Below, one piece after another: positions 1 to 64,000 of a DNA stretch of 64,000 bases. A program made the translations under genes and the position numbers. The notes beneath the pieces were generated by a model. That model ran no database searches. It was not told where the DNA came from and saw only the letters and a program-made list of their open reading frames with translations. This DNA comes from Myxococcota bacterium (GTDB lineage Bacteria > Myxococcota_A > UBA9160 > PR03): the NCBI GenBank assembly GCA_041611735.1, contig JBFIML010000001.1, positions 32,001 through 96,000 on the forward strand, given 5' to 3'. Each line of letters opens with the position of its first letter. Within the stretch, counting starts at the first letter, position 1.

Positions 1-2
1 TT

Positions 3-479
3 CTGCTGGTCGCGCTCCTGGCGGGCGTGGCCTGGCTGCGCGGCGGGCCGGAGATGCTCCGCGCCGGGTTCGCCGGGGGGCTCGGCCTCCTCACCCGCTT
101 CGGCCTGCTGCTGCTGGTCTCGTTCCTGGCGGCGGGCCTGGTGGAGGTGTTGATCCCTCGGGAGTCGATCCGCGGGGTCTTCGGGACCGAGTCCGGGGTG
201 CGGGGCATCCTGCTGGCCGCCGGCGCCGGCGCCCTCACGCCCTCGGGCCCCTTCGTGGCCATGCCCCTGGCTGCGGTCCTGGCTCGCGGCGGGGCCGGTC
301 CCGGCCCCCTGGTGGCCTACGTGACGGGCTGGGCCCTCCTGGCCCTGCACCGGCTGCTGGCCTGGGAGATGCCGATGCTCGGGGTGCGCTTCGCGCTGCT
401 GCGCTGGTCCGTCTCGCTGGCCCTGCCGGTCCTGGCGGGGCTCGCGGCACGGCTCCTGACGCGGGGCCCGGGCATTTGA
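3..479 (+). CDS. Predicted permease (DUF318/ArsP-like), 5'-truncated by window edge
   Basis: Hydrophobic multi-TM ORF open from the window start; contains GxLTPSGPFVAMP and GAGxGPLVAY permease-like segments. Confidence 0.6.
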   Translation: MLVALLAGVAWLRGGPEMLRAGFAGGLGLLTRFGLLLLVSFLAAGLVEVLIPRESIRGVFGTESGVRGILLAAGAGALTPSGPFVAMPLAAVLARGGAGPGPLVAYVTGWALLALHRLLAWEMPMLGVRFALLRWSVSLALPVLAGLAARLLTRGPGI

Positions 480-503
480 CCGGCGGCGCTCTTTCTGTAT
501 ATT
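476..503 (+). promoter_or_regulatory. Putative sigma70 promoter of the cold-shock-domain gene
   Basis: TTGACC (476-481), 16 nt, TATATT (498-503); AT-rich patch in a GC-rich context. Confidence 0.55.
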
Positions 504-578
504 TACCAGCTCCTTGCGGCGCCGAGCGCCTTCATGCCTCCAACTCCAACGCGGCAGGCGCCCGGGAAGCGAGACTCC

Positions 579-1049
579 ATGCTGGTCCTGGAAGACATCG
601 AACCCGGCAATCGGGTCACCCACAAGAACACCGGGCTCCGTTACACGGTCGCGGACCTGGGCGAAGCCGAGGTGCTGCTCACGCCCGAGAAGGCCGACTT
701 CGAGGACCTGCTGGTGCCGACGCAGCTCTTCTGCCAGGAGTTCGTGGCGGGCGACCGCTACAGCCAGCCGCGCAGCCGGGGGCGCGGCCGCCGGGCCGCC
801 GCCGTCCGCACGCCGACCGGCCCGAAGGCCAAGGGCCGCATCAAGAAGATGGTGCGGGATCGGGGCTTCGGCTTCATCCGGGGCGACGACGGCAAGGAGG
901 TCTTCTTCCACCGCTCCGGCCTGAACGGCGCCGACTACGATGCGCTCTCCGAGGGCGACGTGGTCGAGTACGTGATCCAGGAGGGCCCGCGGGGCCCGCG
1001 TGCGGAGCACGTCCGCTCCGTGGGCGAAGCCGCCGTCGCGACTGCCTAG
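579..1049 (+). CDS. Cold-shock domain protein with N-terminal extension
   Basis: C-terminal CSD with RNP1 RGFGFI and RNP2 VFFH motifs, ending GPRAEHV; about 85 extra N-terminal residues. Confidence 0.85.
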   Translation: MLVLEDIEPGNRVTHKNTGLRYTVADLGEAEVLLTPEKADFEDLLVPTQLFCQEFVAGDRYSQPRSRGRGRRAAAVRTPTGPKAKGRIKKMVRDRGFGFIRGDDGKEVFFHRSGLNGADYDALSEGDVVEYVIQEGPRGPRAEHVRSVGEAAVATA

Positions 1050-1067
1050 CGCGGTCTGGCTCCTGGC

Positions 1068-2714
1068 CTAGCCGCCGTAGCGGTGCACCACGGGCAGCCG
1101 CCGACCCGAGCCGAAGGCCTTGGGCGAGGTGCGCAGGACGAGCGGCATCTGGCGCCGCTTGTACTCGTTGCGATCCAGGCGTTGCACGATCTGGCGCACC
1201 AGCTCGCGCGTGGCGCCTTCGGGCGGCTCGATGTGCTCGGCCCCGTGGCCCCCTTCGATGGCCCGGGCGAGTACCGCATCGAGGATCGGGTAGGGCGGCA
1301 GATCGTCCTCGTCGCGCTGCCCCGGAGCCAGCTCCGCCGAGGGCGGCTTCTCGATCGTGCTGGGGGGAATCCGCTCGCCCGCCCGGTTGGCGTGCCGCGC
1401 CAGGGCGTACACGTCCCGCTTGTAGACGTCTCCCAGCACGGCGAGCCCGCCGACCGTGTCCCCGTACAAGGTGCAGTAGCCCACCGAGAGCTCGCTCTTG
1501 TTGCCGGTGGCCAGCACGAGCCGTCCCTCGTGGTTCGAGACCGCCATGAGCAGCCCGCCGCGGATGCGGGCCTGGATGTTCTGCTGCGCGATGCCGTAGT
1601 CGTCGCAGGGACCGAACAGCTGGCGGAAGATCTCCAGGTAGCGCTCGTACACCGGCCGGATGTCCACGAGCCGCGTCTCGATGCCGAGGTTGCGTGCCAG
1701 GGTCTGCGCGTCCCGCACGCTGTGGTCGGACGAGAAGGGGCCCGGCATCACCAGACCGAGCACGCGGTCGGCGCCCAGGGCCTGGGCCGCCAGCCAGGCG
1801 GTCACCGCCGAGTCGACGCCGCCCGATAGCCCCAGCACCGCGCCGGGAGGCAGGCCCTGCTTGCGGAAGTAGTCGCGGATGCCGAGCACCAGACCCGCCT
1901 CGAGCTGGGCCGGGCCCTCGAGCTCCGGCACCTCGTCGGGAGCCAGGTCGCAGGGAGGCGACTCGAGGTCCACCACCTCCAGGGCCGGCTCGAAGAGCGG
2001 CAGCACCGCCCGCACGCGCCCGCGCGCGTCCACCATGAAGGAGCCGCCGTCGAAGACGAGCTCGTCGTTTCCGCCAACCTGGTTGGCGAACACGATCGGC
2101 ACGCGGTGGCGGCGCGCCAGGTCGGCGAACAGCCGTCGTCGCTCCCGGGGCTTGCCCACGTGCCAGGGCGACGCCGAGAGGTTCAGCACCAGGTTCGCCC
2201 CCCGGCGCGCCAGCTCGCCCACCGGGTCCTGCGGGTAGGGGATCGAGCCCACCCAGGCGTCCTCGCAGACCGAGAGGCCCAGGGTCGTCCCGCTCCCCGG
2301 CAAGGGCACCGGCACCTGCTCGTGGGCCGGGACGAAGTGACGCTTCTCGTCGAAGACGTCGTAGGTCGGCAGCAGCGTCTTTGCTTGTACGCCGATCCGG
2401 CGTCCGCCCGCCAGCAGCAGCGCGGCGTTGGCGAGCTGCCGCGATCCCTGCCGCGGCACCGGCAGGACGGCGCCGCACGCGATGGCCACGCGCCGGGAGG
2501 CGGGCAGCAGCGCCTCGATCTCGCGCTCCTGGTCCGCCACGAAGCCCCGCCGTTCGAGCAGGTCCAGGGGCGGGTAGCCGGTCAGGACCATCTCCGGCAG
2601 CACCACCAGGTCGGCACCCGCCGCCGCGGCCTTGGTCGCCGCCTCCTCCACGAGCCGGCGGTTGGACGCCAGCGCGCCGACGGTGGGGTTCACCTGGGCG
2701 AGCGCGACGCGCAC
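1068..2714 (-). CDS. nadE: Glutamine-dependent NAD+ synthetase
   Basis: N-terminal nitrilase domain (ALAQVN, PEM, CED) plus GLSGGVDS, NIQARIR, TGNKSE, PPSAEL, EYKRRQ. Confidence 0.95.
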   Translation of the reverse strand: MRVALAQVNPTVGALASNRRLVEEAATKAAAAGADLVVLPEMVLTGYPPLDLLERRGFVADQEREIEALLPASRRVAIACGAVLPVPRQGSRQLANAALLLAGGRRIGVQAKTLLPTYDVFDEKRHFVPAHEQVPVPLPGSGTTLGLSVCEDAWVGSIPYPQDPVGELARRGANLVLNLSASPWHVGKPRERRRLFADLARRHRVPIVFANQVGGNDELVFDGGSFMVDARGRVRAVLPLFEPALEVVDLESPPCDLAPDEVPELEGPAQLEAGLVLGIRDYFRKQGLPPGAVLGLSGGVDSAVTAWLAAQALGADRVLGLVMPGPFSSDHSVRDAQTLARNLGIETRLVDIRPVYERYLEIFRQLFGPCDDYGIAQQNIQARIRGGLLMAVSNHEGRLVLATGNKSELSVGYCTLYGDTVGGLAVLGDVYKRDVYALARHANRAGERIPPSTIEKPPSAELAPGQRDEDDLPPYPILDAVLARAIEGGHGAEHIEPPEGATRELVRQIVQRLDRNEYKRRQMPLVLRTSPKAFGSGRRLPVVHRYGG

Positions 2715-2755
2715 GCGGGCAGGATCGGGGGGGCGTGCGCCGGCGTCAAGCCGGC

Positions 2756-3223
2756 TCAGGGATAGTAGACGTAGATGGCGTCGGCGACGCAGGCCGGCTT
2801 GCCGCCACCCTCGACCTCGATGTGGAGGCCGAAGGTTGCGCGGGCGCCTCCACCCGGCATGTCGCGCACGTCCTTGAGCTCCGCCGCCAGGCGCACGCGG
2901 GAGCCCGCCGGGACCGGCGCCGGCAGTCGCATCTTGTCCAGGCCGTAGTTGACGCCGAGGCGGACCCCGTTCACGCGGACGAGCTGCGGCAGCAGGGCCG
3001 GTGCCAGGGAGAGCGTCAGGTAGCCGTGGGCGATGGTCTGCTTGAAGGGCGATTCGCGCCCCGCCCGCTCCACGTCGACGTGGATCCACTGATGGTCGCC
3101 GGTCGCCTCCGCGAAGGCATCGATCTTCTCCTGGGTGACCTCGACCCAATCCGTGGGGCCGAGTCGCTGGCCCACCAGGCTCTTGAGCGAAGGAATGTCC
3201 GGTACCACCGTCGGCTGGGCCAT
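2756..3223 (-). CDS. MaoC-family dehydratase
   Basis: FAEATGDHQWIHVD and IAHG motifs, NYGLDK. Confidence 0.9.
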   Translation of the reverse strand: MAQPTVVPDIPSLKSLVGQRLGPTDWVEVTQEKIDAFAEATGDHQWIHVDVERAGRESPFKQTIAHGYLTLSLAPALLPQLVRVNGVRLGVNYGLDKMRLPAPVPAGSRVRLAAELKDVRDMPGGGARATFGLHIEVEGGGKPACVADAIYVYYP

Positions 3224-3244
3224 CGTGCTTCCCCGGGGCAACGA

Positions 3245-3733
3245 TCAGACGCGCCGCCGCATCTTACCACGCCGTCGCGGCGCCTGGCCCGTCTCCGCCA
3301 GCTGCCGCAGACCGGCCAGCCCGTCGGCCAGCGCCCGACGCAGGAACCAGCCGAGCAAGCGGCCGGTGCCCGGCACCCGGGGCCGGAAGCGCACTCGCCA
3401 GCGCACGCGCGTCTCCGGGCCGGCGGCCTCGAGCGTGACCTCGCCCTCGTGGTCGCGCACCGGTGCCCCCCCGAGCAGTCGGTAGACGAGCCGGCTGGCA
3501 GGCTCGAACACCACGATCTCCTCGTCGAGCACGAGGCCGCCGCCCCGCACGGTGCGGATCGCGCCGACGCCGTCGGGCTCCGGCTGGCCCGCCCGGCGAC
3601 GCACCACCTCGCGCACCGGCATCCAATGCGGCATGTGCTCGTGGTCGGTGAGCAGCGCCCAGATCCGCTCCGTCGGCGCGCCCACCGCGACGTGTTCCTC
3701 CACCTCCACGAAACGGGGATCCGCCTCAGCCAC
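3245..3733 (-). CDS. SRPBCC (polyketide cyclase/START-like) protein
   Basis: APxERIWALLTD..W.P, GVGAIR, E.IVVFEP..RLVY pattern. Confidence 0.8.
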   Translation of the reverse strand: MAEADPRFVEVEEHVAVGAPTERIWALLTDHEHMPHWMPVREVVRRRAGQPEPDGVGAIRTVRGGGLVLDEEIVVFEPASRLVYRLLGGAPVRDHEGEVTLEAAGPETRVRWRVRFRPRVPGTGRLLGWFLRRALADGLAGLRQLAETGQAPRRRGKMRRRV

Positions 3734-4244
3734 GCTCGATCTCGACCACCTCGTACCAGCGTTCGGTCTCGGTCCGGTGGCGCACCACCGCTGCGCGGGA
3801 GACGAGCACCGGGAAGCGCCCGTTGCGCCGCCGCACCAGCCAGGCGAGCGGACTCTCGATCACCTCCGCCACGTCGTTCACGGCCTCGACGCCCGACTCG
3901 GTCCACGCCACGAAGCGCAGCCGGCTGCGCGACCGCAGGCCGAGCCGCAGCCGCGTGCCCCGGGCGCGCTCGAGGAGACGCGCCGCGCCCTCCTCGTCGC
4001 CGAGCAGCGTGTGAGGGTCGCGCGGACGCGCCAGGCGCGCCGCCCGCAGCAGGCGTAGCACCTTGCCGAGACCCGCCACCGAGGCCACGGTCAGCTCGGG
4101 CCCGAGATCCGCCACGTCCTCGATGCGGTCGGTCCCGAGCCGCCCATGGGCCGGGCGGAAGCCGAGCCGCAATCCCTGCCGGCCGCTCTCTCGCAGCGGC
4201 TCCACCTGGGCCAGGAGGGCGCCCACCTGCCGGATCGAGGCCAT
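3726..4244 (-). CDS. Hypothetical protein
   Basis: ATG with upstream GGGGAG; overlaps the start of the SRPBCC gene; no recognisable motif. Confidence 0.6.
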   Translation of the reverse strand: MASIRQVGALLAQVEPLRESGRQGLRLGFRPAHGRLGTDRIEDVADLGPELTVASVAGLGKVLRLLRAARLARPRDPHTLLGDEEGAARLLERARGTRLRLGLRSRSRLRFVAWTESGVEAVNDVAEVIESPLAWLVRRRNGRFPVLVSRAAVVRHRTETERWYEVVEIERG

Positions 4245-4330
4245 CTCCCCAGTCTACCGGTCCCATCCCGCCCGGGGCGCCTATACTCGAGCGACCAGCC
4301 GGCTCCGAACGGCCGGCGGCAGGAGGGCGC

Positions 4331-5890
4331 ATGCGAGCACGTACCGTCGCCTCGATCTGTGTGGTCGTCTCTGCGGGCCTGGGCTTCGGGGTGGCGGGGT
4401 CGTTCCTCTACAAGGCTGCGATCGGTCTCGATCCCTCGGCCTTCCCGGCTGGCGACTGGCTCCAGCGCGTGGGGGAGCGGCTGATCCCGGACCTCCAGCT
4501 GAGCCTCCCCGGCGTGCTGCTCACCCTCGGGACCCTGCTGGCCCTCGCGGGGGGCACCTTCCTGCTGGTGCGGAGAGCGCTCCGCACGGGCCCCGGGGCG
4601 GACGTGGGCCGCCGCGGCTTTCTGACCGGCTCCCTGGGCGGGGCGCTCGCCGCCCTGGCCGCGCTCCTGGCCGGCGGCGTCGCCACCTGGCTGCGCGCCT
4701 TTCGCGGACTCGGCAACGAGGGCCGCGGCTGGGCGCCAGTGGCCGGCGAGATCTTCGGGGGCGCGGTCACCAAGACCAACCCCACCTGGGAGGAAGCCTG
4801 GCGCGGCGCCCGGGTGCGCAGCTACCGCCGTCTCGGTCGCACGGGCTGGAACGCCTCCGACATCTCGCTCGGGAGCGGCCGCATCCACGGCGAGCAGGGC
4901 GAACGCCTGGTGCGCGAGGCGGTCGACCGCGGCGTCAACTACATCGACACGGCGCCGGACTACTCGGCCACGGGGAGCGAGCAGGCGATCGGTCGCGCCA
5001 TCCGCGGCCGCCGCGATCAGCTCTTCCTCGCCACGAAGTTCTGCACGCCCCGGGGTCACCTGCCGCCCGGAACCCCGGTGTCGGCCTACAAGGCCGCCGT
5101 GGAGGGGAGTCTCGCGCGTCTCGGTACCGACCGCGTGGACCTCGTCCACGTGCACTCGTGCGACGAGATCGACCGCCTCATGGATCCGAACCTGCACGAG
5201 GCCTTCGACCGGCTGCGCGAGGAGGGCAAGGCCCGCTTCCTGGGCTTCTCGACCCACACCCCGAACCTGATCCAGGTGGCCAACCGCGCCATCGAGTCGG
5301 ACCGTTTCGACGTGATGATGCTGGCCTATCACCACGGCATCTGGCCCCGCATCGGCGAGGTGATCGAGCGGGCTCGCAGCCAGCGGGACATGGGCGTCGT
5401 GGCCATGAAGACCCTGAAGGGCGCCCGTCACCACGGCCTGGCCGGGTTCCGGGACCAGGCGAACGCCTTCTCCCAGGCGGCCTTCAAGTGGGTGCTCGCC
5501 AACGACCAGGTCTCGTGCCTCGTGGTCTCGTTCTTCGAGGAGCAGCACGCGGACGAGTACCTCTACGCGTCGGGCGCCGCGCTGATGCCCCGGGACGTGG
5601 CCATCCTGGACCGCTACGAGCAGGCCGTGCGGGGCAGCTACTGCGTCCCCCACTGCGGCGCGTGCCTGGAAAGCTGCCCGGAAGGCCTGCCCATCCACGA
5701 CGTGCTCCGCCATCGCATGTACTTCGAGGACTACGGTTGGGAGAAGCAGGCCATGGGGCTGTACGCGAAGCTGGCGAAGGACGCCTCGGTCTGCGCCGGC
5801 TGTCCCGCGCCCTGCCTGGGCTCCTGCCCGGTGGGGCTCCCGATCGCCAGCCGCATGCGCGAGGCTCACCAGATGCTGACGCTGTCGTGA
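4331..5890 (+). CDS. Membrane-anchored aldo/keto reductase with C-terminal 4Fe-4S dicluster
   Basis: AGGAGG RBS; YRRLGRTG, GVNYIDTAPDY, LATK, SLARLGTDRVDL; C-terminal CxxxCxxCxxxCP and CxxCxxxCxxxCP; internal GRRGFL. Confidence 0.88.
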   Translation: MRARTVASICVVVSAGLGFGVAGSFLYKAAIGLDPSAFPAGDWLQRVGERLIPDLQLSLPGVLLTLGTLLALAGGTFLLVRRALRTGPGADVGRRGFLTGSLGGALAALAALLAGGVATWLRAFRGLGNEGRGWAPVAGEIFGGAVTKTNPTWEEAWRGARVRSYRRLGRTGWNASDISLGSGRIHGEQGERLVREAVDRGVNYIDTAPDYSATGSEQAIGRAIRGRRDQLFLATKFCTPRGHLPPGTPVSAYKAAVEGSLARLGTDRVDLVHVHSCDEIDRLMDPNLHEAFDRLREEGKARFLGFSTHTPNLIQVANRAIESDRFDVMMLAYHHGIWPRIGEVIERARSQRDMGVVAMKTLKGARHHGLAGFRDQANAFSQAAFKWVLANDQVSCLVVSFFEEQHADEYLYASGAALMPRDVAILDRYEQAVRGSYCVPHCGACLESCPEGLPIHDVLRHRMYFEDYGWEKQAMGLYAKLAKDASVCAGCPAPCLGSCPVGLPIASRMREAHQMLTLS

Positions 5891-6987
5891 GCGACGCCGC
5901 CGCAGCGGGCCGCCTGCTCGTCTACGGGGCCACCGGCTTCACCGGGCGCCTGGTGGTGGACGAGGCCCGCAGGCTCGGCTTCGCGCCGGTGCTCGGGGGG
6001 CGCAGCGCCCGGACCCTCGAGCAGATGCGCGACGCCGTGGGCGGCGCCGAGATCCGCGTGGCAGACGCCGCGCGACCCGAGAGCCTGGCGGGCCTCTGCC
6101 ATGGGATCGGCGTGATCGCGAACTGCGCCGGGCCCTTCGCGGGACTCGGCGAGCCGGTGCTGCGCGCCGCCCTCGAGGCAGGCGCCCACTACCTCGACAC
6201 CACCGGGGAGCAGGAGTACATGGCACGCGTCATGGATGGGCTGCAGCCCGAGGCCCAGCGCCGGGGCGTGACGGCCATCGTGGCCCACGCCTTCGAGTAC
6301 GCCCTCGGCGACTGCGCGGCGCGCATCGCGATCGAGGAGACGCCGGAGGCGGCGACGCTCGAGGTGTTCAACCGGGTGGAAGGCTTTGCAGCCACCCCCG
6401 GTACGCGCCAATCGGCCCTCGAGGCCCTGGGCGGCCGGCACCTGGCGGTGGTGAACGGGCGCCGGCGTCTGGAGGCCCCAGCCTCGCAGCGCGCCACGCT
6501 GCGCTTCCCCGACGAGGACGTAGACCGGGTGGGGCTGTGCTTCGGTGGCGGGGAGGTGCTGTCGGCTCCGAGCTATGCAGCCACGCTGAGGACGGTGCGC
6601 ACCTACCTGGTGCTGCCGCCGCTCGTGGCCACCCTGGCGCCCCTGGCGTTGCGTGCCGCCGCGCCGCTGCTGCGCAGCCGCCTGCGCGGCTGGCTGGGGC
6701 ACCGCCTGGCCGGCGGGTCCCAGGGTCCGGGGCCCGAGCGGCGCGACCAGCCCTGGTGGGTGATGGCGCGGGTGCGTGCGCCAGGGGGCGGCGGCACGCG
6801 CGTCACCGTGTCGGGCTACGACTCCTACGGGATCACCGCGGTGATCGTTGCCCTCGGCGCCCGCTGGCTGCTGGAGGGGCGCTCGAAGCGGCCGGGCGTC
6901 GTCACCACGGCCCAGGCCTTCGATCCCCGGGCGTTCCTGGACGCACTGGCCGAGGCCGGTGTCGCCTGGCGGATCGACCCGCTCTAG
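5887..6987 (+). CDS. Saccharopine dehydrogenase-like NAD(P)-dependent oxidoreductase
   Basis: VYGATGFTG Rossmann motif, NCAGPF, YLDTTGE; GTGA overlap with the upstream stop. Confidence 0.88.
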   Translation: MSDAAAAGRLLVYGATGFTGRLVVDEARRLGFAPVLGGRSARTLEQMRDAVGGAEIRVADAARPESLAGLCHGIGVIANCAGPFAGLGEPVLRAALEAGAHYLDTTGEQEYMARVMDGLQPEAQRRGVTAIVAHAFEYALGDCAARIAIEETPEAATLEVFNRVEGFAATPGTRQSALEALGGRHLAVVNGRRRLEAPASQRATLRFPDEDVDRVGLCFGGGEVLSAPSYAATLRTVRTYLVLPPLVATLAPLALRAAAPLLRSRLRGWLGHRLAGGSQGPGPERRDQPWWVMARVRAPGGGGTRVTVSGYDSYGITAVIVALGARWLLEGRSKRPGVVTTAQAFDPRAFLDALAEAGVAWRIDPL

Positions 6988-7131
6988 AGGCCATCTCATG
7001 AATCCTTCGGTGGCCAGGCACGCGTCTTCGACCCGACCTGTGCGTTGCGAAGTCTCGCCGTAGCTACGGCTATGCGATCTCCGGGCGAGTTCACGCACCC
7101 GGCTCGGTCGGGGTCCACGAGATGGCCTCTA
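6985..7131. mobile_element. MITE-like non-autonomous element / inverted-repeat-bounded intergenic repeat
   Basis: TAGAGGCCATCTC at 6985 and its exact reverse complement ending at 7131; TA on both flanks; internal palindrome GCCGTAGCTACGGC; no transposase. Confidence 0.65.
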
Positions 7132-7722
7132 CGCCCGGCGCCGCATCAGCCAGGTGGGGATTCCCAGCACGCGCACCTGCTCCGCGGTCTCGAAGCCGAG
7201 CCGCTCGTAGAAGCGCACGTTCTCCGCACGGTCGGTCTCGAGCCAGGCGTCGGCACCGGACGCGTCCGCGCGGGCGCACAGGCGCTCCATCAGCCGCGTC
7301 CCGATCCCGCCGCCCTGCAGCGCGGGCTCCACCGCGACGGGTCCCACGTGCCAGTGGGGTTCCTGGGGATCGCGCTCGGCCCAGGCCGCCATGCACCGCA
7401 GGCGTCGCGCGCAGGCCCGCGGCCCGAAACGCAGCAGGGGGGGCAGGAGCCGCAGCACGTGCGAAGCCGGCAGCAGACACAGGCCCGGGGGCGCCGCACC
7501 GGCCACCCCCACCGGGAGGCCGGCGCGGCGGGCCACCAGGGGGGCGGCGGGGGCGAGCGCGAAGAAGGTGCGGAAGAAGGCCGCCAGGGCCCGCTCGCGA
7601 CGGGCCGCGTCGCGACCCCCGGCGGCCCGCTCCAGGGGGTTGGCGCACAGGGCGCGGGCCGCCAGGCTCGCGACGGGGGTCCGCTCGTCGTCGCGCAGCG
7701 CGCCGACCTCGAGCGCAGCCAT
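7129..7722 (-). CDS. GNAT-family N-acetyltransferase
   Basis: VAVEPALQGGGIG acetyl-CoA motif, WLET, NVRFYERLGF. Confidence 0.9.
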   Translation of the reverse strand: MAALEVGALRDDERTPVASLAARALCANPLERAAGGRDAARRERALAAFFRTFFALAPAAPLVARRAGLPVGVAGAAPPGLCLLPASHVLRLLPPLLRFGPRACARRLRCMAAWAERDPQEPHWHVGPVAVEPALQGGGIGTRLMERLCARADASGADAWLETDRAENVRFYERLGFETAEQVRVLGIPTWLMRRRA

Positions 7723-7730
7723 GCAGGACG

Positions 7731-9125
7731 CTAGGCGCTGCCGCCGCGGATCGCCCGCACGAAGGCCTCGTAGAGCGCCTTGTGGATCGTCTTGCGGTCC
7801 GCGCGGCCGTACTTCTGGCGGAATGCCTTCAGCGGGATGATGCCCTTGGCCATGGTCCGGTGGCCGCCGCCCACCCCGAGGCCCTCCACCACCGCCCGCA
7901 CCACCTCCCCGGCCGCCCGCACGTAGCCGACGTTGCGCACCGAGAAGACGAGGTCCGCGTTCACGAAGCCCGCCGCGATGGCCCAGTCGGCGCCCTCCGC
8001 CTGGAGCGCCAGGTCCGCCACCTGGGGGATCACGTCCTCCCGCACGCGACCCAGCACCAGGATGTGGAGCGATTCCTGGACGGACGTTCGCGCCAGGGCG
8101 CGCCCCAGGGCCTTCAGGCCATCCACGGGCAGGGCCGGACGCTCGATCCGGCGCAGCAGGGCCGGGCTGTGGCTGGCGTGCAGGAACGCGAAGGCGTCGA
8201 TGTCCTGACGGCTGGTCTCGCGTCCCAGCAGCTGGGTGTCGCTCTTGATGGCGTACAGCAGCGCCGTGGCCAGGCGGGGTCCGATGTCCAGGTTCGCTGC
8301 CCGCAGGTATTCGGTCAGGATCGTGGCGGTGGCCCCGTAGGCCGGGCGGATGTCGCGCAGGACGGCATCGTAGCCGGTGCGCTCCGGGTGGTGATCGATC
8401 ACCACGTCCACCGAGCGGCAGCGGGCCGGCACGTTGTCCCCGAAGACGTTCGGCTGCACGTCCACCAGCGCGATGCCCTGGAAGCTGTCCAGCTCGATGG
8501 CGGCGAGCGTCTGCACGTCGATGCCCAGGGCCGCCACCATGGCCCGGTTCTCCGGGCGCTTCACCTCCCCGAACGAGACGAGGGGGGCCGTGGTGCGCTT
8601 GCGTCCCAACAGGGCGCGCAGGGCATAGCCACAGGCGATGCCGTCCGGATCCGGGTCCGGCTGCAGCAGGATCGCCACCTTGTCCCGCCCGCCGAGCAGC
8701 GTGCGGAGATCCACCACGCGGCGCAGGTTCGACAGATGGGAGAACTCCTGCTCCACGTCGTCGCGGATGAGGGAGCGCAGGGCTGCCCGTCGCAGGCACG
8801 GGTGCTCCGGCATCTCCGCCTGGGTGAGCTTGTCGGACAGGACCAGGATCGGTGCGTGGCTGGCGGCCTCGGCGATGGCCGAAACGGCGGCTCGCACGAA
8901 GGAGGCCTCCTCCGAAACCAGGGCGAAGCCGTCGCCCTCCTTCGGGTTGAGCTTGGCGATGGCCTCGGCGGCCAGGCCGCCCTGGAGAGCACGGAAGCCC
9001 GGGGGGCGCGCCCGCGATTCGTCCTCGCGGGGCACCCAGGTGAGCTCCTCGCTCTCTCCGGCGCCGATCCGGCCCCACAGCCGGGCGAGCTCCGCGCCGT
9101 CACACACGATGATCCGGCGTGCCAC
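7731..9125 (-). CDS. DHH/DHHA1-family phosphoesterase with N-terminal extra domain
   Basis: PDPDG, LVD, IDHH, SDT, FSVR, GGGH motifs. Confidence 0.88.
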   Translation of the reverse strand: MARRIIVCDGAELARLWGRIGAGESEELTWVPREDESRARPPGFRALQGGLAAEAIAKLNPKEGDGFALVSEEASFVRAAVSAIAEAASHAPILVLSDKLTQAEMPEHPCLRRAALRSLIRDDVEQEFSHLSNLRRVVDLRTLLGGRDKVAILLQPDPDPDGIACGYALRALLGRKRTTAPLVSFGEVKRPENRAMVAALGIDVQTLAAIELDSFQGIALVDVQPNVFGDNVPARCRSVDVVIDHHPERTGYDAVLRDIRPAYGATATILTEYLRAANLDIGPRLATALLYAIKSDTQLLGRETSRQDIDAFAFLHASHSPALLRRIERPALPVDGLKALGRALARTSVQESLHILVLGRVREDVIPQVADLALQAEGADWAIAAGFVNADLVFSVRNVGYVRAAGEVVRAVVEGLGVGGGHRTMAKGIIPLKAFRQKYGRADRKTIHKALYEAFVRAIRGGSA

Positions 9126-9255
9126 CGTTCTCTCCGGTGCCCTGCCGTGCTGCGCAGGGCGCGGACCGGCCGATTCTAGCGCGAGCGCCCCAGCGACCGT
9201 CCGCACCGGGCGCTCCGTTTCTTCCCTGCGGGGACGAGGCGCTAGGCTCCGCCTC

Positions 9256-10113
9256 GTGCAGCGCCTCTTCGTGGGAGACGTCCAGGGCTGTGCCGACGAG
9301 CTCGGCGAGCTGCTGGTCCGGGCACGCAACGCCTTCGGCCCGGATTTCGAGGTCTGGTTCGTGGGCGATCTCGTGAATCGGGGACCCGCCAGCCTGCGCG
9401 TCCTCGAGCAGGTGCGCGAGCTCTCCGATGCCGGGCGGGCGCACACCGTGCTCGGCAACCACGAGGTGGCCCTCCTCCAGGCTGCCCTCGGACTCCGGCA
9501 GCCGGATGCGGACGATACCTACCGGGAGGTGCTCGAGGATCGGGATGCGGAAGCCTGGCTGGACTGGCTGCGGAGGCGACCCCTGGCGATCCGGGGGCGT
9601 CTCGGCGAGACCCCCTTCGTGCTGGTGCACGCGGCCGTGGCGCCCGAGTGGAGCCTCGCCGACGTGTTGGCACACACGCGCCGCGTGGAGGTCCGCCTCG
9701 GCGGCGCGCTCGCGGAGGCGCGCCGCCTGCTGGCCGCCGACCCCGCCCGGGATCCGGACCGCGACGTGCTGGCCCGGCTCATCCAGTGCCGGAGCGTGGA
9801 CGGGCGCGGCGTCTGGTCGGCGGACGCGCCGGCCTCGCCGCGCGATGCGTGGCACCGACGCTGGCGCGAGCGCCGCCACGACTACGGCGTCGTCTACGGC
9901 CACTGGGCGCTCCAGGGGCTGCACGTGGCCCCGGGCCTGCGGGGACTCGACACGGGCTGCGTTCACCACGGTCGGGGAAGGGACGGGTTCCTCACCGCCT
10001 GGCTGCCGGAGCCGCAAGCGCGCCACCCCTTCGAGGTCCCCGACGATCGCTTCTGGCAGGTGCGTGCCCACCGTCGCTACTGGCCCTTTCGCGCCCCCCA
10101 AGAACGTGCTTGA
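9256..10113 (+). CDS. apaH: Symmetrical bis(5'-nucleosyl)-tetraphosphatase (ApaH-like)
   Basis: GDVQGC, GDLVNRGP, GNHE, VHA, GHWA, LDTGCV. Confidence 0.85.
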   Translation: MQRLFVGDVQGCADELGELLVRARNAFGPDFEVWFVGDLVNRGPASLRVLEQVRELSDAGRAHTVLGNHEVALLQAALGLRQPDADDTYREVLEDRDAEAWLDWLRRRPLAIRGRLGETPFVLVHAAVAPEWSLADVLAHTRRVEVRLGGALAEARRLLAADPARDPDRDVLARLIQCRSVDGRGVWSADAPASPRDAWHRRWRERRHDYGVVYGHWALQGLHVAPGLRGLDTGCVHHGRGRDGFLTAWLPEPQARHPFEVPDDRFWQVRAHRRYWPFRAPQERA

Positions 10114-10138
10114 ACTCGACCTCGCACCGATCTAGATT
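10110..10138 (+). promoter_or_regulatory. sigma70-type promoter
   Basis: TTGAAC (10110-10115), 17 nt, TAGATT (10133-10138); predicted TSS near G10145. Confidence 0.7.
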
Positions 10139-10144
10139 GACTTC

Positions 10145-10620
10145 GTACCCTGGACCCGGCGCAGGGGGAAGAGGTTCCGCCTCCGCCGACCGGACCGAGC
10201 GCCGGGTGACCCAGGTACGCGTCGGTGAGTCGGCGGGGGAGGGCGAGCCTGCGGGGTCGCGCCCGGAAGCCGGCCGATCAGCCGGAGTTCTGCGAGGCGC
10301 GAGGTCGCGGGCATCGGCGCGGGGGAACCTTCCCGGACCCGGGAGCTTCCACCCAAACGCCGGAGAGAGAGGGGAGTCTCCGACGACGCAGGCCGCGGCG
10401 AGGGCCCTGTCCGCGAACGCGCCAAACAGGATCGTTCGGGGGCGCACGGTCGCCCGGTCTTCGCAAGAGTTCCCCGAGGTTGCGCCGCGAGTCGGTGGCC
10501 GTTTGGATTCCGGTTCTCTCCGCGCAGCGGTTGTGCGGAGGGTCGGACGGTCGCTGCGACGCCGCTCCGGTACACGGCACGAGCCGGGCTTGCCCCGACG
10601 GAGGCCCGGGAAGGCCCCGC
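10145..10620 (+). ncRNA. Candidate large structured non-coding RNA (family not recognised)
   Basis: No credible ORF; upstream promoter; closing helices 10145-10162/10199-10218, 10219-10227/10312-10320 and 10328-10336/10606-10614; many internal hairpins with G-U pairs. Confidence 0.65.
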
Positions 10621-10655
10621 CGCCTCGACCCAGCCCGCCCGAGGGGTCTTGCCTC

Positions 10656-11594
10656 TCAGGGTGGCGCTCCGCGCTCTTCCAGGAGGCGACTCGCCTCCCG
10701 TCGCGCGCGAGCGTCCGCGTCCTGCGCGGCCACGTGCGCCACGGCCCCCGCCACAGGTTCGCTCCACACGCTCGGTGCGAGGCGAAGCGCCTGCCGTCGC
10801 AGCAGGCGGTCCGGGTGTTCGAGGGCTCGGAGCAACAGCTCGGCCAGGGCGGGATGGCTGGCACGGGCGGCTCCGGTCAGTACCGCGCGCAGCACGCCGG
10901 CCTCGGCAGCACCCTCTGCGTCCCGCAGCCCCGCCACCAGCGCGTCGAGGCCCTCGCGCCGGCTCGTCGCGAGCTGCGCCGAGACGGCGCGTGTCTCGGC
11001 GGGTCGGCCCGTGTCCAGAGCGTGTCGCGCCTGGAGCACGGCGGCTTCCGGGGAGAGGGGAGCCAGGGGCGCACGGCCTTCCAGCAGGGCGAGTCGCGCC
11101 TCGTCGCGCAGGCCGGCGTCGGGGCTGTCGAGCCAGGCGGAGTAGACGGGGACGAGACGCTCCGGAGACCCGGCGGCGGCGATCTCGCGCACGGCCGCCT
11201 CCCAGCGCTCCTCGGCGTCGGCATCGGACAGGACGAAGACCCCACGTGCCCCCTCCACCAGGACGTAGGGAGCGCGTGCTCCCCGCAGGAGCAGGAGGAC
11301 GCGCTGGCCGGGCTCCAGGGCCGGCGTCCGGGAAGGAGACCGCTTCACCGCGAAGCGCGCTTCCACGTCGCCGAGCACCGCGTGGCCCTCTCGCAGTCGA
11401 ATGCGTCCCGGCTCCACGGCGTCCACCGTGGCGAGGACGGCCCGGTCCGCCCGGGCGGCGCGTTCGTGCAGTGGCGCCGGGCCCGAGGGCAGGGGATGGA
11501 CGAACGCCTGGGCCCTCGCGGACGCGGCGCCGAGGGACGCTGCGAGCGCGACGGCGGCGGTCGACCACGAGCGCACGCGGCCTCGATGGCCCAT
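10656..11594 (-). CDS. Hypothetical exported protein with HEAT-like repeats
   Basis: Signal peptide ending A-x-A; C-terminal L..AL.HPD..LR..A helical repeats. Confidence 0.7.
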   Translation of the reverse strand: MGHRGRVRSWSTAAVALAASLGAASARAQAFVHPLPSGPAPLHERAARADRAVLATVDAVEPGRIRLREGHAVLGDVEARFAVKRSPSRTPALEPGQRVLLLLRGARAPYVLVEGARGVFVLSDADAEERWEAAVREIAAAGSPERLVPVYSAWLDSPDAGLRDEARLALLEGRAPLAPLSPEAAVLQARHALDTGRPAETRAVSAQLATSRREGLDALVAGLRDAEGAAEAGVLRAVLTGAARASHPALAELLLRALEHPDRLLRRQALRLAPSVWSEPVAGAVAHVAAQDADARARREASRLLEERGAPP

Positions 11595-11623
11595 CGTGTG
11601 CGAGTATACGGAGGATGAGTGCC

Positions 11624-13087
11624 ATGAGGTTGCGCCGGATCCGCACGGCGGCGCTCGGCCTGCTGGGGGCCTTCTCCACCTCGTGCGCCGGGCTGGGCTC
11701 GCTCGGCACGCTCACGCCCGAGCAGGAGGTGGCGGTCGGTGCCCGCGAGGCGGTCAGCGTCGAGCAGGAGATCGGCCTGGTCGCCGACCCGCAGCTGGTT
11801 GCGTACGTGGAGGCGATCGGCCGCCGCGTGGCCGCCCACTCGCCGCGGCGAGACATCACCTACCGCTTCCACGTGGCCGACATGGCCGAGCCGAATGCGT
11901 TTGCCCTCCCGGGCGGCTACATCTACGTGTCGCGGGGTCTTCTCGTGCTGGTGAACTCGGAGGCCGAGCTCGCCAACGTGCTCGGCCACGAAATTGCTCA
12001 CGTGACGGCGCGCCATCACGCCCAGCGCCACAGCCGCGCCACCAGCGTCGGTCTGCTCACGGTGCTGGGCACCGCCGCGGCCGCGATCCTGGGCGGCGCC
12101 GAAGCGGCGCAGCTGGCGGGCCAGATCGGACAGGTGGCGGGAGCCGGCCTGATCGCCTCCTATACGCGCGACCAGGAGCGCGAGTCGGACGAGCTTGGCC
12201 AGCAGATGGCCCTGCGGGCCGGCTACGACCCGGCGGCCATGGCGAACTTCCTGCGCACGCTGGAGGGCTGGGCGCGGCTCCAAGAGGGCGGCAACCGCAT
12301 GCCGAGCTTCCTGGACAGCCATCCCGCGACTCCCGAACGCATCGCGGCCACCGCGGCCCGGGCCGCCACCTTGACGCCGGGCGGAGCGCCGCGGGATCCG
12401 GACGGACGCGAGCGCGTGCTGGCGCACCTGGACGGGCTGGTGGTCGGCCCGAGCGTCGGCGAGGGCGTGCTGCGGGACGGCCTCTTCCTGCACCCGGACC
12501 TGAGCTTCGCGCTGCGTCCTCCCAGCGGCTGGCGCGTGCAGAACCAGAAGCGCGCCCTCGCCGCGGCGGCTCCGTCGGGCGATGCACTCTTCGTGCTCGA
12601 GCTCCAGGGCCCCGGCGACGACCCGCGTGCGGCCGCCGAGGCCTTCGCCCGCGCCAAGGGCGTCCGCTATGCGGAGTCCGGTCCGGCGCGGGGCACGCTG
12701 CTGCCCGGCTGGCGAGCGTTGGCGGTGGCGGAGTCCCAGCAGGGCCGCCTCGCGGTGGACCTCACCTGGATCGCCTGGCAGGGGCTCGTCTACCGGCTCT
12801 CCGGTGTGACCCCGGTCGCTGCCCAGGGACGCCATGCCGGGAGCTTCGAGACCGCCGCGCGCAGCTTCCGGCCCCTGTCGAGGGCCGAGCGGGCCGGCAT
12901 CCGGGAGCTGCGTCTGCGCCTGGTGACGGCCCGGGCCAACGAGTCCCTGGCTGCCCTGGCGGCGCGAGCGCAGGGCGTCTGGAAGCTCGAGGAGCTCGCG
13001 CTGGTGAACGGCCTCACGCCCGAAGCCCGCCTCGCAAGCGGCCTGCGCATCAAGGTGGCGAACGCCGAGCCATACGTCGGGCGCTAG
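11624..13087 (+). CDS. M48-family metalloprotease (putative lipoprotein) with C-terminal LysM-like domain
   Basis: PNAFALPGG, HEIAH, YTRDQERESD, SHP; C-terminal ESLAALA...LALVNGL. Confidence 0.9.
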   Translation: MRLRRIRTAALGLLGAFSTSCAGLGSLGTLTPEQEVAVGAREAVSVEQEIGLVADPQLVAYVEAIGRRVAAHSPRRDITYRFHVADMAEPNAFALPGGYIYVSRGLLVLVNSEAELANVLGHEIAHVTARHHAQRHSRATSVGLLTVLGTAAAAILGGAEAAQLAGQIGQVAGAGLIASYTRDQERESDELGQQMALRAGYDPAAMANFLRTLEGWARLQEGGNRMPSFLDSHPATPERIAATAARAATLTPGGAPRDPDGRERVLAHLDGLVVGPSVGEGVLRDGLFLHPDLSFALRPPSGWRVQNQKRALAAAAPSGDALFVLELQGPGDDPRAAAEAFARAKGVRYAESGPARGTLLPGWRALAVAESQQGRLAVDLTWIAWQGLVYRLSGVTPVAAQGRHAGSFETAARSFRPLSRAERAGIRELRLRLVTARANESLAALAARAQGVWKLEELALVNGLTPEARLASGLRIKVANAEPYVGR

Positions 13088-13101
13088 CCGGCGTCGCGCG
13101 C

Positions 13102-14265
13102 GTGGGCGACGCGTCCGTGCTCGAGGTTCGCATCGACTCGCTGGCCGGCGACGGCGATGGGGTGGCCCGCGACGCCTCGGGACGCGTGATCTTCGTGCCC
13201 TTCACGGCCCCCGGGGACCGGGTCCGGGTGCGGGTCGTGGAGGCGCGACGGCGCTTCGCCCGCGCCCGGGTCGAGACGCTGCTCGAGCCGGGCCCCTCGC
13301 GCACGTCGCCGCACTGTCCCGTGTTCGGGGAGTGCGGCGGCTGCACGTGGCAGCACGTGGACTATGCGACCCAGGTGGAGGCCAAGCGGCGCATCCTGGA
13401 GGAGGCCCTGCAGCGGGTGGGCGGGATCCGGCCGCCCGGCGGGATCGGCATGGTGGCCTCGCCGCAGCCCTACGCCTACCGCGCCCGGGCCCGGGTGCGG
13501 GTGGAGGGCGGACACGTGGGCTACCGGCGCCGGCGCAGCCACGCCCTCTGCCCGGTGCGGGGCTGTCCCCTGCTGCTGCCCGCCCTGGACGCGTGTCTGG
13601 CCCGCCTGGCGAGCCATCCTCCCGCCCGGGAGGGGGAGTGGGAGCTCGCCGCCGGTGACGATGGGAGCGTGCGGGCCGCGCCGCTGCCGTCGCCCCCGGG
13701 GCCGTCGGTGGAGCTCCGCGTCCGGGGAGAGACCCTGCAGGTCTCGCCCGGGGTCTTCGCCCAGGCGAACGGGTTGTTGCGCGAGACCCTGGTCGAGGCC
13801 GTGTGTGAGGCGGCGGGGCGCGGGGAGACCCTGCTCGAGCTGCATGCGGGTGCCGGCTTCTTCACGCTGTCTCTCGCACGACACTGGCGCCGTCTGGTGG
13901 CGGTCGAGGCGGACTCCGCGGCGGTCCGCGACCTGCGGCGCAACCTGGCCGCCGCAGGTCTCGACCACGTGGAGGTGCGGGCGCGGCCGGTGGAGACGGT
14001 GCTCGGCGGGCCGCCGCCAAGCCGTCTGGCACCCGAGGTCGTGGTGCTCGATCCGCCCCGCACCGGCCTGCCGCCTGGCGCGGCGCGGGCCCTGGCCAAC
14101 CTCGGGGCGAGCCGCGTGGTCTACGTTTCCTGCGATCCTGCCACCCTGGCTCGCGACCTGGCAGTCCTCGGGGCGGGGGGTCTCGCGGTGCGGCGGGTGC
14201 AGGGCTTCGACCTGTTTCCCCAGACGCCCCACGTGGAGACGCTCGCCGTCCTGGAGAGATCCTAG
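13102..14265 (+). CDS. rlmD: 23S rRNA m5U methyltransferase (RlmD/TrmA family) with TRAM domain
   Basis: TRAM N-terminus, CPVFGECGGC Fe-S motif, F.Q.N, LDPPRTG, YVSCDPATLARD, FDLFPQTPHVE. Confidence 0.88.
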   Translation: MGDASVLEVRIDSLAGDGDGVARDASGRVIFVPFTAPGDRVRVRVVEARRRFARARVETLLEPGPSRTSPHCPVFGECGGCTWQHVDYATQVEAKRRILEEALQRVGGIRPPGGIGMVASPQPYAYRARARVRVEGGHVGYRRRRSHALCPVRGCPLLLPALDACLARLASHPPAREGEWELAAGDDGSVRAAPLPSPPGPSVELRVRGETLQVSPGVFAQANGLLRETLVEAVCEAAGRGETLLELHAGAGFFTLSLARHWRRLVAVEADSAAVRDLRRNLAAAGLDHVEVRARPVETVLGGPPPSRLAPEVVVLDPPRTGLPPGAARALANLGASRVVYVSCDPATLARDLAVLGAGGLAVRRVQGFDLFPQTPHVETLAVLERS

Positions 14266-14906
14266 GGCGGAACCAGGCCGTGGCGCAGGGCGTAGCGCAC
14301 CAGCTCGGTGGCCTTGCGAACGCCGAGCTTGCGCATCAGGTTGCGCCGGTGGGCCTCCACCGTCTTCGTGCTCAGGTGGAGCTGCGTGGCGATCTCCTTG
14401 GCGGAGAGACCGTCGGCAATGAGCTGCACGACCTCGCGTTCGCGGACCGAGAGGCGGGCGCCCGGTGCATCCGCAGCTTCCCCGTGCGGGGTGCGAAGCT
14501 GGCTCACGATCTCCCGGGCCACCGGCGGACTGAAGTAGCTGCCTCCCCGCATCACGGCGCGGATCGCGGCCACCACCTCGGAGGCGCGGGCATTCTTGAG
14601 CACGTAGCCGTCGGCGCCCAGCGACACGGCGCTCTGCACGAACGGTGGGTCGCCGTGAACGGAGAGCAGGACCACCTTCAGCTCGCGCTTTCGGGTGCGC
14701 AGCTTCTCCAGGGCTTCGAGACCCCCCAGGCGCGGCATGCTGATGTCCAGCACGACCACGTCCGGCCGGTGCTTCTGCACCTGCTCGAGCACCTCGCGGC
14801 CGTCGGATGCCTCGCTGCACACGGTGAATTCGGGCTCCGCCTCCAGGATGCGGCGCAGCCCTTCGCGCACGATGCCGTGGTCGTCGGCCACCAGGATGGA
14901 GATCAC
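14262..14906 (-). CDS. NarL/FixJ-family response regulator
   Basis: ADDH, DISMP, GYVLK; LuxR HTH LSVREREV...KTVEAHR. Confidence 0.95.
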   Translation of the reverse strand: MISILVADDHGIVREGLRRILEAEPEFTVCSEASDGREVLEQVQKHRPDVVVLDISMPRLGGLEALEKLRTRKRELKVVLLSVHGDPPFVQSAVSLGADGYVLKNARASEVVAAIRAVMRGGSYFSPPVAREIVSQLRTPHGEAADAPGARLSVREREVVQLIADGLSAKEIATQLHLSTKTVEAHRRNLMRKLGVRKATELVRYALRHGLVPP

Positions 14907-15020
14907 GAGGCCCCATCGTAAACCCTGCGCTACGAGGGAACAATCGCCACGGCGGCCGTGGTGCGGGCGGCGCGGGCGGGGGCTACCCTCCCCGCTGGGA
15001 CGTCTTCAGGAGGCAGCGCG

Positions 15021-15347
15021 ATGGCCGAGGCAATCTTCGAGCGGATCCGACGGGACGTCGAGGCCCACCCGATCCTGGTCTACATGAAGGGCACGCCGGG
15101 CTTCCCGCAGTGCGGCTTCTCCGGGGCCGTGGTGCGCATGCTCGAGGAGCTCGGAGCTCCCTTCGAGGCGCGCGACGTGCTGGCCGATCCCGAGCTGCGC
15201 GAGGCGATCAAGCGCTTCTCGAACTGGCCCACAGTCCCCCAGATCTACGTCTCCGGCCAGTTCGTGGGAGGCTGCGACATCCTGGGCGAGCTGTATGAGA
15301 GCGGAGAGCTCGCCGAGATGGTGAAGCAAGCCCTCGAGCGGAAGTAG
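15021..15347 (+). CDS. grxD: Monothiol glutaredoxin
   Basis: MKG..PQCGFS, WPTVPQ, GGCDI; AGGAGG RBS. Confidence 0.95.
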   Translation: MAEAIFERIRRDVEAHPILVYMKGTPGFPQCGFSGAVVRMLEELGAPFEARDVLADPELREAIKRFSNWPTVPQIYVSGQFVGGCDILGELYESGELAEMVKQALERK

Positions 15348-15354
15348 GTGCGGA

Positions 15355-15996
15355 GTGCGCCCGGGTCGCGGGAACGGCCGCCCGGCCGGGGGCCCGTTTG
15401 CATCCTTCGTGCTCTACGTGGAGGGCCCACGCGACCGTGACGTGCTGGTGGCCTGGGCCCGCCGGGTCGGGCCGCGCCTGGCCCAGGAGCTGGCCCGGGC
15501 GTCGGTGATCCTCGGCGGTTGCCGCCCGGCCCGCGCCCGCGAGCACTTTCGCGACCTGCGCGAGCGGGACGCCGCCACGCGCGGCCTGTGCGTTCTCGAC
15601 CGCGACGCGGGATGGCCCGAGCCGAAGCCTCGCGCCGAGCCGGGCCTCGACTTCTTCACCTGGCGGCGCCGTCACATCGAGAGCTATCTGCTGGTGCCGG
15701 CGGCCATCCGGCGCTCCTTGCGGCTCCCCCCGGACGACGCGCGCACCGAGCGCCTGCTCCGCCGCCTGCTTCCCGCGGCGGCGGACGAGGACTCGCTGGC
15801 GACGCTCGACGCCAAGCGCCTCTTCGTGACCCACGGTCTGCTCGCGCGAGCGCTCGGCCAGCCCGTGGCGGTGGGTCGCGTGGCCCGGGCCATGCTGGCC
15901 GAAGAGATGCACGCGGAAGTCCACGCGCTGCTCGATCGGATCGGGAGGGAGCTGGGCATCCGCCGGGCGCCGGAGATCTACCTGCGCCGTGGCTGA
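15355..15996 (+). CDS. Stand-alone TOPRIM-like protein (OLD/DUF4435-like)
   Basis: LYVEGPRD, VLDRD, RRHIESYLL motifs; start codon uncertain. Confidence 0.65.
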   Translation: MRPGRGNGRPAGGPFASFVLYVEGPRDRDVLVAWARRVGPRLAQELARASVILGGCRPARAREHFRDLRERDAATRGLCVLDRDAGWPEPKPRAEPGLDFFTWRRRHIESYLLVPAAIRRSLRLPPDDARTERLLRRLLPAAADEDSLATLDAKRLFVTHGLLARALGQPVAVGRVARAMLAEEMHAEVHALLDRIGRELGIRRAPEIYLRRG

Positions 15997-17062
15997 GGCG
16001 GCGCCGGTGCGCGGGAGGCCCGGCGCCAGCGGGGGCGGACGTGCCCTCGTGCTGCGGCGGCCGGCTGCGGTCGAGACCGAGCCCCTTGCCCTGGTGGAGC
16101 GCCCGAGGCCCGAACCTGGCCCGGGCGAGATCCTGGTGGACGTCGAGGTGTGCGGCGTGTGCCGGACCGACCTGCACGTGGTGGAAGGCGACCTGGCGCC
16201 GCGCCGTCCCGAGATCGTCCCGGGCCACGAGGTGGTGGGACGCGTGGCGCGGTGCGGGCGGGACGCGGACCGCTTCCGGCCTGGCGAGCGGGTGGGCGTC
16301 GCCTGGCTGCACCACAGCTGCGGGCGCTGCCGCTTCTGCGTCCGGGGCGAGGAGAACCTCTGCCTGGAGCCCCGCTTCACCGGTTGGGACACCGACGGCG
16401 GCTACGCGGGCTTCGTGCTGGCCCGGGAGGCCTTCGTCTACCCGATCCCGACCGATCTCCCCGCGCGGGATGCGGCCCCGCTCCTGTGCGCCGGCATCAT
16501 CGGCTATCGCGCCTTCGTCCGCTCCCGGGCCTGCCCCGGCCAACGGCTCGGGCTGTTCGGCTTCGGTGGCTCCGCCCACATCGTGATCCAGATCGCCCGG
16601 CACGCGGGCATCGAGGTGCTCGTGTTCAGCCGGGAAGACGGCCACCGGGAGCTGGCCGGGCGTCTCGGTGCCGCCTGGGTGGGCGGCAGCCTCGACGTCC
16701 CCCCCCATCCCCTCGACGCGGCGATCCTGTTCGCCCCCGCCGGCGAGCTCGTGCCCGTGGCTCTCGAGCGCCTCGACCGGGGCGGCACCCTGGCCGTGGC
16801 CGGGATCCACCTCTCGGACGTGCCGGGGCTCGACTACGTGCGTCATCTGTTCCAGGAGCGCACGCTCACGAGCGTGACTGCCAACACGCGCCGCGACGGG
16901 GAAGCGCTGCTGCGCCTGGCCGCGGAGATTCCGATCCGCCCCCACACCCGCCTGTATCCGCTGGAGCAGGCCAACCAGGCCCTGGCGGACCTGAAGCACG
17001 ATCGCATCCGGGGCGCCGCGGTGCTGGAGGTCGCCACGGCCCAGGGGAACGCCGGCCCGTGA
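15989..17062 (+). CDS. Zinc-dependent alcohol dehydrogenase (AdhP-like)
   Basis: CGVCRTDLH, GHEVVG, CGRCRFC..G.ENLC, LCAG, GFGGSA. Confidence 0.93.
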   Translation: MAEAAPVRGRPGASGGGRALVLRRPAAVETEPLALVERPRPEPGPGEILVDVEVCGVCRTDLHVVEGDLAPRRPEIVPGHEVVGRVARCGRDADRFRPGERVGVAWLHHSCGRCRFCVRGEENLCLEPRFTGWDTDGGYAGFVLAREAFVYPIPTDLPARDAAPLLCAGIIGYRAFVRSRACPGQRLGLFGFGGSAHIVIQIARHAGIEVLVFSREDGHRELAGRLGAAWVGGSLDVPPHPLDAAILFAPAGELVPVALERLDRGGTLAVAGIHLSDVPGLDYVRHLFQERTLTSVTANTRRDGEALLRLAAEIPIRPHTRLYPLEQANQALADLKHDRIRGAAVLEVATAQGNAGP

Positions 17063-17817
17063 AGGCGCTGGTGCTCGACTTCGACGGGGTCATCTCCGAC
17101 AGCGCCCGCGAGGCCTTCGTCGTGGCGCGCCGCACCTGGCTCGCCCTGTGTCCCGGCTCGTCGTTGGGCGAGGCGGACCCGTCCCGTCTCTACGCAGGCT
17201 TCCTCGCGCTCATGCCCCTGGGCAACCGGGCCGAGGACTACGGCGCCGCCCTGGCGGCGCTCGAGCGGGGGGTGAGGATCCCCGACCAGGCCCGCTACGA
17301 CAGCTTCCGGGCCGGTCAGGACGAGGAGTGGCTGCGCGAGTTCCACCGCCGCTTCTACGCCGAGCGCGCCCGCTTCGCCGCCGAGGATCCCTGGGGCTGG
17401 AGGCGACTCCTGGCGCCGTACCCGCGCTTCCTCGCCGTCCTGCGCCGGCGGGCGGGAGAGGTCTCCTACGCCATCGCCACCTCCAAGGATGGGGACTCGC
17501 TGCGCATCCTGCTGCAGCACTACGGAGTCGACGACCTCTTCCCTGCCCGGAGCCTCCACGACAAGGAGACGGGCGTGAGCAAGACGGCGCACCTCGAGCA
17601 GGTGCAAAGCGAGCTCGGGCTCGAGTTCGCAGAGCTCACCTTCGTGGACGACAAGGTGAACCACCTGGACGCGGTGGCCGGGCTCGGCGTGCGCTGCGCG
17701 CTGGCCGCCTGGGGCTACAACGGGCCTCGCGAGCATGCCCTGGCTCGTGAGCGCGGCCATCTCGTGTGTACCCTCGACGATGTCGAGGAGCGGCTGTTCG
17801 GCAGGCGCGACCCCTGA
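17059..17817 (+). CDS. HAD-superfamily hydrolase
   Basis: LDFDGVISDS, ATSK, FVDD, WGY. Confidence 0.85.
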   Translation: MKALVLDFDGVISDSAREAFVVARRTWLALCPGSSLGEADPSRLYAGFLALMPLGNRAEDYGAALAALERGVRIPDQARYDSFRAGQDEEWLREFHRRFYAERARFAAEDPWGWRRLLAPYPRFLAVLRRRAGEVSYAIATSKDGDSLRILLQHYGVDDLFPARSLHDKETGVSKTAHLEQVQSELGLEFAELTFVDDKVNHLDAVAGLGVRCALAAWGYNGPREHALARERGHLVCTLDDVEERLFGRRDP

Positions 17818-17870
17818 ACACCTGGCATCTCGCTGCGGGCGCCCTACCTTCCCGCTCAGCGAGGCACGGC

Positions 17871-18428
17871 TTGGAACTGGACCTGCAGCTGCACGCGGAG
17901 CGCACGCCGAACCCCCACTGCGTCAAGTGGGTGGTGAGCCGCCCGCTGCTCGAGCCCGGGCAGAGCGCACACTTCGATGCGCCGCCGTCCGAAGAGGTCT
18001 CGCCCCTGGCGGCGCGGCTGTTCCAGTTGCCCGGCATCCAGGCGGTCTTCCTGGCACCCCGCTTCGTGAGCGTGACCAAGGCCGAGGACGTGGACTGGCC
18101 GGACCTGGCGCGTCCGCTGGTGGACGCCCTGCGCAGCTTCCTCGAAGCCGACGGGTCGGCGCTCGGCCCCGCCTTCGAGGCCCAGGCCAGCGGGCCCCAG
18201 GGCGAGGTCGAAGCCCGCATCCGGCGCATCCTCGACCAGGAGATCCGCCCGGCGGTCGGGCGCGACGGCGGCGACGTGGTCTTCGCCGGCTACCGGGGCG
18301 GCGTGGTCGAGCTGTACCTGCAGGGCTCGTGCAGCGGCTGCCCGAGCTCCCTGGCGACGCTCAAGTTCGGGATCGAGGCGCGCCTGCGTGAGGAGATCCC
18401 GGAGGTCACGGAGGTGGTGGCGCTCTAG
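17871..18428 (+). CDS. Nfu/NifU-family Fe-S carrier
   Basis: TPNP Nfu N-domain; IRP...DGGD and GSCSGCPSS motifs. Confidence 0.9.
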   Translation: MELDLQLHAERTPNPHCVKWVVSRPLLEPGQSAHFDAPPSEEVSPLAARLFQLPGIQAVFLAPRFVSVTKAEDVDWPDLARPLVDALRSFLEADGSALGPAFEAQASGPQGEVEARIRRILDQEIRPAVGRDGGDVVFAGYRGGVVELYLQGSCSGCPSSLATLKFGIEARLREEIPEVTEVVAL

Positions 18429-18493
18429 CCGGCGCCCCGACAGGACGATCCCCCCGCTGTGGGGCTCCCGGCGAGCGGAGCCACGGGGGATGG

Positions 18494-19945
18494 GTGTTTC
18501 GAGAGCAGGACCGCCAGCGCCCGCGCCGCCGCCTGCGCCAGCCCCGCTGGCCGCTTCCCTGCGAGCAGCCCCCTCGCCGCCGACGGGCTTCCGGGTCCAT
18601 GACGCTGCGGGGCCGATTGACCCTGCTGGTGGCCGGGGTGCTGCTGGTGACCCCCTTCCTGCGCGCCTGCGGGGCGTCGGAGGGGCCCACGGCCCTGGCC
18701 GAGCCCGCGCCGGAATCGCCCGCGCCGCGCCTCGAAGCCCGGCCCCCGGCCTCGGCGACGCTCGAGCTCGTGCGGCGGGAGCTGCCGCCCAGCGCAGCCG
18801 GGCGTTCCGGGAAAGCCGCCGAGCCCTTGTCAGCCCCGCAGGACGCCGCCCGGCTGGTGGAGACGTTGCCGCTGCCCGCCGGAGCGGAGGACATACCCGG
18901 GCCGCTTCGCGTGGAGTACACCCTGCACCCGGAGCTCACGCGGCGCATCGAGCAGGCCCTGCGCCGGGGACGCGTGGAGCTCGGCCACGTGATCGTGCTC
19001 GAGCCGCGCAGCGGACGCCTGCTCGCCTACGTCTCCACCGAGCCGGAACGACTGCCCGCCACGCGGCCCTACCCGGCGGCATCGCTCATGAAGGTGGTGA
19101 CCGCTGCGGCCGTGCTCGAGCACGCGCCGGAACGAGCCCGGCGTCCCTGCCTGTTCCAAGGCAGTCCCTGGCGCCTGACGCGGGCGCGGCTCGACCCGCC
19201 GCAGCGCGGCCGCTCCGTCTCCTTGCGCCGCGCCATGGCGACCTCCAACAACCAGTGCTTCGCCCAGCTCGCGGTCCACGCGCTCGGGCCCCGCACCTTG
19301 CATGGCGAGATCGAGCGCCTGGGTCTCCTGCGCGCCCCGGCCCCGGGTCACGAGCCGGGCCGCCTGGATCACGGGGACGACCCGCTCGAGCTCGGGCGCC
19401 TGGGGTGCGGTCTCGCCGGCTGCGAGATCACGCCGCTCGCCGCAGCCCGCCTGGCCGCTGCGCTGGCGGAGGGCCGGCTGGTGGAGCCGCACTGGATCGC
19501 GCGGGTGGTCGATGCCGCCGGCCGCGAGATGACGCCGGCCCCGCCGGAACCGCGCCGCGTGCTGTCGCCGCGGCTCGCCGCGGAGCTGCGCAGGATGCTC
19601 GTCGACACGACGCGCACCGGCACGGCGCGGCGCGCCTTCCACACCCGCCGCGGGCCGCTGCTGGGGCCGGTCCGGGTGGCGGGCAAGACCGGAAGCGTGA
19701 ACGGAAGCGACCCGAGCGGGCGCTACGAGTGGTTCATCGGTGTGGCGCCTGCCGAGCGTCCCGAGGTGGCCGTAGCCACCCTCGTGGTGCAGAGCGACCT
19801 CTACTGGATCAGCTCCTCCCAGCTCGCCGCCGAGGTGCTGAAGACGCTGTTCTGCCCGAAGGGGGTGTGCCGGGTCGATGCGGTGCGGGACTGGCTCGAA
19901 CCGGCCGCTCCCGACGCACCCCAGAAGCCGGCGTCGGGGGTCTAG
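18494..19945 (+). CDS. Penicillin-binding protein, transpeptidase domain only
   Basis: SxxK (SLMK), SxN (SNN) and KTG motifs; one N-terminal TM; start may be ATG 18599. Confidence 0.85.
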   Translation: MFREQDRQRPRRRLRQPRWPLPCEQPPRRRRASGSMTLRGRLTLLVAGVLLVTPFLRACGASEGPTALAEPAPESPAPRLEARPPASATLELVRRELPPSAAGRSGKAAEPLSAPQDAARLVETLPLPAGAEDIPGPLRVEYTLHPELTRRIEQALRRGRVELGHVIVLEPRSGRLLAYVSTEPERLPATRPYPAASLMKVVTAAAVLEHAPERARRPCLFQGSPWRLTRARLDPPQRGRSVSLRRAMATSNNQCFAQLAVHALGPRTLHGEIERLGLLRAPAPGHEPGRLDHGDDPLELGRLGCGLAGCEITPLAAARLAAALAEGRLVEPHWIARVVDAAGREMTPAPPEPRRVLSPRLAAELRRMLVDTTRTGTARRAFHTRRGPLLGPVRVAGKTGSVNGSDPSGRYEWFIGVAPAERPEVAVATLVVQSDLYWISSSQLAAEVLKTLFCPKGVCRVDAVRDWLEPAAPDAPQKPASGV

Positions 19946-21084
19946 GCGGAGCGGATCTCGGTGAGGACGGTGCCGAGCGAGCCCACCTCGCCGTGGCGCA
20001 GGGACTCGACCGCCGGAAGCCCCGCCACGATCCGCTCCAGGCGGGCCGCCATCGAGGCCTCGATCCCGCGGAAGCGCAGGGCCAGCCCCCGATCGCCTTC
20101 GTCGCGGATCACTTCGGCGTCGATCAGGAAGGGCTCCTCCCGCGCCGAGCCGTAGATCGCGAGCTGCAGGCGTGCGCCGAGCCGCAGCTCCGGGTGGGGA
20201 TCGATCAGCATGCCACCCGCGGAGAGGTCGCGGCCGAGGAGCACGCGGCGCGCGTCACCGGCGAGGGCCACCACTTCGCGCTCGAAGCGCGCCCGGGCAT
20301 GACGTCGCCGCTCGGGGCCGGATTCCTCCTTGCGCTCGCTCTTGCGGTTGGCGCCGGGCCGGCTCGTGGCCGAGGCGGCCTCGATCACCGCGGGTCCTTC
20401 CGAGCGCTCGCGCAGGATCTCGCTCACCCGGGCGCGAGTGGCCTCGTCGAGGCGGCCGAAGCTCACCGCGATCTGCATCTGCCGGCGGTTCTCCTCGGGG
20501 CCGGCCTCCGGGGTCGAACGCACCACCTGGCCGCGCAGGTTGAAACCGCGGCCGCCGGTCAGCTCCGCGGGAAGCTGGATGGCCAGCGAGGTCCCGGCGT
20601 CGTAGGCGTGCTCCGCCACCAGGCTGCACCCGTGCAGGGAGAGGTCCGCCAGCACCGCGCTGCGGCGCCGGAAGCGCGTCCGCACGGTCACCGGATAGCC
20701 GATCGTGGTGCGTTTTTCGCCGCGTTGGTCGTCACCCTGGAAGAGCGCGCGTGTGACCAGGAGACGCAGGGCCACCGGGTGGACGGGCCGGCGCACCAGG
20801 AAGTCGAAGCCGATGCGTCGCAGCATGGCCCGCAGGGTCTGGGAGTCCTCGTCCACCACGGCAATCTTGACCGGGCGGCTCTGGCCGTTGCCGCGCAGCG
20901 GCCATTCGCGGGCCAGCAGCGCCCGCCGCGAGTTGGTCACGAAGAGGTCCCGGGGCGGCTGGACCCGCGCCGGCACGGCGGCCCCTCGCAGGTGGGCGAA
21001 GTCGATGCCGAGCCCGGTCAGGATGTCGCGGACGTCGTCGAGCTCGCCATCGTCGACCAGCAGAACCGGAAAATCGGACCCCAT
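19942..21084 (-). CDS. Tandem PilZ-domain protein with degenerate receiver-like N-terminus
   Basis: RGEKR..DLSLHG and RRRHAR..DLSAGG; N-terminal VLLVDD. Confidence 0.8.
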   Translation of the reverse strand: MGSDFPVLLVDDGELDDVRDILTGLGIDFAHLRGAAVPARVQPPRDLFVTNSRRALLAREWPLRGNGQSRPVKIAVVDEDSQTLRAMLRRIGFDFLVRRPVHPVALRLLVTRALFQGDDQRGEKRTTIGYPVTVRTRFRRRSAVLADLSLHGCSLVAEHAYDAGTSLAIQLPAELTGGRGFNLRGQVVRSTPEAGPEENRRQMQIAVSFGRLDEATRARVSEILRERSEGPAVIEAASATSRPGANRKSERKEESGPERRRHARARFEREVVALAGDARRVLLGRDLSAGGMLIDPHPELRLGARLQLAIYGSAREEPFLIDAEVIRDEGDRGLALRFRGIEASMAARLERIVAGLPAVESLRHGEVGSLGTVLTEIRSA

Positions 21085-21237
21085 GCAGTCCCCGTGGGCC
21101 GGGTCAACGGGCGCCGGCCCCCCAGCCTCAGTCGGCCGAACCCAGCCGGAGCTGAAGGGCAGGCGTGCCAATCCCGGGTCGCCGCCGGCGGTCTCGCCCC
21201 GACGCAGGTTTTCCTTCTAGTTTCGGGAACTTGATGC

Positions 21238-22215
21238 TTACGGGGGGGTGCGACGCCGGCCCGGGCCCCCAGGTCCGAAAGGGCGCCGCGGGTCCCTTCG
21301 AGGCGCTTGCTCCCGGTCCCGAGCCGACCCCTTCTTCGAACCCCGAGGTGGATCGGCGTCCTCCGGGCCCGGCGGCTCCGGGGCCGGCGGTCGCTTGGGG
21401 CCCCGGTCCCGGGGCGCGCCCGCCCCCGGCCCACCGCCCGCGGCGGGAGGCGATCCGACCCGTGCGCGCGGCGCCGCCCGCCGCGCCACGACGAGTCCGA
21501 GGGCGCCGAGCCCCGTCCCGACGGCCAGCGTGGCAGCGGTCGAGGCCAGAGGCGCCACGTCGAGCGTGGCCTCCAGGACCGCGACCAGGTTGTTTGCCAC
21601 GTGGCATGCCACCGCGGCGCGGATCCCCCCCGACCACAGCGTGACCGCGCCCAGATAGAGCCCGAGTACCACGGCCGCAAAGGCGTGCACGAGGTCGCCG
21701 TGCAGGGCGCCGAAGGCGATTGCCGAGAGCGAGACGGCGGCCAGGCCGCCGAGCCGAGGCTCGAGTCCTCGTTGCAGGAAGCCGCGGAAGAACAGCTCCT
21801 CGCCAATGCCGGGCGCGACGCCCAGCCCGAGGAGCACGCCGAGCAACGCCCGCCCTCCGACGTGTGTCAGTCGGGCGTCGAAGTCGGCGAGGGCGCCGCC
21901 CTCGCGCAGCTCGAGGAGCCGCAGCGCACTCTCGGCGGCGTGGCTCACGGCCACGAAGCCCAGCGCCACCAGCAGCCCCGGGCCCGCGGCGAGATGCCCG
22001 GGCCGGAGCCCCAGGCGCTCGCTCAGGGGCGCCCGGGCGAGTGCGGCCCCGGCGCCGGCGGCGAGGCCCAGCACGATCGAACTCGCGGCGGCCTGGAGGG
22101 CCAGGGCGCCGGCTCCCGACGGGTGAAGCCAGCGCAGCAGGGTCTGTGCCCCGGCGATGACGGCGAGCGCAGCCGCTGCGAGGAGCACGGCCAACTGGAT
22201 GCGTCGCTCCTGCAT
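21238..22215 (-). CDS. CPBP (CAAX/Abi) intramembrane metalloprotease
   Basis: EELFFRG, FGALH, HVANN; Pro/Arg-rich tail. Confidence 0.9.
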   Translation of the reverse strand: MQERRIQLAVLLAAAALAVIAGAQTLLRWLHPSGAGALALQAAASSIVLGLAAGAGAALARAPLSERLGLRPGHLAAGPGLLVALGFVAVSHAAESALRLLELREGGALADFDARLTHVGGRALLGVLLGLGVAPGIGEELFFRGFLQRGLEPRLGGLAAVSLSAIAFGALHGDLVHAFAAVVLGLYLGAVTLWSGGIRAAVACHVANNLVAVLEATLDVAPLASTAATLAVGTGLGALGLVVARRAAPRARVGSPPAAGGGPGAGAPRDRGPKRPPAPEPPGPEDADPPRGSKKGSARDREQAPRRDPRRPFGPGGPGRRRTPP

Positions 22216-22286
22216 CCGGGCAGGGTACCGGTGGTCCCCGCTCGTCCCAGGCGGGCACTCGGGAGCCCTGCTGCTACCCTCGCCAG

Positions 22287-22844
22287 GTGAGCGCTTCCCC
22301 GCTGGCTCCCTCCTTCCTCCTGGCCATGCCCGACCTCGCGGATCCCAACTTCAAGCGGACCGTGGTCCTGCTCGTCCACCACGATGCCGACGGCAGCTTC
22401 GGCCTGGTGCTGAACCGTCCGACGGAGATCGCATCCGACGAGCTGTGCGAGACGCTGGGCATCGGCTGGAACGGAGATCCGGATCTCGCCGTGCACTGGG
22501 GCGGGCCCGTGCAGCCGAACACGGGCTGGGTGCTGGCGGGCGACGGGGTGCTCGACGGCGTATCCGAGGCGAAGCAGGTTCGGGACGGCGTGCACTGGGC
22601 GGGCTCGCTCGAGGCACTGCGCCTGGTGGCCGACGAGCCGCCGGCCCGCGTGCGCCTCTTCCTCGGCTACTCCGGCTGGGGTCCGGGCCAGCTCGAGGAG
22701 GAGATCGCGCGCGGCGCCTGGGTGGTGGCGCCCCTGGAGCTCGAGCTTCCCTTCGAGGTCGATTCGGACCGCATGTGGGACCAGGTCTGGCGGCAGCTCG
22801 GCATCAACCCGGCCACCGTGGTGTCGACGCCCGGCGTGCACTGA
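22287..22844 (+). CDS. YqgE/AlgH family protein
   Basis: LAMP.L.DPNF.RTV, GLVLNRP, GGPV, GYSGWGPGQLE.E. Confidence 0.93.
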   Translation: MSASPLAPSFLLAMPDLADPNFKRTVVLLVHHDADGSFGLVLNRPTEIASDELCETLGIGWNGDPDLAVHWGGPVQPNTGWVLAGDGVLDGVSEAKQVRDGVHWAGSLEALRLVADEPPARVRLFLGYSGWGPGQLEEEIARGAWVVAPLELELPFEVDSDRMWDQVWRQLGINPATVVSTPGVH

Positions 22845-22857
22845 GCAACCTGGGCCC

Positions 22858-24693
22858 CTAGCTGCGCGGCGGCGAGGCGGAGCCGCGCGGCGGATAGTCC
22901 AGGCTGTCGTCGAGGCGGGCGATGGCCTCCTGGGGGAAGCTGGGCAGGTAGAGCTCCTGCTTCTCGCGCCAGGTCTGCACCCGCTCCTCCGCCGCTCGCG
23001 TCTTCTCCGCGTCCATTCCCTCGCCCTTCTCCAGGTACGTGGTCTGGGAGGGGAAGGCGAACCCGCTGCCGCTTTCGTCCACGACGTCCATGATGCGCAG
23101 GTAGACGTCCTCCCGAACCGCCAGGAACTCGTTGAAGTCCCGGGTGTCCACGTATGCGAAGATCTCGAGGTCCAGGGAGTAGGCGCCGAAGCCCACCAAG
23201 CGCACGCGCGCCGGCTCCGGCGTGACCTTGGGATGCGCATAGAGCAGCTTGCGGATCTCCACCAGCACCCAGCGCAGCTGGTCGGGGGTGGTCTCGTAGC
23301 GCAGCCCGAGCGTGGCATGTATGCGCATGCGATCGCGGACGGCGAAGTTCTCGAGCTCCATCTGTGCGAAGTTCGCGTTGGGAATCGAGACGAGCGTGCG
23401 GTCCAGCGTACGCACGCGGGTCGAGCGCAGGCCCACGTCCTCGACGGTTCCCACCTTGTCGCCCCAGCGACAGAAGTCCCCCACCCGAACGGGACGGTCG
23501 GCAATCACGGTGATGCCGCCGAAAACGTTCTCGAGCGTCTTCTGGGCGCCGAGCGCCACCGCCAGGCCGCCCACCCCGAGCCCCGCCAGCAGCGTCGTCA
23601 CGTTGAAGCCGAAGTTCTGGAGCATGGCGACGAAGGCGAGCGCGCCGAGGATGACCTTGACCACGCGGCGTCCCAGGGGCAGCACCGCCGTCGCCGCGCC
23701 CTGCCCCTGGGCCACGAGGCGGTCCGAGACCCAGGCGCTGAACACGTCCACCACCCGGAAGGCCAGCCAGGCGAGGGCGACCACGAGCAGCGCCTTCTCG
23801 AGACCGGTGACCACGCGATCCGCCGGGATGGCCAGGGCCAGGAACGGTGTCCCCGCCGAGACCAGCAGCACCGCGAGCCACAGGCGCACGGGGGACCCGA
23901 TCTCGTCCAGCAGGCGGTCGTCGAAGTCGGTTACGGTGCGGGCTACGAGCGGGTGGAGGACGCGCAGCAGCAGTCGGGCCAGGTACCAGGAGAGCGCCCA
24001 GGCCACGATCACCAGCGCGAACAGCCCGATCCACTGCCAGAGCTGGATCTCGAGCATGCTCCATTCGAAGAAGGGGGCCGGGAGCAGGCGGCCCAGGACC
24101 CCATAGCCGAACTGGCTGTACAGGGACGGGACGCGCGCCACGGTAGCGGCCGAGAACTTCCAGATCCGAACGCCGTCCTCGGCGCGGGGCACGCGTTCCA
24201 CGAAGATGCTGACCGCACCACGCCGGGTCTCGATGCTTCCTACCCGGTCCCGATCCGGCGGGAGACCGTCGTCGGTGCGTCCCTCGGGCTCGTCGGAGAG
24301 TGCGTCCGGCTCGATCCAGAGCTTGCGGTCCAGGACCACCTTGAGCTGACGCGCGAGCACGGGCCCGCGGGTCTCGCGCTGCTCCCGGGGCACGCTTCGC
24401 AGGTCCAGGTACTGGGCGGCAGTCTCCCAATTGCCGGCCGCGGCGGCCTCCAGGTAGCCCACCACGGCGCCGCGAGGGACGCCCCGTTCCAGGGCGTCCT
24501 CGGGGCCCGCGGGGGGTGCGAGCGCGGCGTCCTTGGCCGGGCTCTCCACCGTGGGGGCCTCGGCCTCGGGCGCCGCGGGCTGGGCGGCGGCCGGGGTCGA
24601 GAGCAGGGCGAGCAGCAACGCTCCCGCGACGACGTCCAACAGGCGATGGGGGGGCGCGGCGGCCCCAAGGTGGATGGCGAGCATGGGGCGCAT
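22858..24693 (-). CDS. MscS-family mechanosensitive channel with N-terminal periplasmic domain
   Basis: GLGVGGLAVALGAQ, DRPVRVGD, GLRSTR.RT, IPN, FAFPSQT. Confidence 0.93.
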   Translation of the reverse strand: MRPMLAIHLGAAAPPHRLLDVVAGALLLALLSTPAAAQPAAPEAEAPTVESPAKDAALAPPAGPEDALERGVPRGAVVGYLEAAAAGNWETAAQYLDLRSVPREQRETRGPVLARQLKVVLDRKLWIEPDALSDEPEGRTDDGLPPDRDRVGSIETRRGAVSIFVERVPRAEDGVRIWKFSAATVARVPSLYSQFGYGVLGRLLPAPFFEWSMLEIQLWQWIGLFALVIVAWALSWYLARLLLRVLHPLVARTVTDFDDRLLDEIGSPVRLWLAVLLVSAGTPFLALAIPADRVVTGLEKALLVVALAWLAFRVVDVFSAWVSDRLVAQGQGAATAVLPLGRRVVKVILGALAFVAMLQNFGFNVTTLLAGLGVGGLAVALGAQKTLENVFGGITVIADRPVRVGDFCRWGDKVGTVEDVGLRSTRVRTLDRTLVSIPNANFAQMELENFAVRDRMRIHATLGLRYETTPDQLRWVLVEIRKLLYAHPKVTPEPARVRLVGFGAYSLDLEIFAYVDTRDFNEFLAVREDVYLRIMDVVDESGSGFAFPSQTTYLEKGEGMDAEKTRAAEERVQTWREKQELYLPSFPQEAIARLDDSLDYPPRGSASPPRS

Positions 24694-24922
24694 GGATCCT
24701 CCTCGCAGCCTCGTGGCGATCGAGGCCTGGATGGATCCCGGATTCTAGGCGGGCATGGCGAGACTTCGAGGCACACGCGGGTCGCGCGCAGGGAGCAGAA
24801 CGCCGCCGCCCGCCGCTTCGAAAGCCTCTTGGGAATTCGGATCCGCGGGGAGCCTTGAGAGCCCGTCCGAACGACCCGTCGAAGCGGCGACGGCGGCCGC
24901 GAAGAGTTGGTTAGCAAAATCA

Positions 24923-24935
24923 TGACTCGGAGTCA
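24923..24935. promoter_or_regulatory. Palindromic operator-like site in the divergent mscS/MBL intergenic region
   Basis: TGACTC-G-GAGTCA inverted repeat in an AT-rich patch. Confidence 0.45.
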
Positions 24936-25004
24936 ATTCTCTGCGCCAGGTCCGGGGATCCCGGCCCGGGCTGCCTATACTCCGCCTCTCCCTGGAGGTC
25001 CGCG

Positions 25005-25916
25005 GTGCGACGCGTCGCCATCGGCATCGGGGCAGCCCTCGGGGTGCTCGCCGCCCTCGCCGCCATCCTCGGCTACCAGCGGGTCTCCACCCTCGAAGTG
25101 GTGGCCGTGCAGGGCGATGTCCACGTCCTGTTCGGTCTGGGCGGCAACGTCGGCATCCTCCGCACGGAGCGCGGTGCCGTGGTGGTGGACACCATGACGT
25201 TCCGGATGCAGGGGGAGCGCATCCGGCTGTTGGCGGAGCGCCTCGGAGGCGGCCCGGTGCAGGCGGTCCTCAACACCCACTACCACCGCGACCACACCCA
25301 CGGGAACCCGGCCTTTCCCGCGGGCCTGCGCATCGTGGCCACCGCCCGCACCTTGGATCACCTGCGCACCCGGGACGCCGGGTTCTGGCGCGGCCCGACC
25401 GCGGAGAGGCTCCCCAGCGAGACCTTCGTGGCCGAGCACGAGCTGCGGATCGGCGGCAAGACCATCCGCGCCCTGCATCCGGGACGCGGGCACACCGACG
25501 GCGATTTGGTGGTGCTCTTCGTCGAGGATCGCGTGGTCCACCTGGGCGACCTGCTCTTCCAGGGGCGCTACCCGACCGTGGATCTGGAGGCCGGCGGCTC
25601 GTTCCCGGCCTGGATCGAGAGCCTCGACCGGGTGCTCGAGCTCGAATTCGACCGGGCCATCCCGGGGCATGGCCCGCTGACGGACCGGGAAGGCCTGCGC
25701 GCCTTCCAGGACTTCCTCCGCGAGGTGTGGCAGGTGGCGGAGGACGCCGCCCGCGCGGGCCTCTCCCTGGAGGAGACCCTGGCCCGGGCTCGCCTCACGC
25801 GCGACGCGGGCTACGAGCGGATCTGGGTGCCGTTCGTGGTTCGCATGGACCGGGACCTGGTGCTGCGCCGGGCCTGGCAGGAGGCCAGCGGCGCCGCCGC
25901 GGGCCCGCAGGGTTAG
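25005..25916 (+). CDS. MBL-fold metallo-hydrolase
   Basis: THYHRDHTHGN, GHTDGD, GDL, PGHG; N-terminal signal/anchor. Confidence 0.9.
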   Translation: MRRVAIGIGAALGVLAALAAILGYQRVSTLEVVAVQGDVHVLFGLGGNVGILRTERGAVVVDTMTFRMQGERIRLLAERLGGGPVQAVLNTHYHRDHTHGNPAFPAGLRIVATARTLDHLRTRDAGFWRGPTAERLPSETFVAEHELRIGGKTIRALHPGRGHTDGDLVVLFVEDRVVHLGDLLFQGRYPTVDLEAGGSFPAWIESLDRVLELEFDRAIPGHGPLTDREGLRAFQDFLREVWQVAEDAARAGLSLEETLARARLTRDAGYERIWVPFVVRMDRDLVLRRAWQEASGAAAGPQG

Positions 25917-25957
25917 TGCCAGTTGGTGCCAGGCTGGGGACCGAAGGAGGAAACGTC

Positions 25958-26734
25958 GTGGACGTGGGCAGGCTCTTCTCCGTGACCGGCAAGACGGTGC
26001 TCGTGACCGGCGGATCCCGTGGCATCGGACTCATGATCGCCCGCGGTTTCGTGGCCGCCGGTGCCCGCGTGTACGTGGCGTCGCGAAAGGCGGCGGACTG
26101 CCAGCGCGCTGCGGAGGAGCTGTCGCGGGAGGGGACCTGCCAGGCCCTGGTCGCCGATCTCTCCAGCGAGGCGGGCGCACGGGCCCTGGCCGAGGCGTTC
26201 GCGGGGCGGGAGCCGGCGCTGCACGTGCTGGTGAACAACGCCGGCGCGAACTGGGGCGCCCCCCTCGCCGAGTATCCGGAGTCGGGCTGGGACAAGGTGA
26301 TGAGCCTCAACGTGAAGGGCGTCTTCTACCTGACGCGCCACCTGCTGCCCCGCCTCGAGCAGGCGGTCCGGCCCGGCGACCCGGCGCGGGTGATCAACGT
26401 GGGGTCCATCGACGGCCTGCACGTCCCGCTTCTCGAGACCTACGCCTACTCGGCCAGCAAGGCGGCGGTGCACCACCTGACGCGGGTTCTGGCGCGGCGG
26501 CTGGCGCCCCAGGGCATCACCGTGAACGCCGTGGCACCGGGGCCCTTCGAGAGCAAGATGATGGCCGAGACACTGCGACGCTTCGGGCAGGAGATCCGCG
26601 CCAGCTGCCCGCTCGGGCGCATCGGGGAGCCCGAGGACATGGCGGGGGTCGCCCTCTACCTGGCCTCGCGCGCCGGGGCCTACGTGACCGGCGCCGTGAT
26701 CCCCGTGGACGGTGGCATCGCCACGACGGTGTAG
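25958..26734 (+). CDS. SDR-family oxidoreductase
   Basis: TGGSRGIG, NNAG, YSASK, VDGG; GAAGGAGG RBS. Confidence 0.93.
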   Translation: MDVGRLFSVTGKTVLVTGGSRGIGLMIARGFVAAGARVYVASRKAADCQRAAEELSREGTCQALVADLSSEAGARALAEAFAGREPALHVLVNNAGANWGAPLAEYPESGWDKVMSLNVKGVFYLTRHLLPRLEQAVRPGDPARVINVGSIDGLHVPLLETYAYSASKAAVHHLTRVLARRLAPQGITVNAVAPGPFESKMMAETLRRFGQEIRASCPLGRIGEPEDMAGVALYLASRAGAYVTGAVIPVDGGIATTV

Positions 26735-26742
26735 GCCAGGTC

Positions 26743-27972
26743 CTACACGAAGATGCCGGCCACGCAGCCGGTCATCAGCGTGGCCAGGGTGCCCGAGAGG
26801 ATCGAGCGCAGGCCGAGCCGCGCCACGTCGGGGCGGCGCGAGGGAGCCAGGCCGCCGATCCCGCCCAGCAAAATGGCCAGGGAGCCGAAGTTCGCGAACC
26901 CGCACAGGGCGTAGGACGCGATCACCGCCGAGCGGGGCGCCAGGTTCCCCTCCGCCACCTGACGCGCCAGGGCTTCGTAGGCCAGGAACTCGTTGAGCAC
27001 CGTCTTGAGGCCGAGCAGCGAGCCCACCGCCGGAGCATCGGCGAGCGGGACGCCCATCAGCCAGGCGAGCGGCGCCAGCACCCACCCGAACACCCGTTGC
27101 AGGGTGAGGTCCGGCACGCCGACCCAGGCGCCGGCCCCGGCCAGGGCGTCGTTCACCAGGGCGATGCCGGCCACGAACGCGACCAGCATCGCTCCCACGT
27201 AGGCGGCCAGGCGCAACCCGGTCAAGGCGCCGAGCGAGGCTGCGTCGATCAGGTTCGCCGCCGGCCGCTCCACGCGCACCCGCCCACCGCCTGCCGTCTC
27301 CGGCGTCTCCGTCTCCGGCACCATCACCTTGGCCACCACCAGCCCGGCGGGCGCCGAGAGCAGACTCGCGGTGACCAGGTGGCCCGCGTAGTCGCCGCCC
27401 AGGATCCGCGCGTAGGCCACCAGGACCGAGCCGGCGATGGTGGCCATGCCGGTGGTCATCACCGCGAACAGCTCCGAGCGGGTCATGCGCTCCAGGTAGG
27501 CGCGTACCAGGATCGGCGCCTCGGCCATGCCCACGAAGATGTTGGCCGCCGCGGCGAGGCTCTCGGCTCCGGAGGTCCGCAAGGTGCGCGAGAGCGCCAG
27601 GCCGAGCCCATCCACCACCCGCTGCACCACGCCCAGGTGATGCAGCACGGAGAAGAGACTCCCCATGAAGACGATGATGGGGAGCACGTGCACGGCGAAG
27701 GAGAAGCCGGAGCCCGCCAGCGCTCCGAACACGAACTCGACGCCGGCGTCGGTGTACGCCAGCAGCCCGGCCACCGCGGCATTCACGCCCACGAAGAAGC
27801 GGCGTCCGGCGGCCGTCTCCAGCAGGAGCAGGGCGAGGGCGAGCTGGAGGGCGATGCCCCACGCGATGGTGCGCCACGGCATGCGCCGGCGGTCCACGGA
27901 GAAGATCCAGGCGATCCCCACCATGGCCAGCAGCCCGAGCGCCGAGATCGCCCGCAGGCCCAGCTCGCTCAC
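26743..27972 (-). CDS. nupC: CNT-family nucleoside transporter
   Basis: NIFVGM.EAP, MATIAGSV, NEFLAY, CGFANFGS. Confidence 0.92.
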   Translation of the reverse strand: MSELGLRAISALGLLAMVGIAWIFSVDRRRMPWRTIAWGIALQLALALLLLETAAGRRFFVGVNAAVAGLLAYTDAGVEFVFGALAGSGFSFAVHVLPIIVFMGSLFSVLHHLGVVQRVVDGLGLALSRTLRTSGAESLAAAANIFVGMAEAPILVRAYLERMTRSELFAVMTTGMATIAGSVLVAYARILGGDYAGHLVTASLLSAPAGLVVAKVMVPETETPETAGGGRVRVERPAANLIDAASLGALTGLRLAAYVGAMLVAFVAGIALVNDALAGAGAWVGVPDLTLQRVFGWVLAPLAWLMGVPLADAPAVGSLLGLKTVLNEFLAYEALARQVAEGNLAPRSAVIASYALCGFANFGSLAILLGGIGGLAPSRRPDVARLGLRSILSGTLATLMTGCVAGIFV

Positions 27973-28615
27973 CGCGGCGCGAAGGCTCGCGCCAGGGCGC
28001 GCGCCGCCGCCTCGGGATCCGGGGCGCCGGCCACCGCCGAGATCACCGCCGCCGCGGCGGCGCCGCTGCCGGCCACCTGCGCCGCTCGCGACGCGTCGAT
28101 GCCGCCGATCGCCACGGCGGGGCGGGGGGCGGCCAGCCGCACCGCCTCCGCCAGCTCCGCGAGCCCGCGCGCGGCGTACGGCGAGGTCTTCGAGTGGGTC
28201 CCGAAGACGGGCCCGAAGGCCACGTAGTCCACGGGCTCCGCCCCCGCGGCGCGCACCTGCGCCAGATCGTGGGTCGAGCGGCCGACCAGCAGCCGCGTGC
28301 GCGCCGCAGCCGGCAGGCGCGCGGGGGGCAGGTCCTGCTGGCCGAGGTGTACCCCGTCGGCTCCCGCGGCCAGGGCGAGGTCGAAGCGATCATTCACTAC
28401 GAGGAGCGCTGCGTGGCGGTCGGCCAGCGCTCGCAGGGCCCGGGCCCAGGAGAGCGTCTCGCGGTCGGTGGCGTGCTTGGCGCGCAGCTGCACCACCCGG
28501 GCCCCCCCGGCGAGGCCCGCCCGGGCCTGCTCCACGGGATCGTGCTTCCAGCGCGGGTCGTCATCGGCGATCACGTAGAGACCGCGTACCCAATCCGCCG
28601 CCGGGCGGTTGCGGG

Positions 28616-28619
<4 letters not shown>
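27969..28619 (-). CDS. thiE: Thiamine-phosphate synthase
   Basis: QLRAK, VNDR.D, GVHLGQ.D, STH, GPVF.T.SK, AIGGI. Confidence 0.92.
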
Positions 28620-30048
<1,429 letters not shown>

Positions 30049-30052
<4 letters not shown>

Positions 30053-31125
30053 GAAGCCCTCCGCAGCGGCAGGGTGACGCGCGCGCACGTTCCCCGCCCG
30101 GGCACGCTCTCGAGCTGGAGGATCCCGCCGTGCAGGGCCACGAAGTGCCGGGCCAGGGCGAGGCCCAGGCCGCTCCCCCGGGCCTTGGTGGTGACGAAGG
30201 GCGTCGTCACGCGGGGCAGCAGCTCCGGCGCAATCCCGGCGCCGCTGTCCTCGAACTCGATCACCACGCCGGGCAGGCGCGCACCGTCCGCGGGGTCCAG
30301 GCGGTGATCGAGGCTCATGCGGGTCACGATCCGGAGTCGACCTCCCTCGGGCTCCATGGCCTCGAGCGCGTTGCGCGCAAGATTCAGGAAGACCTGGGTG
30401 AGGCGGTCCGCGTCGGCCCGCAGCTCCGGGATCGAGGGGTCGAAGCGCCGTTCGAGCTTCGTGTGCGCACCGAGCGGATCCATGGCAAGCAGATCGAGCA
30501 CGTCGTCGAGCACCCGGTGGAGATTCACCGGGCTGGGGCGCAGCGCCTCGGGCCGACCGATGGCGGAGAGATCGTCCACCAGCGTGGCGATGCGATCCAC
30601 CTCGCGCACGATCAGCTCGGCGGTCTCCCGGCTCTTCGCGTTCTCGGCGCGCGCCGCTAGCAGCTCGGCGGCCCCGCGGATCCCGCCGAGGGGGTTCTTG
30701 ACCTCGTGCGCGATGCCCGAGGCGATCCTGCCGAACTCTTCGATGCGCTCCCGTTCGCTCCAGAGCGCACGCAGGGCATTGCCGAGCGTCCGGTCGCGCA
30801 GCACGACGACCGCCCCATCGATGCGCCCGTCGGGGTCGAGCAGCGGCGCGCTGGCCACGTCGGCCACGACCGGGGCGACGAAGGGCCGCTCGATCGGCAC
30901 CTCGTTCTCCGCAGCGGAGGTGCCGGTGCGCAGGGCGCTGCGGGCCAGATGGGCCAGGCGGGGGCCGCCCGGGAGGCGCTCGAGCGGGCGCCCGGCTCCG
31001 CCCTCGCTGGAGACGCCCAGGATGCGCGAGGCCTCGGCGTTCATCTGCTCCACGCGCTCGTCGCTGCCCACGACCACGATCCCGTCGAGGACGGCATCGA
31101 GCACGTTGCGCAGATCGCGAGGCAT
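30049..31125 (-). CDS. ntrB: PAS sensor histidine kinase (NtrB-like)
   Basis: AHEVKNPLGGIRGAAELL, FDPSIP, NLARNA, PFVTTK..GSGLGL. Confidence 0.8.
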
Positions 31126-31156
31126 GGGAAGCTTCCTGAGGACCGCCCGGCAGGAC

Positions 31157-31173
31157 TGCCTAATTTTTGGGCA
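31157..31173. promoter_or_regulatory. NtrC-type binding site upstream of ntrBC
   Basis: TGCCTAATTTTTGGGCA, a 17-bp TGC-N11-GCA dyad with an AT-rich core. Confidence 0.65.
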
Positions 31174-31225
31174 ACGGTACCGGGTCCGGTTGGTCGCGTC
31201 GAGGAAGCCGACGCAGGGGGGAAGC

Positions 31226-31825
31226 ATGCGGCGGATGGCCGGGATTGGCCTGTGGGCAGGGCTCGCGCTGGTGGCCGGGGTGGCCTCGGGGCAGGGCGCA
31301 CCGGGTACGGGTACCGGGAGCGGCGGCTTTCCCTGGCCCGACGACTGGCCGGTCTGGGGACCCCGCGCGCGCCTCGGCGTCCAGGTGCAGCCCATGAGCG
31401 AGGAGCTGCGCGAGCACATGGGGGCGCCCCGCGACCGGGGCATCCTGGTGGCGCGCGTCGCCCCGGGGAGTGCCGCGGAGAAGGCGGGCCTGCGCGTGGG
31501 AGACGTGGTGCTCTCGAGCGACGGGGAGCCGGTCCGGGAACCCCACGACCTGGTCTTCGCCGTGGCCTCGGCGCCTGCCGGCTCCCAGCTAGTGCTCGAG
31601 CTGCTGCGCGAGGGCAAGAAGCAGCGCGTCTCCGCGGCACCCGAGGGCGAGCCCGCGCCCGGCCTGGACCGGGAGGCGTGGCGCGCCATGCGGGAGCGCA
31701 TGAGCCGCGGTCTCGAGCAGGGTCGCAAAGAGCTGCTGCGCCGGCTGGAGGAGCTCGAGCAGCGCCTGCGCGAGCTCGAGCAGCGCCTCGACGAGACGGC
31801 GCCGCGCGAGCAGGAGAAGACCTGA
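31226..31825 (+). CDS. Exported PDZ-domain protein with C-terminal coiled coil
   Basis: Signal peptide; RLGV, V.PGSAAEKAGLRVGDVV; LEELEQRL heptads. Confidence 0.85.
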   Translation: MRRMAGIGLWAGLALVAGVASGQGAPGTGTGSGGFPWPDDWPVWGPRARLGVQVQPMSEELREHMGAPRDRGILVARVAPGSAAEKAGLRVGDVVLSSDGEPVREPHDLVFAVASAPAGSQLVLELLREGKKQRVSAAPEGEPAPGLDREAWRAMRERMSRGLEQGRKELLRRLEELEQRLRELEQRLDETAPREQEKT

Positions 31826-31833
31826 AGCCCGGC

Positions 31834-33096
31834 TCAGGCCAGCCGACCGAGGACCTGGCGCACCGCCTCCGGATCGACGCGGCCGGTCACGCCGCCGGCG
31901 GGGGCGAAGCGCACGGCGTCGAGCGCCTGGAGCAGGTCCACGGCCTCCCGGACCGGGGCCGACAGGGGATGCGCGGTGAGAAGCTCGGGAGTCGCCCGTT
32001 CGCGTGGCGCGAGCCCATGCCGCTCCAGGGCAGAGCGCAGGGCCCCGGCCAGGGCGTCGGCCTCCCCGGTCGGGTCGCCGCGCGAGCGCGCAACCTCCGC
32101 CCGGCCCAATAGCTCCGCCTCCCGGGACGGCGCTCGTCGGGGGCGTCGGCGCCAGAGCGCTCGGGCCAGGACCGCGCCGAGGGCCAGGAGCACGGCCCCG
32201 GCCGCCAGGACCCGGCGCCACCGGCCGCCGGCGCCGCCCGGCGCAAGGCGATCCGCCCTCGCTGGCGCAAGCTCGCCGTCCTCCGCCACGGGGGCTGCGT
32301 CGCGCACCGTGAGCGCGAGGGCCGCCGTCTCCGCCACCGCGTAGTGGCCCCCGGCCGCATCGAGATAGGGCACGCGCAGCGCCGGGACCCGGAGCACCCC
32401 CGCCTTGCGGGGGACCAGGTCGAAGCGGAACGAGCGCCGCACCACGAGGCGATCGCCCGCATCCAGGCTCGACGTCGGCGGATGGGCGAAGACCTCCGCC
32501 CCTGGCAGCTCGGGCGGGTCACCCAGCGGTGGAGGGACCCGCCACACGTTGGCGGGCCCCCAGATCGTCACCGTGAAGGGCACCGACTCGCCCAGGGAGA
32601 CCGCGCGGCGCGTCAGCGAGGCGCGCACCTCCACGGCGCCCACGATGCCCGCGAAGCCAGGCGGGCGACCGTGCTCCGGAAGCGCCTGCACGTCGAGGAC
32701 CGCCTCGGGCACCTGGAAGGACGTCTCCCCGTCCTCGGTGACGCAGGCCATGCGCGCGCGCGGCGTGGTCAGGCGACCCGCTCGCGCCGGAAACAGGGCT
32801 CGTCTCTCCTCGAAGACCAGCCGGTGCGCTCCGATGCCGGAGATGCGCGGGTCGGGCGAGCGGCCGGGCAGCCACTCGGCGCGCAGCGAGCGGAAGTCGA
32901 GGGGGTCGATCCAGCGCACGTCCGCCACGTCCGCCCGGCGCAGGATGCGCAGCCGGTAGGTCACCTGCTGGCCCACGAAGGCCCGCAGCGGTTCGAGCTC
33001 GACGACGGCCTGGCAGGCCGCCGGCTCGGTCCCCCGGGCCGGCGCCGCCGCCACGGCCGCGAGCCCGAGCACGAGCGCGCGCACTCCGGTCCTCAC
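31834..33096 (-). CDS. BatD-like protein
   Basis: Signal peptide, FVGQQV, F.G.VG, C-terminal TM; last gene of the MoxR/VWA operon. Confidence 0.7.
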   Translation of the reverse strand: MRTGVRALVLGLAAVAAAPARGTEPAACQAVVELEPLRAFVGQQVTYRLRILRRADVADVRWIDPLDFRSLRAEWLPGRSPDPRISGIGAHRLVFEERRALFPARAGRLTTPRARMACVTEDGETSFQVPEAVLDVQALPEHGRPPGFAGIVGAVEVRASLTRRAVSLGESVPFTVTIWGPANVWRVPPPLGDPPELPGAEVFAHPPTSSLDAGDRLVVRRSFRFDLVPRKAGVLRVPALRVPYLDAAGGHYAVAETAALALTVRDAAPVAEDGELAPARADRLAPGGAGGRWRRVLAAGAVLLALGAVLARALWRRRPRRAPSREAELLGRAEVARSRGDPTGEADALAGALRSALERHGLAPRERATPELLTAHPLSAPVREAVDLLQALDAVRFAPAGGVTGRVDPEAVRQVLGRLA

Positions 33097-34688
33097 CAGC
33101 CGGCGGGTCGCTGCGCCGCCGGTTGCTCCGGGAGCGTCCGGGCGGTGCGTCGGAGACCGCGCGCCGGGTCGTCCTCCACCGCCGCCAGCCAGCGCTTCAG
33201 CTCCTCGGCATCGAAGGCCGGGAGCTGCGGGTCCGGAGCCCGTCCCGGTGCCTCCGTGCGGGGCGGCTCGGACCCCTGCTCGGCCGCGGCCCGATCCGTC
33301 GCGAAAGGCACTTCAGTCGGCGCAGGCTGCTCCTCGAGCAGCTCCTCCTCGGTGGCTTCGTCGGTCTGGGCGGCGAGAGCGCGCAGCGTCCACTCCAGGT
33401 TGAAGCGTGCCGCGGCGTCCCGGGGTGCCAGGGCCAGGGCGTCGAAGAAGGCATCGCGGGCCTCCTCGAGCGCGCCGGTCTCCAGCAGAGCCACGCCGAG
33501 GTCGTAGTAGGCCAGGGCCGCGCGGTGCTCGGAGCGCGCGGTGAGGGCGGCAGCCAGGAACTTCCGCTGCGCCTCCTCCCAGCGACCGGCGTGGGCATGC
33601 CCCAGACCGAGTTCGAGGAGCACCCGCGCGCGCGGGTCCGCCGCGCCCGGGTCCGCGCCAGCCAGCGGCACCAGGACCAGGGCGAGCGCGGTCAGGGCCA
33701 CGCCACGCCGGGCGAGACGGCGATCCCGGAAGGGGCCCGCGAGCTCCAGGGCGAGCAGCGCCAGGGCCGCCGCCGCGAAGGGCGCCACCGGTCGGGCGGG
33801 AACCCGGCGCTCCACCACCTCCCCCGGCCGGGCGCCCGCGTCCCGCCGGATCTCGGCCACGCTGCGCTCGAGATCCACCACGCCCCAGGCGTCTGCCGCG
33901 AGGACGGCTCCCCCGGTTTTAGCGGCCAGCCGTCCGAGGCGAGCCAGGTCGCGTCGGGACACGACGACCTGCCCGGCACGGTCCCGGAGCGGGACCCCGG
34001 CGTCGGGAACCGGTGCGCCCGCCTCGCTACCGAAGGCGAGGGCGATCACGCGCGTCCGCGCCTGCGCGGCGTCCGCGATGCCGAGGTCCGAGGCATGGGC
34101 GGGATCCTCTCCGTCGCTCAGCACCACCAGGACGCGGGGCCGCTCGCTGTCCGGTCGGAAGGCGGCAACCCCCGCCCGAACCCCGTCCGCGAGATTCGAG
34201 CCGCCAGAGGGCATGAGCTCCGGATCCAGGGCCGGGAGCATCTCCAGCAAGGCGCCCCGGTCGGGAGTCAGGGGGGTGAGCAGAACCCCCCGGGTGGCGA
34301 AGGCCGCCAATGCGGCGCGATCGCCGGGGCGCAGGTGCCGCAGGACGTCCTCGGCCGCGCGCCGGGCGCGGGCCAGCCGGGTGGGCGGGACGTCGGCCGC
34401 CTCCATGCTGCGCGAGACGTCCAGGAGCAGCACCACGTCGGCCCCGGATGCGGGCACCCGAAGCGTGCGCTCCCCCATGCGCGGACCGAGCCAGGCCACG
34501 GCCAGCAGCGCGAGGGCGGCGACCGGGATGAGGTCCCGCACCAGGGAGGACGGACCCGGCAGGGTGGTCCCGAGCAGGTTGCGAGCGCGCCGGCGGGCGA
34601 GGAGCCAGCCGCCGAGCACCCAGATCGCGGCCAGGGCCACGGCGACTGCACACGGCACCAGCCACTCGGGGCGTGCCAGGTCGCTCAT
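33093..34688 (-). CDS. VWA + TPR protein (BatB/BatC-like fusion)
   Basis: DVSRSM MIDAS, PLTPD, LSDGED; TPR YYDLGVAL..ARFNLE. Confidence 0.85.
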   Translation of the reverse strand: MSDLARPEWLVPCAVAVALAAIWVLGGWLLARRRARNLLGTTLPGPSSLVRDLIPVAALALLAVAWLGPRMGERTLRVPASGADVVLLLDVSRSMEAADVPPTRLARARRAAEDVLRHLRPGDRAALAAFATRGVLLTPLTPDRGALLEMLPALDPELMPSGGSNLADGVRAGVAAFRPDSERPRVLVVLSDGEDPAHASDLGIADAAQARTRVIALAFGSEAGAPVPDAGVPLRDRAGQVVVSRRDLARLGRLAAKTGGAVLAADAWGVVDLERSVAEIRRDAGARPGEVVERRVPARPVAPFAAAALALLALELAGPFRDRRLARRGVALTALALVLVPLAGADPGAADPRARVLLELGLGHAHAGRWEEAQRKFLAAALTARSEHRAALAYYDLGVALLETGALEEARDAFFDALALAPRDAAARFNLEWTLRALAAQTDEATEEELLEEQPAPTEVPFATDRAAAEQGSEPPRTEAPGRAPDPQLPAFDAEELKRWLAAVEDDPARGLRRTARTLPEQPAAQRPAGW

Positions 34689-35752
34689 GGGAGCCGCCTT
34701 CGCGGCCCTCGCAAGGTCGCCAGCTCGACGACCACCAGCAGGCCCGCCAGGGCCAGCCAGGGCTCCAGCCGCGCCTCCCGTCGCTCGGCGGGGCGCAAGC
34801 GGCGGGGGACGCGCTCCAAGGCGTCTATCTCCGCGTACACCGCCTCCAGGTCGCGGCTGCGTCGCGCCAGGAAGAAGCGGCCTCCGCTGGCGCCGGCCAG
34901 CAGACGCAGGGCATCGGCGTCGAGGTCGTGGCGTTCGAGCCGGACCGCCTGGCTCGCAGCGCCGCCGGCGCGTCCCACGGCCACCTCGCCCTCGGAGCCG
35001 ATGCCCACCGTGTGCACCCGCACGCGCGCAGCTCGCGTCAGGGCAGCGGCCACGTCGAGCGGCACCGCCCCGGCGTTGCTGCGACCGTCGCTCAGCACCA
35101 CGACCACGCGACCTGCGCTCGGGCGGGGCGGAGCGTCCGGATCGGTCGCGCCCCCCACGCGGCGCACGGCGAGGGCGAGGGCGTCGCCGAGCGCCGTCGC
35201 CTCCCCGGCCATCCCCGCCTCGATGCGCTCGAGCGCCGCGGCCAGCAGCTCCCCGTCGCTGGTGAGGGGGCACTGGGTGAACGCGTGCTGTCCGAACACC
35301 ACGAGTCCCACCCGGTCTCCCTCCGCCACACGATGGCGGGCGAAGCGCGCCACGACCTCCCGGGCGAGATCGAGGCGCGTTCGCCAGAGCCCCGCCACCT
35401 CCGCATCGATGGCACGCATGCTCCCGGACGCGTCGACGACGAGCACCAGGTCGAGCCCTTCGCCCGGGGAGCGGGGCGCCGAGTGAAGCACCACCGGGCC
35501 GGCCAGGGCGAGTCCCAGGAGCGCCAGCGCTCCGGTCCGCAGCACCAGCCCGAGCAGGCGCAGTGCGTCGCGGGGGGCGCCGCCTGCCGAGCGCGCCTCG
35601 GGCCAGGCCGGCCAGGGCAGCGCTGGCGGCGTGCGCCGCAGTGCGGCGAGCCCGGCGACGACGGCGATCGCCAGGCCGAGCCCCACCCACGCCGGCTGCT
35701 CCAGGGCGTCGAAAGCGAGCCAGCCGCGCAGCGATGCCAGCGCGTCGCTCAC
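34685..35752 (-). CDS. VWA-domain protein (BatA-like)
   Basis: DASGSM, CPLTSD, TALGDAL, LSDG.SNAG, VHTVGIG. Confidence 0.88.
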   Translation of the reverse strand: MSDALASLRGWLAFDALEQPAWVGLGLAIAVVAGLAALRRTPPALPWPAWPEARSAGGAPRDALRLLGLVLRTGALALLGLALAGPVVLHSAPRSPGEGLDLVLVVDASGSMRAIDAEVAGLWRTRLDLAREVVARFARHRVAEGDRVGLVVFGQHAFTQCPLTSDGELLAAALERIEAGMAGEATALGDALALAVRRVGGATDPDAPPRPSAGRVVVVLSDGRSNAGAVPLDVAAALTRAARVRVHTVGIGSEGEVAVGRAGGAASQAVRLERHDLDADALRLLAGASGGRFFLARRSRDLEAVYAEIDALERVPRRLRPAERREARLEPWLALAGLLVVVELATLRGPRRRLP

Positions 35753-36717
35753 GGGTGCACCTCCTGGGGCCTGGTCTCCCGGGCGAAGCGCGCCGCTGCG
35801 TCGATCGCCTGGCGAGCCCGGCGCTCCGCCCGAGGATCCGTCTCCACGGCCTCCGGGGCCCGGAAGCGGGCCCGGTCGAGCTCGCGCAGGACTTCCACCA
35901 GACCCTGCCAGCGGGTGGCCAGGACCCTCGGAGTCCGGGCCGCGGCCAGCTCCTCGGTGGTGTGGGCGCCGAGTTCGAGCCCGAAGCGGCACACCACGTA
36001 ACGGCGCAGGACGACGGCCGTGTCCGCGGCGGCCTGCGCCGGCTCGCGAGCTCCCCGCTGGCAGGCGGCGTCGAGATCGGCGCAGGCCTCGCGCCAGGCG
36101 GAGACCGGGTCCGCAGCCTGCGTCGACGCCTCGTGCCTCGCGGTGTGAACCAGGCCGGAGCGACGCCAGCGGGCCACCGCCGCCACGGCGGCGAGTGCGA
36201 GGAGGGCGCCTCCCGCGGCTGCTCCGGCGAGCGGGCGCCAGCCCGCCGGCGCGGGCAGCTCCCGCAGCGGGTAGGGCGTCTGGCGAGGCGGTGACTCCGC
36301 CTGGGACGTCACCACTCGCAGCGCGACCGGCTCGGTCACGAGGGTCGTGTGCACTTCCTCGGGTCCCTCCACCTGGATGCGCAGGGCCGGCCACTGGAAC
36401 TCCCCCAACTCCTGGGTGCGGATGCGGATCCCGGCGCGGTGCAGCCAACGTTCGGGCCGGCGCTCGAGCACCGGGGCTTCCCAGTCGAGCACCCAGATGC
36501 CGGGCACCGCCCGCGGCGGCACGAGAGGCGCCACCTGATGGTCCGGCGGCGTCACCACCGCCACCTCGAGGCGCGCCACCTGACCGAGCAGCAGGGTCGA
36601 GGGCTCGAGCACCACCGTGGCGCGCGGCAGGGGAGCCACCACCTCGTCGCTCGGGGGTGCGGGCGGGCCACAGCCCGCCAGGAGCAGCCCCGCGCCCAGC
36701 GGGATCCACGCCCTCAT
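35749..36717 (-). CDS. Bat-operon membrane lipoprotein (DUF4381-like)
   Basis: LLAGC lipobox, one TM, LRRY....F....TTEE. Confidence 0.65.
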   Translation of the reverse strand: MRAWIPLGAGLLLAGCGPPAPPSDEVVAPLPRATVVLEPSTLLLGQVARLEVAVVTPPDHQVAPLVPPRAVPGIWVLDWEAPVLERRPERWLHRAGIRIRTQELGEFQWPALRIQVEGPEEVHTTLVTEPVALRVVTSQAESPPRQTPYPLRELPAPAGWRPLAGAAAGGALLALAAVAAVARWRRSGLVHTARHEASTQAADPVSAWREACADLDAACQRGAREPAQAAADTAVVLRRYVVCRFGLELGAHTTEELAAARTPRVLATRWQGLVEVLRELDRARFRAPEAVETDPRAERRARQAIDAAARFARETRPQEVHP

Positions 36718-37661
36718 CGGGCCCGTCTCGGCGTCAGGGCTGCGCGTTCGCGGAAGAAGTGCGTCAAGGCATGCAGCGGTTCCGAGCGGGTGGACATCCA
36801 GAGCGGCTCGACGCCGTGGCTGCGCAGGAGGCGGTCGAGGGTGCGGTGACGCTCGAGCGCCGCCGCGGCGTAACGCTCCCGCGCCGCGCGGCCGGTGGCC
36901 AGCACGAGCCGCCGCCGCGGCCGCTCTGGATCCGCCAGGCGCACGACGCCCGCTGGCGGGAGCGCCCGCTCGCGCGGATCCTCGGGCACCACGGCCACCA
37001 CGTCGTGCCGGCGTGCGAGCGCCGCCAGGCGGGCGCGCAGTCGCTGCGCTGCTGGTTCGGTCCCCGTTACGGACTCGTCGCGCAGGTCCGAGATCAGCAC
37101 GAAGACCGCGTGTCGTCGCGCCCGAACGCGCGCCCACTCGAGCACCGGTGCCAGACGCGTCCCCCCGCCGCTGGCGGCTGCGGCGGCCACGGCGGCCCGA
37201 ATGACGCGCCAGGTGTGCGCCTCGCCTCGGCCGGGGCGCACCTCGGCGACCGGGGCGTCCGCGAAGGCCAGCAGCCCGATCCGGTCTCCGGCGCGCCCCG
37301 CCGCCGCGGCCAGCAGGGCCACGGCGTGGGCCGCCCGTGCCGCCTTGCTGCGCCCGGCGCTGCCGAAGCGCATGGAAGCGGAGGCATCCATGGCGATCAG
37401 CACGGTCTGGGAGCGCTCCTCGCGAAAGCGCTTCACCCAGGGCTCGCCGGTGCGGGCGGTGGCGTTCCAGTCCAGGAAACGCACGTCGTCCCCGGGTGCG
37501 TAGGGACGCGACTCCTCGAACTCGATGCCGCCGCCGCGGAAAGCGCTGGTGTAACCGCCCGCCAGCAGGTTCGTGGCCTCGCGCCGGCTCCGCACGCGCA
37601 GCACCCTCGCCGCGCGCGCGATCTCCCGCAGCGAGACGTCGGGCAGGGGGGTCGGATCCAT
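36714..37661 (-). CDS. DUF58 protein
   Basis: G.EF.E.R.Y.PGDDVR..DWN.TAR, D.S.SM.FG, ISD. Confidence 0.92.
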   Translation of the reverse strand: MDPTPLPDVSLREIARAARVLRVRSRREATNLLAGGYTSAFRGGGIEFEESRPYAPGDDVRFLDWNATARTGEPWVKRFREERSQTVLIAMDASASMRFGSAGRSKAARAAHAVALLAAAAGRAGDRIGLLAFADAPVAEVRPGRGEAHTWRVIRAAVAAAAASGGGTRLAPVLEWARVRARRHAVFVLISDLRDESVTGTEPAAQRLRARLAALARRHDVVAVVPEDPRERALPPAGVVRLADPERPRRRLVLATGRAARERYAAAALERHRTLDRLLRSHGVEPLWMSTRSEPLHALTHFFRERAALTPRRAR

Positions 37662-37670
37662 GGAAGCTTC

Positions 37671-38639
37671 CTAGGGCGTCTCGACCGCGGCCAGCACGGC
37701 TTTCACCACGTCATCCGGGCGCAAGCCGTCCGCCTCCGCCTCGTACCCGAGCAGGACGCGGTGGCGGAGCACGTCGGGCGCCACGCGCTTCACATCGTGG
37801 GGGTTCGCGTAGTCCCGTTCGTCCAGGAGCGCCCGGGCCCGTGCGGCACGCACCAGGAAGAGCGAGGCCCGGGGAGACGCCCCGGTGGCCACCGGGGCCG
37901 CTCCCGCCTCGAGACGCGCCAGCCGGGCCCCCGCCTTCAGCGGGTCCCGGGTGGCCCGCACCAGACGCACCGCGTAGTCGGCGACGGCCGGCGCCACGTA
38001 CACGCGGGCCGTGCGCTCCTGCAGCGCGACCATCCGCTCGGCGTCGGTCACCGGCTGCACGTGCGTTGGTCCCGCGGCGTCGCGATCCACGATCTCGAGC
38101 TCCTCCTCCAGGGAGGGATAGTTCACCACGAGCTTGAGCAGGAAGCGGTCGATCTGGGCCTCCGGCAGCGGATAGGTCCCCTCCAGCTCGATCGGGTTCT
38201 GGGTGGCCATCACGAAGAAGGGGCGCGGCAGCGGGAAGGTCTCGTCACCGATGGTGGCCTGCCGCTCCTCCATGGCCTCGAGCAGGGCCGACTGCACCTT
38301 GGCCGGCGCGCGATTGATCTCGTCCGCCAGCAGCACCGGGGTGAAGATCGGGCCCCGGTGCACCGCGAAGCGGCGCTCGTCGGGCAGGTAGATCGGGGTC
38401 CCGAGCAGGTCGCCGGGCAACAGATCCGGTGTGAACTGGATGCGCCGGAAGCCGAGCCCGAGGGCCTCGGCGAGGGTACGCACGGCAGTGGTCTTGGCGA
38501 GCCCTGGCACCCCCTCCACGAGCACGTGTCCCCCGGACAGCAGGCCGATCAGGAGCCCCTCCAGCAGGTCGCGCTGACCCACCAGGACACGGCCCACCTC
38601 GTCCAGCAGACGCTTCACGGTCGCCTCGTCGGCGCTCAT
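37671..38639 (-). CDS. moxR: MoxR-family AAA+ ATPase
   Basis: [39 protein letters not shown]. Confidence 0.95.
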
Positions 38640-39142
38640 GGTCCGGCGCTCCGGCGCCGGCGGGCGACCCGCTCCAGCAAGGCGGTGGTTCGCACCCCCG
38701 GCACCTGACGCAGCCGTACGACGCGGCCGCCCCGCTTCTCCACCTGCTCGCGCCCCACGATGGCGTCGAGGCGCCAGTCGCCGCCCTTGGCCAGCACGTC
38801 CGGCTGCAGCGCGCGGATCAGGGCCAGCGGAGTCGACTCGGGAAACACGACGACCCAGTCCACGCAGCTCAATGCCGCCAGCACCTCGGCGCGCTGACGC
38901 GCGGGCACCAGCGGACGCTCGGGCCCCTTGAGACGCCGCACGCTGGCGTCGCTGTTGACCGCCACCAGCAGGCGGTCGCCCAGGGAGCGGGCCTGCTCGA
39001 GGCTGCGCACGTGACCCAGGTGGAGCAGATCGAAGCAGCCGTTGGTGAACACGATGCGCTCGCCGCGGCGCCGGGCAGCGCGGACGGCCCGCCGCGCGGC
39101 GGTTCGTGAGAGCACGCGGCTTCGGGCCGGGGCCCGCGTCAC
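38636..39142 (-). CDS. rfaE2: D-glycero-beta-D-manno-heptose 1-phosphate adenylyltransferase
   Basis: [28 protein letters not shown]. Confidence 0.92.
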
Positions 39143-41817
39143 GAGGGGCCGCCGCCGGAGCGCAGCAGTCCGCCCACGAGACCCTGGATGCGGTCGAGCC
39201 CGCCGCGCACGAAGGAGGGCACCCCCTCCAGGAGCAGGCTCGCGGGGCCAGTGGCCAGGGACTTGGAGGCGATCAGGTTCGCCTGGGGCGACTCCCAGGG
39301 TCCGGTGAGCGCGAAGTAGCCCGAGACCAGGTTCTGGTCGGGGCCGAGCAGCAGCCGGTTCAGGACCGGAACCTTCCCGATCATCGTATCCAGTATGGGG
39401 AAGAAGAAGATGCCCACCACGGCCTCCATCTCGTGCGGCGGCTCGACCACGTCCACGCGCCCGGTCGCCACCATGCGAAGCGCTGGTCCGTCCAGGGTGA
39501 GCGAATCGGCTTCGAGCCGCCCTCCCGCCAGGCGCAACTCCGCATCGAGGGCCTCGTAGGGCAGCGTCTCCCGGGCCTGGAAAGGGTTCACCGCCTCGCC
39601 CGCCGTCGCAATCGCGATCACCGCCGGCAGGCGGCGGCGCACCTCCCCATTGCGCGCGTGAAAGGAGATCGGCCCTTCCGCGCCCTCGAGCAGCTTGCGA
39701 CCGGCAACCAGCCCCCCGCGCAGATAGGCGCCCCCCACCACCTGGCCCGTGACCCCGTCGGGCGGCAGCTTCAGCCCCTCGGCCAGGGCGACGATGGGAG
39801 CGCCCTGCACCTGGAGGCGGACCTCGAAGGGCACTCGGCTCGCCTCCGAGAGGTCGAGCAGCAGGTCGCCCTCGGCGAGTCCCTCCGGTGCCAGGGTGAG
39901 GCGTGCGTCGTGCAGCTCGAGGCGGGACGCGGAGCCGCGGAAGCGGCCCTCGAGCTGCCGCACCGGGAAGCCGCCGAGGCTCTGCAGCTGCGCCACCACG
40001 CGTCCCCGTCCCCAGACCGAGCGCTCGTGGACCGCGCGGGGCGCGCCGTCCGGAGCCGCAGCCTCCAGGGTGACGGCCACGCGTCCGGGAGCGGCGCCGC
40101 CGATGCTTCCCTGACCCTGCACGGGGATCCCCCCCCAGCGCGCCTGCGCCAGGCGCACCGACACTCCGGCCTCGGCCGGCTCGATGCGTGCCCGCAGGTC
40201 GGAGAGTGGCCAGGGCAGCGCCGGGTGGTCGAGCCACTCCGCATCGACGTCCACGTGGGACCAGCTCGGACTGCTGCCGGGTCGGCGCTGGGCGGCGATC
40301 CAGTCCCACAGCGGCTTCCGGCCCGGGAGGGGGGAGCGGGCGGGTGCGGTCTTGGGGCGCCGAGCGCCTCGCAGGTGCTCGAGCCCGACCACCCGCAGGT
40401 CGAGGCGCGGCAGCGGGCTGCCGGCCAGCACCCCCACCGCGTCTCGGATCTCCAGGCGCTGCGGGTTCCACGCCAGCCCTCCGGAGAGGTCGGTGAGGGT
40501 GCTCCCGCCCGGAAGCCGCAAGGTGGCGCCGACCAGCTCGAGTTCGATGCCGAGCCCGGCCGGCCAGGCGAGCGGGTCTCCCGCAAGGCGGCGCCAGTCG
40601 GCCAGTGACGCGCCGCGGCAGACCATCGTCAGGGACGCCACGCGACCCGCGTCGAGGCCCGCCGCCACGTCCCCCAGCGCATTGGATCCGGCCGGCAGGA
40701 GCGACTCCACCAGGGAACCCGCACGGGCCAGGGAGAGGTCGCGCCCGTCGAGGACGAAGTCCGTGCGCGATGCCTCGCCAAGCGGAAGTCCCAGGGAGCC
40801 CCGGGCGCGCAGTTCTCCGCCACCGGTCGCCAGCCGCAGTCGGGTGATGCCCAAGCGCTCCGGCTCCGCCCGGGCATCCAGCTCGAGGCGCGCCGTCCGG
40901 GTTCGGAGCCGCAGGGGTCGATCTCCGGGCGCCGCGTCCAGCTCCAGGGGCCGCGCCTCCAGCTCGACCGCCAGGCGCTGCTCGGACTCCGCGTGGGAGC
41001 TCCAGCGCAGCCAGCCGTTCGCCCGGCCCGTGACGCGACGGAGCGGGACCCAGCGGGCGGCGAGCTGCTGGAGCACCGCCAGGTCCGCCTCCTCCAGCTC
41101 GAGCGTGAGCTCGGCGTTGCCGGAGCGGCGCAGCTCCGCCTCGACCCCCAGGTTCCCTCCCGAAGCTGCGGCCTCCCCCAGGCGGGCCTCTGCCCGCAGC
41201 CAGAGCCCACGGCCGAAGGGACGCTGTCCGAAGCGGGCGCGGACCTCGGTCAGGGCGAGCGGCTCCCGGGCCGATCGGGCGTCGGGCGCCCCGCCGAGCC
41301 AGCGCAGCTCCGCGTCCTCGATGCGGACCGACGGCACCGTGGGAGGGATCCGCAGCGCCAGCCGGGCCGCCTCTCCGAGCCACTCGCCCACCTCGGGCTG
41401 CTGCTCCACGCGCTCCGGAGTGCCGGCGAGCCGGGCCAGGGCGGGCGGAAGCCACTCTCCCGTCTCGGTCCGCGCCACCCGGACGCGGACCCCGGAAAGC
41501 TCCACCCAGCGCGGGTCGAGGCGCCCGAGGAGCAGGCTTCCCAGGTCTATGGTCACGCTGGCGCGGTCGACCTCGATCCCCGGACCCTCGGCCTCGGCTC
41601 CCGAGCGGAGGGTCCGGGCCTCCAGGCCGACGGTGGGCAGGAGGACCGGCCTCACCTGCCCCACCTCGACGGGGACGCCCAGCCACACCCCGAGCCGGGT
41701 CTCCACCTCGGAGCGCAGCCGCTCCGGGGCGAGCCGGTTCAGGACGCGGTAGCCCCCGGCCAGGACGGCCACCGCGAGCAGGACAAGGACCAGGATCAGG
41801 AGGCGGGCGCGCCGCAC
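39139..41817 (-). CDS. AsmA-like/YhdP-family protein
   Basis: N-terminal anchor, beta-rich repeats, AsmA_2-like C-terminus (G.VD...KVP.L...F.LTGPW.SP). Confidence 0.75.
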
Positions 41818-42096
41818 GAAGCTCCCACGGCGAATCTAGCCCTCGGCCTCGCCCCCGTCGCCGCCCGTCTTGCCGGTCCGCGATCCGTAGCTGTGCCTCC
41901 CTGATGCGAAGTTAGGGGCCGGGAGCCCGCGCGCGCGGGTCCCATCCCCTTCCGCCTTCTCGGGGATCTCCCCGCCCCTCGGCCTCGCGACCCAACCGCC
42001 GATTATTGCTCAAGAAATCCCGCCGTCGGACGAACCACACGGAGCAAGCGCGAACGGTCGCGGCAAGGGCCGGTCTGGCGGAGGGAGTGCGACGGC

Positions 42097-42354
42097 ATGG
42101 AAACCAAGGGGCAGGCGCGGGCGCGCAGGAACCGCGTTCGGGAGCTGCGGGAGAACCGGCTCATGACCCAGGCGCAGCTCGCGCGCAAGGCGAAGGTTGC
42201 GCTCCGCACCATCCACAGCGTCGAGAAGGGCATGAACTGCCGCATGGACACGAAGCGCAAGATCCTGCTGGCCCTGGGCATGCGCTTCGAGGACAAGGAC
42301 TACGTGTTCCCGCCCGAGTCCGCCACCGAATCCTTCGCGCCGACGGCCCACTAG
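42097..42354 (+). CDS. XRE-family helix-turn-helix protein
   Basis: NRVRELRE...TQAQLARKA.V..RTI..VEKG; GGAGGG upstream. Confidence 0.88.
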   Translation: METKGQARARRNRVRELRENRLMTQAQLARKAKVALRTIHSVEKGMNCRMDTKRKILLALGMRFEDKDYVFPPESATESFAPTAH

Positions 42355-42396
42355 CTCCCCACGGAAGCCTCCTCCTTCTCGGGTAACATCTCCCGC

Positions 42397-44820
42397 GTGC
42401 CGGGACGGAGCCCTCGAGGGCCCCGGGAGGGGGAGACCATTTCGGAGCGCGTCACCCTGCTCGCCGACGTCGCCGGGATCGTCTCGCGGTCCCACGACCT
42501 GCGCGAGACCCTCGACAACGTGGTCGAGCTCGTCGCCCGACGGCTCGAGGCCGATGCGTGCTCGCTCTACCTGGCCGAGCCCGACCTGGGGCGCCTCACG
42601 TTGCGCGCGACGAAGGGCCTCGCCCCGGAGGCGGTGGGTCGCGTCGGCCTCGCGCTCGGGGAGGGGCTGGTGGGGCTCGTCGCCAAGCGGCGCGAGCCGA
42701 TCGCCTGCGAGCGGGCCCGCGAGCATCCCGCCTTCCGCTACCTGCCGCAGACCGGGGAGGATCGCTTCGAGTCGCTCATGGCGGCTCCCCTGCTCGTGCG
42801 CGAAGCGACCATCGGAGTGCTCGTGGTTCAGACCGAGCGTCCGCACCGCTTCGAGCCCGCCGACGTCCAGCTGCTGCAGACGTGCGCCCAGCTGATCGCG
42901 CCGGTCGTGCTGAACGCGATCCTGCTCAGCCTGGTCGGGGGCAGCGATTCCCAGCGTCAGCGCTTCGTGACCGAGCTGGCCCGGGCCGGAATCCCGATCG
43001 CCGGCTTCGAGAGCCAGCGCCGGCCCGAGCGAAACGTGGAGCTGCGGGGCCTCCCGACCTCCCCGGGCATCGCCATCGGGCCCGTGCGGCGCCTGGACGA
43101 CCCGGCGGACCTGGAGGAGGTCGCCTACGTGCCCCGCCAGGACCTGGTCGAGGAGTGGCAGGCCCTGCGCGACGTGCTGGTCGAGGCGCGCTACGACCTC
43201 GACGCGGCGCGTGCCGTGGCTGGGAGCCGCTTCGGACCGGAGTTCGCCGCCGTCTTCAACACCCACATCCAGATGCTCGAGGACAAGGGCTTCGTGGGCC
43301 GGCTCGAGGTTGCGGTGCGGGGCACGGGCAACGCCGTGGAGGCGGTCCGGCGCGTGGTGGACGAGTACCGCCGGCTGTTCGACCGCATCGAGGATCCCTA
43401 CTTCCGGGAGCGCGGCATCGACGTGGACGACGTGGGCCGGCGGCTGCTCGCGAAGCTGCTCGGCTTCGGCGACCGCAGCGTCTCGCTCGAGCCGGGGGTC
43501 GTGCTGGTCACCTCGGTCATCCTTCCGGCCCACTTCACGCTGCCCGACATGGAGAAGGTGGCGGCGATCGTGGCCGAGCACGGCGGCGCCACCTCCCACG
43601 GGGCGATCTTCGCCCGCACGCTGGAGATCCCGGCGGTGACGGGCGTGGCGGGTCTGATGGCTGCGGTGCGTTCCGGCGAGACCGCCGTGGTGGACGGCGC
43701 CGCGGGGCGCATCTACCTCTCGCCGGACGAGGCCCTGCTCGCCGAGTATCGCGGTGCCCGGGAGCGCTACGAGATCGCGGTGGAGCACCTCGACGCCCTT
43801 CGCCACCGGCCCGCGGAGACTCGCGACGGTCGCTGCATCGCCCTGACGGCGAACGTGGGCCTGCTCGCCGACCTGCACCTGGTGGAGCGTCACGGAGCCG
43901 AGGGCATCGGGCTGTTCCGCACCGAGCTCCTGGCTCTCGCCCACCGCGGCATCCCCGACGAGGAGGAGCAGGAGAAGCTCTACGAGCGGGTGGCCCGGGC
44001 CGTGGCGCCGCACAACGTCACGATCCGCACCCTCGACCTGGGTGGGGACAAGGCGATCCCCGATCTCGGCTTCGGAGAGGAGGAGAATCCGCAGCTCGGC
44101 TGGCGCTCGATCCGCTTCTCGCTCGCCCACGAGGACGGCTTCCGGGCCCAGCTCCGGGCCATCCTGCGCGCCAGCGCGGGAGGCAACGTCTCCCTGTTGC
44201 TGCCCATGATCAGTTCCCTGGGTGAGTACCGGCGCGCCCGGCAGCTGATCGCGGAGACCCAGGAGGAGCTGGCGCGGCGGGAAGTGCCCTTCGACCGCCA
44301 GCTCCCGGTGGGAGTGATGATCGAGGTACCCTCGGCGGCCCTGATCGCCGAGACGCTGGCGCGAGAGTGCGACTTCTTCAGCATCGGGACCAACGACCTC
44401 ACCCAGTACACCCTGGCCGTGGACCGCGGCAACGAGCGTGTCGCCCACCTGTTCGACCCGTTGCATCCCGCCGTGCTGCTGTTGATCGACCGCAGCGTGC
44501 GGGCGGCCAACCGCATCGGGATCCCGGTGAGCGTGTGTGGGGAAATGGCCAGCAACCCGCTGGCGGTGCCGTTGCTGGTCGGGCTCGGCATCGCCGAGCT
44601 CTCCGGCACTCCGGCGGCCGTCCCCGTCATCAAGGAGATCGTGCGTGCGCTCGACGCTTCCTTGGTGGCCGAGGACGCGCGCCGGGCCCTCGCCGCCGGG
44701 ACGGTGCAGGAAGTGCGGGCCATCGCCGCGGAACGGCTGCGCCAGGCGGGCCTGTTCGATCACCCGGACATCGGCGGCTGGCTGCGCTCGATCGTGGAGC
44801 GCTACGCCGAGCCGGGCTGA
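42397..44820 (+). CDS. ptsP: PEP-protein phosphotransferase with GAF domain (EI-Ntr)
   Basis: N-terminal GAF; TSH phospho-His, GLFRTE, RTLDLGGDK, MIEVP, SIGTNDL, CGEMA; start uncertain. Confidence 0.93.
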   Translation: MPGRSPRGPREGETISERVTLLADVAGIVSRSHDLRETLDNVVELVARRLEADACSLYLAEPDLGRLTLRATKGLAPEAVGRVGLALGEGLVGLVAKRREPIACERAREHPAFRYLPQTGEDRFESLMAAPLLVREATIGVLVVQTERPHRFEPADVQLLQTCAQLIAPVVLNAILLSLVGGSDSQRQRFVTELARAGIPIAGFESQRRPERNVELRGLPTSPGIAIGPVRRLDDPADLEEVAYVPRQDLVEEWQALRDVLVEARYDLDAARAVAGSRFGPEFAAVFNTHIQMLEDKGFVGRLEVAVRGTGNAVEAVRRVVDEYRRLFDRIEDPYFRERGIDVDDVGRRLLAKLLGFGDRSVSLEPGVVLVTSVILPAHFTLPDMEKVAAIVAEHGGATSHGAIFARTLEIPAVTGVAGLMAAVRSGETAVVDGAAGRIYLSPDEALLAEYRGARERYEIAVEHLDALRHRPAETRDGRCIALTANVGLLADLHLVERHGAEGIGLFRTELLALAHRGIPDEEEQEKLYERVARAVAPHNVTIRTLDLGGDKAIPDLGFGEEENPQLGWRSIRFSLAHEDGFRAQLRAILRASAGGNVSLLLPMISSLGEYRRARQLIAETQEELARREVPFDRQLPVGVMIEVPSAALIAETLARECDFFSIGTNDLTQYTLAVDRGNERVAHLFDPLHPAVLLLIDRSVRAANRIGIPVSVCGEMASNPLAVPLLVGLGIAELSGTPAAVPVIKEIVRALDASLVAEDARRALAAGTVQEVRAIAAERLRQAGLFDHPDIGGWLRSIVERYAEPG

Positions 44821-45503
44821 ACCCGCCCTTCGGGTGCCAGGTCGGCGACCACGGCGCTGTGATCGCTGCCCGGCACCGCCACCACCTCGATCCGCTCCAC
44901 CTCCAGCCGGCCGATCAGCACGTGGTCGATGCGCAGCAGCCGCGGCCCACGGGCTCCGGGGCCCCAGGTGCGCCCGCGTGCGCCGCCAGCCACGTGCGCC
45001 GCGTCCGCCAGGCGGCGGGCCAGCCGGCGGTAGGCAGGCCAGAGGGGAGTCGCGTTCAGGTCCCCAGCCAGCGCCCGCGAGACTTCGGGGGCGGTCTCCA
45101 GGTAGGCGGCCAGCGCCCGCACCTGGTGACGGCGCAGGGCCAGGCTGCGCCACGGCGGCCACAGGTGCGGCGCAGTCAGGTGCACGTTCAGGATCTCCAG
45201 GGGGCCGGGGAGCGCAGGCCACGCACTCGGGTCCAGGCGCGCGATGCGGGCCGGGCGGTCCGGCAGCGGCAGCCGGTCGAGCTCTCCGGGGTGGCGCAGG
45301 GCGAAACCCATGCCGCTGTGGTCGCAGGCGGGCTCCACGCGTCCGTGGGGGAGCACGCGCTCGAGCTCCCGCGCCTGTTCGGGGGTGATCTCCTGGACGG
45401 CCACCACGTCGGCCTCCAACCGCTGCACGAGCTCCGCAAAGCCCTTCGCATCGGCCCGCCCGTTCCACAGGTTCGCGGTCAGCAGTCGCACGGATCCGCC
45501 CAC
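44802..45503 (-). CDS. Endonuclease/exonuclease/phosphatase family protein
   Basis: TAN, QE, GDLNA, IDH, SDH. Confidence 0.88.
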   Translation of the reverse strand: MGGSVRLLTANLWNGRADAKGFAELVQRLEADVVAVQEITPEQARELERVLPHGRVEPACDHSGMGFALRHPGELDRLPLPDRPARIARLDPSAWPALPGPLEILNVHLTAPHLWPPWRSLALRRHQVRALAAYLETAPEVSRALAGDLNATPLWPAYRRLARRLADAAHVAGGARGRTWGPGARGPRLLRIDHVLIGRLEVERIEVVAVPGSDHSAVVADLAPEGRVQPGSA

Positions 45504-46208
45504 CTAGACTCCTCCTCCCGGCCTGTCTTCCAACGGACGCGCGGGCGCGTGCCTTGAGACCACCGCCTCGGCTTGCGCGTCCAGGCGGTCCAGCTCGCGC
45601 TCCAGCGCCAGGAGCTGCTGGTCGAGCTGCTGCCTGGAGGCCTCGCGAGGCACCTGGAGCGGAGGGCCGAACACCGCCGCCACCCGCGCAAAGGGAAGCG
45701 GCAGCGAGACCCGGTCCCAGCTGCCGAAGCGAAGCGCCGGCCGGGCCGCCAGTCCCAGCGGCCACAGGGGCACGCCCGTGGCCCGGGCGGCGGCGAGCAC
45801 GCCCGGCTTGGCGCGCCGGGCCGGGCCGCGCGGACCGTCGCACAGGACGCCCACCGACTGCCCGCTGCGCACGGCGCGGATCATGCCGGCCAGGGCCTCG
45901 CGGCCGCCTCGCGAGCTGGAGCCCCGAGGCGGAGGCCCGAACCCGAGGCGGTCGAGCACCGCGGCGATGCGCTCGCCATCCCGGCTGCGGCTCACCGGCA
46001 CGATCGCCTGGCGGTCCCGGAACGCCCAGGCGGCCACGAAGAGCCCCCGATGCCACAGCGCCGCCACGAACGGCTGGCCGCCAGCGAAGGGGTCTCCACC
46101 CGCCACCCGCAGCCTCCAGGTGGCTCCGAGCGCGCGCAGCAGCCCCGCCATCAGGGCAGCGAGCAGCCGGGTTGCGAGATCTGGCTCCCGGGAGCGGGCG
46201 TCTTCCAT
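45504..46208 (-). CDS. DUF374 lysophospholipid acyltransferase-family protein
   Basis: LWH, S.SRDG, RGSSSRGG, DGPRGP, WD...PLPF. Confidence 0.88.
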   Translation of the reverse strand: MEDARSREPDLATRLLAALMAGLLRALGATWRLRVAGGDPFAGGQPFVAALWHRGLFVAAWAFRDRQAIVPVSRSRDGERIAAVLDRLGFGPPPRGSSSRGGREALAGMIRAVRSGQSVGVLCDGPRGPARRAKPGVLAAARATGVPLWPLGLAARPALRFGSWDRVSLPLPFARVAAVFGPPLQVPREASRQQLDQQLLALERELDRLDAQAEAVVSRHAPARPLEDRPGGGV

Positions 46209-46231
46209 GGGGCGCCGAGGGTAGCGCGCGC

Positions 46232-47110
46232 TCAGGCCTGCAACGCGATCAACGCGACCCCGAGCACGATCGCGAGCGAGCCCGCCAGCCGTGCCCCGGG
46301 TGGACGCTCCCGCAGCCAGACCACCGCCAGCAGCGCGGCGAACAGCACGCTCGTCTGGCGCACCGCCACCACGTAGCTCACCGCCGCGGTGCGCAACGCC
46401 TGGAGGATGAGCGTATAGCCCACGAACGAGACCGCCGCGGCGGCAACCACCGCCCAGAGCTCGCTGGCAGCGGTGGCGGCCAGCGCGCCCGGCGCCAGGC
46501 GAGCCCGCGCCAGGGGGAGGAAGCAGAGCGCGCTGCCCGTGTGGATCAGGAAGTAGAGGGCGATGGCGACGGGAAGCGCGCTGGGCCACGGCTCCGCCTC
46601 GAGTCGCGCCATCAGCCCCTTGTCGAGCAGCGAGTAGGCGACGCTGGCAGCGAGCGTGAGCCAGGCCCACCCCGTCCCCCGCGTGGCCAGCCGCCGCCAG
46701 CGCAGGCCCCCCCCCTGCAGCGCCCACAGGCCGACCACCACCAGGGCGATGCCGAGCGCGCCGTCGAGCGAGATGGACTCGCCCAGCCAGGGCACCGCCA
46801 GGAGCGGCAGGAAGGCCGGAGCGGAGCGGGTGATCGGATACACCAGGGTGAGGTCGGCCGTCTCGACGGCGCGCGTCAGCCAGTGGAAGTAGAGGCCGTG
46901 GGCCACGGCCGTCGCCGCCAGAAACCCCCACACCTCCGGCGCCAGCTCGGCCAGGGGCAGCCACGGAAGCAGGACGACCGTCATCGGCAGCGTCACCGCG
47001 ACCTGCAGCACGTTGAAGGCGAGTGGGTCGCGGCTCCGTTTCATGGAGACGCTCCAGGCCGCGTGGAGCAGCGCGGAGGCGAGCACGAGCGCGAGCACGA
47101 CCGGGCTCAC
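46232..47110 (-). CDS. EamA/DMT transporter
   Basis: SALLHA.W, VYP..R, about 10 TMs, R.TSV.F...L.E. Confidence 0.88.
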   Translation of the reverse strand: MSPVVLALVLASALLHAAWSVSMKRSRDPLAFNVLQVAVTLPMTVVLLPWLPLAELAPEVWGFLAATAVAHGLYFHWLTRAVETADLTLVYPITRSAPAFLPLLAVPWLGESISLDGALGIALVVVGLWALQGGGLRWRRLATRGTGWAWLTLAASVAYSLLDKGLMARLEAEPWPSALPVAIALYFLIHTGSALCFLPLARARLAPGALAATAASELWAVVAAAAVSFVGYTLILQALRTAAVSYVVAVRQTSVLFAALLAVVWLRERPPGARLAGSLAIVLGVALIALQA

Positions 47111-47141
47111 GCACGCCCCTCGTCCGCGATGCCGCCGACGA

Positions 47142-47666
47142 TCAGCCTTCCCGGTTCGCGCGGTCGGCGCGCGGTCGGCTCCACCACAGCAGGTAGCCCG
47201 CCATCACCCCGGCCGAGAGCAGGTTCGCCGCCAGCACGACGCCCGAGGCCAGCGCGCCCAGCACCCCGGGCATGAATGCGATCGTGAAGGCGATGAAGCC
47301 CGCCTCGAAGAAGACGAACAGCAGCAGCAGGAGCAGGCCGAAGGAAGGGTTCTTCTCGAACTGCGCCACCATGTAGGCCGCCGCCAGCCCGATCACCACG
47401 AAGACCAGCAGGTGAACGCCCGTGTAGGCCAACGCCATGGGGAGGTCCACGCCCTGCACGCTCTCGAAGCTCTTGCCCTGGAAGAGGGCGCTGCCCAGCA
47501 GCGAAGGGGTGAAGAGTGGTTGTCCCTCGAAGGCGTCCACCCCCAGGAACAGCACCGCCACCGCGAGCCCCCCCAGCAAGCCCGCGAAGATCCCGTCCAC
47601 GGCCGCGTGGGAGGTCCTCGCAGCGTCCGCTCCCGACGCCTGCGTGGTCTCCTCGAGGCTCGCCAT
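47142..47666 (-). CDS. Hypothetical 4-TM membrane protein
   Basis: GAGGAGG RBS; hydrophobic segments, TP..LG..LF, Y..VH. Confidence 0.75.
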   Translation of the reverse strand: MASLEETTQASGADAARTSHAAVDGIFAGLLGGLAVAVLFLGVDAFEGQPLFTPSLLGSALFQGKSFESVQGVDLPMALAYTGVHLLVFVVIGLAAAYMVAQFEKNPSFGLLLLLLFVFFEAGFIAFTIAFMPGVLGALASGVVLAANLLSAGVMAGYLLWWSRPRADRANREG

Positions 47667-47695
47667 GAGAGCCACCTCCTCGCCCGTCCGAGTGC

Positions 47696-50335
47696 CTAGA
47701 CCACCACGTTCACCAGGCGTCCAGGCACGACGATCACCTTGCGCGGCTTCCGGCCGTCCAGATGGCGGCGCACCCGGTCCGAGCCGAGCGCCGCGGCGCA
47801 CACCTGCTCCTCGCTGGCGTCCTTCGGCACCGTCACCTCGTCGCGACGCTTTCCGTTCACCTGTACCACGATCGAGACCTCCTCGGTCTCCAGGAGCGCC
47901 GCATCCGCCTGGGGCCACGGCGTCCAGGCGATCGACTCCTCGTGTCCGAGGCGCCGCCAGAGCTCCTCGGCCACGTGCGGGGCGAAGGGCGCCAGGAGCT
48001 TCACCAGGGTCTCCGCCGCCTCGCGCGGCAGGGGCGCGTCGCGGGCCAGGTCCCGGGCCATCACCATGAGCTTGGAGATGGCCGTGTTGAACTGGAGGGC
48101 CTCGATGTCGTCGGTCACGCCCTGCACGCCGCGTGCCACGAGCCGGGCCTGCTCGGGCGTTCCCGCACCCGGCTCGAGCTGGCGCAGGGGCTCGCCCTCC
48201 GCCTCCTCGTCCAGGAGCAGGCGCCACACGCGCTGGAGGAAGCGGTGGACGCCCTGGATTCCGTCGATCGACCACGGCGCGTCCTTCTCGAGGGGGCCCA
48301 GGAACATCTCGTAGAGGCGCATGGAGTCCGCTCCGTACTGGCGGACCACGTCGTCGGGGTTGACCACGTTGCCCCGGCTCTTCGACATCTTCTCCACCAC
48401 CTCCTCCAGCTCGACCTCGAGGGTGGGGTGGAGGGGTCGCCCGTCCGGCGCGCGCCGCACCGCCTGGAGCGGGACCCAACGCGCCCTGAGCTCGCGCCCG
48501 TCCTCCCGGGCCACGATCCGCTCCGCCTCCTGGCTCACCTCGCGGAAGGAGTACACGCGCGGCTTCGCAACAGCGCGGTCCTGCGTGTCGTCGTCGAAGT
48601 AGCGGTAGCTGTAGCCGAGGATCATGCCCTGGTGGATCAGGCGCTGGAAGGGCTCCGGCGTGTGCACGAGCCCGAGGTCGTGGAGCACCTTGTGCCAGAA
48701 GCGCGCGTAGAGCAGGTGCAGAACGGCGTGCTCGGAGCCCCCCACGTAGAGGTCCACCGGCATCCAGTAGCGCTCGGCCTCGCGGGACCAGCCCTCCTCC
48801 CGGTTGTCCGGATCGCAGAAGCGCAGGTAGTACCAGCAGCTCCCCGCCCATTGGGGCATGGTGTTGCGGTCTCGCCGGGCCGGCTGGCCCGTCTCCGGGT
48901 CTCGGGTCTGCATCCACCCGGGGGCGCGCTCGAGCGGAGTGCGGTCGTCGCCGGTCGGACGGAAATCATCGAGCTCGGGCAGCTCCACGGGAAGCTCCGA
49001 ATCGGGCACCGGCTTCACGCTTGCGTCCGGGAGGTGGAGCACCGGGAAGGGCTCGCCCCAGTAGCGCTGGCGGCTGAACAGCCAGTCGCGCAGCTTGTAG
49101 GTGACCGCCCCCTCGCCGTGGGCCTGCTCGGCGAGCCACTCGGTCATGCGGCGCCGGGCCTCGGGCGTGGCCAGCCCGTCCAGGAAGGCCGAGTTGACGT
49201 TCACGCCCTCGCCCACGAAGGGCAGCCCCCCGTCGTGGCCCGTGGGCGCGTCCACCACCCGCACGATGGGCAGGCTGAAGGCCTTGGCGAATTCGTGATC
49301 GCGCTCGTCGTGGGCCGGCACCGCCATGATCGCGCCGGTGCCATAGGTGGCGAGCACGTAGTCGGCGATCCAGATCGGGATGCGCTTGCCCGTGCAGGGG
49401 TTCAGGGCGAACCCGCCGGTATCGACGCCGGTCTTCTCGCGCGTCTCGGCCAGGCGCGCCCGTTCGCTCTTGCGCCGGGCCTCCTCCGCGTACTTCCGCA
49501 CCGCCTCGCGCCGGTCCGGGGCCGTGACCTTCTCCACCAACGGGTGCTCCGGCGCCAGCACCATGTAGGTGGCGCCGAACAGCGTGTCGGGCCTCGTGGT
49601 GAAGACTTCGATCGAGAGCTTGTCGTGTCCGACCACTGGAAAGCGCACTCGCGCCCCCTCGCTGCGGCCGATCCATTCGCGCTGCATCTTCTTGGTCGAC
49701 TCGGGCCAGTCGAGGTCGTCCAGGTTCTCCAGCAGCCGTTCGGCGTACTCGGTGATGCGCAGCATCCATTGGCGCATGGGCATCCGCACCACGGGGTGTC
49801 CGCCCCGCTCGCTCTTGCCGTCGATCACCTCCTCGTTGGCGAGCACCGTGCCCAGGGCAGGGCACCAGTTCACCGCCACCTCGGCCTCGTAGGCCAGCCC
49901 GCGCTCCATCAGCTGGAGGAAGATCCATTGGGTCCAGCGGTAGTAGCCTGGATCGGTGGTATCGATCTCCCGCGACCAGTCGTAGCTGAAGCCCAACGAC
50001 TCGAGCTGCCGCCGGAAGTTCTTGATGTTGCGTCCCGTGGTCTCGCGCGGGTGTGTGCCCGTCTCGATGGCGTACTGCTCCGCCGGCAGGCCGAAGGCGT
50101 CCCAGCCCATGGGGTGCAGCACGTTGAAGCCGCGCATGCGCTTGTAACGTGCCACGATGTCGGTGGCGGTGTACCCCTCGACGTGGCCGACGTGGAGCCC
50201 GTCGCCGGAGGGGTAGGGAAACATGTCGAGCACGTAGAACTTGGGCTTGCGGGGGTCGATCTCGGCGCGGAAGGTCTGGTGTTCCCTCCAATAGGCCTGC
50301 CAACGGGCCTCGATCGCCTGGGGGTCGTAGGGCAT
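47696..50335 (-). CDS. leuS: Leucine--tRNA ligase
   Basis: MFPYPSG.GLHVGH, FTTRPDT, SRQRYWG, KMSKS, QVNGK. Confidence 0.98.
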
Positions 50336-50436
50336 GCCCGAAGCTTGGCTGAGAGCCCGATCGGCCGCCAGCAGCTCCCGGCGCCGACGTCCGCAGACCG
50401 AGGGGGGGTCGCCTGCCCACGGCAGCTGCGCACGCG

Positions 50437-51396
50437 GTGAAGGACCGCGGCGTGGTCTCGACGGCCTGGTCATCGGCGACCCCCCTCGCGCTCCGGACGG
50501 CTCAAGCGGAGGCCCGCCGCGTCGCCTACGTTCCGTGCGTGCCCGACGAGCCGGCCGAGAACGCAGCCCCGCTCCAGTGGTCGGAGATCTACGTGGTGTC
50601 GGACGGCACCGGCGAGACCGCCTCGGCGGCCGTCCGCGCAGCCATGCTCCAGTTCGAGACCCGTTGGCGTATGCGTACCTTCGGCGACGTGCGGGTCGAG
50701 TCCGACGCCCGGCGGGTGATCGAGGAAGCGGCGCGCAACGGGGCCCTCGTGGTCTTCACGGTGGTGAACAAACGGGTCGCCCGGGAGCTGCGCAGCCGGG
50801 GCGAGGAGCGCGGCGTCGCCACCGTGGACCTCCTGGGTCCCGTGATCTCGAAGATCGCCGAGTACCTGCACGCCGAGCCCCGGCTCCAGCCCGGGCTGCT
50901 GCACGGATTCTCGGACGAATACTTCCGCCGCATCGAGGCCGTGGAGTTCGCGGTGCGCCACGACGATGGAACCAACCCGCACACCCTCTTCCAGGCAGAC
51001 GTCGTGTTGACCGGCCCATCCCGGACCTCCAAGACGCCGCTCTCCATGTATCTGGCCCAGCGCGGCTACAAGACCGGCAACGTCCCCCTCATCCCCAACA
51101 TGGACCCGCCCCGGGAGCTGCTCGAGCTGAATCCGCGCAAGGTGTTCGGTCTCGTGATGAAGCCGGAAGTGCTGGTCACGATCCGCAAGGAGCGGGTCCA
51201 GACGCTCGGGGTGCCCCCCTATCTGCGCTACGCGGACGCCGAAGGCGTCTTCGTCGAGCTGCGGCGTGCGCGGCGACTGTTCCGCGAGCGCGGCTGGCGG
51301 CTGATCGACGTCTCGGGGCGGGCGGTGGAGGAGAACGCCACGCGCATCCTCGAGCTGCACGCGGGGCGCTGGACGGAGCCCTGGCGCCCCGGCTGA
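50437..51396 (+). CDS. Pyruvate,phosphate/water dikinase regulatory protein (DUF299)
   Basis: [17 protein letters not shown]...HDDG, G.SRTSKTP, VEE.A; true start may be downstream. Confidence 0.9.
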
Positions 51397-51405
51397 CGTC
51401 GCCGC

Positions 51406-54400
51406 CTAGGCTTCCGCCGGGGCCCGGCGCTCCCGTTCCTTCTGCAGCCGCAGCGCCTCGCGCTGCTCGTCCGTCAGCAGGTGCATGGCCAGTCTCGGCC
51501 GGATGATCGAGTAGAAGGTCGGGATCACCGTGATGGCGCCGAGCATGTTGAAGATCATCAAGATCGTCAGCAGCTGGGCCATCTCGGCCTGGAACCGCAG
51601 GCTCGACCAGCTCCACAGGATGATGCCGCCCACGATGGTGGTGGCGGTGAAGCTCACGGCCATGCCCGTGGTGCTCACGGCCCGCCGGATCGCCTCGTCG
51701 ATGTCCGCGGTCTCGGCCACCTCCTGGCAGATGCGGTCCACGATGTAGATCGCGTAGTCCACTCCGATCCCCACGCCCACCGACTGAACCGGCAGGGTGT
51801 TGATGTTGAGGCCGACGCCGCGCAGGGCCAGATATGCCAGCGAGACCATGGTTGCGGTCGCGATCTGGATCACGATGATCGTGGCGCTGGTGACCGACCG
51901 GTACGTGAGACCGTTCAGCACGAAGATCACCAGGAAGATCAGCGAGATGTTGGCGACGTGGCTGCGCTCCACCTCGTCGTTGATGGCGCCGAGGATGCCC
52001 ATGATGCCGCCCGCCATCACGAACTGGACGCCCCGCGTCCAAGAGTCGGTCGGCTGGTACTTCGGGACCGAGTCGACCGCCTTCAGATCGTGGACGATCA
52101 GGTCCTTGGTGTTCACGGCCACGGCCCGGATGCCGAACTCCTCGCTCTCCCACCAGGCATCCACGTCGTCGGGGCCCCAGTCCGCGAGCGAGGAGGGCCA
52201 GGTGAAGACCTCGCCCTCCTCGACGCTGTCCCGCTGCTCCTCGTAATCGAGGACGGCTCCCTCCTGGAATTCCTCGAGCCAGTCGGGGAGACCGTCGCTT
52301 CCGGGATTGCTGGGCTGGACCGCCTCGTAGCGACCGTCCTTGCGGATCTGGAGGTTGAGCGTGTGGTTCCGCGGCGGAAGCAGCGGCCCGATCATGTAGT
52401 AGAGCATGTCCTTCAGCCGGTCGCCGTCGAAGAAGCCGGCGTCGGCGGCCGCCTTGTCCATGTCGAGCCGGACGATCACCTCGCCGATCGGATTGCGCTT
52501 GATGAACTCTTCGGCGGCGAGCACGGTCCGCATGATCGTCTCGCCCTTCTTGTCCGGGAAATAGAAGGAGATGTTCGCGTCCCGGCCGTCATCGGTCATG
52601 TAGGGCCGCAGGAAGCCCGGGGCGCCGTTGATGCGCAGCTGGAAGATCGTCGTGCGCACGGTGCCCGAGTCGTCGGGCACGAACTGCCACTTCGGGTCGC
52701 CGTAGTGGTTCATGCGCCAGTACGCCTTGATGATGGGCGCGATGGAGACCGAAACACCCAGATTGGTGTGGGCCTTCATCCAGCGCTCGAACTCCTCCAT
52801 GCGTCGGATCGGCAGCGGGTCGGCGCTCGCGTTGTCGCGGTCGCCGTTGGCGTAGACCACGAAGGAGTCCACCCCGCCGAACTTCTGGGCGATCGCCTCC
52901 GTGGCCAGGTTGAACTCGTGATCGGGCCAGAGCAGGGGCGAGCCCGGCGTCGCCAGCCCGATCTTCGAGTGGTAGAGGGTGATGTAGGTCGACCCCACGA
53001 AGATCACGACCACCACCGCTGCCACCGCGTACTTCCAGACCCGGTGCGTCGTGAGCCAGCCCACGAAGCTCATGGCTCGCACCATGAACTTGGGAAGGAA
53101 GTGCTCGGTCTCCTTGGGCGGCGCCATGTAGCAGATCATGACGGGGTGGAGGATCTCCACCGTGAACAGGATGGACGCCACCCAGAAGGCGCCGAAGATG
53201 CCGAGGTCGCGCATCTGCGGGATGGAGGTCACCAGGATCACGAGCAGGCCAGCGACGTCGGTGATGATGCCGAGGGTCCCGGGCACGATCAGCTCGCCCA
53301 TGGCCACGGTGGCGGCCTCCACCTTGGCCTCCTCGACATCGTCCATCTGCGCGGCCAGCAGCTCGAAGTCCTCGAAGAAGCGCTCGGCCATCTGCACCGT
53401 GTGAGACACGGCGCGCGCCGTGATGATCATCGGGATCACCAGCACGAGTGGGTCGAAGGTGATCCCCATCCAGCCGGTGAAGCCGGTGCCCCAGATCACG
53501 GTGGCGATGGCCGCGATGAAGGGGATCAGCACGCCGTGCATGCGTCGGAAGTAGCCGAGCAGCAGGAGGAACACGATGATCACGGTGAGCGCGACGAAGA
53601 GCCCGATCTCGTAGGCGTGCTTGAGGATCCACCCCACGTGGATGGGTTCGCCGGAGACGAAGATGCTGTGTCGCTCGTCCTCCTCCGCGGCCTTGATGGC
53701 CTGTACGTGGTCGAAGACCGCCGCGTAGACCTCGCGCGAGCTGAGGCGGTCCGCCACGAACCCGGCGGTGATCAGGGCCCCCTTCTCGTCCAGGGAGACG
53801 AGGCGCCCGTAGATGCGCGGCGGGTTCTGCAACACGATTTCGCGCAGCCGGTCTGCCTCCGCCTGGGTCTCCGGCACCTTGCTCATCAGGATGTCGGACG
53901 TGATGGAACCGTCCGGCTCGATCTGCACCACGCGTGTGCTGCTGTGCGCTACGGAGCGCACCTCGTCGTGGTTGACGGGATAGGGCGGGAAGCGGATGTC
54001 GAGCTCCTTCAGGAGCTTCTCCTGGGAGAGCCCTGTCTCCTCCAGCTTCGCGCGCAGCTCGTCGCGCTCCTCGGTGCGGCTGTCGAAGCCGACCCCGTCC
54101 AGGGCGCGCGTGATGCGGTGGATCTTCTGCAGCGTCTCCGGCGTGAAGATCGTGCCTTCCTTCATGATCACGCCGATCGCCACCAGCGCGGAGCCGCCGA
54201 ACTTCTTGGCGAACTTGTCCTGGGCGTGGATGAAGGGGTGGTCCGGCCACTGAGCGCGCGCCGAGGTGTCGACCCGCACGATCGGCCCGGGCAGCCGCAG
54301 GCCGTTGGCGCGCAGGATCGCGTTCACGGTGGGGTAGAGGAAGAAGGCCGTCGCCAGGATCAGCAGCATGGCCACCGGGAAGCGGTGCCGCACTACGAAG

Positions 54401-54459
54401 CGCGCGAAGCGCAGGGTGGCGGTCTCGCGAACTCGGTGGTGGGGGATCTCGTGGGACAT
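51406..54459 (-). CDS. MMPL/RND-family transporter
   Basis: Two TM clusters; SHTVQ and GIGVDYAIY motifs; large periplasmic loops. Confidence 0.88.
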   Translation of the reverse strand: MSHEIPHHRVRETATLRFARFVVRHRFPVAMLLILATAFFLYPTVNAILRANGLRLPGPIVRVDTSARAQWPDHPFIHAQDKFAKKFGGSALVAIGVIMKEGTIFTPETLQKIHRITRALDGVGFDSRTEERDELRAKLEETGLSQEKLLKELDIRFPPYPVNHDEVRSVAHSSTRVVQIEPDGSITSDILMSKVPETQAEADRLREIVLQNPPRIYGRLVSLDEKGALITAGFVADRLSSREVYAAVFDHVQAIKAAEEDERHSIFVSGEPIHVGWILKHAYEIGLFVALTVIIVFLLLLGYFRRMHGVLIPFIAAIATVIWGTGFTGWMGITFDPLVLVIPMIITARAVSHTVQMAERFFEDFELLAAQMDDVEEAKVEAATVAMGELIVPGTLGIITDVAGLLVILVTSIPQMRDLGIFGAFWVASILFTVEILHPVMICYMAPPKETEHFLPKFMVRAMSFVGWLTTHRVWKYAVAAVVVVIFVGSTYITLYHSKIGLATPGSPLLWPDHEFNLATEAIAQKFGGVDSFVVYANGDRDNASADPLPIRRMEEFERWMKAHTNLGVSVSIAPIIKAYWRMNHYGDPKWQFVPDDSGTVRTTIFQLRINGAPGFLRPYMTDDGRDANISFYFPDKKGETIMRTVLAAEEFIKRNPIGEVIVRLDMDKAAADAGFFDGDRLKDMLYYMIGPLLPPRNHTLNLQIRKDGRYEAVQPSNPGSDGLPDWLEEFQEGAVLDYEEQRDSVEEGEVFTWPSSLADWGPDDVDAWWESEEFGIRAVAVNTKDLIVHDLKAVDSVPKYQPTDSWTRGVQFVMAGGIMGILGAINDEVERSHVANISLIFLVIFVLNGLTYRSVTSATIIVIQIATATMVSLAYLALRGVGLNINTLPVQSVGVGIGVDYAIYIVDRICQEVAETADIDEAIRRAVSTTGMAVSFTATTIVGGIILWSWSSLRFQAEMAQLLTILMIFNMLGAITVIPTFYSIIRPRLAMHLLTDEQREALRLQKERERRAPAEA

Positions 54460-54658
54460 GGATCCTCTCGTCCTTCGGGGAGCCGGACCCCATCGACGCC
54501 GGGGTCGGACGGACGCGGCCGCGGGGACCGTGTCGCGACGGCCTCACGCGCGGCCGGCACCCGAGCGCACCTTATGACCGAAGCCGGGCGACGGTCAAGC
54601 GGGATCTGCCCGGGGGGACGGCGATCCCCCAGAGATCCACCAGGCCGTGGCGTCTCGC

Positions 54659-55174
54659 CTACGGGCAGCGCGCCAGGAAGGCGGCGGGCGTCACGACCCG
54701 GGCGCCCTGGCTTCGGGCACGCGCCGCCAGCCGCCGGTCCGCCGTCACCAGGGCGACCCGCGCCGGCTCGGGAGTGGCGCGAAGACGGGCGAGCATCCAG
54801 GCGTCGGCGGACGGGGCGAAGGCCACGCGCAGGCGCGCGGACGGCTCCGCGCCCGCCTCGGCGGGTCTCGCGCCGTCGAAGATCACCCAGATCTCCGCCT
54901 GAGGGTCGTCGAAGCTGGCGGCCCTCCCCAGGAGCCGTGCCCGGGCCTCCTCCCGCCACCAGCCCTGCCGATCCGAGTCCCGCAAGAGCGCCACCTGGAG
55001 CACGTTGAAGCCATCCACGAGCCAGGTGGTCGGGGTCGCTGCGGGATGCGGGTGGGCCACGGGGCCAGGGTAGGGCGCTGCGCTCCCCACGGCCCGGGCC
55101 TCGAGCTCGGCCCAGCCCAGGGCGAAGGCCACGAAGCCGAGCATGACGCCGAACGCCCGAAGTGCCTCTCGCAT
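54659..55174 (-). CDS. NYN/YacP-like PIN-domain protein
   Basis: LVDGFN, IFDG, SAD..., VTADR.L; real start probably the GTG near 55059. Confidence 0.75.
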   Translation of the reverse strand: MREALRAFGVMLGFVAFALGWAELEARAVGSAAPYPGPVAHPHPAATPTTWLVDGFNVLQVALLRDSDRQGWWREEARARLLGRAASFDDPQAEIWVIFDGARPAEAGAEPSARLRVAFAPSADAWMLARLRATPEPARVALVTADRRLAARARSQGARVVTPAAFLARCP

Positions 55175-55277
55175 GACCGGCAGCGTGCCGCGCCTCCGTG
55201 ACAGGGACGGACACGAGGGGGATCGGGAGAAGCCGCCCCGGCTTGCGGGACCGCGGGGCCTTCCCTACCGAGGAGCC

Positions 55278-56156
55278 ATGGCCGCCCCGTCCACCGTCCT
55301 CCCCATCGGCCTGGTCCAGATGTCCATGTCCGAGGACCCGGAGGCGAACCTCGCCCGGGCCCGCGAGGGCATCGAGGAGGCGGTGGGCCGCGGGGCTCGC
55401 ATCGTGTGCCTGCCGGAACTCTTCCGCAGCCGCTACTTCTGCCAGGCCGAGGACGCGGAGCGCTTCGCCCTGGCGGAGCCCGTGCCGGGGGGACCCACCA
55501 CCGAGGCCCTGGCCAAGCTCGCCGCCGCCCGCGGCGTCGTCCTCGTCGCCTCGCTCTTCGAGCGGCGCGCCGAGGGCCTCTACCACAACACGGCCGTCAC
55601 CCTGGACGCCGACGGCCGCGTGGCGGGCGTCTACCGCAAGATGCACATCCCCGACGATCCGCTCTACTACGAGAAGTTCTACTTCGCACCGGGGGATCTC
55701 GGCTTCCGGGCCGTGGCGACCCGGCACGCGCGCGTCGGGACCCTCGTCTGCTGGGACCAGTGGTTTCCCGAGGCAGCCCGCCTCACGGCCCTGGCCGGGG
55801 CGCAGGTGGTCTTCTATCCCACCGCCATCGGCTGGCAGTTCGACGCCGGGTCCGCAGAGGACGCGTCCCAGCACGACGCCTGGGAGACGGTGCAGCGCGG
55901 CCACGCCATCGCGAACGGCGTCTTCGTGGCGGTGGTGAACCGGGTCGGCCGCGAGGCAGCGATCCGTTTCTGGGGCCAGTCGTTCGTAGCCGATCCCTTC
56001 GGCCGCGTGCTGGCGCGTGCCTCGGACCGCGACGAAGAGGTCCTCGTGGTGGAATGCGACCTCGGGCAGATCGAACGCGTGCGCCGGGAATGGCCCTTCC
56101 TGCGCGATCGCCGCATCGACGCCTACGCGGACCTGGCCCGCCGCTTCCGGGACTGA
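55278..56156 (+). CDS. aguB: N-carbamoylputrescine amidase (C-N hydrolase)
   Basis: PELF, RKMHIPDDP.YYEKFYF, CWDQWFPE, PTAIGW; adjacent to agmatine deiminase. Confidence 0.9.
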   Translation: MAAPSTVLPIGLVQMSMSEDPEANLARAREGIEEAVGRGARIVCLPELFRSRYFCQAEDAERFALAEPVPGGPTTEALAKLAAARGVVLVASLFERRAEGLYHNTAVTLDADGRVAGVYRKMHIPDDPLYYEKFYFAPGDLGFRAVATRHARVGTLVCWDQWFPEAARLTALAGAQVVFYPTAIGWQFDAGSAEDASQHDAWETVQRGHAIANGVFVAVVNRVGREAAIRFWGQSFVADPFGRVLARASDRDEEVLVVECDLGQIERVRREWPFLRDRRIDAYADLARRFRD

Positions 56157-56170
56157 GCCCCGCGCTGTCC

Positions 56171-57238
56171 GTGGAGGCGACGTCCGAGACCCCGGCCGCC
56201 CTCTCCTACCGATGGCCTGCCGAGTGGGAGCCCCACCGGGCCACCTGGCTGTCCTGGCCCCACAACGCCGAGACCTGGCCCGGGCGCCTGGCGCGCGCCG
56301 AGCGGACCTTCGCCGAGCTGGTGGGGCATCTGGTGGAGCACGAGGCGGTCTGCATCGCGGTGGGGGATCACGCACTCGAGGAGTCGGCGCGCAAGGCCCT
56401 GCGCCGTGCCGGCGTGGAGCCCGATCGCGGAGTCGCCTTCCACCCCATCGCCACCAACGACGCCTGGGCCCGCGACCACGGGCCGATCTTCCTGGTGCGG
56501 AAGGGAGCGGACGGGGCCCGCGAGCGCGTCGTGGCCGATTTCCGCTTCGACAACTGGGGCCGCAAGTACCCGGGCTTCGAGCGCGACGACGCGGTGCCGG
56601 CTGCGGTGGCGCGTGTCCTCGGGCTGCCTCGCTTCGCCGCGGACTTCGTGCTGGAGGGCGGAGCTGTGGACGGGGACGGGGAGGGCACGGTGCTCACCAC
56701 CGAGTCGTGTCTCCTGAACCCCAACCGCGGGGCCGACCGCGATCGGGAACGCATGGAGCTCCGCCTGCGGGCGTGGCTCGGCGCAGAGCGGGTCCTCTGG
56801 CTCGGCGCCGGCATCCAGGGCGACGACACCGATGGCCACGTGGACGACGTGGCCCGCTTCGTGGCGCCCGCCACGTTGGTGGCTGCGGTGTGCGGGGACC
56901 CCGCCAACCCCGATTCCGCCCCGCTCGCCGAGAACCGCCGCCGCCTGGCCCGCATGACGGACGCCCGGGGGCGACGCCTCGCCGTGGCGGAGCTTCCCGT
57001 GCCGCCGCGGGTCGTGGTGGACGGCAGCGTCCGCCCGGCCAGCTACGCGAACTTCTACCTGGCGAACGGCCTCGCCCTGGTCCCGACCTTCGACGCTGCG
57101 AGCGACGCTCGGGCCCTGGCGGTCCTGCGCGAGGCCCTGCCGGGCCGCGACGTGGTGGGGGTGCCCTGCAACGATCTCGTGGTGGGCCTCGGGGCGATCC
57201 ACTGCGTGACCCAGCAGGAGCCGGCGGGCGGACCCTGA
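56171..57238 (+). CDS. aguA: Agmatine deiminase
   Basis: PAEWEPH, W.RD.GP, LEGG, DDTDGHVD, SYANF, G.IHCVTQQ. Confidence 0.93.
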   Translation: MEATSETPAALSYRWPAEWEPHRATWLSWPHNAETWPGRLARAERTFAELVGHLVEHEAVCIAVGDHALEESARKALRRAGVEPDRGVAFHPIATNDAWARDHGPIFLVRKGADGARERVVADFRFDNWGRKYPGFERDDAVPAAVARVLGLPRFAADFVLEGGAVDGDGEGTVLTTESCLLNPNRGADRDRERMELRLRAWLGAERVLWLGAGIQGDDTDGHVDDVARFVAPATLVAAVCGDPANPDSAPLAENRRRLARMTDARGRRLAVAELPVPPRVVVDGSVRPASYANFYLANGLALVPTFDAASDARALAVLREALPGRDVVGVPCNDLVVGLGAIHCVTQQEPAGGP

Positions 57239-57331
57239 AGCCGAGGAGAAGCGGTTTTCCCTCGACGGAAATGGCGTTCCTCGCCGAGGCGGCTCGGCAC
57301 CCCCAGAAAGGCCCTTGGGGCGTTTCTGCAC

Positions 57332-57347
57332 TGGCACGCTTGCTGCA
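57332..57347 (+). promoter_or_regulatory. sigma54 (-24/-12) promoter
   Basis: TGGCACGCTTGCTGCA matches TGGCACG-N4-TTGCW with one mismatch and correct GG/GC spacing. Confidence 0.7.
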
Positions 57348-57370
57348 CTTGTCCTGCCATCCACCTGCGC

Positions 57371-57400
57371 GACGCCCTGGAGCCCGGGCTCCAGGGCGTC
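57371..57400. repeat. Perfect 30-bp palindrome in the predicted 5' UTR
   Basis: GACGCCCTGGAGCCC|GGGCTCCAGGGCGTC. Confidence 0.85.
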
Positions 57401-57439
57401 CGTCCAAGATGGCTCCGGAACGAATCGCGAGGCCCCCCA

Positions 57440-59188
57440 ATGATCCGCGTGCCTGCCGTCTGCGCCCTGGCCGCCCTCACCCTGCTCGCCCCCCTGGGCG
57501 GTGAGCCGGCCCGGGCCGACGAGCCCTATCCGACCGACCGCTGCGTGAGCGAGAAGCTCGCGGCGGCCGCCCGCCATTGCGGAGAGATCCTGGGCCTCTT
57601 TTCCCGCTTCCACGCGGACCATCCCGCCCTCGGGCGGCGGCTGGCCCGCGCCGAGGCGCGCCTCGCGCGCGCCTGGCGGCGGGCCGAGGCCGGCTCGGCA
57701 GCGGACGGCGTGGACTGCGCGGATTCCACGGCCGGGAGCGCGGCCGTGGCGGACCTCGTCGAGGCCGGCGCAGACGGGATCGCCGGGTCCGCCGGGGCGC
57801 GTCTCTGCCGCGCGCTCCTCGAGGCGGAAGCCTGGCACCTGCGCAGCCGTGGCTGGGACCGGGAGCGCGAGCGGCTCGAGCGCCGGCGGGCCGAGGCCCT
57901 GCAGGCCGACGGGCCCGGCGATGGCAAGGCCCACGGTCGGCGCGAGCCGCACCCGGCGGCGCGCGAAGAAGGGTGGCGGGCTGCGGTCGAGGCCCTGGTC
58001 CAGCGCGTGGTCCTCGCCGTGACGGTCTCCCCGCACGTCCCCACCGAGTGGACGCAGGTCACTCCCGACGCGGAGGTTCGCTACGAGGGGCGCTCCCTCG
58101 CGCCCATCTGCTCGCGCGGCACCCCGTGGGTCTTCTTCGTGAAGCGCGGCACCGTGAACAAGCTCTTCATCCACTACCAGGGTGGTGGCGCCTGCTGGGA
58201 CGGCGTCACCTGCGACGCCTTCCCGACCTACGACCAGGCCGTCGATCCGGAGCGGGAGAATCCCGCCGGCTTCTCGGCGGGCCTCTTCGATCTCGACAAT
58301 CCCGACAACCCCATCCGGGACTGGCACATGGTCTTCGTCCCGTACTGCACGGGCGACGTCCACTGGGGCGACGCGCGCTTCGAACACCCGGACCTGGCCG
58401 GGGAGAACACGGTCGTGATCGAGCACAAGGGCTGGGTGAACGCCCGCGTGGCCGAGAAGTGGACGCGCGAGCACTTCGTGCATCCTGACCAGGTGTTCGT
58501 CACCGGCTCGAGCGCCGGCGCCTACGGCGCCATCGTGAACTCCTTGCCCCTGCTGGAGTTCGTGTACCCGTCGGCTCAGGTCTCGGTGCTCGGCGACGCG
58601 GGCAACGGCGTCATCACCCAGGACTTCCTGGAGAACGACATCCGCAAGTGGGGGGTCGAGAAGAACCTGCCGCCCTGGATCCCGGCCCTGAACCGACCGC
58701 TCGAGGAGCTCACGGCGGCGGACCTCTGGGTCGCCGCAGCGGAGTTCTACCCCCAGGCTCGCTTCGCCACCTACACCACCGCCTTCGACGGGAGCCGCGG
58801 TGGCCAGACCGGCTTCTTCTGGGTGATGCTCAACCCGGTCCGCGACAACCCCTTCAACATCTTCAAGTGGCTCAATTGGTGGGAGGCCAGCTGCGAATGG
58901 AACCAGCGCATGCGCGCGCTCAACGCCAACGCCACCGCCCGGGCCCCGAACTACCGCTACTATGTGGGCAGCGGGTCGCGCCACACCATCGAGTTCAACG
59001 ACAAGCTGTATGACGACACCACGGGCGGGGTTCCGCCCTTCGTGAGCTGGCTTCGCGCCATGATCGCCGGCAGCCCCGAGTGGGTGAACGTCGAGTGCCA
59101 GGACTGCGGCGTGCTGCTGCCCGGCGATCCGGCCCCCAGGCCGGCCCTGCCCCCCTTCACTGCCGACGGGCGCATCATCTGCGATTGA
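57440..59188 (+). CDS. Secreted pectinacetylesterase/Notum-family alpha/beta hydrolase with Cys-containing N-terminal domain
   Basis: Signal peptide; QGGGACW, VPYCTGD.H.G, GSSAG, DAG. Confidence 0.82.
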   Translation: MIRVPAVCALAALTLLAPLGGEPARADEPYPTDRCVSEKLAAAARHCGEILGLFSRFHADHPALGRRLARAEARLARAWRRAEAGSAADGVDCADSTAGSAAVADLVEAGADGIAGSAGARLCRALLEAEAWHLRSRGWDRERERLERRRAEALQADGPGDGKAHGRREPHPAAREEGWRAAVEALVQRVVLAVTVSPHVPTEWTQVTPDAEVRYEGRSLAPICSRGTPWVFFVKRGTVNKLFIHYQGGGACWDGVTCDAFPTYDQAVDPERENPAGFSAGLFDLDNPDNPIRDWHMVFVPYCTGDVHWGDARFEHPDLAGENTVVIEHKGWVNARVAEKWTREHFVHPDQVFVTGSSAGAYGAIVNSLPLLEFVYPSAQVSVLGDAGNGVITQDFLENDIRKWGVEKNLPPWIPALNRPLEELTAADLWVAAAEFYPQARFATYTTAFDGSRGGQTGFFWVMLNPVRDNPFNIFKWLNWWEASCEWNQRMRALNANATARAPNYRYYVGSGSRHTIEFNDKLYDDTTGGVPPFVSWLRAMIAGSPEWVNVECQDCGVLLPGDPAPRPALPPFTADGRIICD

Positions 59189-59228
59189 AACCACCCCGCT
59201 GGTTGCCGCATCCGGAAAGGAGATCGTC

Positions 59229-61706
59229 GTGAAGAAGCTCCCCCGAGCAGTCCTCCTGCTCCCGGTCCTCGTGGTGGCTTCGCTCTCGCTGGCCATGGGG
59301 CCCTGCTCCGGCCACCCGGGCGGGGGTCTCCCGTTCTTCCGCTTCGAGGCGCCGCTCCCGGGCCAGCTCTCCCAGGTGGGGCCCCTCGGCTTCGAGCTGC
59401 GGCTGCCCCCGCACCCCAAGCAGGCCAACCTCGTGATCGAGCTGGACGGGCAGCCCCTGGATCCCTCCAGCTTCGAGCGGGGCCGTCGCCAGGTCTCCGG
59501 CCCGCTTCCGCCCCTGGGTCCGGGCGCTCACGAGCTCCGCGCCTCCATCGAGCTGCGCCCGGTTCCCTTCCTGCCCGCGAGGGTCCTGCACGCCGCCGCG
59601 GCCTTCGAGCTGGTCCAGCTCGAGAACCCCGAGGAGTGCGAGATCCTGAGCCGGGCGGACTGCCTGCTTCCGTATCCCTCGTCGCGCTTCCAAGCGCCGG
59701 CGGAGACGCCCACCGGCTGGCGCCTGGCCTTCCCCGTGGCGGGGATGCCGCTGCAGTTCGGCCGTCCCATCTCCCCGGACATGCTGGGCCAGCTCGACGG
59801 CTTCAGCCCCCTCGTCCAGGTCCTGATGAACTTCCCGGGTGGTGTGGACCTGGAGCGCTCCGGGGCGGCGCAGCTGCTTTCGGACCGGCGCACCCACGAC
59901 GACCGCTCCCTGGACCGCAACAGCCCCACGGTGCTCGTGGACCTCGAGACCGGCGAGCGCGTGCTCCACTTCGTGGAGCTCGACGCGCGCCTGACGGACC
60001 CGGCCCGGCGCCTCTTCTTCCTGCGTCCCGCGCAGAGCCTGCGCCCGGGGCACCGCTACGCGGTGGCCGTGCGCAACCTGGTCGCTCCCGACGGGAGCCC
60101 CGTTCCGGCGGAGCCGGTCTTCGCGGCCCTGCGGGACGGGCGGCCTTCGGACATCCCGGCCGTCGAGGCGCGTCGCGAACACTTCGAGCACTTGTTCCGG
60201 GACCTGTGGCGCAAGGCCCGGGTGCCGCGCGGGGACCTGGTGCTGGCCTTCGACTTCGTGGTGCAGAGCGACGAGGGACTGACCCACCAGATGCTGGCCA
60301 TGCGCGAGCAGGCCTTCGACTGGCTCGCCCAGCAGGTGGCGCTCGGGAACACCGCCGACCTCTTCACGGTGAATCCGGACGCCACCCGGGAGAACGACTG
60401 CTCCGAGCCCGACACCCTCTTCTGGCGCACCGTGGAAGGCACCTACCGGGTGCCGCTCTTCCTGACCGCCGACCCGGTGGCGACGCCCCGGGCCGACAGC
60501 TTCCTCGCCGTGGACGCCGACGGGCATCCGGTCCCGAACGGCGAGACGAACCCGCCCTTCACCATCGCCGTCCCGTGCGCCGTCCTGCAGGGCGGCCCGC
60601 CGGCCAGCCCGCTGGTGATCGGTCACGGCCTGTTCGGCAGCGGCCGCAGCACCATTCGGGGCTTCCTGGACGACGAGGTGGCCGACGGGGTCCTGGATCT
60701 GGGCTTCGACCGCTTCGACTACATCCCCGGCGCCACGGACTGGCGGGGCCTCTCGACGCCCGACCGGGAAGGGCCGCCCGGACCCGACGGCCGGCCCGGT
60801 CCCCTCGTCCAGAGCTGGATCGTGACCCAGGTGCTGACCCAGCTCGGCAACTTCTCCCAGCTCCCGGACCGCCTGCGCCAGGGCCAGCTCAACACCCTGG
60901 TGCTGGCCCGCATGATGAAGCAGGGCCTCTTCAACGTGCATCCGGCCTTCCGGACGCCCGAGGACGCGGGCGTCTTCCCGGGCCCCCAGGAGCCGGCCTA
61001 CTACTTCGGCGCGAGCCTCGGCGGCGTCATGGGCCTCATGTTCGCGGCGCTCTCCCCGGACGTAGAGCGCCTGAACGTGGACGTGCCCGCCATGAACTTC
61101 GCGTTCCTGCTGCAGCGGGCCACGCCGTTCCTGCAGTTCCAGGACCTGCTGGTGCTCACGGGAATCGGTGACGCCACGGAGGTGGCCATCGGCGTCGGGC
61201 TGATCGGCGAGCTCTGGGTGCGCGGCGAGTCGGCGGGCTACGCCACCCACATCACGCGGGATCCACTGCCCGGAACCAACGCCAAGCGCATCCTCATGAC
61301 CGAGGCCTGGCTCGACCAGCAGGTGTCGAACCTCGGCACCGAGATCGCCGCGCGCACGCTCCGGCTCCCGAACCTGAAGCCCGGCTCCCTGGTCTCCGAC
61401 CTGGTGGACGTCCCCGACCGCGCGGGGCCGCTGCCCTCGGCGCTCGTGGTCTACGACACGGGCTCCTTCGACCTGGCGAACCCGGCCCACGAGCCCTTCG
61501 TGCCGCCGCTGGCCAACCTGCAGGCGATACCGAACCGCTGCGACCCGCACGGGCTGCGGGGCCTGATCCCCGCGTCCCTGTTGCAGCTGATCGCCTTCCT
61601 GCAGCCGGACGGGGAGATCGAGAACTTCTGCAACGGCGACTGCGACGCCGCAGAGCCGATCGAGCTGCCCTTCGGCGCGGACGCGCCCTGCAATCCGCTT
61701 CCCTAG
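59229..61706 (+). CDS. Secreted lipase-like alpha/beta hydrolase
   Basis: Signal peptide; CLLPYPS, DGFS, GHGLFG, GASLGG nucleophile elbow, DPH. Confidence 0.7.
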   Translation: MKKLPRAVLLLPVLVVASLSLAMGPCSGHPGGGLPFFRFEAPLPGQLSQVGPLGFELRLPPHPKQANLVIELDGQPLDPSSFERGRRQVSGPLPPLGPGAHELRASIELRPVPFLPARVLHAAAAFELVQLENPEECEILSRADCLLPYPSSRFQAPAETPTGWRLAFPVAGMPLQFGRPISPDMLGQLDGFSPLVQVLMNFPGGVDLERSGAAQLLSDRRTHDDRSLDRNSPTVLVDLETGERVLHFVELDARLTDPARRLFFLRPAQSLRPGHRYAVAVRNLVAPDGSPVPAEPVFAALRDGRPSDIPAVEARREHFEHLFRDLWRKARVPRGDLVLAFDFVVQSDEGLTHQMLAMREQAFDWLAQQVALGNTADLFTVNPDATRENDCSEPDTLFWRTVEGTYRVPLFLTADPVATPRADSFLAVDADGHPVPNGETNPPFTIAVPCAVLQGGPPASPLVIGHGLFGSGRSTIRGFLDDEVADGVLDLGFDRFDYIPGATDWRGLSTPDREGPPGPDGRPGPLVQSWIVTQVLTQLGNFSQLPDRLRQGQLNTLVLARMMKQGLFNVHPAFRTPEDAGVFPGPQEPAYYFGASLGGVMGLMFAALSPDVERLNVDVPAMNFAFLLQRATPFLQFQDLLVLTGIGDATEVAIGVGLIGELWVRGESAGYATHITRDPLPGTNAKRILMTEAWLDQQVSNLGTEIAARTLRLPNLKPGSLVSDLVDVPDRAGPLPSALVVYDTGSFDLANPAHEPFVPPLANLQAIPNRCDPHGLRGLIPASLLQLIAFLQPDGEIENFCNGDCDAAEPIELPFGADAPCNPLP

Positions 61707-61707
61707 A

Positions 61708-61741
61708 CAGGAGCCCGACCCGAGTTCGGGTCGGGCTCCTG
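61708..61741. terminator. Strong hairpin right after the hydrolase stop (terminator or stability element)
   Basis: CAGGAGCCCGACCCGA-GT-TCGGGTCGGGCTCCTG; no U-tract. Confidence 0.55.
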
Positions 61742-61833
61742 CGGGAGCCACCGCGCTCGCTTTCCCCGAGCCCCGTAATCCGCTAGAAACCGAATGGTAT
61801 CCCGGTACTTCGGGAGGATTCGGGGGACTCGGC

Positions 61834-63549
61834 ATGGACGTGGTCCGTCACGACCTGATCATCGTGGGCGGAGGCGCGGCTGGCCTGCGCGCGGCGATCG
61901 CGGCGGTGGAGGCCGACCCCGGCCTGAGCGTCGCGCTGGTGTCCAAGGTCTATCCGATGCGCAGCCACACCGTGTCCGCCGAGGGGGGGGCGGCCGCGGT
62001 GGCGCGCGCCGACGACACCCTGGACATGCACGCCTACGACACCATCAAGGGGTCCGACTTCCTCGCGGACCAGGACACCGTGGAGTACTTCGTCGAGGAG
62101 TGCCCCAAGGAGCTCACGCTGCTCGAGCACTGGGGTTGCCCGTGGAGCCGCAACGAGGACGGCAGCGTGGCCACCCGTGCCTTCGGCGGCATGACCACGA
62201 AGCGCACCTGGTTCGCTGCCGACAAGGTCGGCTTCCACATGCTGCACACGCTGTTCCAGCACTCCATGCGCTTCGACCGCATCGTCCGTTACGACGAGCA
62301 GTTCGTGTCGAAGCTCCTGGTGCACAACGGGCAGGTGGGCGGAGTAGCCGTCCTGGACGTCCGCACCGGCGAGGTGCGGGCGATCCTCGGGCGCGCCGTG
62401 ATTCTCACGACGGGCGGGGCAGGACGCATCTTTCCCTTCACCACCAACGGGACCATCAAGACCGGAGACGGCATGGCGCTGGCCTATCGGGTGGGCGTGC
62501 CCCTCAAGGACATGGAGTTCGTCCAGTACCACCCGACGGGCCTGCCGGGCACGGGGATCCTGATCACCGAGGCGACCCGCGGCGAGGGCGGCTACCTGAT
62601 CAACGCGGAGGGCGAGCGCTTCCTCACCACCCGCGACTACGGCGTCGGGCAGAAGGCGGAGCTCGGCCCACGCGACATGATCTCCCGCGCCATCATCCAG
62701 GAGATGCAGGCCGGACGCGGCATCAAGGGGCCCTACGGAGAATACGTGCACCTGGACCTCCGGCACCTGGGCGAGGAGAAGATCAACCAACGCCTGCCCT
62801 TCGTACGCGAGCTGGCACGCACCTACGCCGGCGTCGACCCGGTGCACGAGCCGATCCCGATCCGGCCGGTCGTTCACTACATGATGGGCGGTGTGGACAC
62901 GGACGTGGACGGCGCCACGGTGCTCCGCGGGCTCTACGCCGCGGGTGAGACCGCCTGCGTGACCATCAACGGAGCCAACCGGCTCGGCTCGAATTCGCTG
63001 ACCGAGTGTCTCGTCTTCGGGGCCCGAGCCGCGAGGCATGCGGCGCGTTTCGTCCGCGAGTGCAGCGCGCCGGACGAGCCCGCGCTGCGCCGGCAGATCG
63101 AGGACGAGGCCGGCCGCATCGCCAACCTGCGCGGCCGCAAGAAGGGCGGCGAGCGCATGACGCCCCTCCGCCGCGAGCTGAACGAAGCCATGGAGAGCGG
63201 CTGTGGCGTGTACCGGGAGGAAGGCGCCACGCGAGCGGCGCTCCAGACCATCGCCCAGCTCAAGGGGCGCCATGCGGACCTCCGGCTGGAGGACGACAGC
63301 AAGGTGTTCAACACCGAACTCGTCCAGGCCCTCGAGCTCGCAAACATGCTCGATGTGGCGGAGGCGGTGGCCATCTCGGCGCTGCACCGCAGGGAGTCGC
63401 GCGGTGCCCACAGCCGCCGCGACCATCCGAAGCGCAACGACGGCGACTTCCTGCACCACATCGTGGCGAGCTTCGACCCCGGCGGGCCGCGGCTCGGCCA
63501 GAAGGCCGTGACCCTCACCCGCTGGCAGCCGGAGGAACGCAAGTACTGA
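61834..63549 (+). CDS. frdA: Fumarate reductase/succinate dehydrogenase flavoprotein (FrdA-like)
   Basis: SKVYPMRSHTVSAEGG, RTWFAADK.GFHMLHTLFQ, QYHPT, HY.MGG, GANRLGSNSL, ESRGAH. Confidence 0.9.
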   Translation: MDVVRHDLIIVGGGAAGLRAAIAAVEADPGLSVALVSKVYPMRSHTVSAEGGAAAVARADDTLDMHAYDTIKGSDFLADQDTVEYFVEECPKELTLLEHWGCPWSRNEDGSVATRAFGGMTTKRTWFAADKVGFHMLHTLFQHSMRFDRIVRYDEQFVSKLLVHNGQVGGVAVLDVRTGEVRAILGRAVILTTGGAGRIFPFTTNGTIKTGDGMALAYRVGVPLKDMEFVQYHPTGLPGTGILITEATRGEGGYLINAEGERFLTTRDYGVGQKAELGPRDMISRAIIQEMQAGRGIKGPYGEYVHLDLRHLGEEKINQRLPFVRELARTYAGVDPVHEPIPIRPVVHYMMGGVDTDVDGATVLRGLYAAGETACVTINGANRLGSNSLTECLVFGARAARHAARFVRECSAPDEPALRRQIEDEAGRIANLRGRKKGGERMTPLRRELNEAMESGCGVYREEGATRAALQTIAQLKGRHADLRLEDDSKVFNTELVQALELANMLDVAEAVAISALHRRESRGAHSRRDHPKRNDGDFLHHIVASFDPGGPRLGQKAVTLTRWQPEERKY

Positions 63550-64000
63550 TGGACGATCTGCAGAACAAGACCTTCGTGGTGACGCGCTTCGACCCGGATC
63601 GGGACGCGGCGCCCCGCACCCAGTCCTACGAGATCCCGTGCCGTTCCGACTGGAAGGTCCTCGACGCGCTCAACCACATCAAGGACGAGATCGACGCGAC
63701 GCTCTCCCATCGCTGGTCCTGCCGCATGGCCGTGTGCGGGAGCTGCGGCATGAACGTGAACGGGGAGCCGAAGCTCACCTGCAAGGCCGCGCTCGCCGGC
63801 TACGGGGACGTTGTCGAAGTGGCGCCGCTCGCCAACTTCCCGATCGTCCGCGACCTGGTCGTCGACATGGAAGGCTTCATGGAGAAGTTCCAGGCCGTGA
63901 AGCCCTGGATCATCGAGGCCAAGGCGCGCGCGGTGGAGGAAGGACCGCACCGCCAGTCGCCGGAGCAGCTCGAGGCGTTCCGTCAGTTCAGCATGTGCAT
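63549..64000 (+). CDS. frdB: Fumarate reductase/succinate dehydrogenase Fe-S subunit, 3'-truncated
   Basis: ATG overlaps the frdA stop; RWSCRMAVCGSCGM, PLANFPIVRDLVVD. Confidence 0.9.
   Translation, partial: MDDLQNKTFVVTRFDPDRDAAPRTQSYEIPCRSDWKVLDALNHIKDEIDATLSHRWSCRMAVCGSCGMNVNGEPKLTCKAALAGYGDVVEVAPLANFPIVRDLVVDMEGFMEKFQAVKPWIIEAKARAVEEGPHRQSPEQLEAFRQFSMC

Follow-up and report, generated by a model that had tools for sequence, protein, structure and literature searches.

Background

Few bacterial RNA classes match the one described here in size and in intricacy of folding and, to our knowledge, each such class studied so far does something unexpected, be it catalysis, the formation of membrane-bound particles or the building of RNA cages. 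ROOL, GOLLD and the transposon-linked guide RNAs belong to mobile elements or phages. A cryo-EM study reports that OLE, ROOL and GOLLD form homo-oligomers (PMC12286853).

The locus considered here lies in a window of 64,000 nt (the whole stretch of DNA that was analysed) from a member of the Myxococcota, in the gap between the stop of an apaH-like gene (10113) and the stop of a convergent 312-aa ORF (10656). An initial annotation, made from the sequence alone, had read this gap as the site of a large structured RNA that stands alone behind its own promoter and may belong to a family not yet described. Our results support that reading: Rfam returned no match, the helices covary, indels disrupt the reading frames and contigs from an RNA library contain the sequence. 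We conclude, with a probability of about 0.85, that the window carries, from 10145 to about 10628 on the forward strand, a stand-alone gene, transcribed on its own, whose product is a large structured non-coding RNA of a family that appears in no catalogue searched. The RNA measures about 485 nt in this copy and about 320 to 550 nt among species; its features are collected in Table 1.

Table 1. Positions, within the window, of the promoter, helices and conserved strands of the RNA gene
Feature	Position	Strand	Remarks
-35 box TTGAAC	10110..10115	+	Overlaps the apaH-like stop codon (10111-10113)
-10 box TAGATT	10133..10138	+	17-nt spacer after the -35 box
Whole RNA	10145..10628	+	5' end placed from the promoter; 3' end at least to the conserved CCUCG tail (alignments A1, A2, A4)
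5' domain hairpin	10145..10218	+	S1, S2 and apical hairpin
S1	10145-10153 with 10211-10218	+	Compensatory changes in 6/6 pairs
S2	10155-10162 with 10199-10206	+	Compensatory changes in 6/6 pairs
Apical hairpin GGAA/UUCC, loop GAGG	10167-10170 with 10175-10178	+	Compensatory changes in 3/5 pairs
PK1	10179..10245	+	GCCUCCGCCGAC 10179-10190 (inside the S1/S2 hairpin) with GUCGGCGG...GAGGGC 10229-10244 (downstream of S1)
Variable interdomain linker	10246..10315	+	Absent to ~140 nt in relatives (A2, A4)
P1 5' strand GGCGCGGGGG	10316-10325	+	Covariation helix set
P1b 5' strand CCUUCCCGG	10328-10336	+	Covariation helix set
Invariant loop strand ACCCGGGAGCUUCCA	10337..10351	+	Contains palindrome CCCGGG
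P2 5' strand CCGGAG	10360-10365	+	Covariation, alignment A1
Junction strand AGAGAG, between P2 and P3 5' strands	within 10360..10376	+	
P3 5' strand GGGAG	10372-10376	+	Covariation, alignment A1
Variable P3 arm	10377..10469	+	ACCGGUG motif in many relatives
P3 3' strand UUCCC	10470-10474	+	
Junction strand CGAG	10475-10478	+	
P4 5' strand GUUG	10479-10482	+	Weak in this copy
Variable P4 arm	10483..10559	+	
P4 3' strand CGCC	10560-10563	+	Followed by G10564
P2 3' strand CUCCGG	10565-10570	+	
Near-invariant loop strand GCCCCGACGGAGG	10592..10604	+	A1 columns 440-452
P1b 3' strand CCGGGAAGG	10606-10614	+	
P1 3' strand CCCCGCCGCC	10615-10624	+	
3' tail GCCUCGA (consensus RCCUCGG)	10622..10628	+	Candidate partner of the 5'-domain hairpin loop 10170-10175 (PK2)

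Results

Two blocks of the gap proved conserved in a BLAST search, which recovered them in 29 of 41 genomes (the genome that carries the window, G000, and 40 relatives). Scanning 185,579 species genomes with a 21-mer pattern returned 66 stretches, 53 of them with the context of the family and nearly all of these from metagenome-assembled genomes labelled Myxococcota, Deltaproteobacteria or Myxococcales. Before alignment with MAFFT we dropped 15 exact duplicates, the 13 chance matches of the pattern scan, loci in which BLAST or the regular expression had missed one block (L013, L019, L020, L042, L066, L096), two cut by the end of the locus (L077, L089) and one false regular-expression match (L045), which left 50 sequences. 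The stretches in the full-length alignment span 330 to 559 nt, about 9 flanking nucleotides included.

A model of the 5' domain matched 76 of 151 genomes from the same GTDB order, once in each except G093, which has two matches. Roughly 35 to 210 nt downstream of the 5'-domain match, on the same contig and strand, comes an invariant 15-mer that belongs to the 3' domain; it adds four genomes, bringing the RNA to 80 of 151. Matches in the class-level (44/151) and phylum-level (8/151) samples all fall within this order, and genomes outside it gave none in either sample of 151. The 71 order genomes without a match mean either that the RNA is dispensable or that the probes miss divergent forms. Conservation of both domains and of the promoter extends across several families of the order, and closely related genomes carry the RNA at a common locus.

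The initial annotation had staked its proposal on conservation and covariation in relatives, and both are strong in the 50 aligned homologues. Covariation backs nine helices, one of them a pseudoknot of 12 bp. Pairing is seen in about 88% of alignment cells, against 33 to 54% when the partner strands are slid, a comparison that favours the observed structure, since the same data had served to pick the helices, by eye and with RNAalifold. Compensatory changes occur in 42 of the 61 helix pairs and none of 500 shuffles reached the observed values, with the reservation that shuffled and slid controls alike ignore kinship among the sequences. Pairs are thus kept by compensatory changes beyond the controls, the mark of a structured non-coding RNA. 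Taken separately, the 5' domain with its pseudoknot pairs in 87.7% of cells (78.8% shuffled, 33-49% slid; compensatory changes in 24 of 29 pairs, 132 cells; 0/500 shuffles) and the 3' domain in 88.5% (81.3% shuffled, 42-54% slid; 18 of 32 pairs, 135 cells; 0/500 shuffles). Within the former, the 12 pairs of PK1 are formed in 91% of cells and nine of them show compensatory changes. A further pairing, PK2, probably joins CCGAGG, the loop at the tip of the 5' domain, to CCUCGG in the extreme 3' tail. This pairing, for which the comparative support is modest, is mutually exclusive with the outer three pairs of P1; it can form in 95.1% of cells, compared with 91.3% in shuffled and 27 to 56% in slid versions, and has compensatory changes in three of seven pairs (8 cells).

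The fold first drawn for this copy survives in part. Its opening helix set, GTACCCTGG/ACCCGGCGC with GCGCCGGG/CCAGGTAC, is present as S1 and S2 and covaries in the 50 homologues, and so is the outer helix of its third set, CCTTCCCGG (10328-10336) with CCGGGAAGG (10606-10614), in which U-A is replaced by C-G in 11 of 50 sequences. Most of the inner helices differ from those first drawn, and the two pseudoknots had been missed. The helix proposed between 10219-10227 and 10312-10320 is incompatible with PK1 and P1, which both covary, and relatives show nothing equivalent to it. P2, conserved and covarying, conflicts with the pairings CCAAACG/CGTTTGG and CGGAGA/TCTCCG. The remaining small hairpins of the initial annotation fall in the variable arms. 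RNAalifold offered local pairings of its own on alignment A1 (GGGA/UCCC, and CGGG...UUCC with the 3' block). These were set aside for P1b because the double change from U-A to C-G in columns 29 and 460 (11 sequences) fits P1b and not them; they may be alternative states of the RNA. Segments of the 5' block (GGGAAG, CUUCCC, GGGAGC and GCUUCC) are likewise able to form alternative hairpins.

Folding energy, suggested earlier as a check, does not set the region apart from shuffled sequence: its minimum free energy, -261.2 kcal/mol, compares with an average of -254.8 for shuffles (sd 6.9; z = -0.93), of which 18 in 100 fold as well, and the minus strand gives z = -0.22. The evidence for structure is entirely comparative, single-sequence folding energy being uninformative here. 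The earlier argument for the strand, which had relied on G-U pairs, holds family-wide, with 284 G-U cells against 128 A-C cells in favour of the plus strand. Distances between invariant anchors span all three classes modulo 3 and indels break every reading frame; the region is therefore not coding, and the protein-coding signal that would have spoken against an RNA gene is itself argued against by these indels.

Sequence conservation is concentrated in the internal loop of the 3' domain. Columns 36-48 of alignment A1, within the ACCCGGGAGCUUCCA strand, are identical in 50 of 50 sequences and columns 49-50 in 49; of the 13 columns of the GCCCCGACGGAGG strand, ten are identical in all 50, columns 441 and 442 are conserved at 92 to 96%, and column 446 is T or A. 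Two mutually exclusive pairings between the invariant strands, A (CGGG-A-GC with GCCCCG) and B (GCUUCC with GGAGGC), each fit 46 to 50 of the 50 sequences and are indistinguishable because the columns do not vary. At the three-way junction, columns 70 and 260 are G-A in 39 of 50 sequences and columns 71 and 258 are A-G in 38, so that the junction strands, both CGAG, can form tandem G-A pairs.

The promoter named in the initial annotation, TTGAAC-17-TAGATT with a start near G10145, was confirmed at both boxes, and a sigma-70-type promoter (TTG, a spacer of 16 to 18 nt, TAnnnT) is kept in nearly all 50 aligned loci. The TTG of the -35 box is near-invariant (48-49/50; A2 columns 108-110), and in the -10 box the second-position A and the sixth-position T are invariant (50/50). 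An automated promoter scan made no call at this site, where 8 of 12 positions matched against a bar of 9. G10145 lies 6 nt past the -10 box. Among the loci, the gap that separates the final T of the -10 box from the G opening S1 measures 6 nt in 34, 7 in 13, 8 in two and 9 in one. That the RNA has a promoter of its own, set at a constant spacing ahead of its first conserved helix, points to an independent transcription unit. In the downstream sequences of the 50 loci no U-tract terminator was seen, and the sole terminator-like site in the scan (10484-10499) falls inside the P4 arm, away from the 3' end.

Contigs from one sediment metatranscriptome run (X7) contain the sequence, as anticipated for a transcribed gene. 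A 251-nt contig covers 10316-10566 with two differences, and in many contigs from relatives a different middle links the two conserved blocks, with contig depths up to 478; being assembled contigs, they are blind to strand, ends and level, and DNA may be present in such a library. Most of the bins that span the flanking genes had no contig cover in this run, an observation without bearing on the expression of the flanks. In runs X8-X14 less than 0.1 of the sequence words were present, from which no habitat is inferred.

Against Rfam 15 there were 0 matches at the gathering score in the 64-kb window and 19 homologous loci, in keeping with the novelty first surmised. With E values up to 10 the region drew nothing beyond noise from microRNA and IRES models, which scored 14-18 bits where the cut-offs are 49-98, and with E up to 5 seven loci gave six unrelated matches, only one of which (21.7 bits) lay inside a copy of the RNA. 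The accessible portions of the literature on structured RNAs and metatranscriptomes of the Myxococcota contained nothing describing such an RNA, and four conserved 15-mers, used as full-text terms, were absent from the papers searched.

Alternative explanations

The RNA could be the cis-acting tail of the apaH-like mRNA, that is, a 3' UTR structure, terminator or stabiliser, and not a gene of its own. It does lie directly 3' of apaH on the same strand at 31 of 50 loci, and no separate terminator was seen between the two. Yet its own conserved promoter ends 6 to 7 nt before S1 in 47 of 50 loci, 19 loci have no apaH, some of them beside unrelated genes, and the size and two pseudoknots go far beyond the needs of a terminator, which leaves this explanation highly improbable. 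Neighbours vary more generally: a DHH gene accompanies the RNA at 24 of 50 loci, none of the four neighbours in the window occurs at 13, the eight of these that were examined have unrelated housekeeping genes around the RNA, and no constant neighbour gene was found across the loci compared. Such a range of gene contexts, together with a patchy distribution within the order (80/151), is what one might expect of an RNA that serves a mobile element or phage. That explanation retains a slim chance at most, given a single copy per genome, a common locus in closely related genomes, and housekeeping neighbours among which 24 proteins were scanned without an integrase, transposase or reverse transcriptase; moreover, 21 stretches of viral contigs contain the invariant 15-mer and none (0/21) has the family context. 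A 5' leader or riboswitch, for its part, might account for the complex folding and invariant loops, and the alternative hairpins of the 5' block could act as its switch. Such an element sits upstream of the gene it controls on the same strand, whereas the next gene here is convergent in all ten loci that retain the 312-aa ORF and, judged by ORF positions, in seven of eight other contexts, with a same-strand gene downstream only at L041; we give control of a downstream gene hardly any credence.

A divergent or rearranged copy of RNase P RNA, tmRNA, 6S RNA, SRP RNA or another catalogued large RNA would share the size class of RNase P RNA and tmRNA, long-range pseudoknots and the occurrence of one copy per genome. 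All four are found elsewhere in the genome above their cut-offs, however: RNase P RNA (RF00010) on contig C26 at 225.8 bits, tmRNA (RF00023) on C78 at 135.6 bits, 6S RNA (RF00013) on C13 at 53 bits and SRP RNA (RF00169 and RF01854) on C2 at 106170-106273 with 51.8 bits. Among the eight copies tested, not one Rfam family gave a consistent score, even a weak one, and the 5' and 3' ends of the RNA do not pair with each other, unlike those of RNase P RNA and tmRNA, so that we hold this origin to be very improbable. There remains the notion that nothing is encoded here, the structure being chance folding of a GC-rich spacer, or that the gap houses a gene for a small protein. The unremarkable folding energy of this copy and the long shadow ORFs that run across the region would suit it, but covariation and indels already contradict it: two domains and a promoter are conserved across several families, compensatory changes affect more than half of the helix pairs and every reading frame is broken, and it has practically no claim. 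A stand-alone gene for a structured RNA thus remains our preferred reading.

Architecture and proposed mode of action

A sigma-70-type promoter stands directly ahead of the first helix of an RNA that folds into two domains. The 5' domain is a long hairpin (S1, S2 and the apical hairpin), the inner strand of which pairs with sequence beyond the hairpin's 3' side to give the 12-bp pseudoknot. P1 and P1b close the 3' domain and lead to an invariant asymmetric internal loop, ACCCGGGAGCUUCCA opposite GCCCCGNCGGAGG; beyond it, P2 leads to a three-way junction of compact form from which two variable-length arms extend, and PK2 would tie both domains together.

Our best guess is that the RNA is a trans-acting folded particle: a protein scaffold, a ribozyme or an RNA assembly. 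It would act as a compact body in which the invariant internal loop is the working site and the variable arms are spacers. A protein-binding scaffold within a ribonucleoprotein is a distinct possibility, at somewhat less than even odds. Some other action altogether is rather unlikely, a ribozyme is doubtful, a self-assembling RNA-only particle equally doubtful, and a ligand or stress sensor more improbable still. That the RNA represents a new class of large RNAs, catalytic or self-assembling, is a tentative idea with the odds against it. If it were true, two pseudoknots would clamp the invariant loop, which would serve as active site or interface, the invariant CCCGGG and the P3-arm ACCGGU palindromes would let copies dock together, and marine and sediment Myxococcota would possess, in a free-living, chromosomally inherited setting, an RNA-only particle of the kind reported for OLE, ROOL and GOLLD.

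What is new here is the family, which is without a detectable relative. With its defined promoter, some 50 diverse sequences, a fold with two pseudoknots that lends itself to testing and some 28 hardly changing loop nucleotides (strands of 15 and 13), the family is a resource ready for chemical probing, cryo-EM and pull-downs. It suggests that uncultured lineages still hide abundant RNAs, passed over by annotation pipelines as empty spacer.

Comparison with known RNAs

Among small RNAs that act with proteins, a Y RNA would call for a TROVE-domain Ro60, and PF05731 gave no match in the genome (95% complete). Three-way junctions of the k-junction or kink-turn type have tandem G-A pairs next to a helix; the CGAG/CGAG strands at the junction of this RNA resemble them as a local motif only, and no gene for an L7Ae-family protein was found in the genome. 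RNase P RNA is alike in its similar size, single-copy chromosomal gene and long-range pseudoknot, and in conserved unpaired nucleotides framed by variable arms, while we know of no conserved sequence block of RNase P that is present in this RNA. A further likeness is to tmRNA, 6S RNA and SRP RNA, which have stand-alone genes with strong promoters, are apparently abundant and act in trans, as this RNA may also do.

OLE, ROOL and GOLLD, families that we take to be included in Rfam 15, show no similarity to the RNA in sequence or model, the Rfam scan being empty, and the Myxococcota differ from the host groups of all three. OLE has associated protein genes, of which none was found for this RNA; ROOL and GOLLD are phage-linked, and no such link was found here. 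The resemblance lies in the overall design: several hundred nucleotides, many helices and pseudoknots, invariant loop nucleotides, a narrow lineage distribution and a function not evident from sequence. Judging from its conserved palindromes, CCCGGG and ACCGGU, the RNA could oligomerise as those three do.

Results and discussion

A family of structured RNA with its own promoter

The gap downstream of the apaH-like gene carries a promoter-driven RNA gene of about 485 nt that belongs to a real family of large structured RNA, apparently undescribed. The initial annotation had proposed such a molecule; the large structured family that it envisaged is supported, while its detailed fold has been largely revised. 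The sequence strings that it quoted are all found in the window at the positions given, and its promoter and start are likewise borne out, for the same promoter is kept just before helix S1 in nearly all of the 50 loci aligned over the 5' domain (alignment A2). The -35 TTG is present in 48-49 of 50, the spacer measures 16-18 nt across nearly all loci and the A and T of the -10 box (TAnnnT) are invariant; the distance from this box to the first G of S1 is 6 nt in 34 loci, 7 in 13, 8 in two and 9 in one. The apaH-like gene ends within the -35 box (TGA stop, 10111-10113), and its transcription therefore reads through the promoter of the RNA.

Features of the RNA locus (window coordinates) and helices of the 3' domain
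Feature	Position	Strand	Remarks
DHH-family gene	7734-9128	-	farther out from the RNA gap
apaH-like metallophosphoesterase gene	9256-10113	+	Pfam Metallophos, E = 4.9e-13; upstream border of the gap
TTGAAC	10110-10115	+	-35 box of the RNA promoter
TAGATT	10133-10138	+	-10 box of the RNA promoter
RNA	10145 to ~10628	+	
312-aa ORF	10656-11594	-	no Pfam match; convergent; downstream border of the gap
M48 peptidase gene	11624-13087	+	farther out from the RNA gap
P1			GGC-GCGGG with CCCGC-C-GCC
P1b			CCUUCCCGG with CCGGGAAGG
P2			GCGGAG with CUCCGC
P3			GGGAG with CUCCC
P4			GGCG with CGCC

Homologues and distribution

A DNA search with the RNA region matched 29 of 41 genomes (that of the window and 40 relatives). 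The matching sequence forms two blocks (10319-10371 and 10585-10627 in the window), with approximately 180-340 nt between them in the other genomes. When 185,579 species (one genome each) were scanned with a 21-mer pattern taken from the first block, 66 stretches emerged: 53 with the context of the RNA family and 13 chance matches in unrelated bacteria, without the rest of the element. Chance matches in unrelated phyla (L033, L036, L038, L044, L046, L060, L064, L072 and others) share the context TTYCNNGACCCGGGAGCTTCC(G/C), which resembles a conserved motif of protein-coding sequence rather than the RNA. After duplicates, cut loci and regex misses were dropped, 50 distinct copies were aligned.

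By record title, almost all RNA-carrying stretches are metagenome-assembled genomes (MAGs) labelled Myxococcota, Deltaproteobacteria or Myxococcales. The RNA also occurs in MAGs titled Spirochaetales, Opitutales or Gemmatimonadota (L032, L058, L063, L069, L071, L074, L091, L043, L093), submitter labels that look unreliable because the L032 and L071 loci are identical in sequence to those of genomes placed in the window's own order. Within samples of incomplete genomes and under Infernal's stricter filters, where absence means no more than not found among the genomes searched, the R1 covariance model, built on the 5' domain, gave a full-length match in 76 of 151 genomes of the order, spread over its families as 13/16 (f1), 29/35 (f8), 6/6 (f11), 8/14 (f4), 11/33 (f12), 4/35 (f10) and 0/3 (f9); 44 of 151 genomes in a class sample and 8 of 151 in a phylum sample were positive, all in the window's order, and none of 32 searched in one family of another order. 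The invariant 15-mer of the 3' domain, found in 55 of the 151 order genomes, lies roughly 35-210 nt downstream of the R1 match on the same contig and strand, and adds four genomes to the count. R1 matches are single per genome except in G093, which has two full-length matches (contigs C346 and C142); second 15-mer sites occur in G006 (C109) and G048 (C41). These extra sites could reflect duplication, strain mixture in the bin or chance.

The conserved fold

Helices of the 3' domain were derived by eye, from RNAalifold and from pair tables (alignment A1). They are paired in 88.5% of 1586 cells, compared with 81.3% after shuffling and 42-54% when the partners are shifted by 1-3 columns; both-sided changes occur in 18 of 32 pairs (135 cells), and no shuffle among 500 matched any of the observed measures. 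All five pairs of P3 are among the telling examples of covariation; column 29 meets column 460 as U-A (31), C-G (11) or U-G (6), and column 64 meets 415 as G-C (30), G-U (16) or A-U (3). Between P1b and P2 sit the near-invariant strands ACCCGGGAGCUUCCA, identical in 13 of 15 columns across all 50 copies, and GCCCCGNCGGAGG. P2, P3 and P4 meet at a three-way junction whose strands, A-Y-CGAG and CGAG, are able to form tandem G-A pairs according to the pair tables, and the P3 and P4 arms differ widely in length among copies.

Upstream extension (A2) revealed that the conserved element exceeds the two BLAST blocks. The promoter is followed by S1, S2 and an apical hairpin (consensus GAGA-CCGAGG-UCUC), and GCUCCCGCCGAC, inside the S1/S2 hairpin, pairs with GUCGGUGGGAGC, downstream of S1, as a 12-bp pseudoknot. 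Pairing in this domain holds in 87.7% of 1412 cells (78.8% shuffled, 33-49% slid), with both-sided changes in 24 of 29 pairs (132 cells); no shuffle out of 500 attained these values. Within the pseudoknot itself, 91% of cells pair and nine of the 12 pairs are compensated. At the 3' end, the conserved tail (R)CCUCGG complements the apical loop CCGAGG(U) exactly. In the full-length alignment (A4) this pairing fits 95.1% of cells, against 91.3% in shuffles (0/500) and 27-56% when slid, and is compensated in three of seven pairs (eight cells). Sequence comparison lends modest support to a second long-range contact, modest because most of its columns are invariant. The three outermost P1 pairs compete with it and fit no better (35-50/50 copies versus 49-50/50). 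The word CCGAGG recurs in the two strands of the 3'-domain junction.

Helix cells on the + strand contain 284 G-U against 128 A-C. The spacing between invariant anchors varies across all three classes modulo 3, so that no reading frame is kept. Taken by itself, the window copy is nothing special in folding energy: its 476-nt stretch gave -261.2 kcal/mol, dinucleotide shuffles averaged -254.8 (sd 6.9; z = -0.93) and 18 of 100 folded as well, with z = -0.22 for the opposite strand.

Gene context, known RNAs and expression

In 31 of 50 loci the RNA is preceded on its own strand by an apaH-like gene; a divergent DHH gene lies upstream in 24, the convergent 312-aa ORF downstream in ten and M48 in four, all lower bounds as some loci are short. 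None of these four neighbours accompanies the RNA in 13 loci; the genes beside it in eight of these include those for acyl-CoA synthetase-type enzymes, histidine phosphatase, RNase PH, dehydrogenases, glutaredoxin-rhodanese, MetH, EamA, GST, a GGDEF-EAL protein, enoyl-CoA hydratase and phosphoketolase. No gene was found to travel with the RNA across the 50 loci and the next gene is usually convergent, so that the RNA is not a leader and not part of an operon. Just downstream of the RNA in L003, L006, L016, L017, L039 and L053 is a GC-rich repeat, GCAAGCGCCGG...CCGGCGCGCGCAGCGAG..CGAGCGAAGT.CATCAG (hairpin plus conserved tail), tandemly duplicated in L003 and L017 and absent from the window copy; it resembles a REP or miniature mobile element.

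Identity with RNase P RNA, tmRNA, 6S or SRP RNA can be rejected, all four being encoded on other contigs of the genome above cut-offs. The novelty proposed initially withstood Rfam 15: at gathering score there was no match in the whole 64-kb window or in 19 homologous loci, at E up to 10 the RNA region gave only 14-18-bit microRNA and IRES noise, and at E up to 5 seven loci gave nothing consistent. Approximately 3.7 kb upstream of the copy in L047 is a sub-threshold c-di-GMP-II-GCG riboswitch match (748-839; 28.5 bits, cut-off 47.9). The window's genome encodes neither an L7Ae-type protein nor Ro60, and no phage link emerged from viral contigs with the 15-mer. Tandem repeats of ~27 nt (GCCGACCYGGGAGCTTYCCCGCATCWC) in IMG/VR contigs L114, L115, L120, L127, L129 and L131 carry the 15-mer coincidentally and have no connection with the RNA.

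Half or more of the sampled sequence words were found in six DNA runs; with four left out of the count as possibly the source sample, two remain, from two studies (one marine, one sediment metagenome). One sediment metatranscriptome run contains 0.28 of the words, and its assembly has a 251-nt contig that matches window 10316-10566 with two differences. Many of its contigs, at depths of up to 478, match only the two conserved blocks, with the middle skipped or replaced, and are relatives' copies; several stretch over 120 nt beyond P1 on its upstream side, consistent with the 5' domain lying in the same molecule. Such contigs, blind to strand, ends and level, are supportive only.

Conclusions

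The RNA is single-copy, its two domains are locked by pseudoknots, and its conserved positions cluster in one internal loop and the junction strands, leaving the peripheral arms free in length. As a folded particle it may act in trans, and the invariant internal loop is the putative site of action. Self-association is a candidate property, given the conserved palindromes CCCGGG and ACCGGU. Full-text searching, as far as texts were accessible, found no paper with four conserved 15-mers; the literature so covered comprises general motif-discovery work and OLE, ROOL and GOLLD, with nothing on such an RNA in Myxococcota, and supplementary motif lists of surveys could contain it. Conservation of the kind seen here is characteristic of RNAs with a fixed binding partner or a catalytic role; base-pairing regulators and protein sponges do not typically show it.
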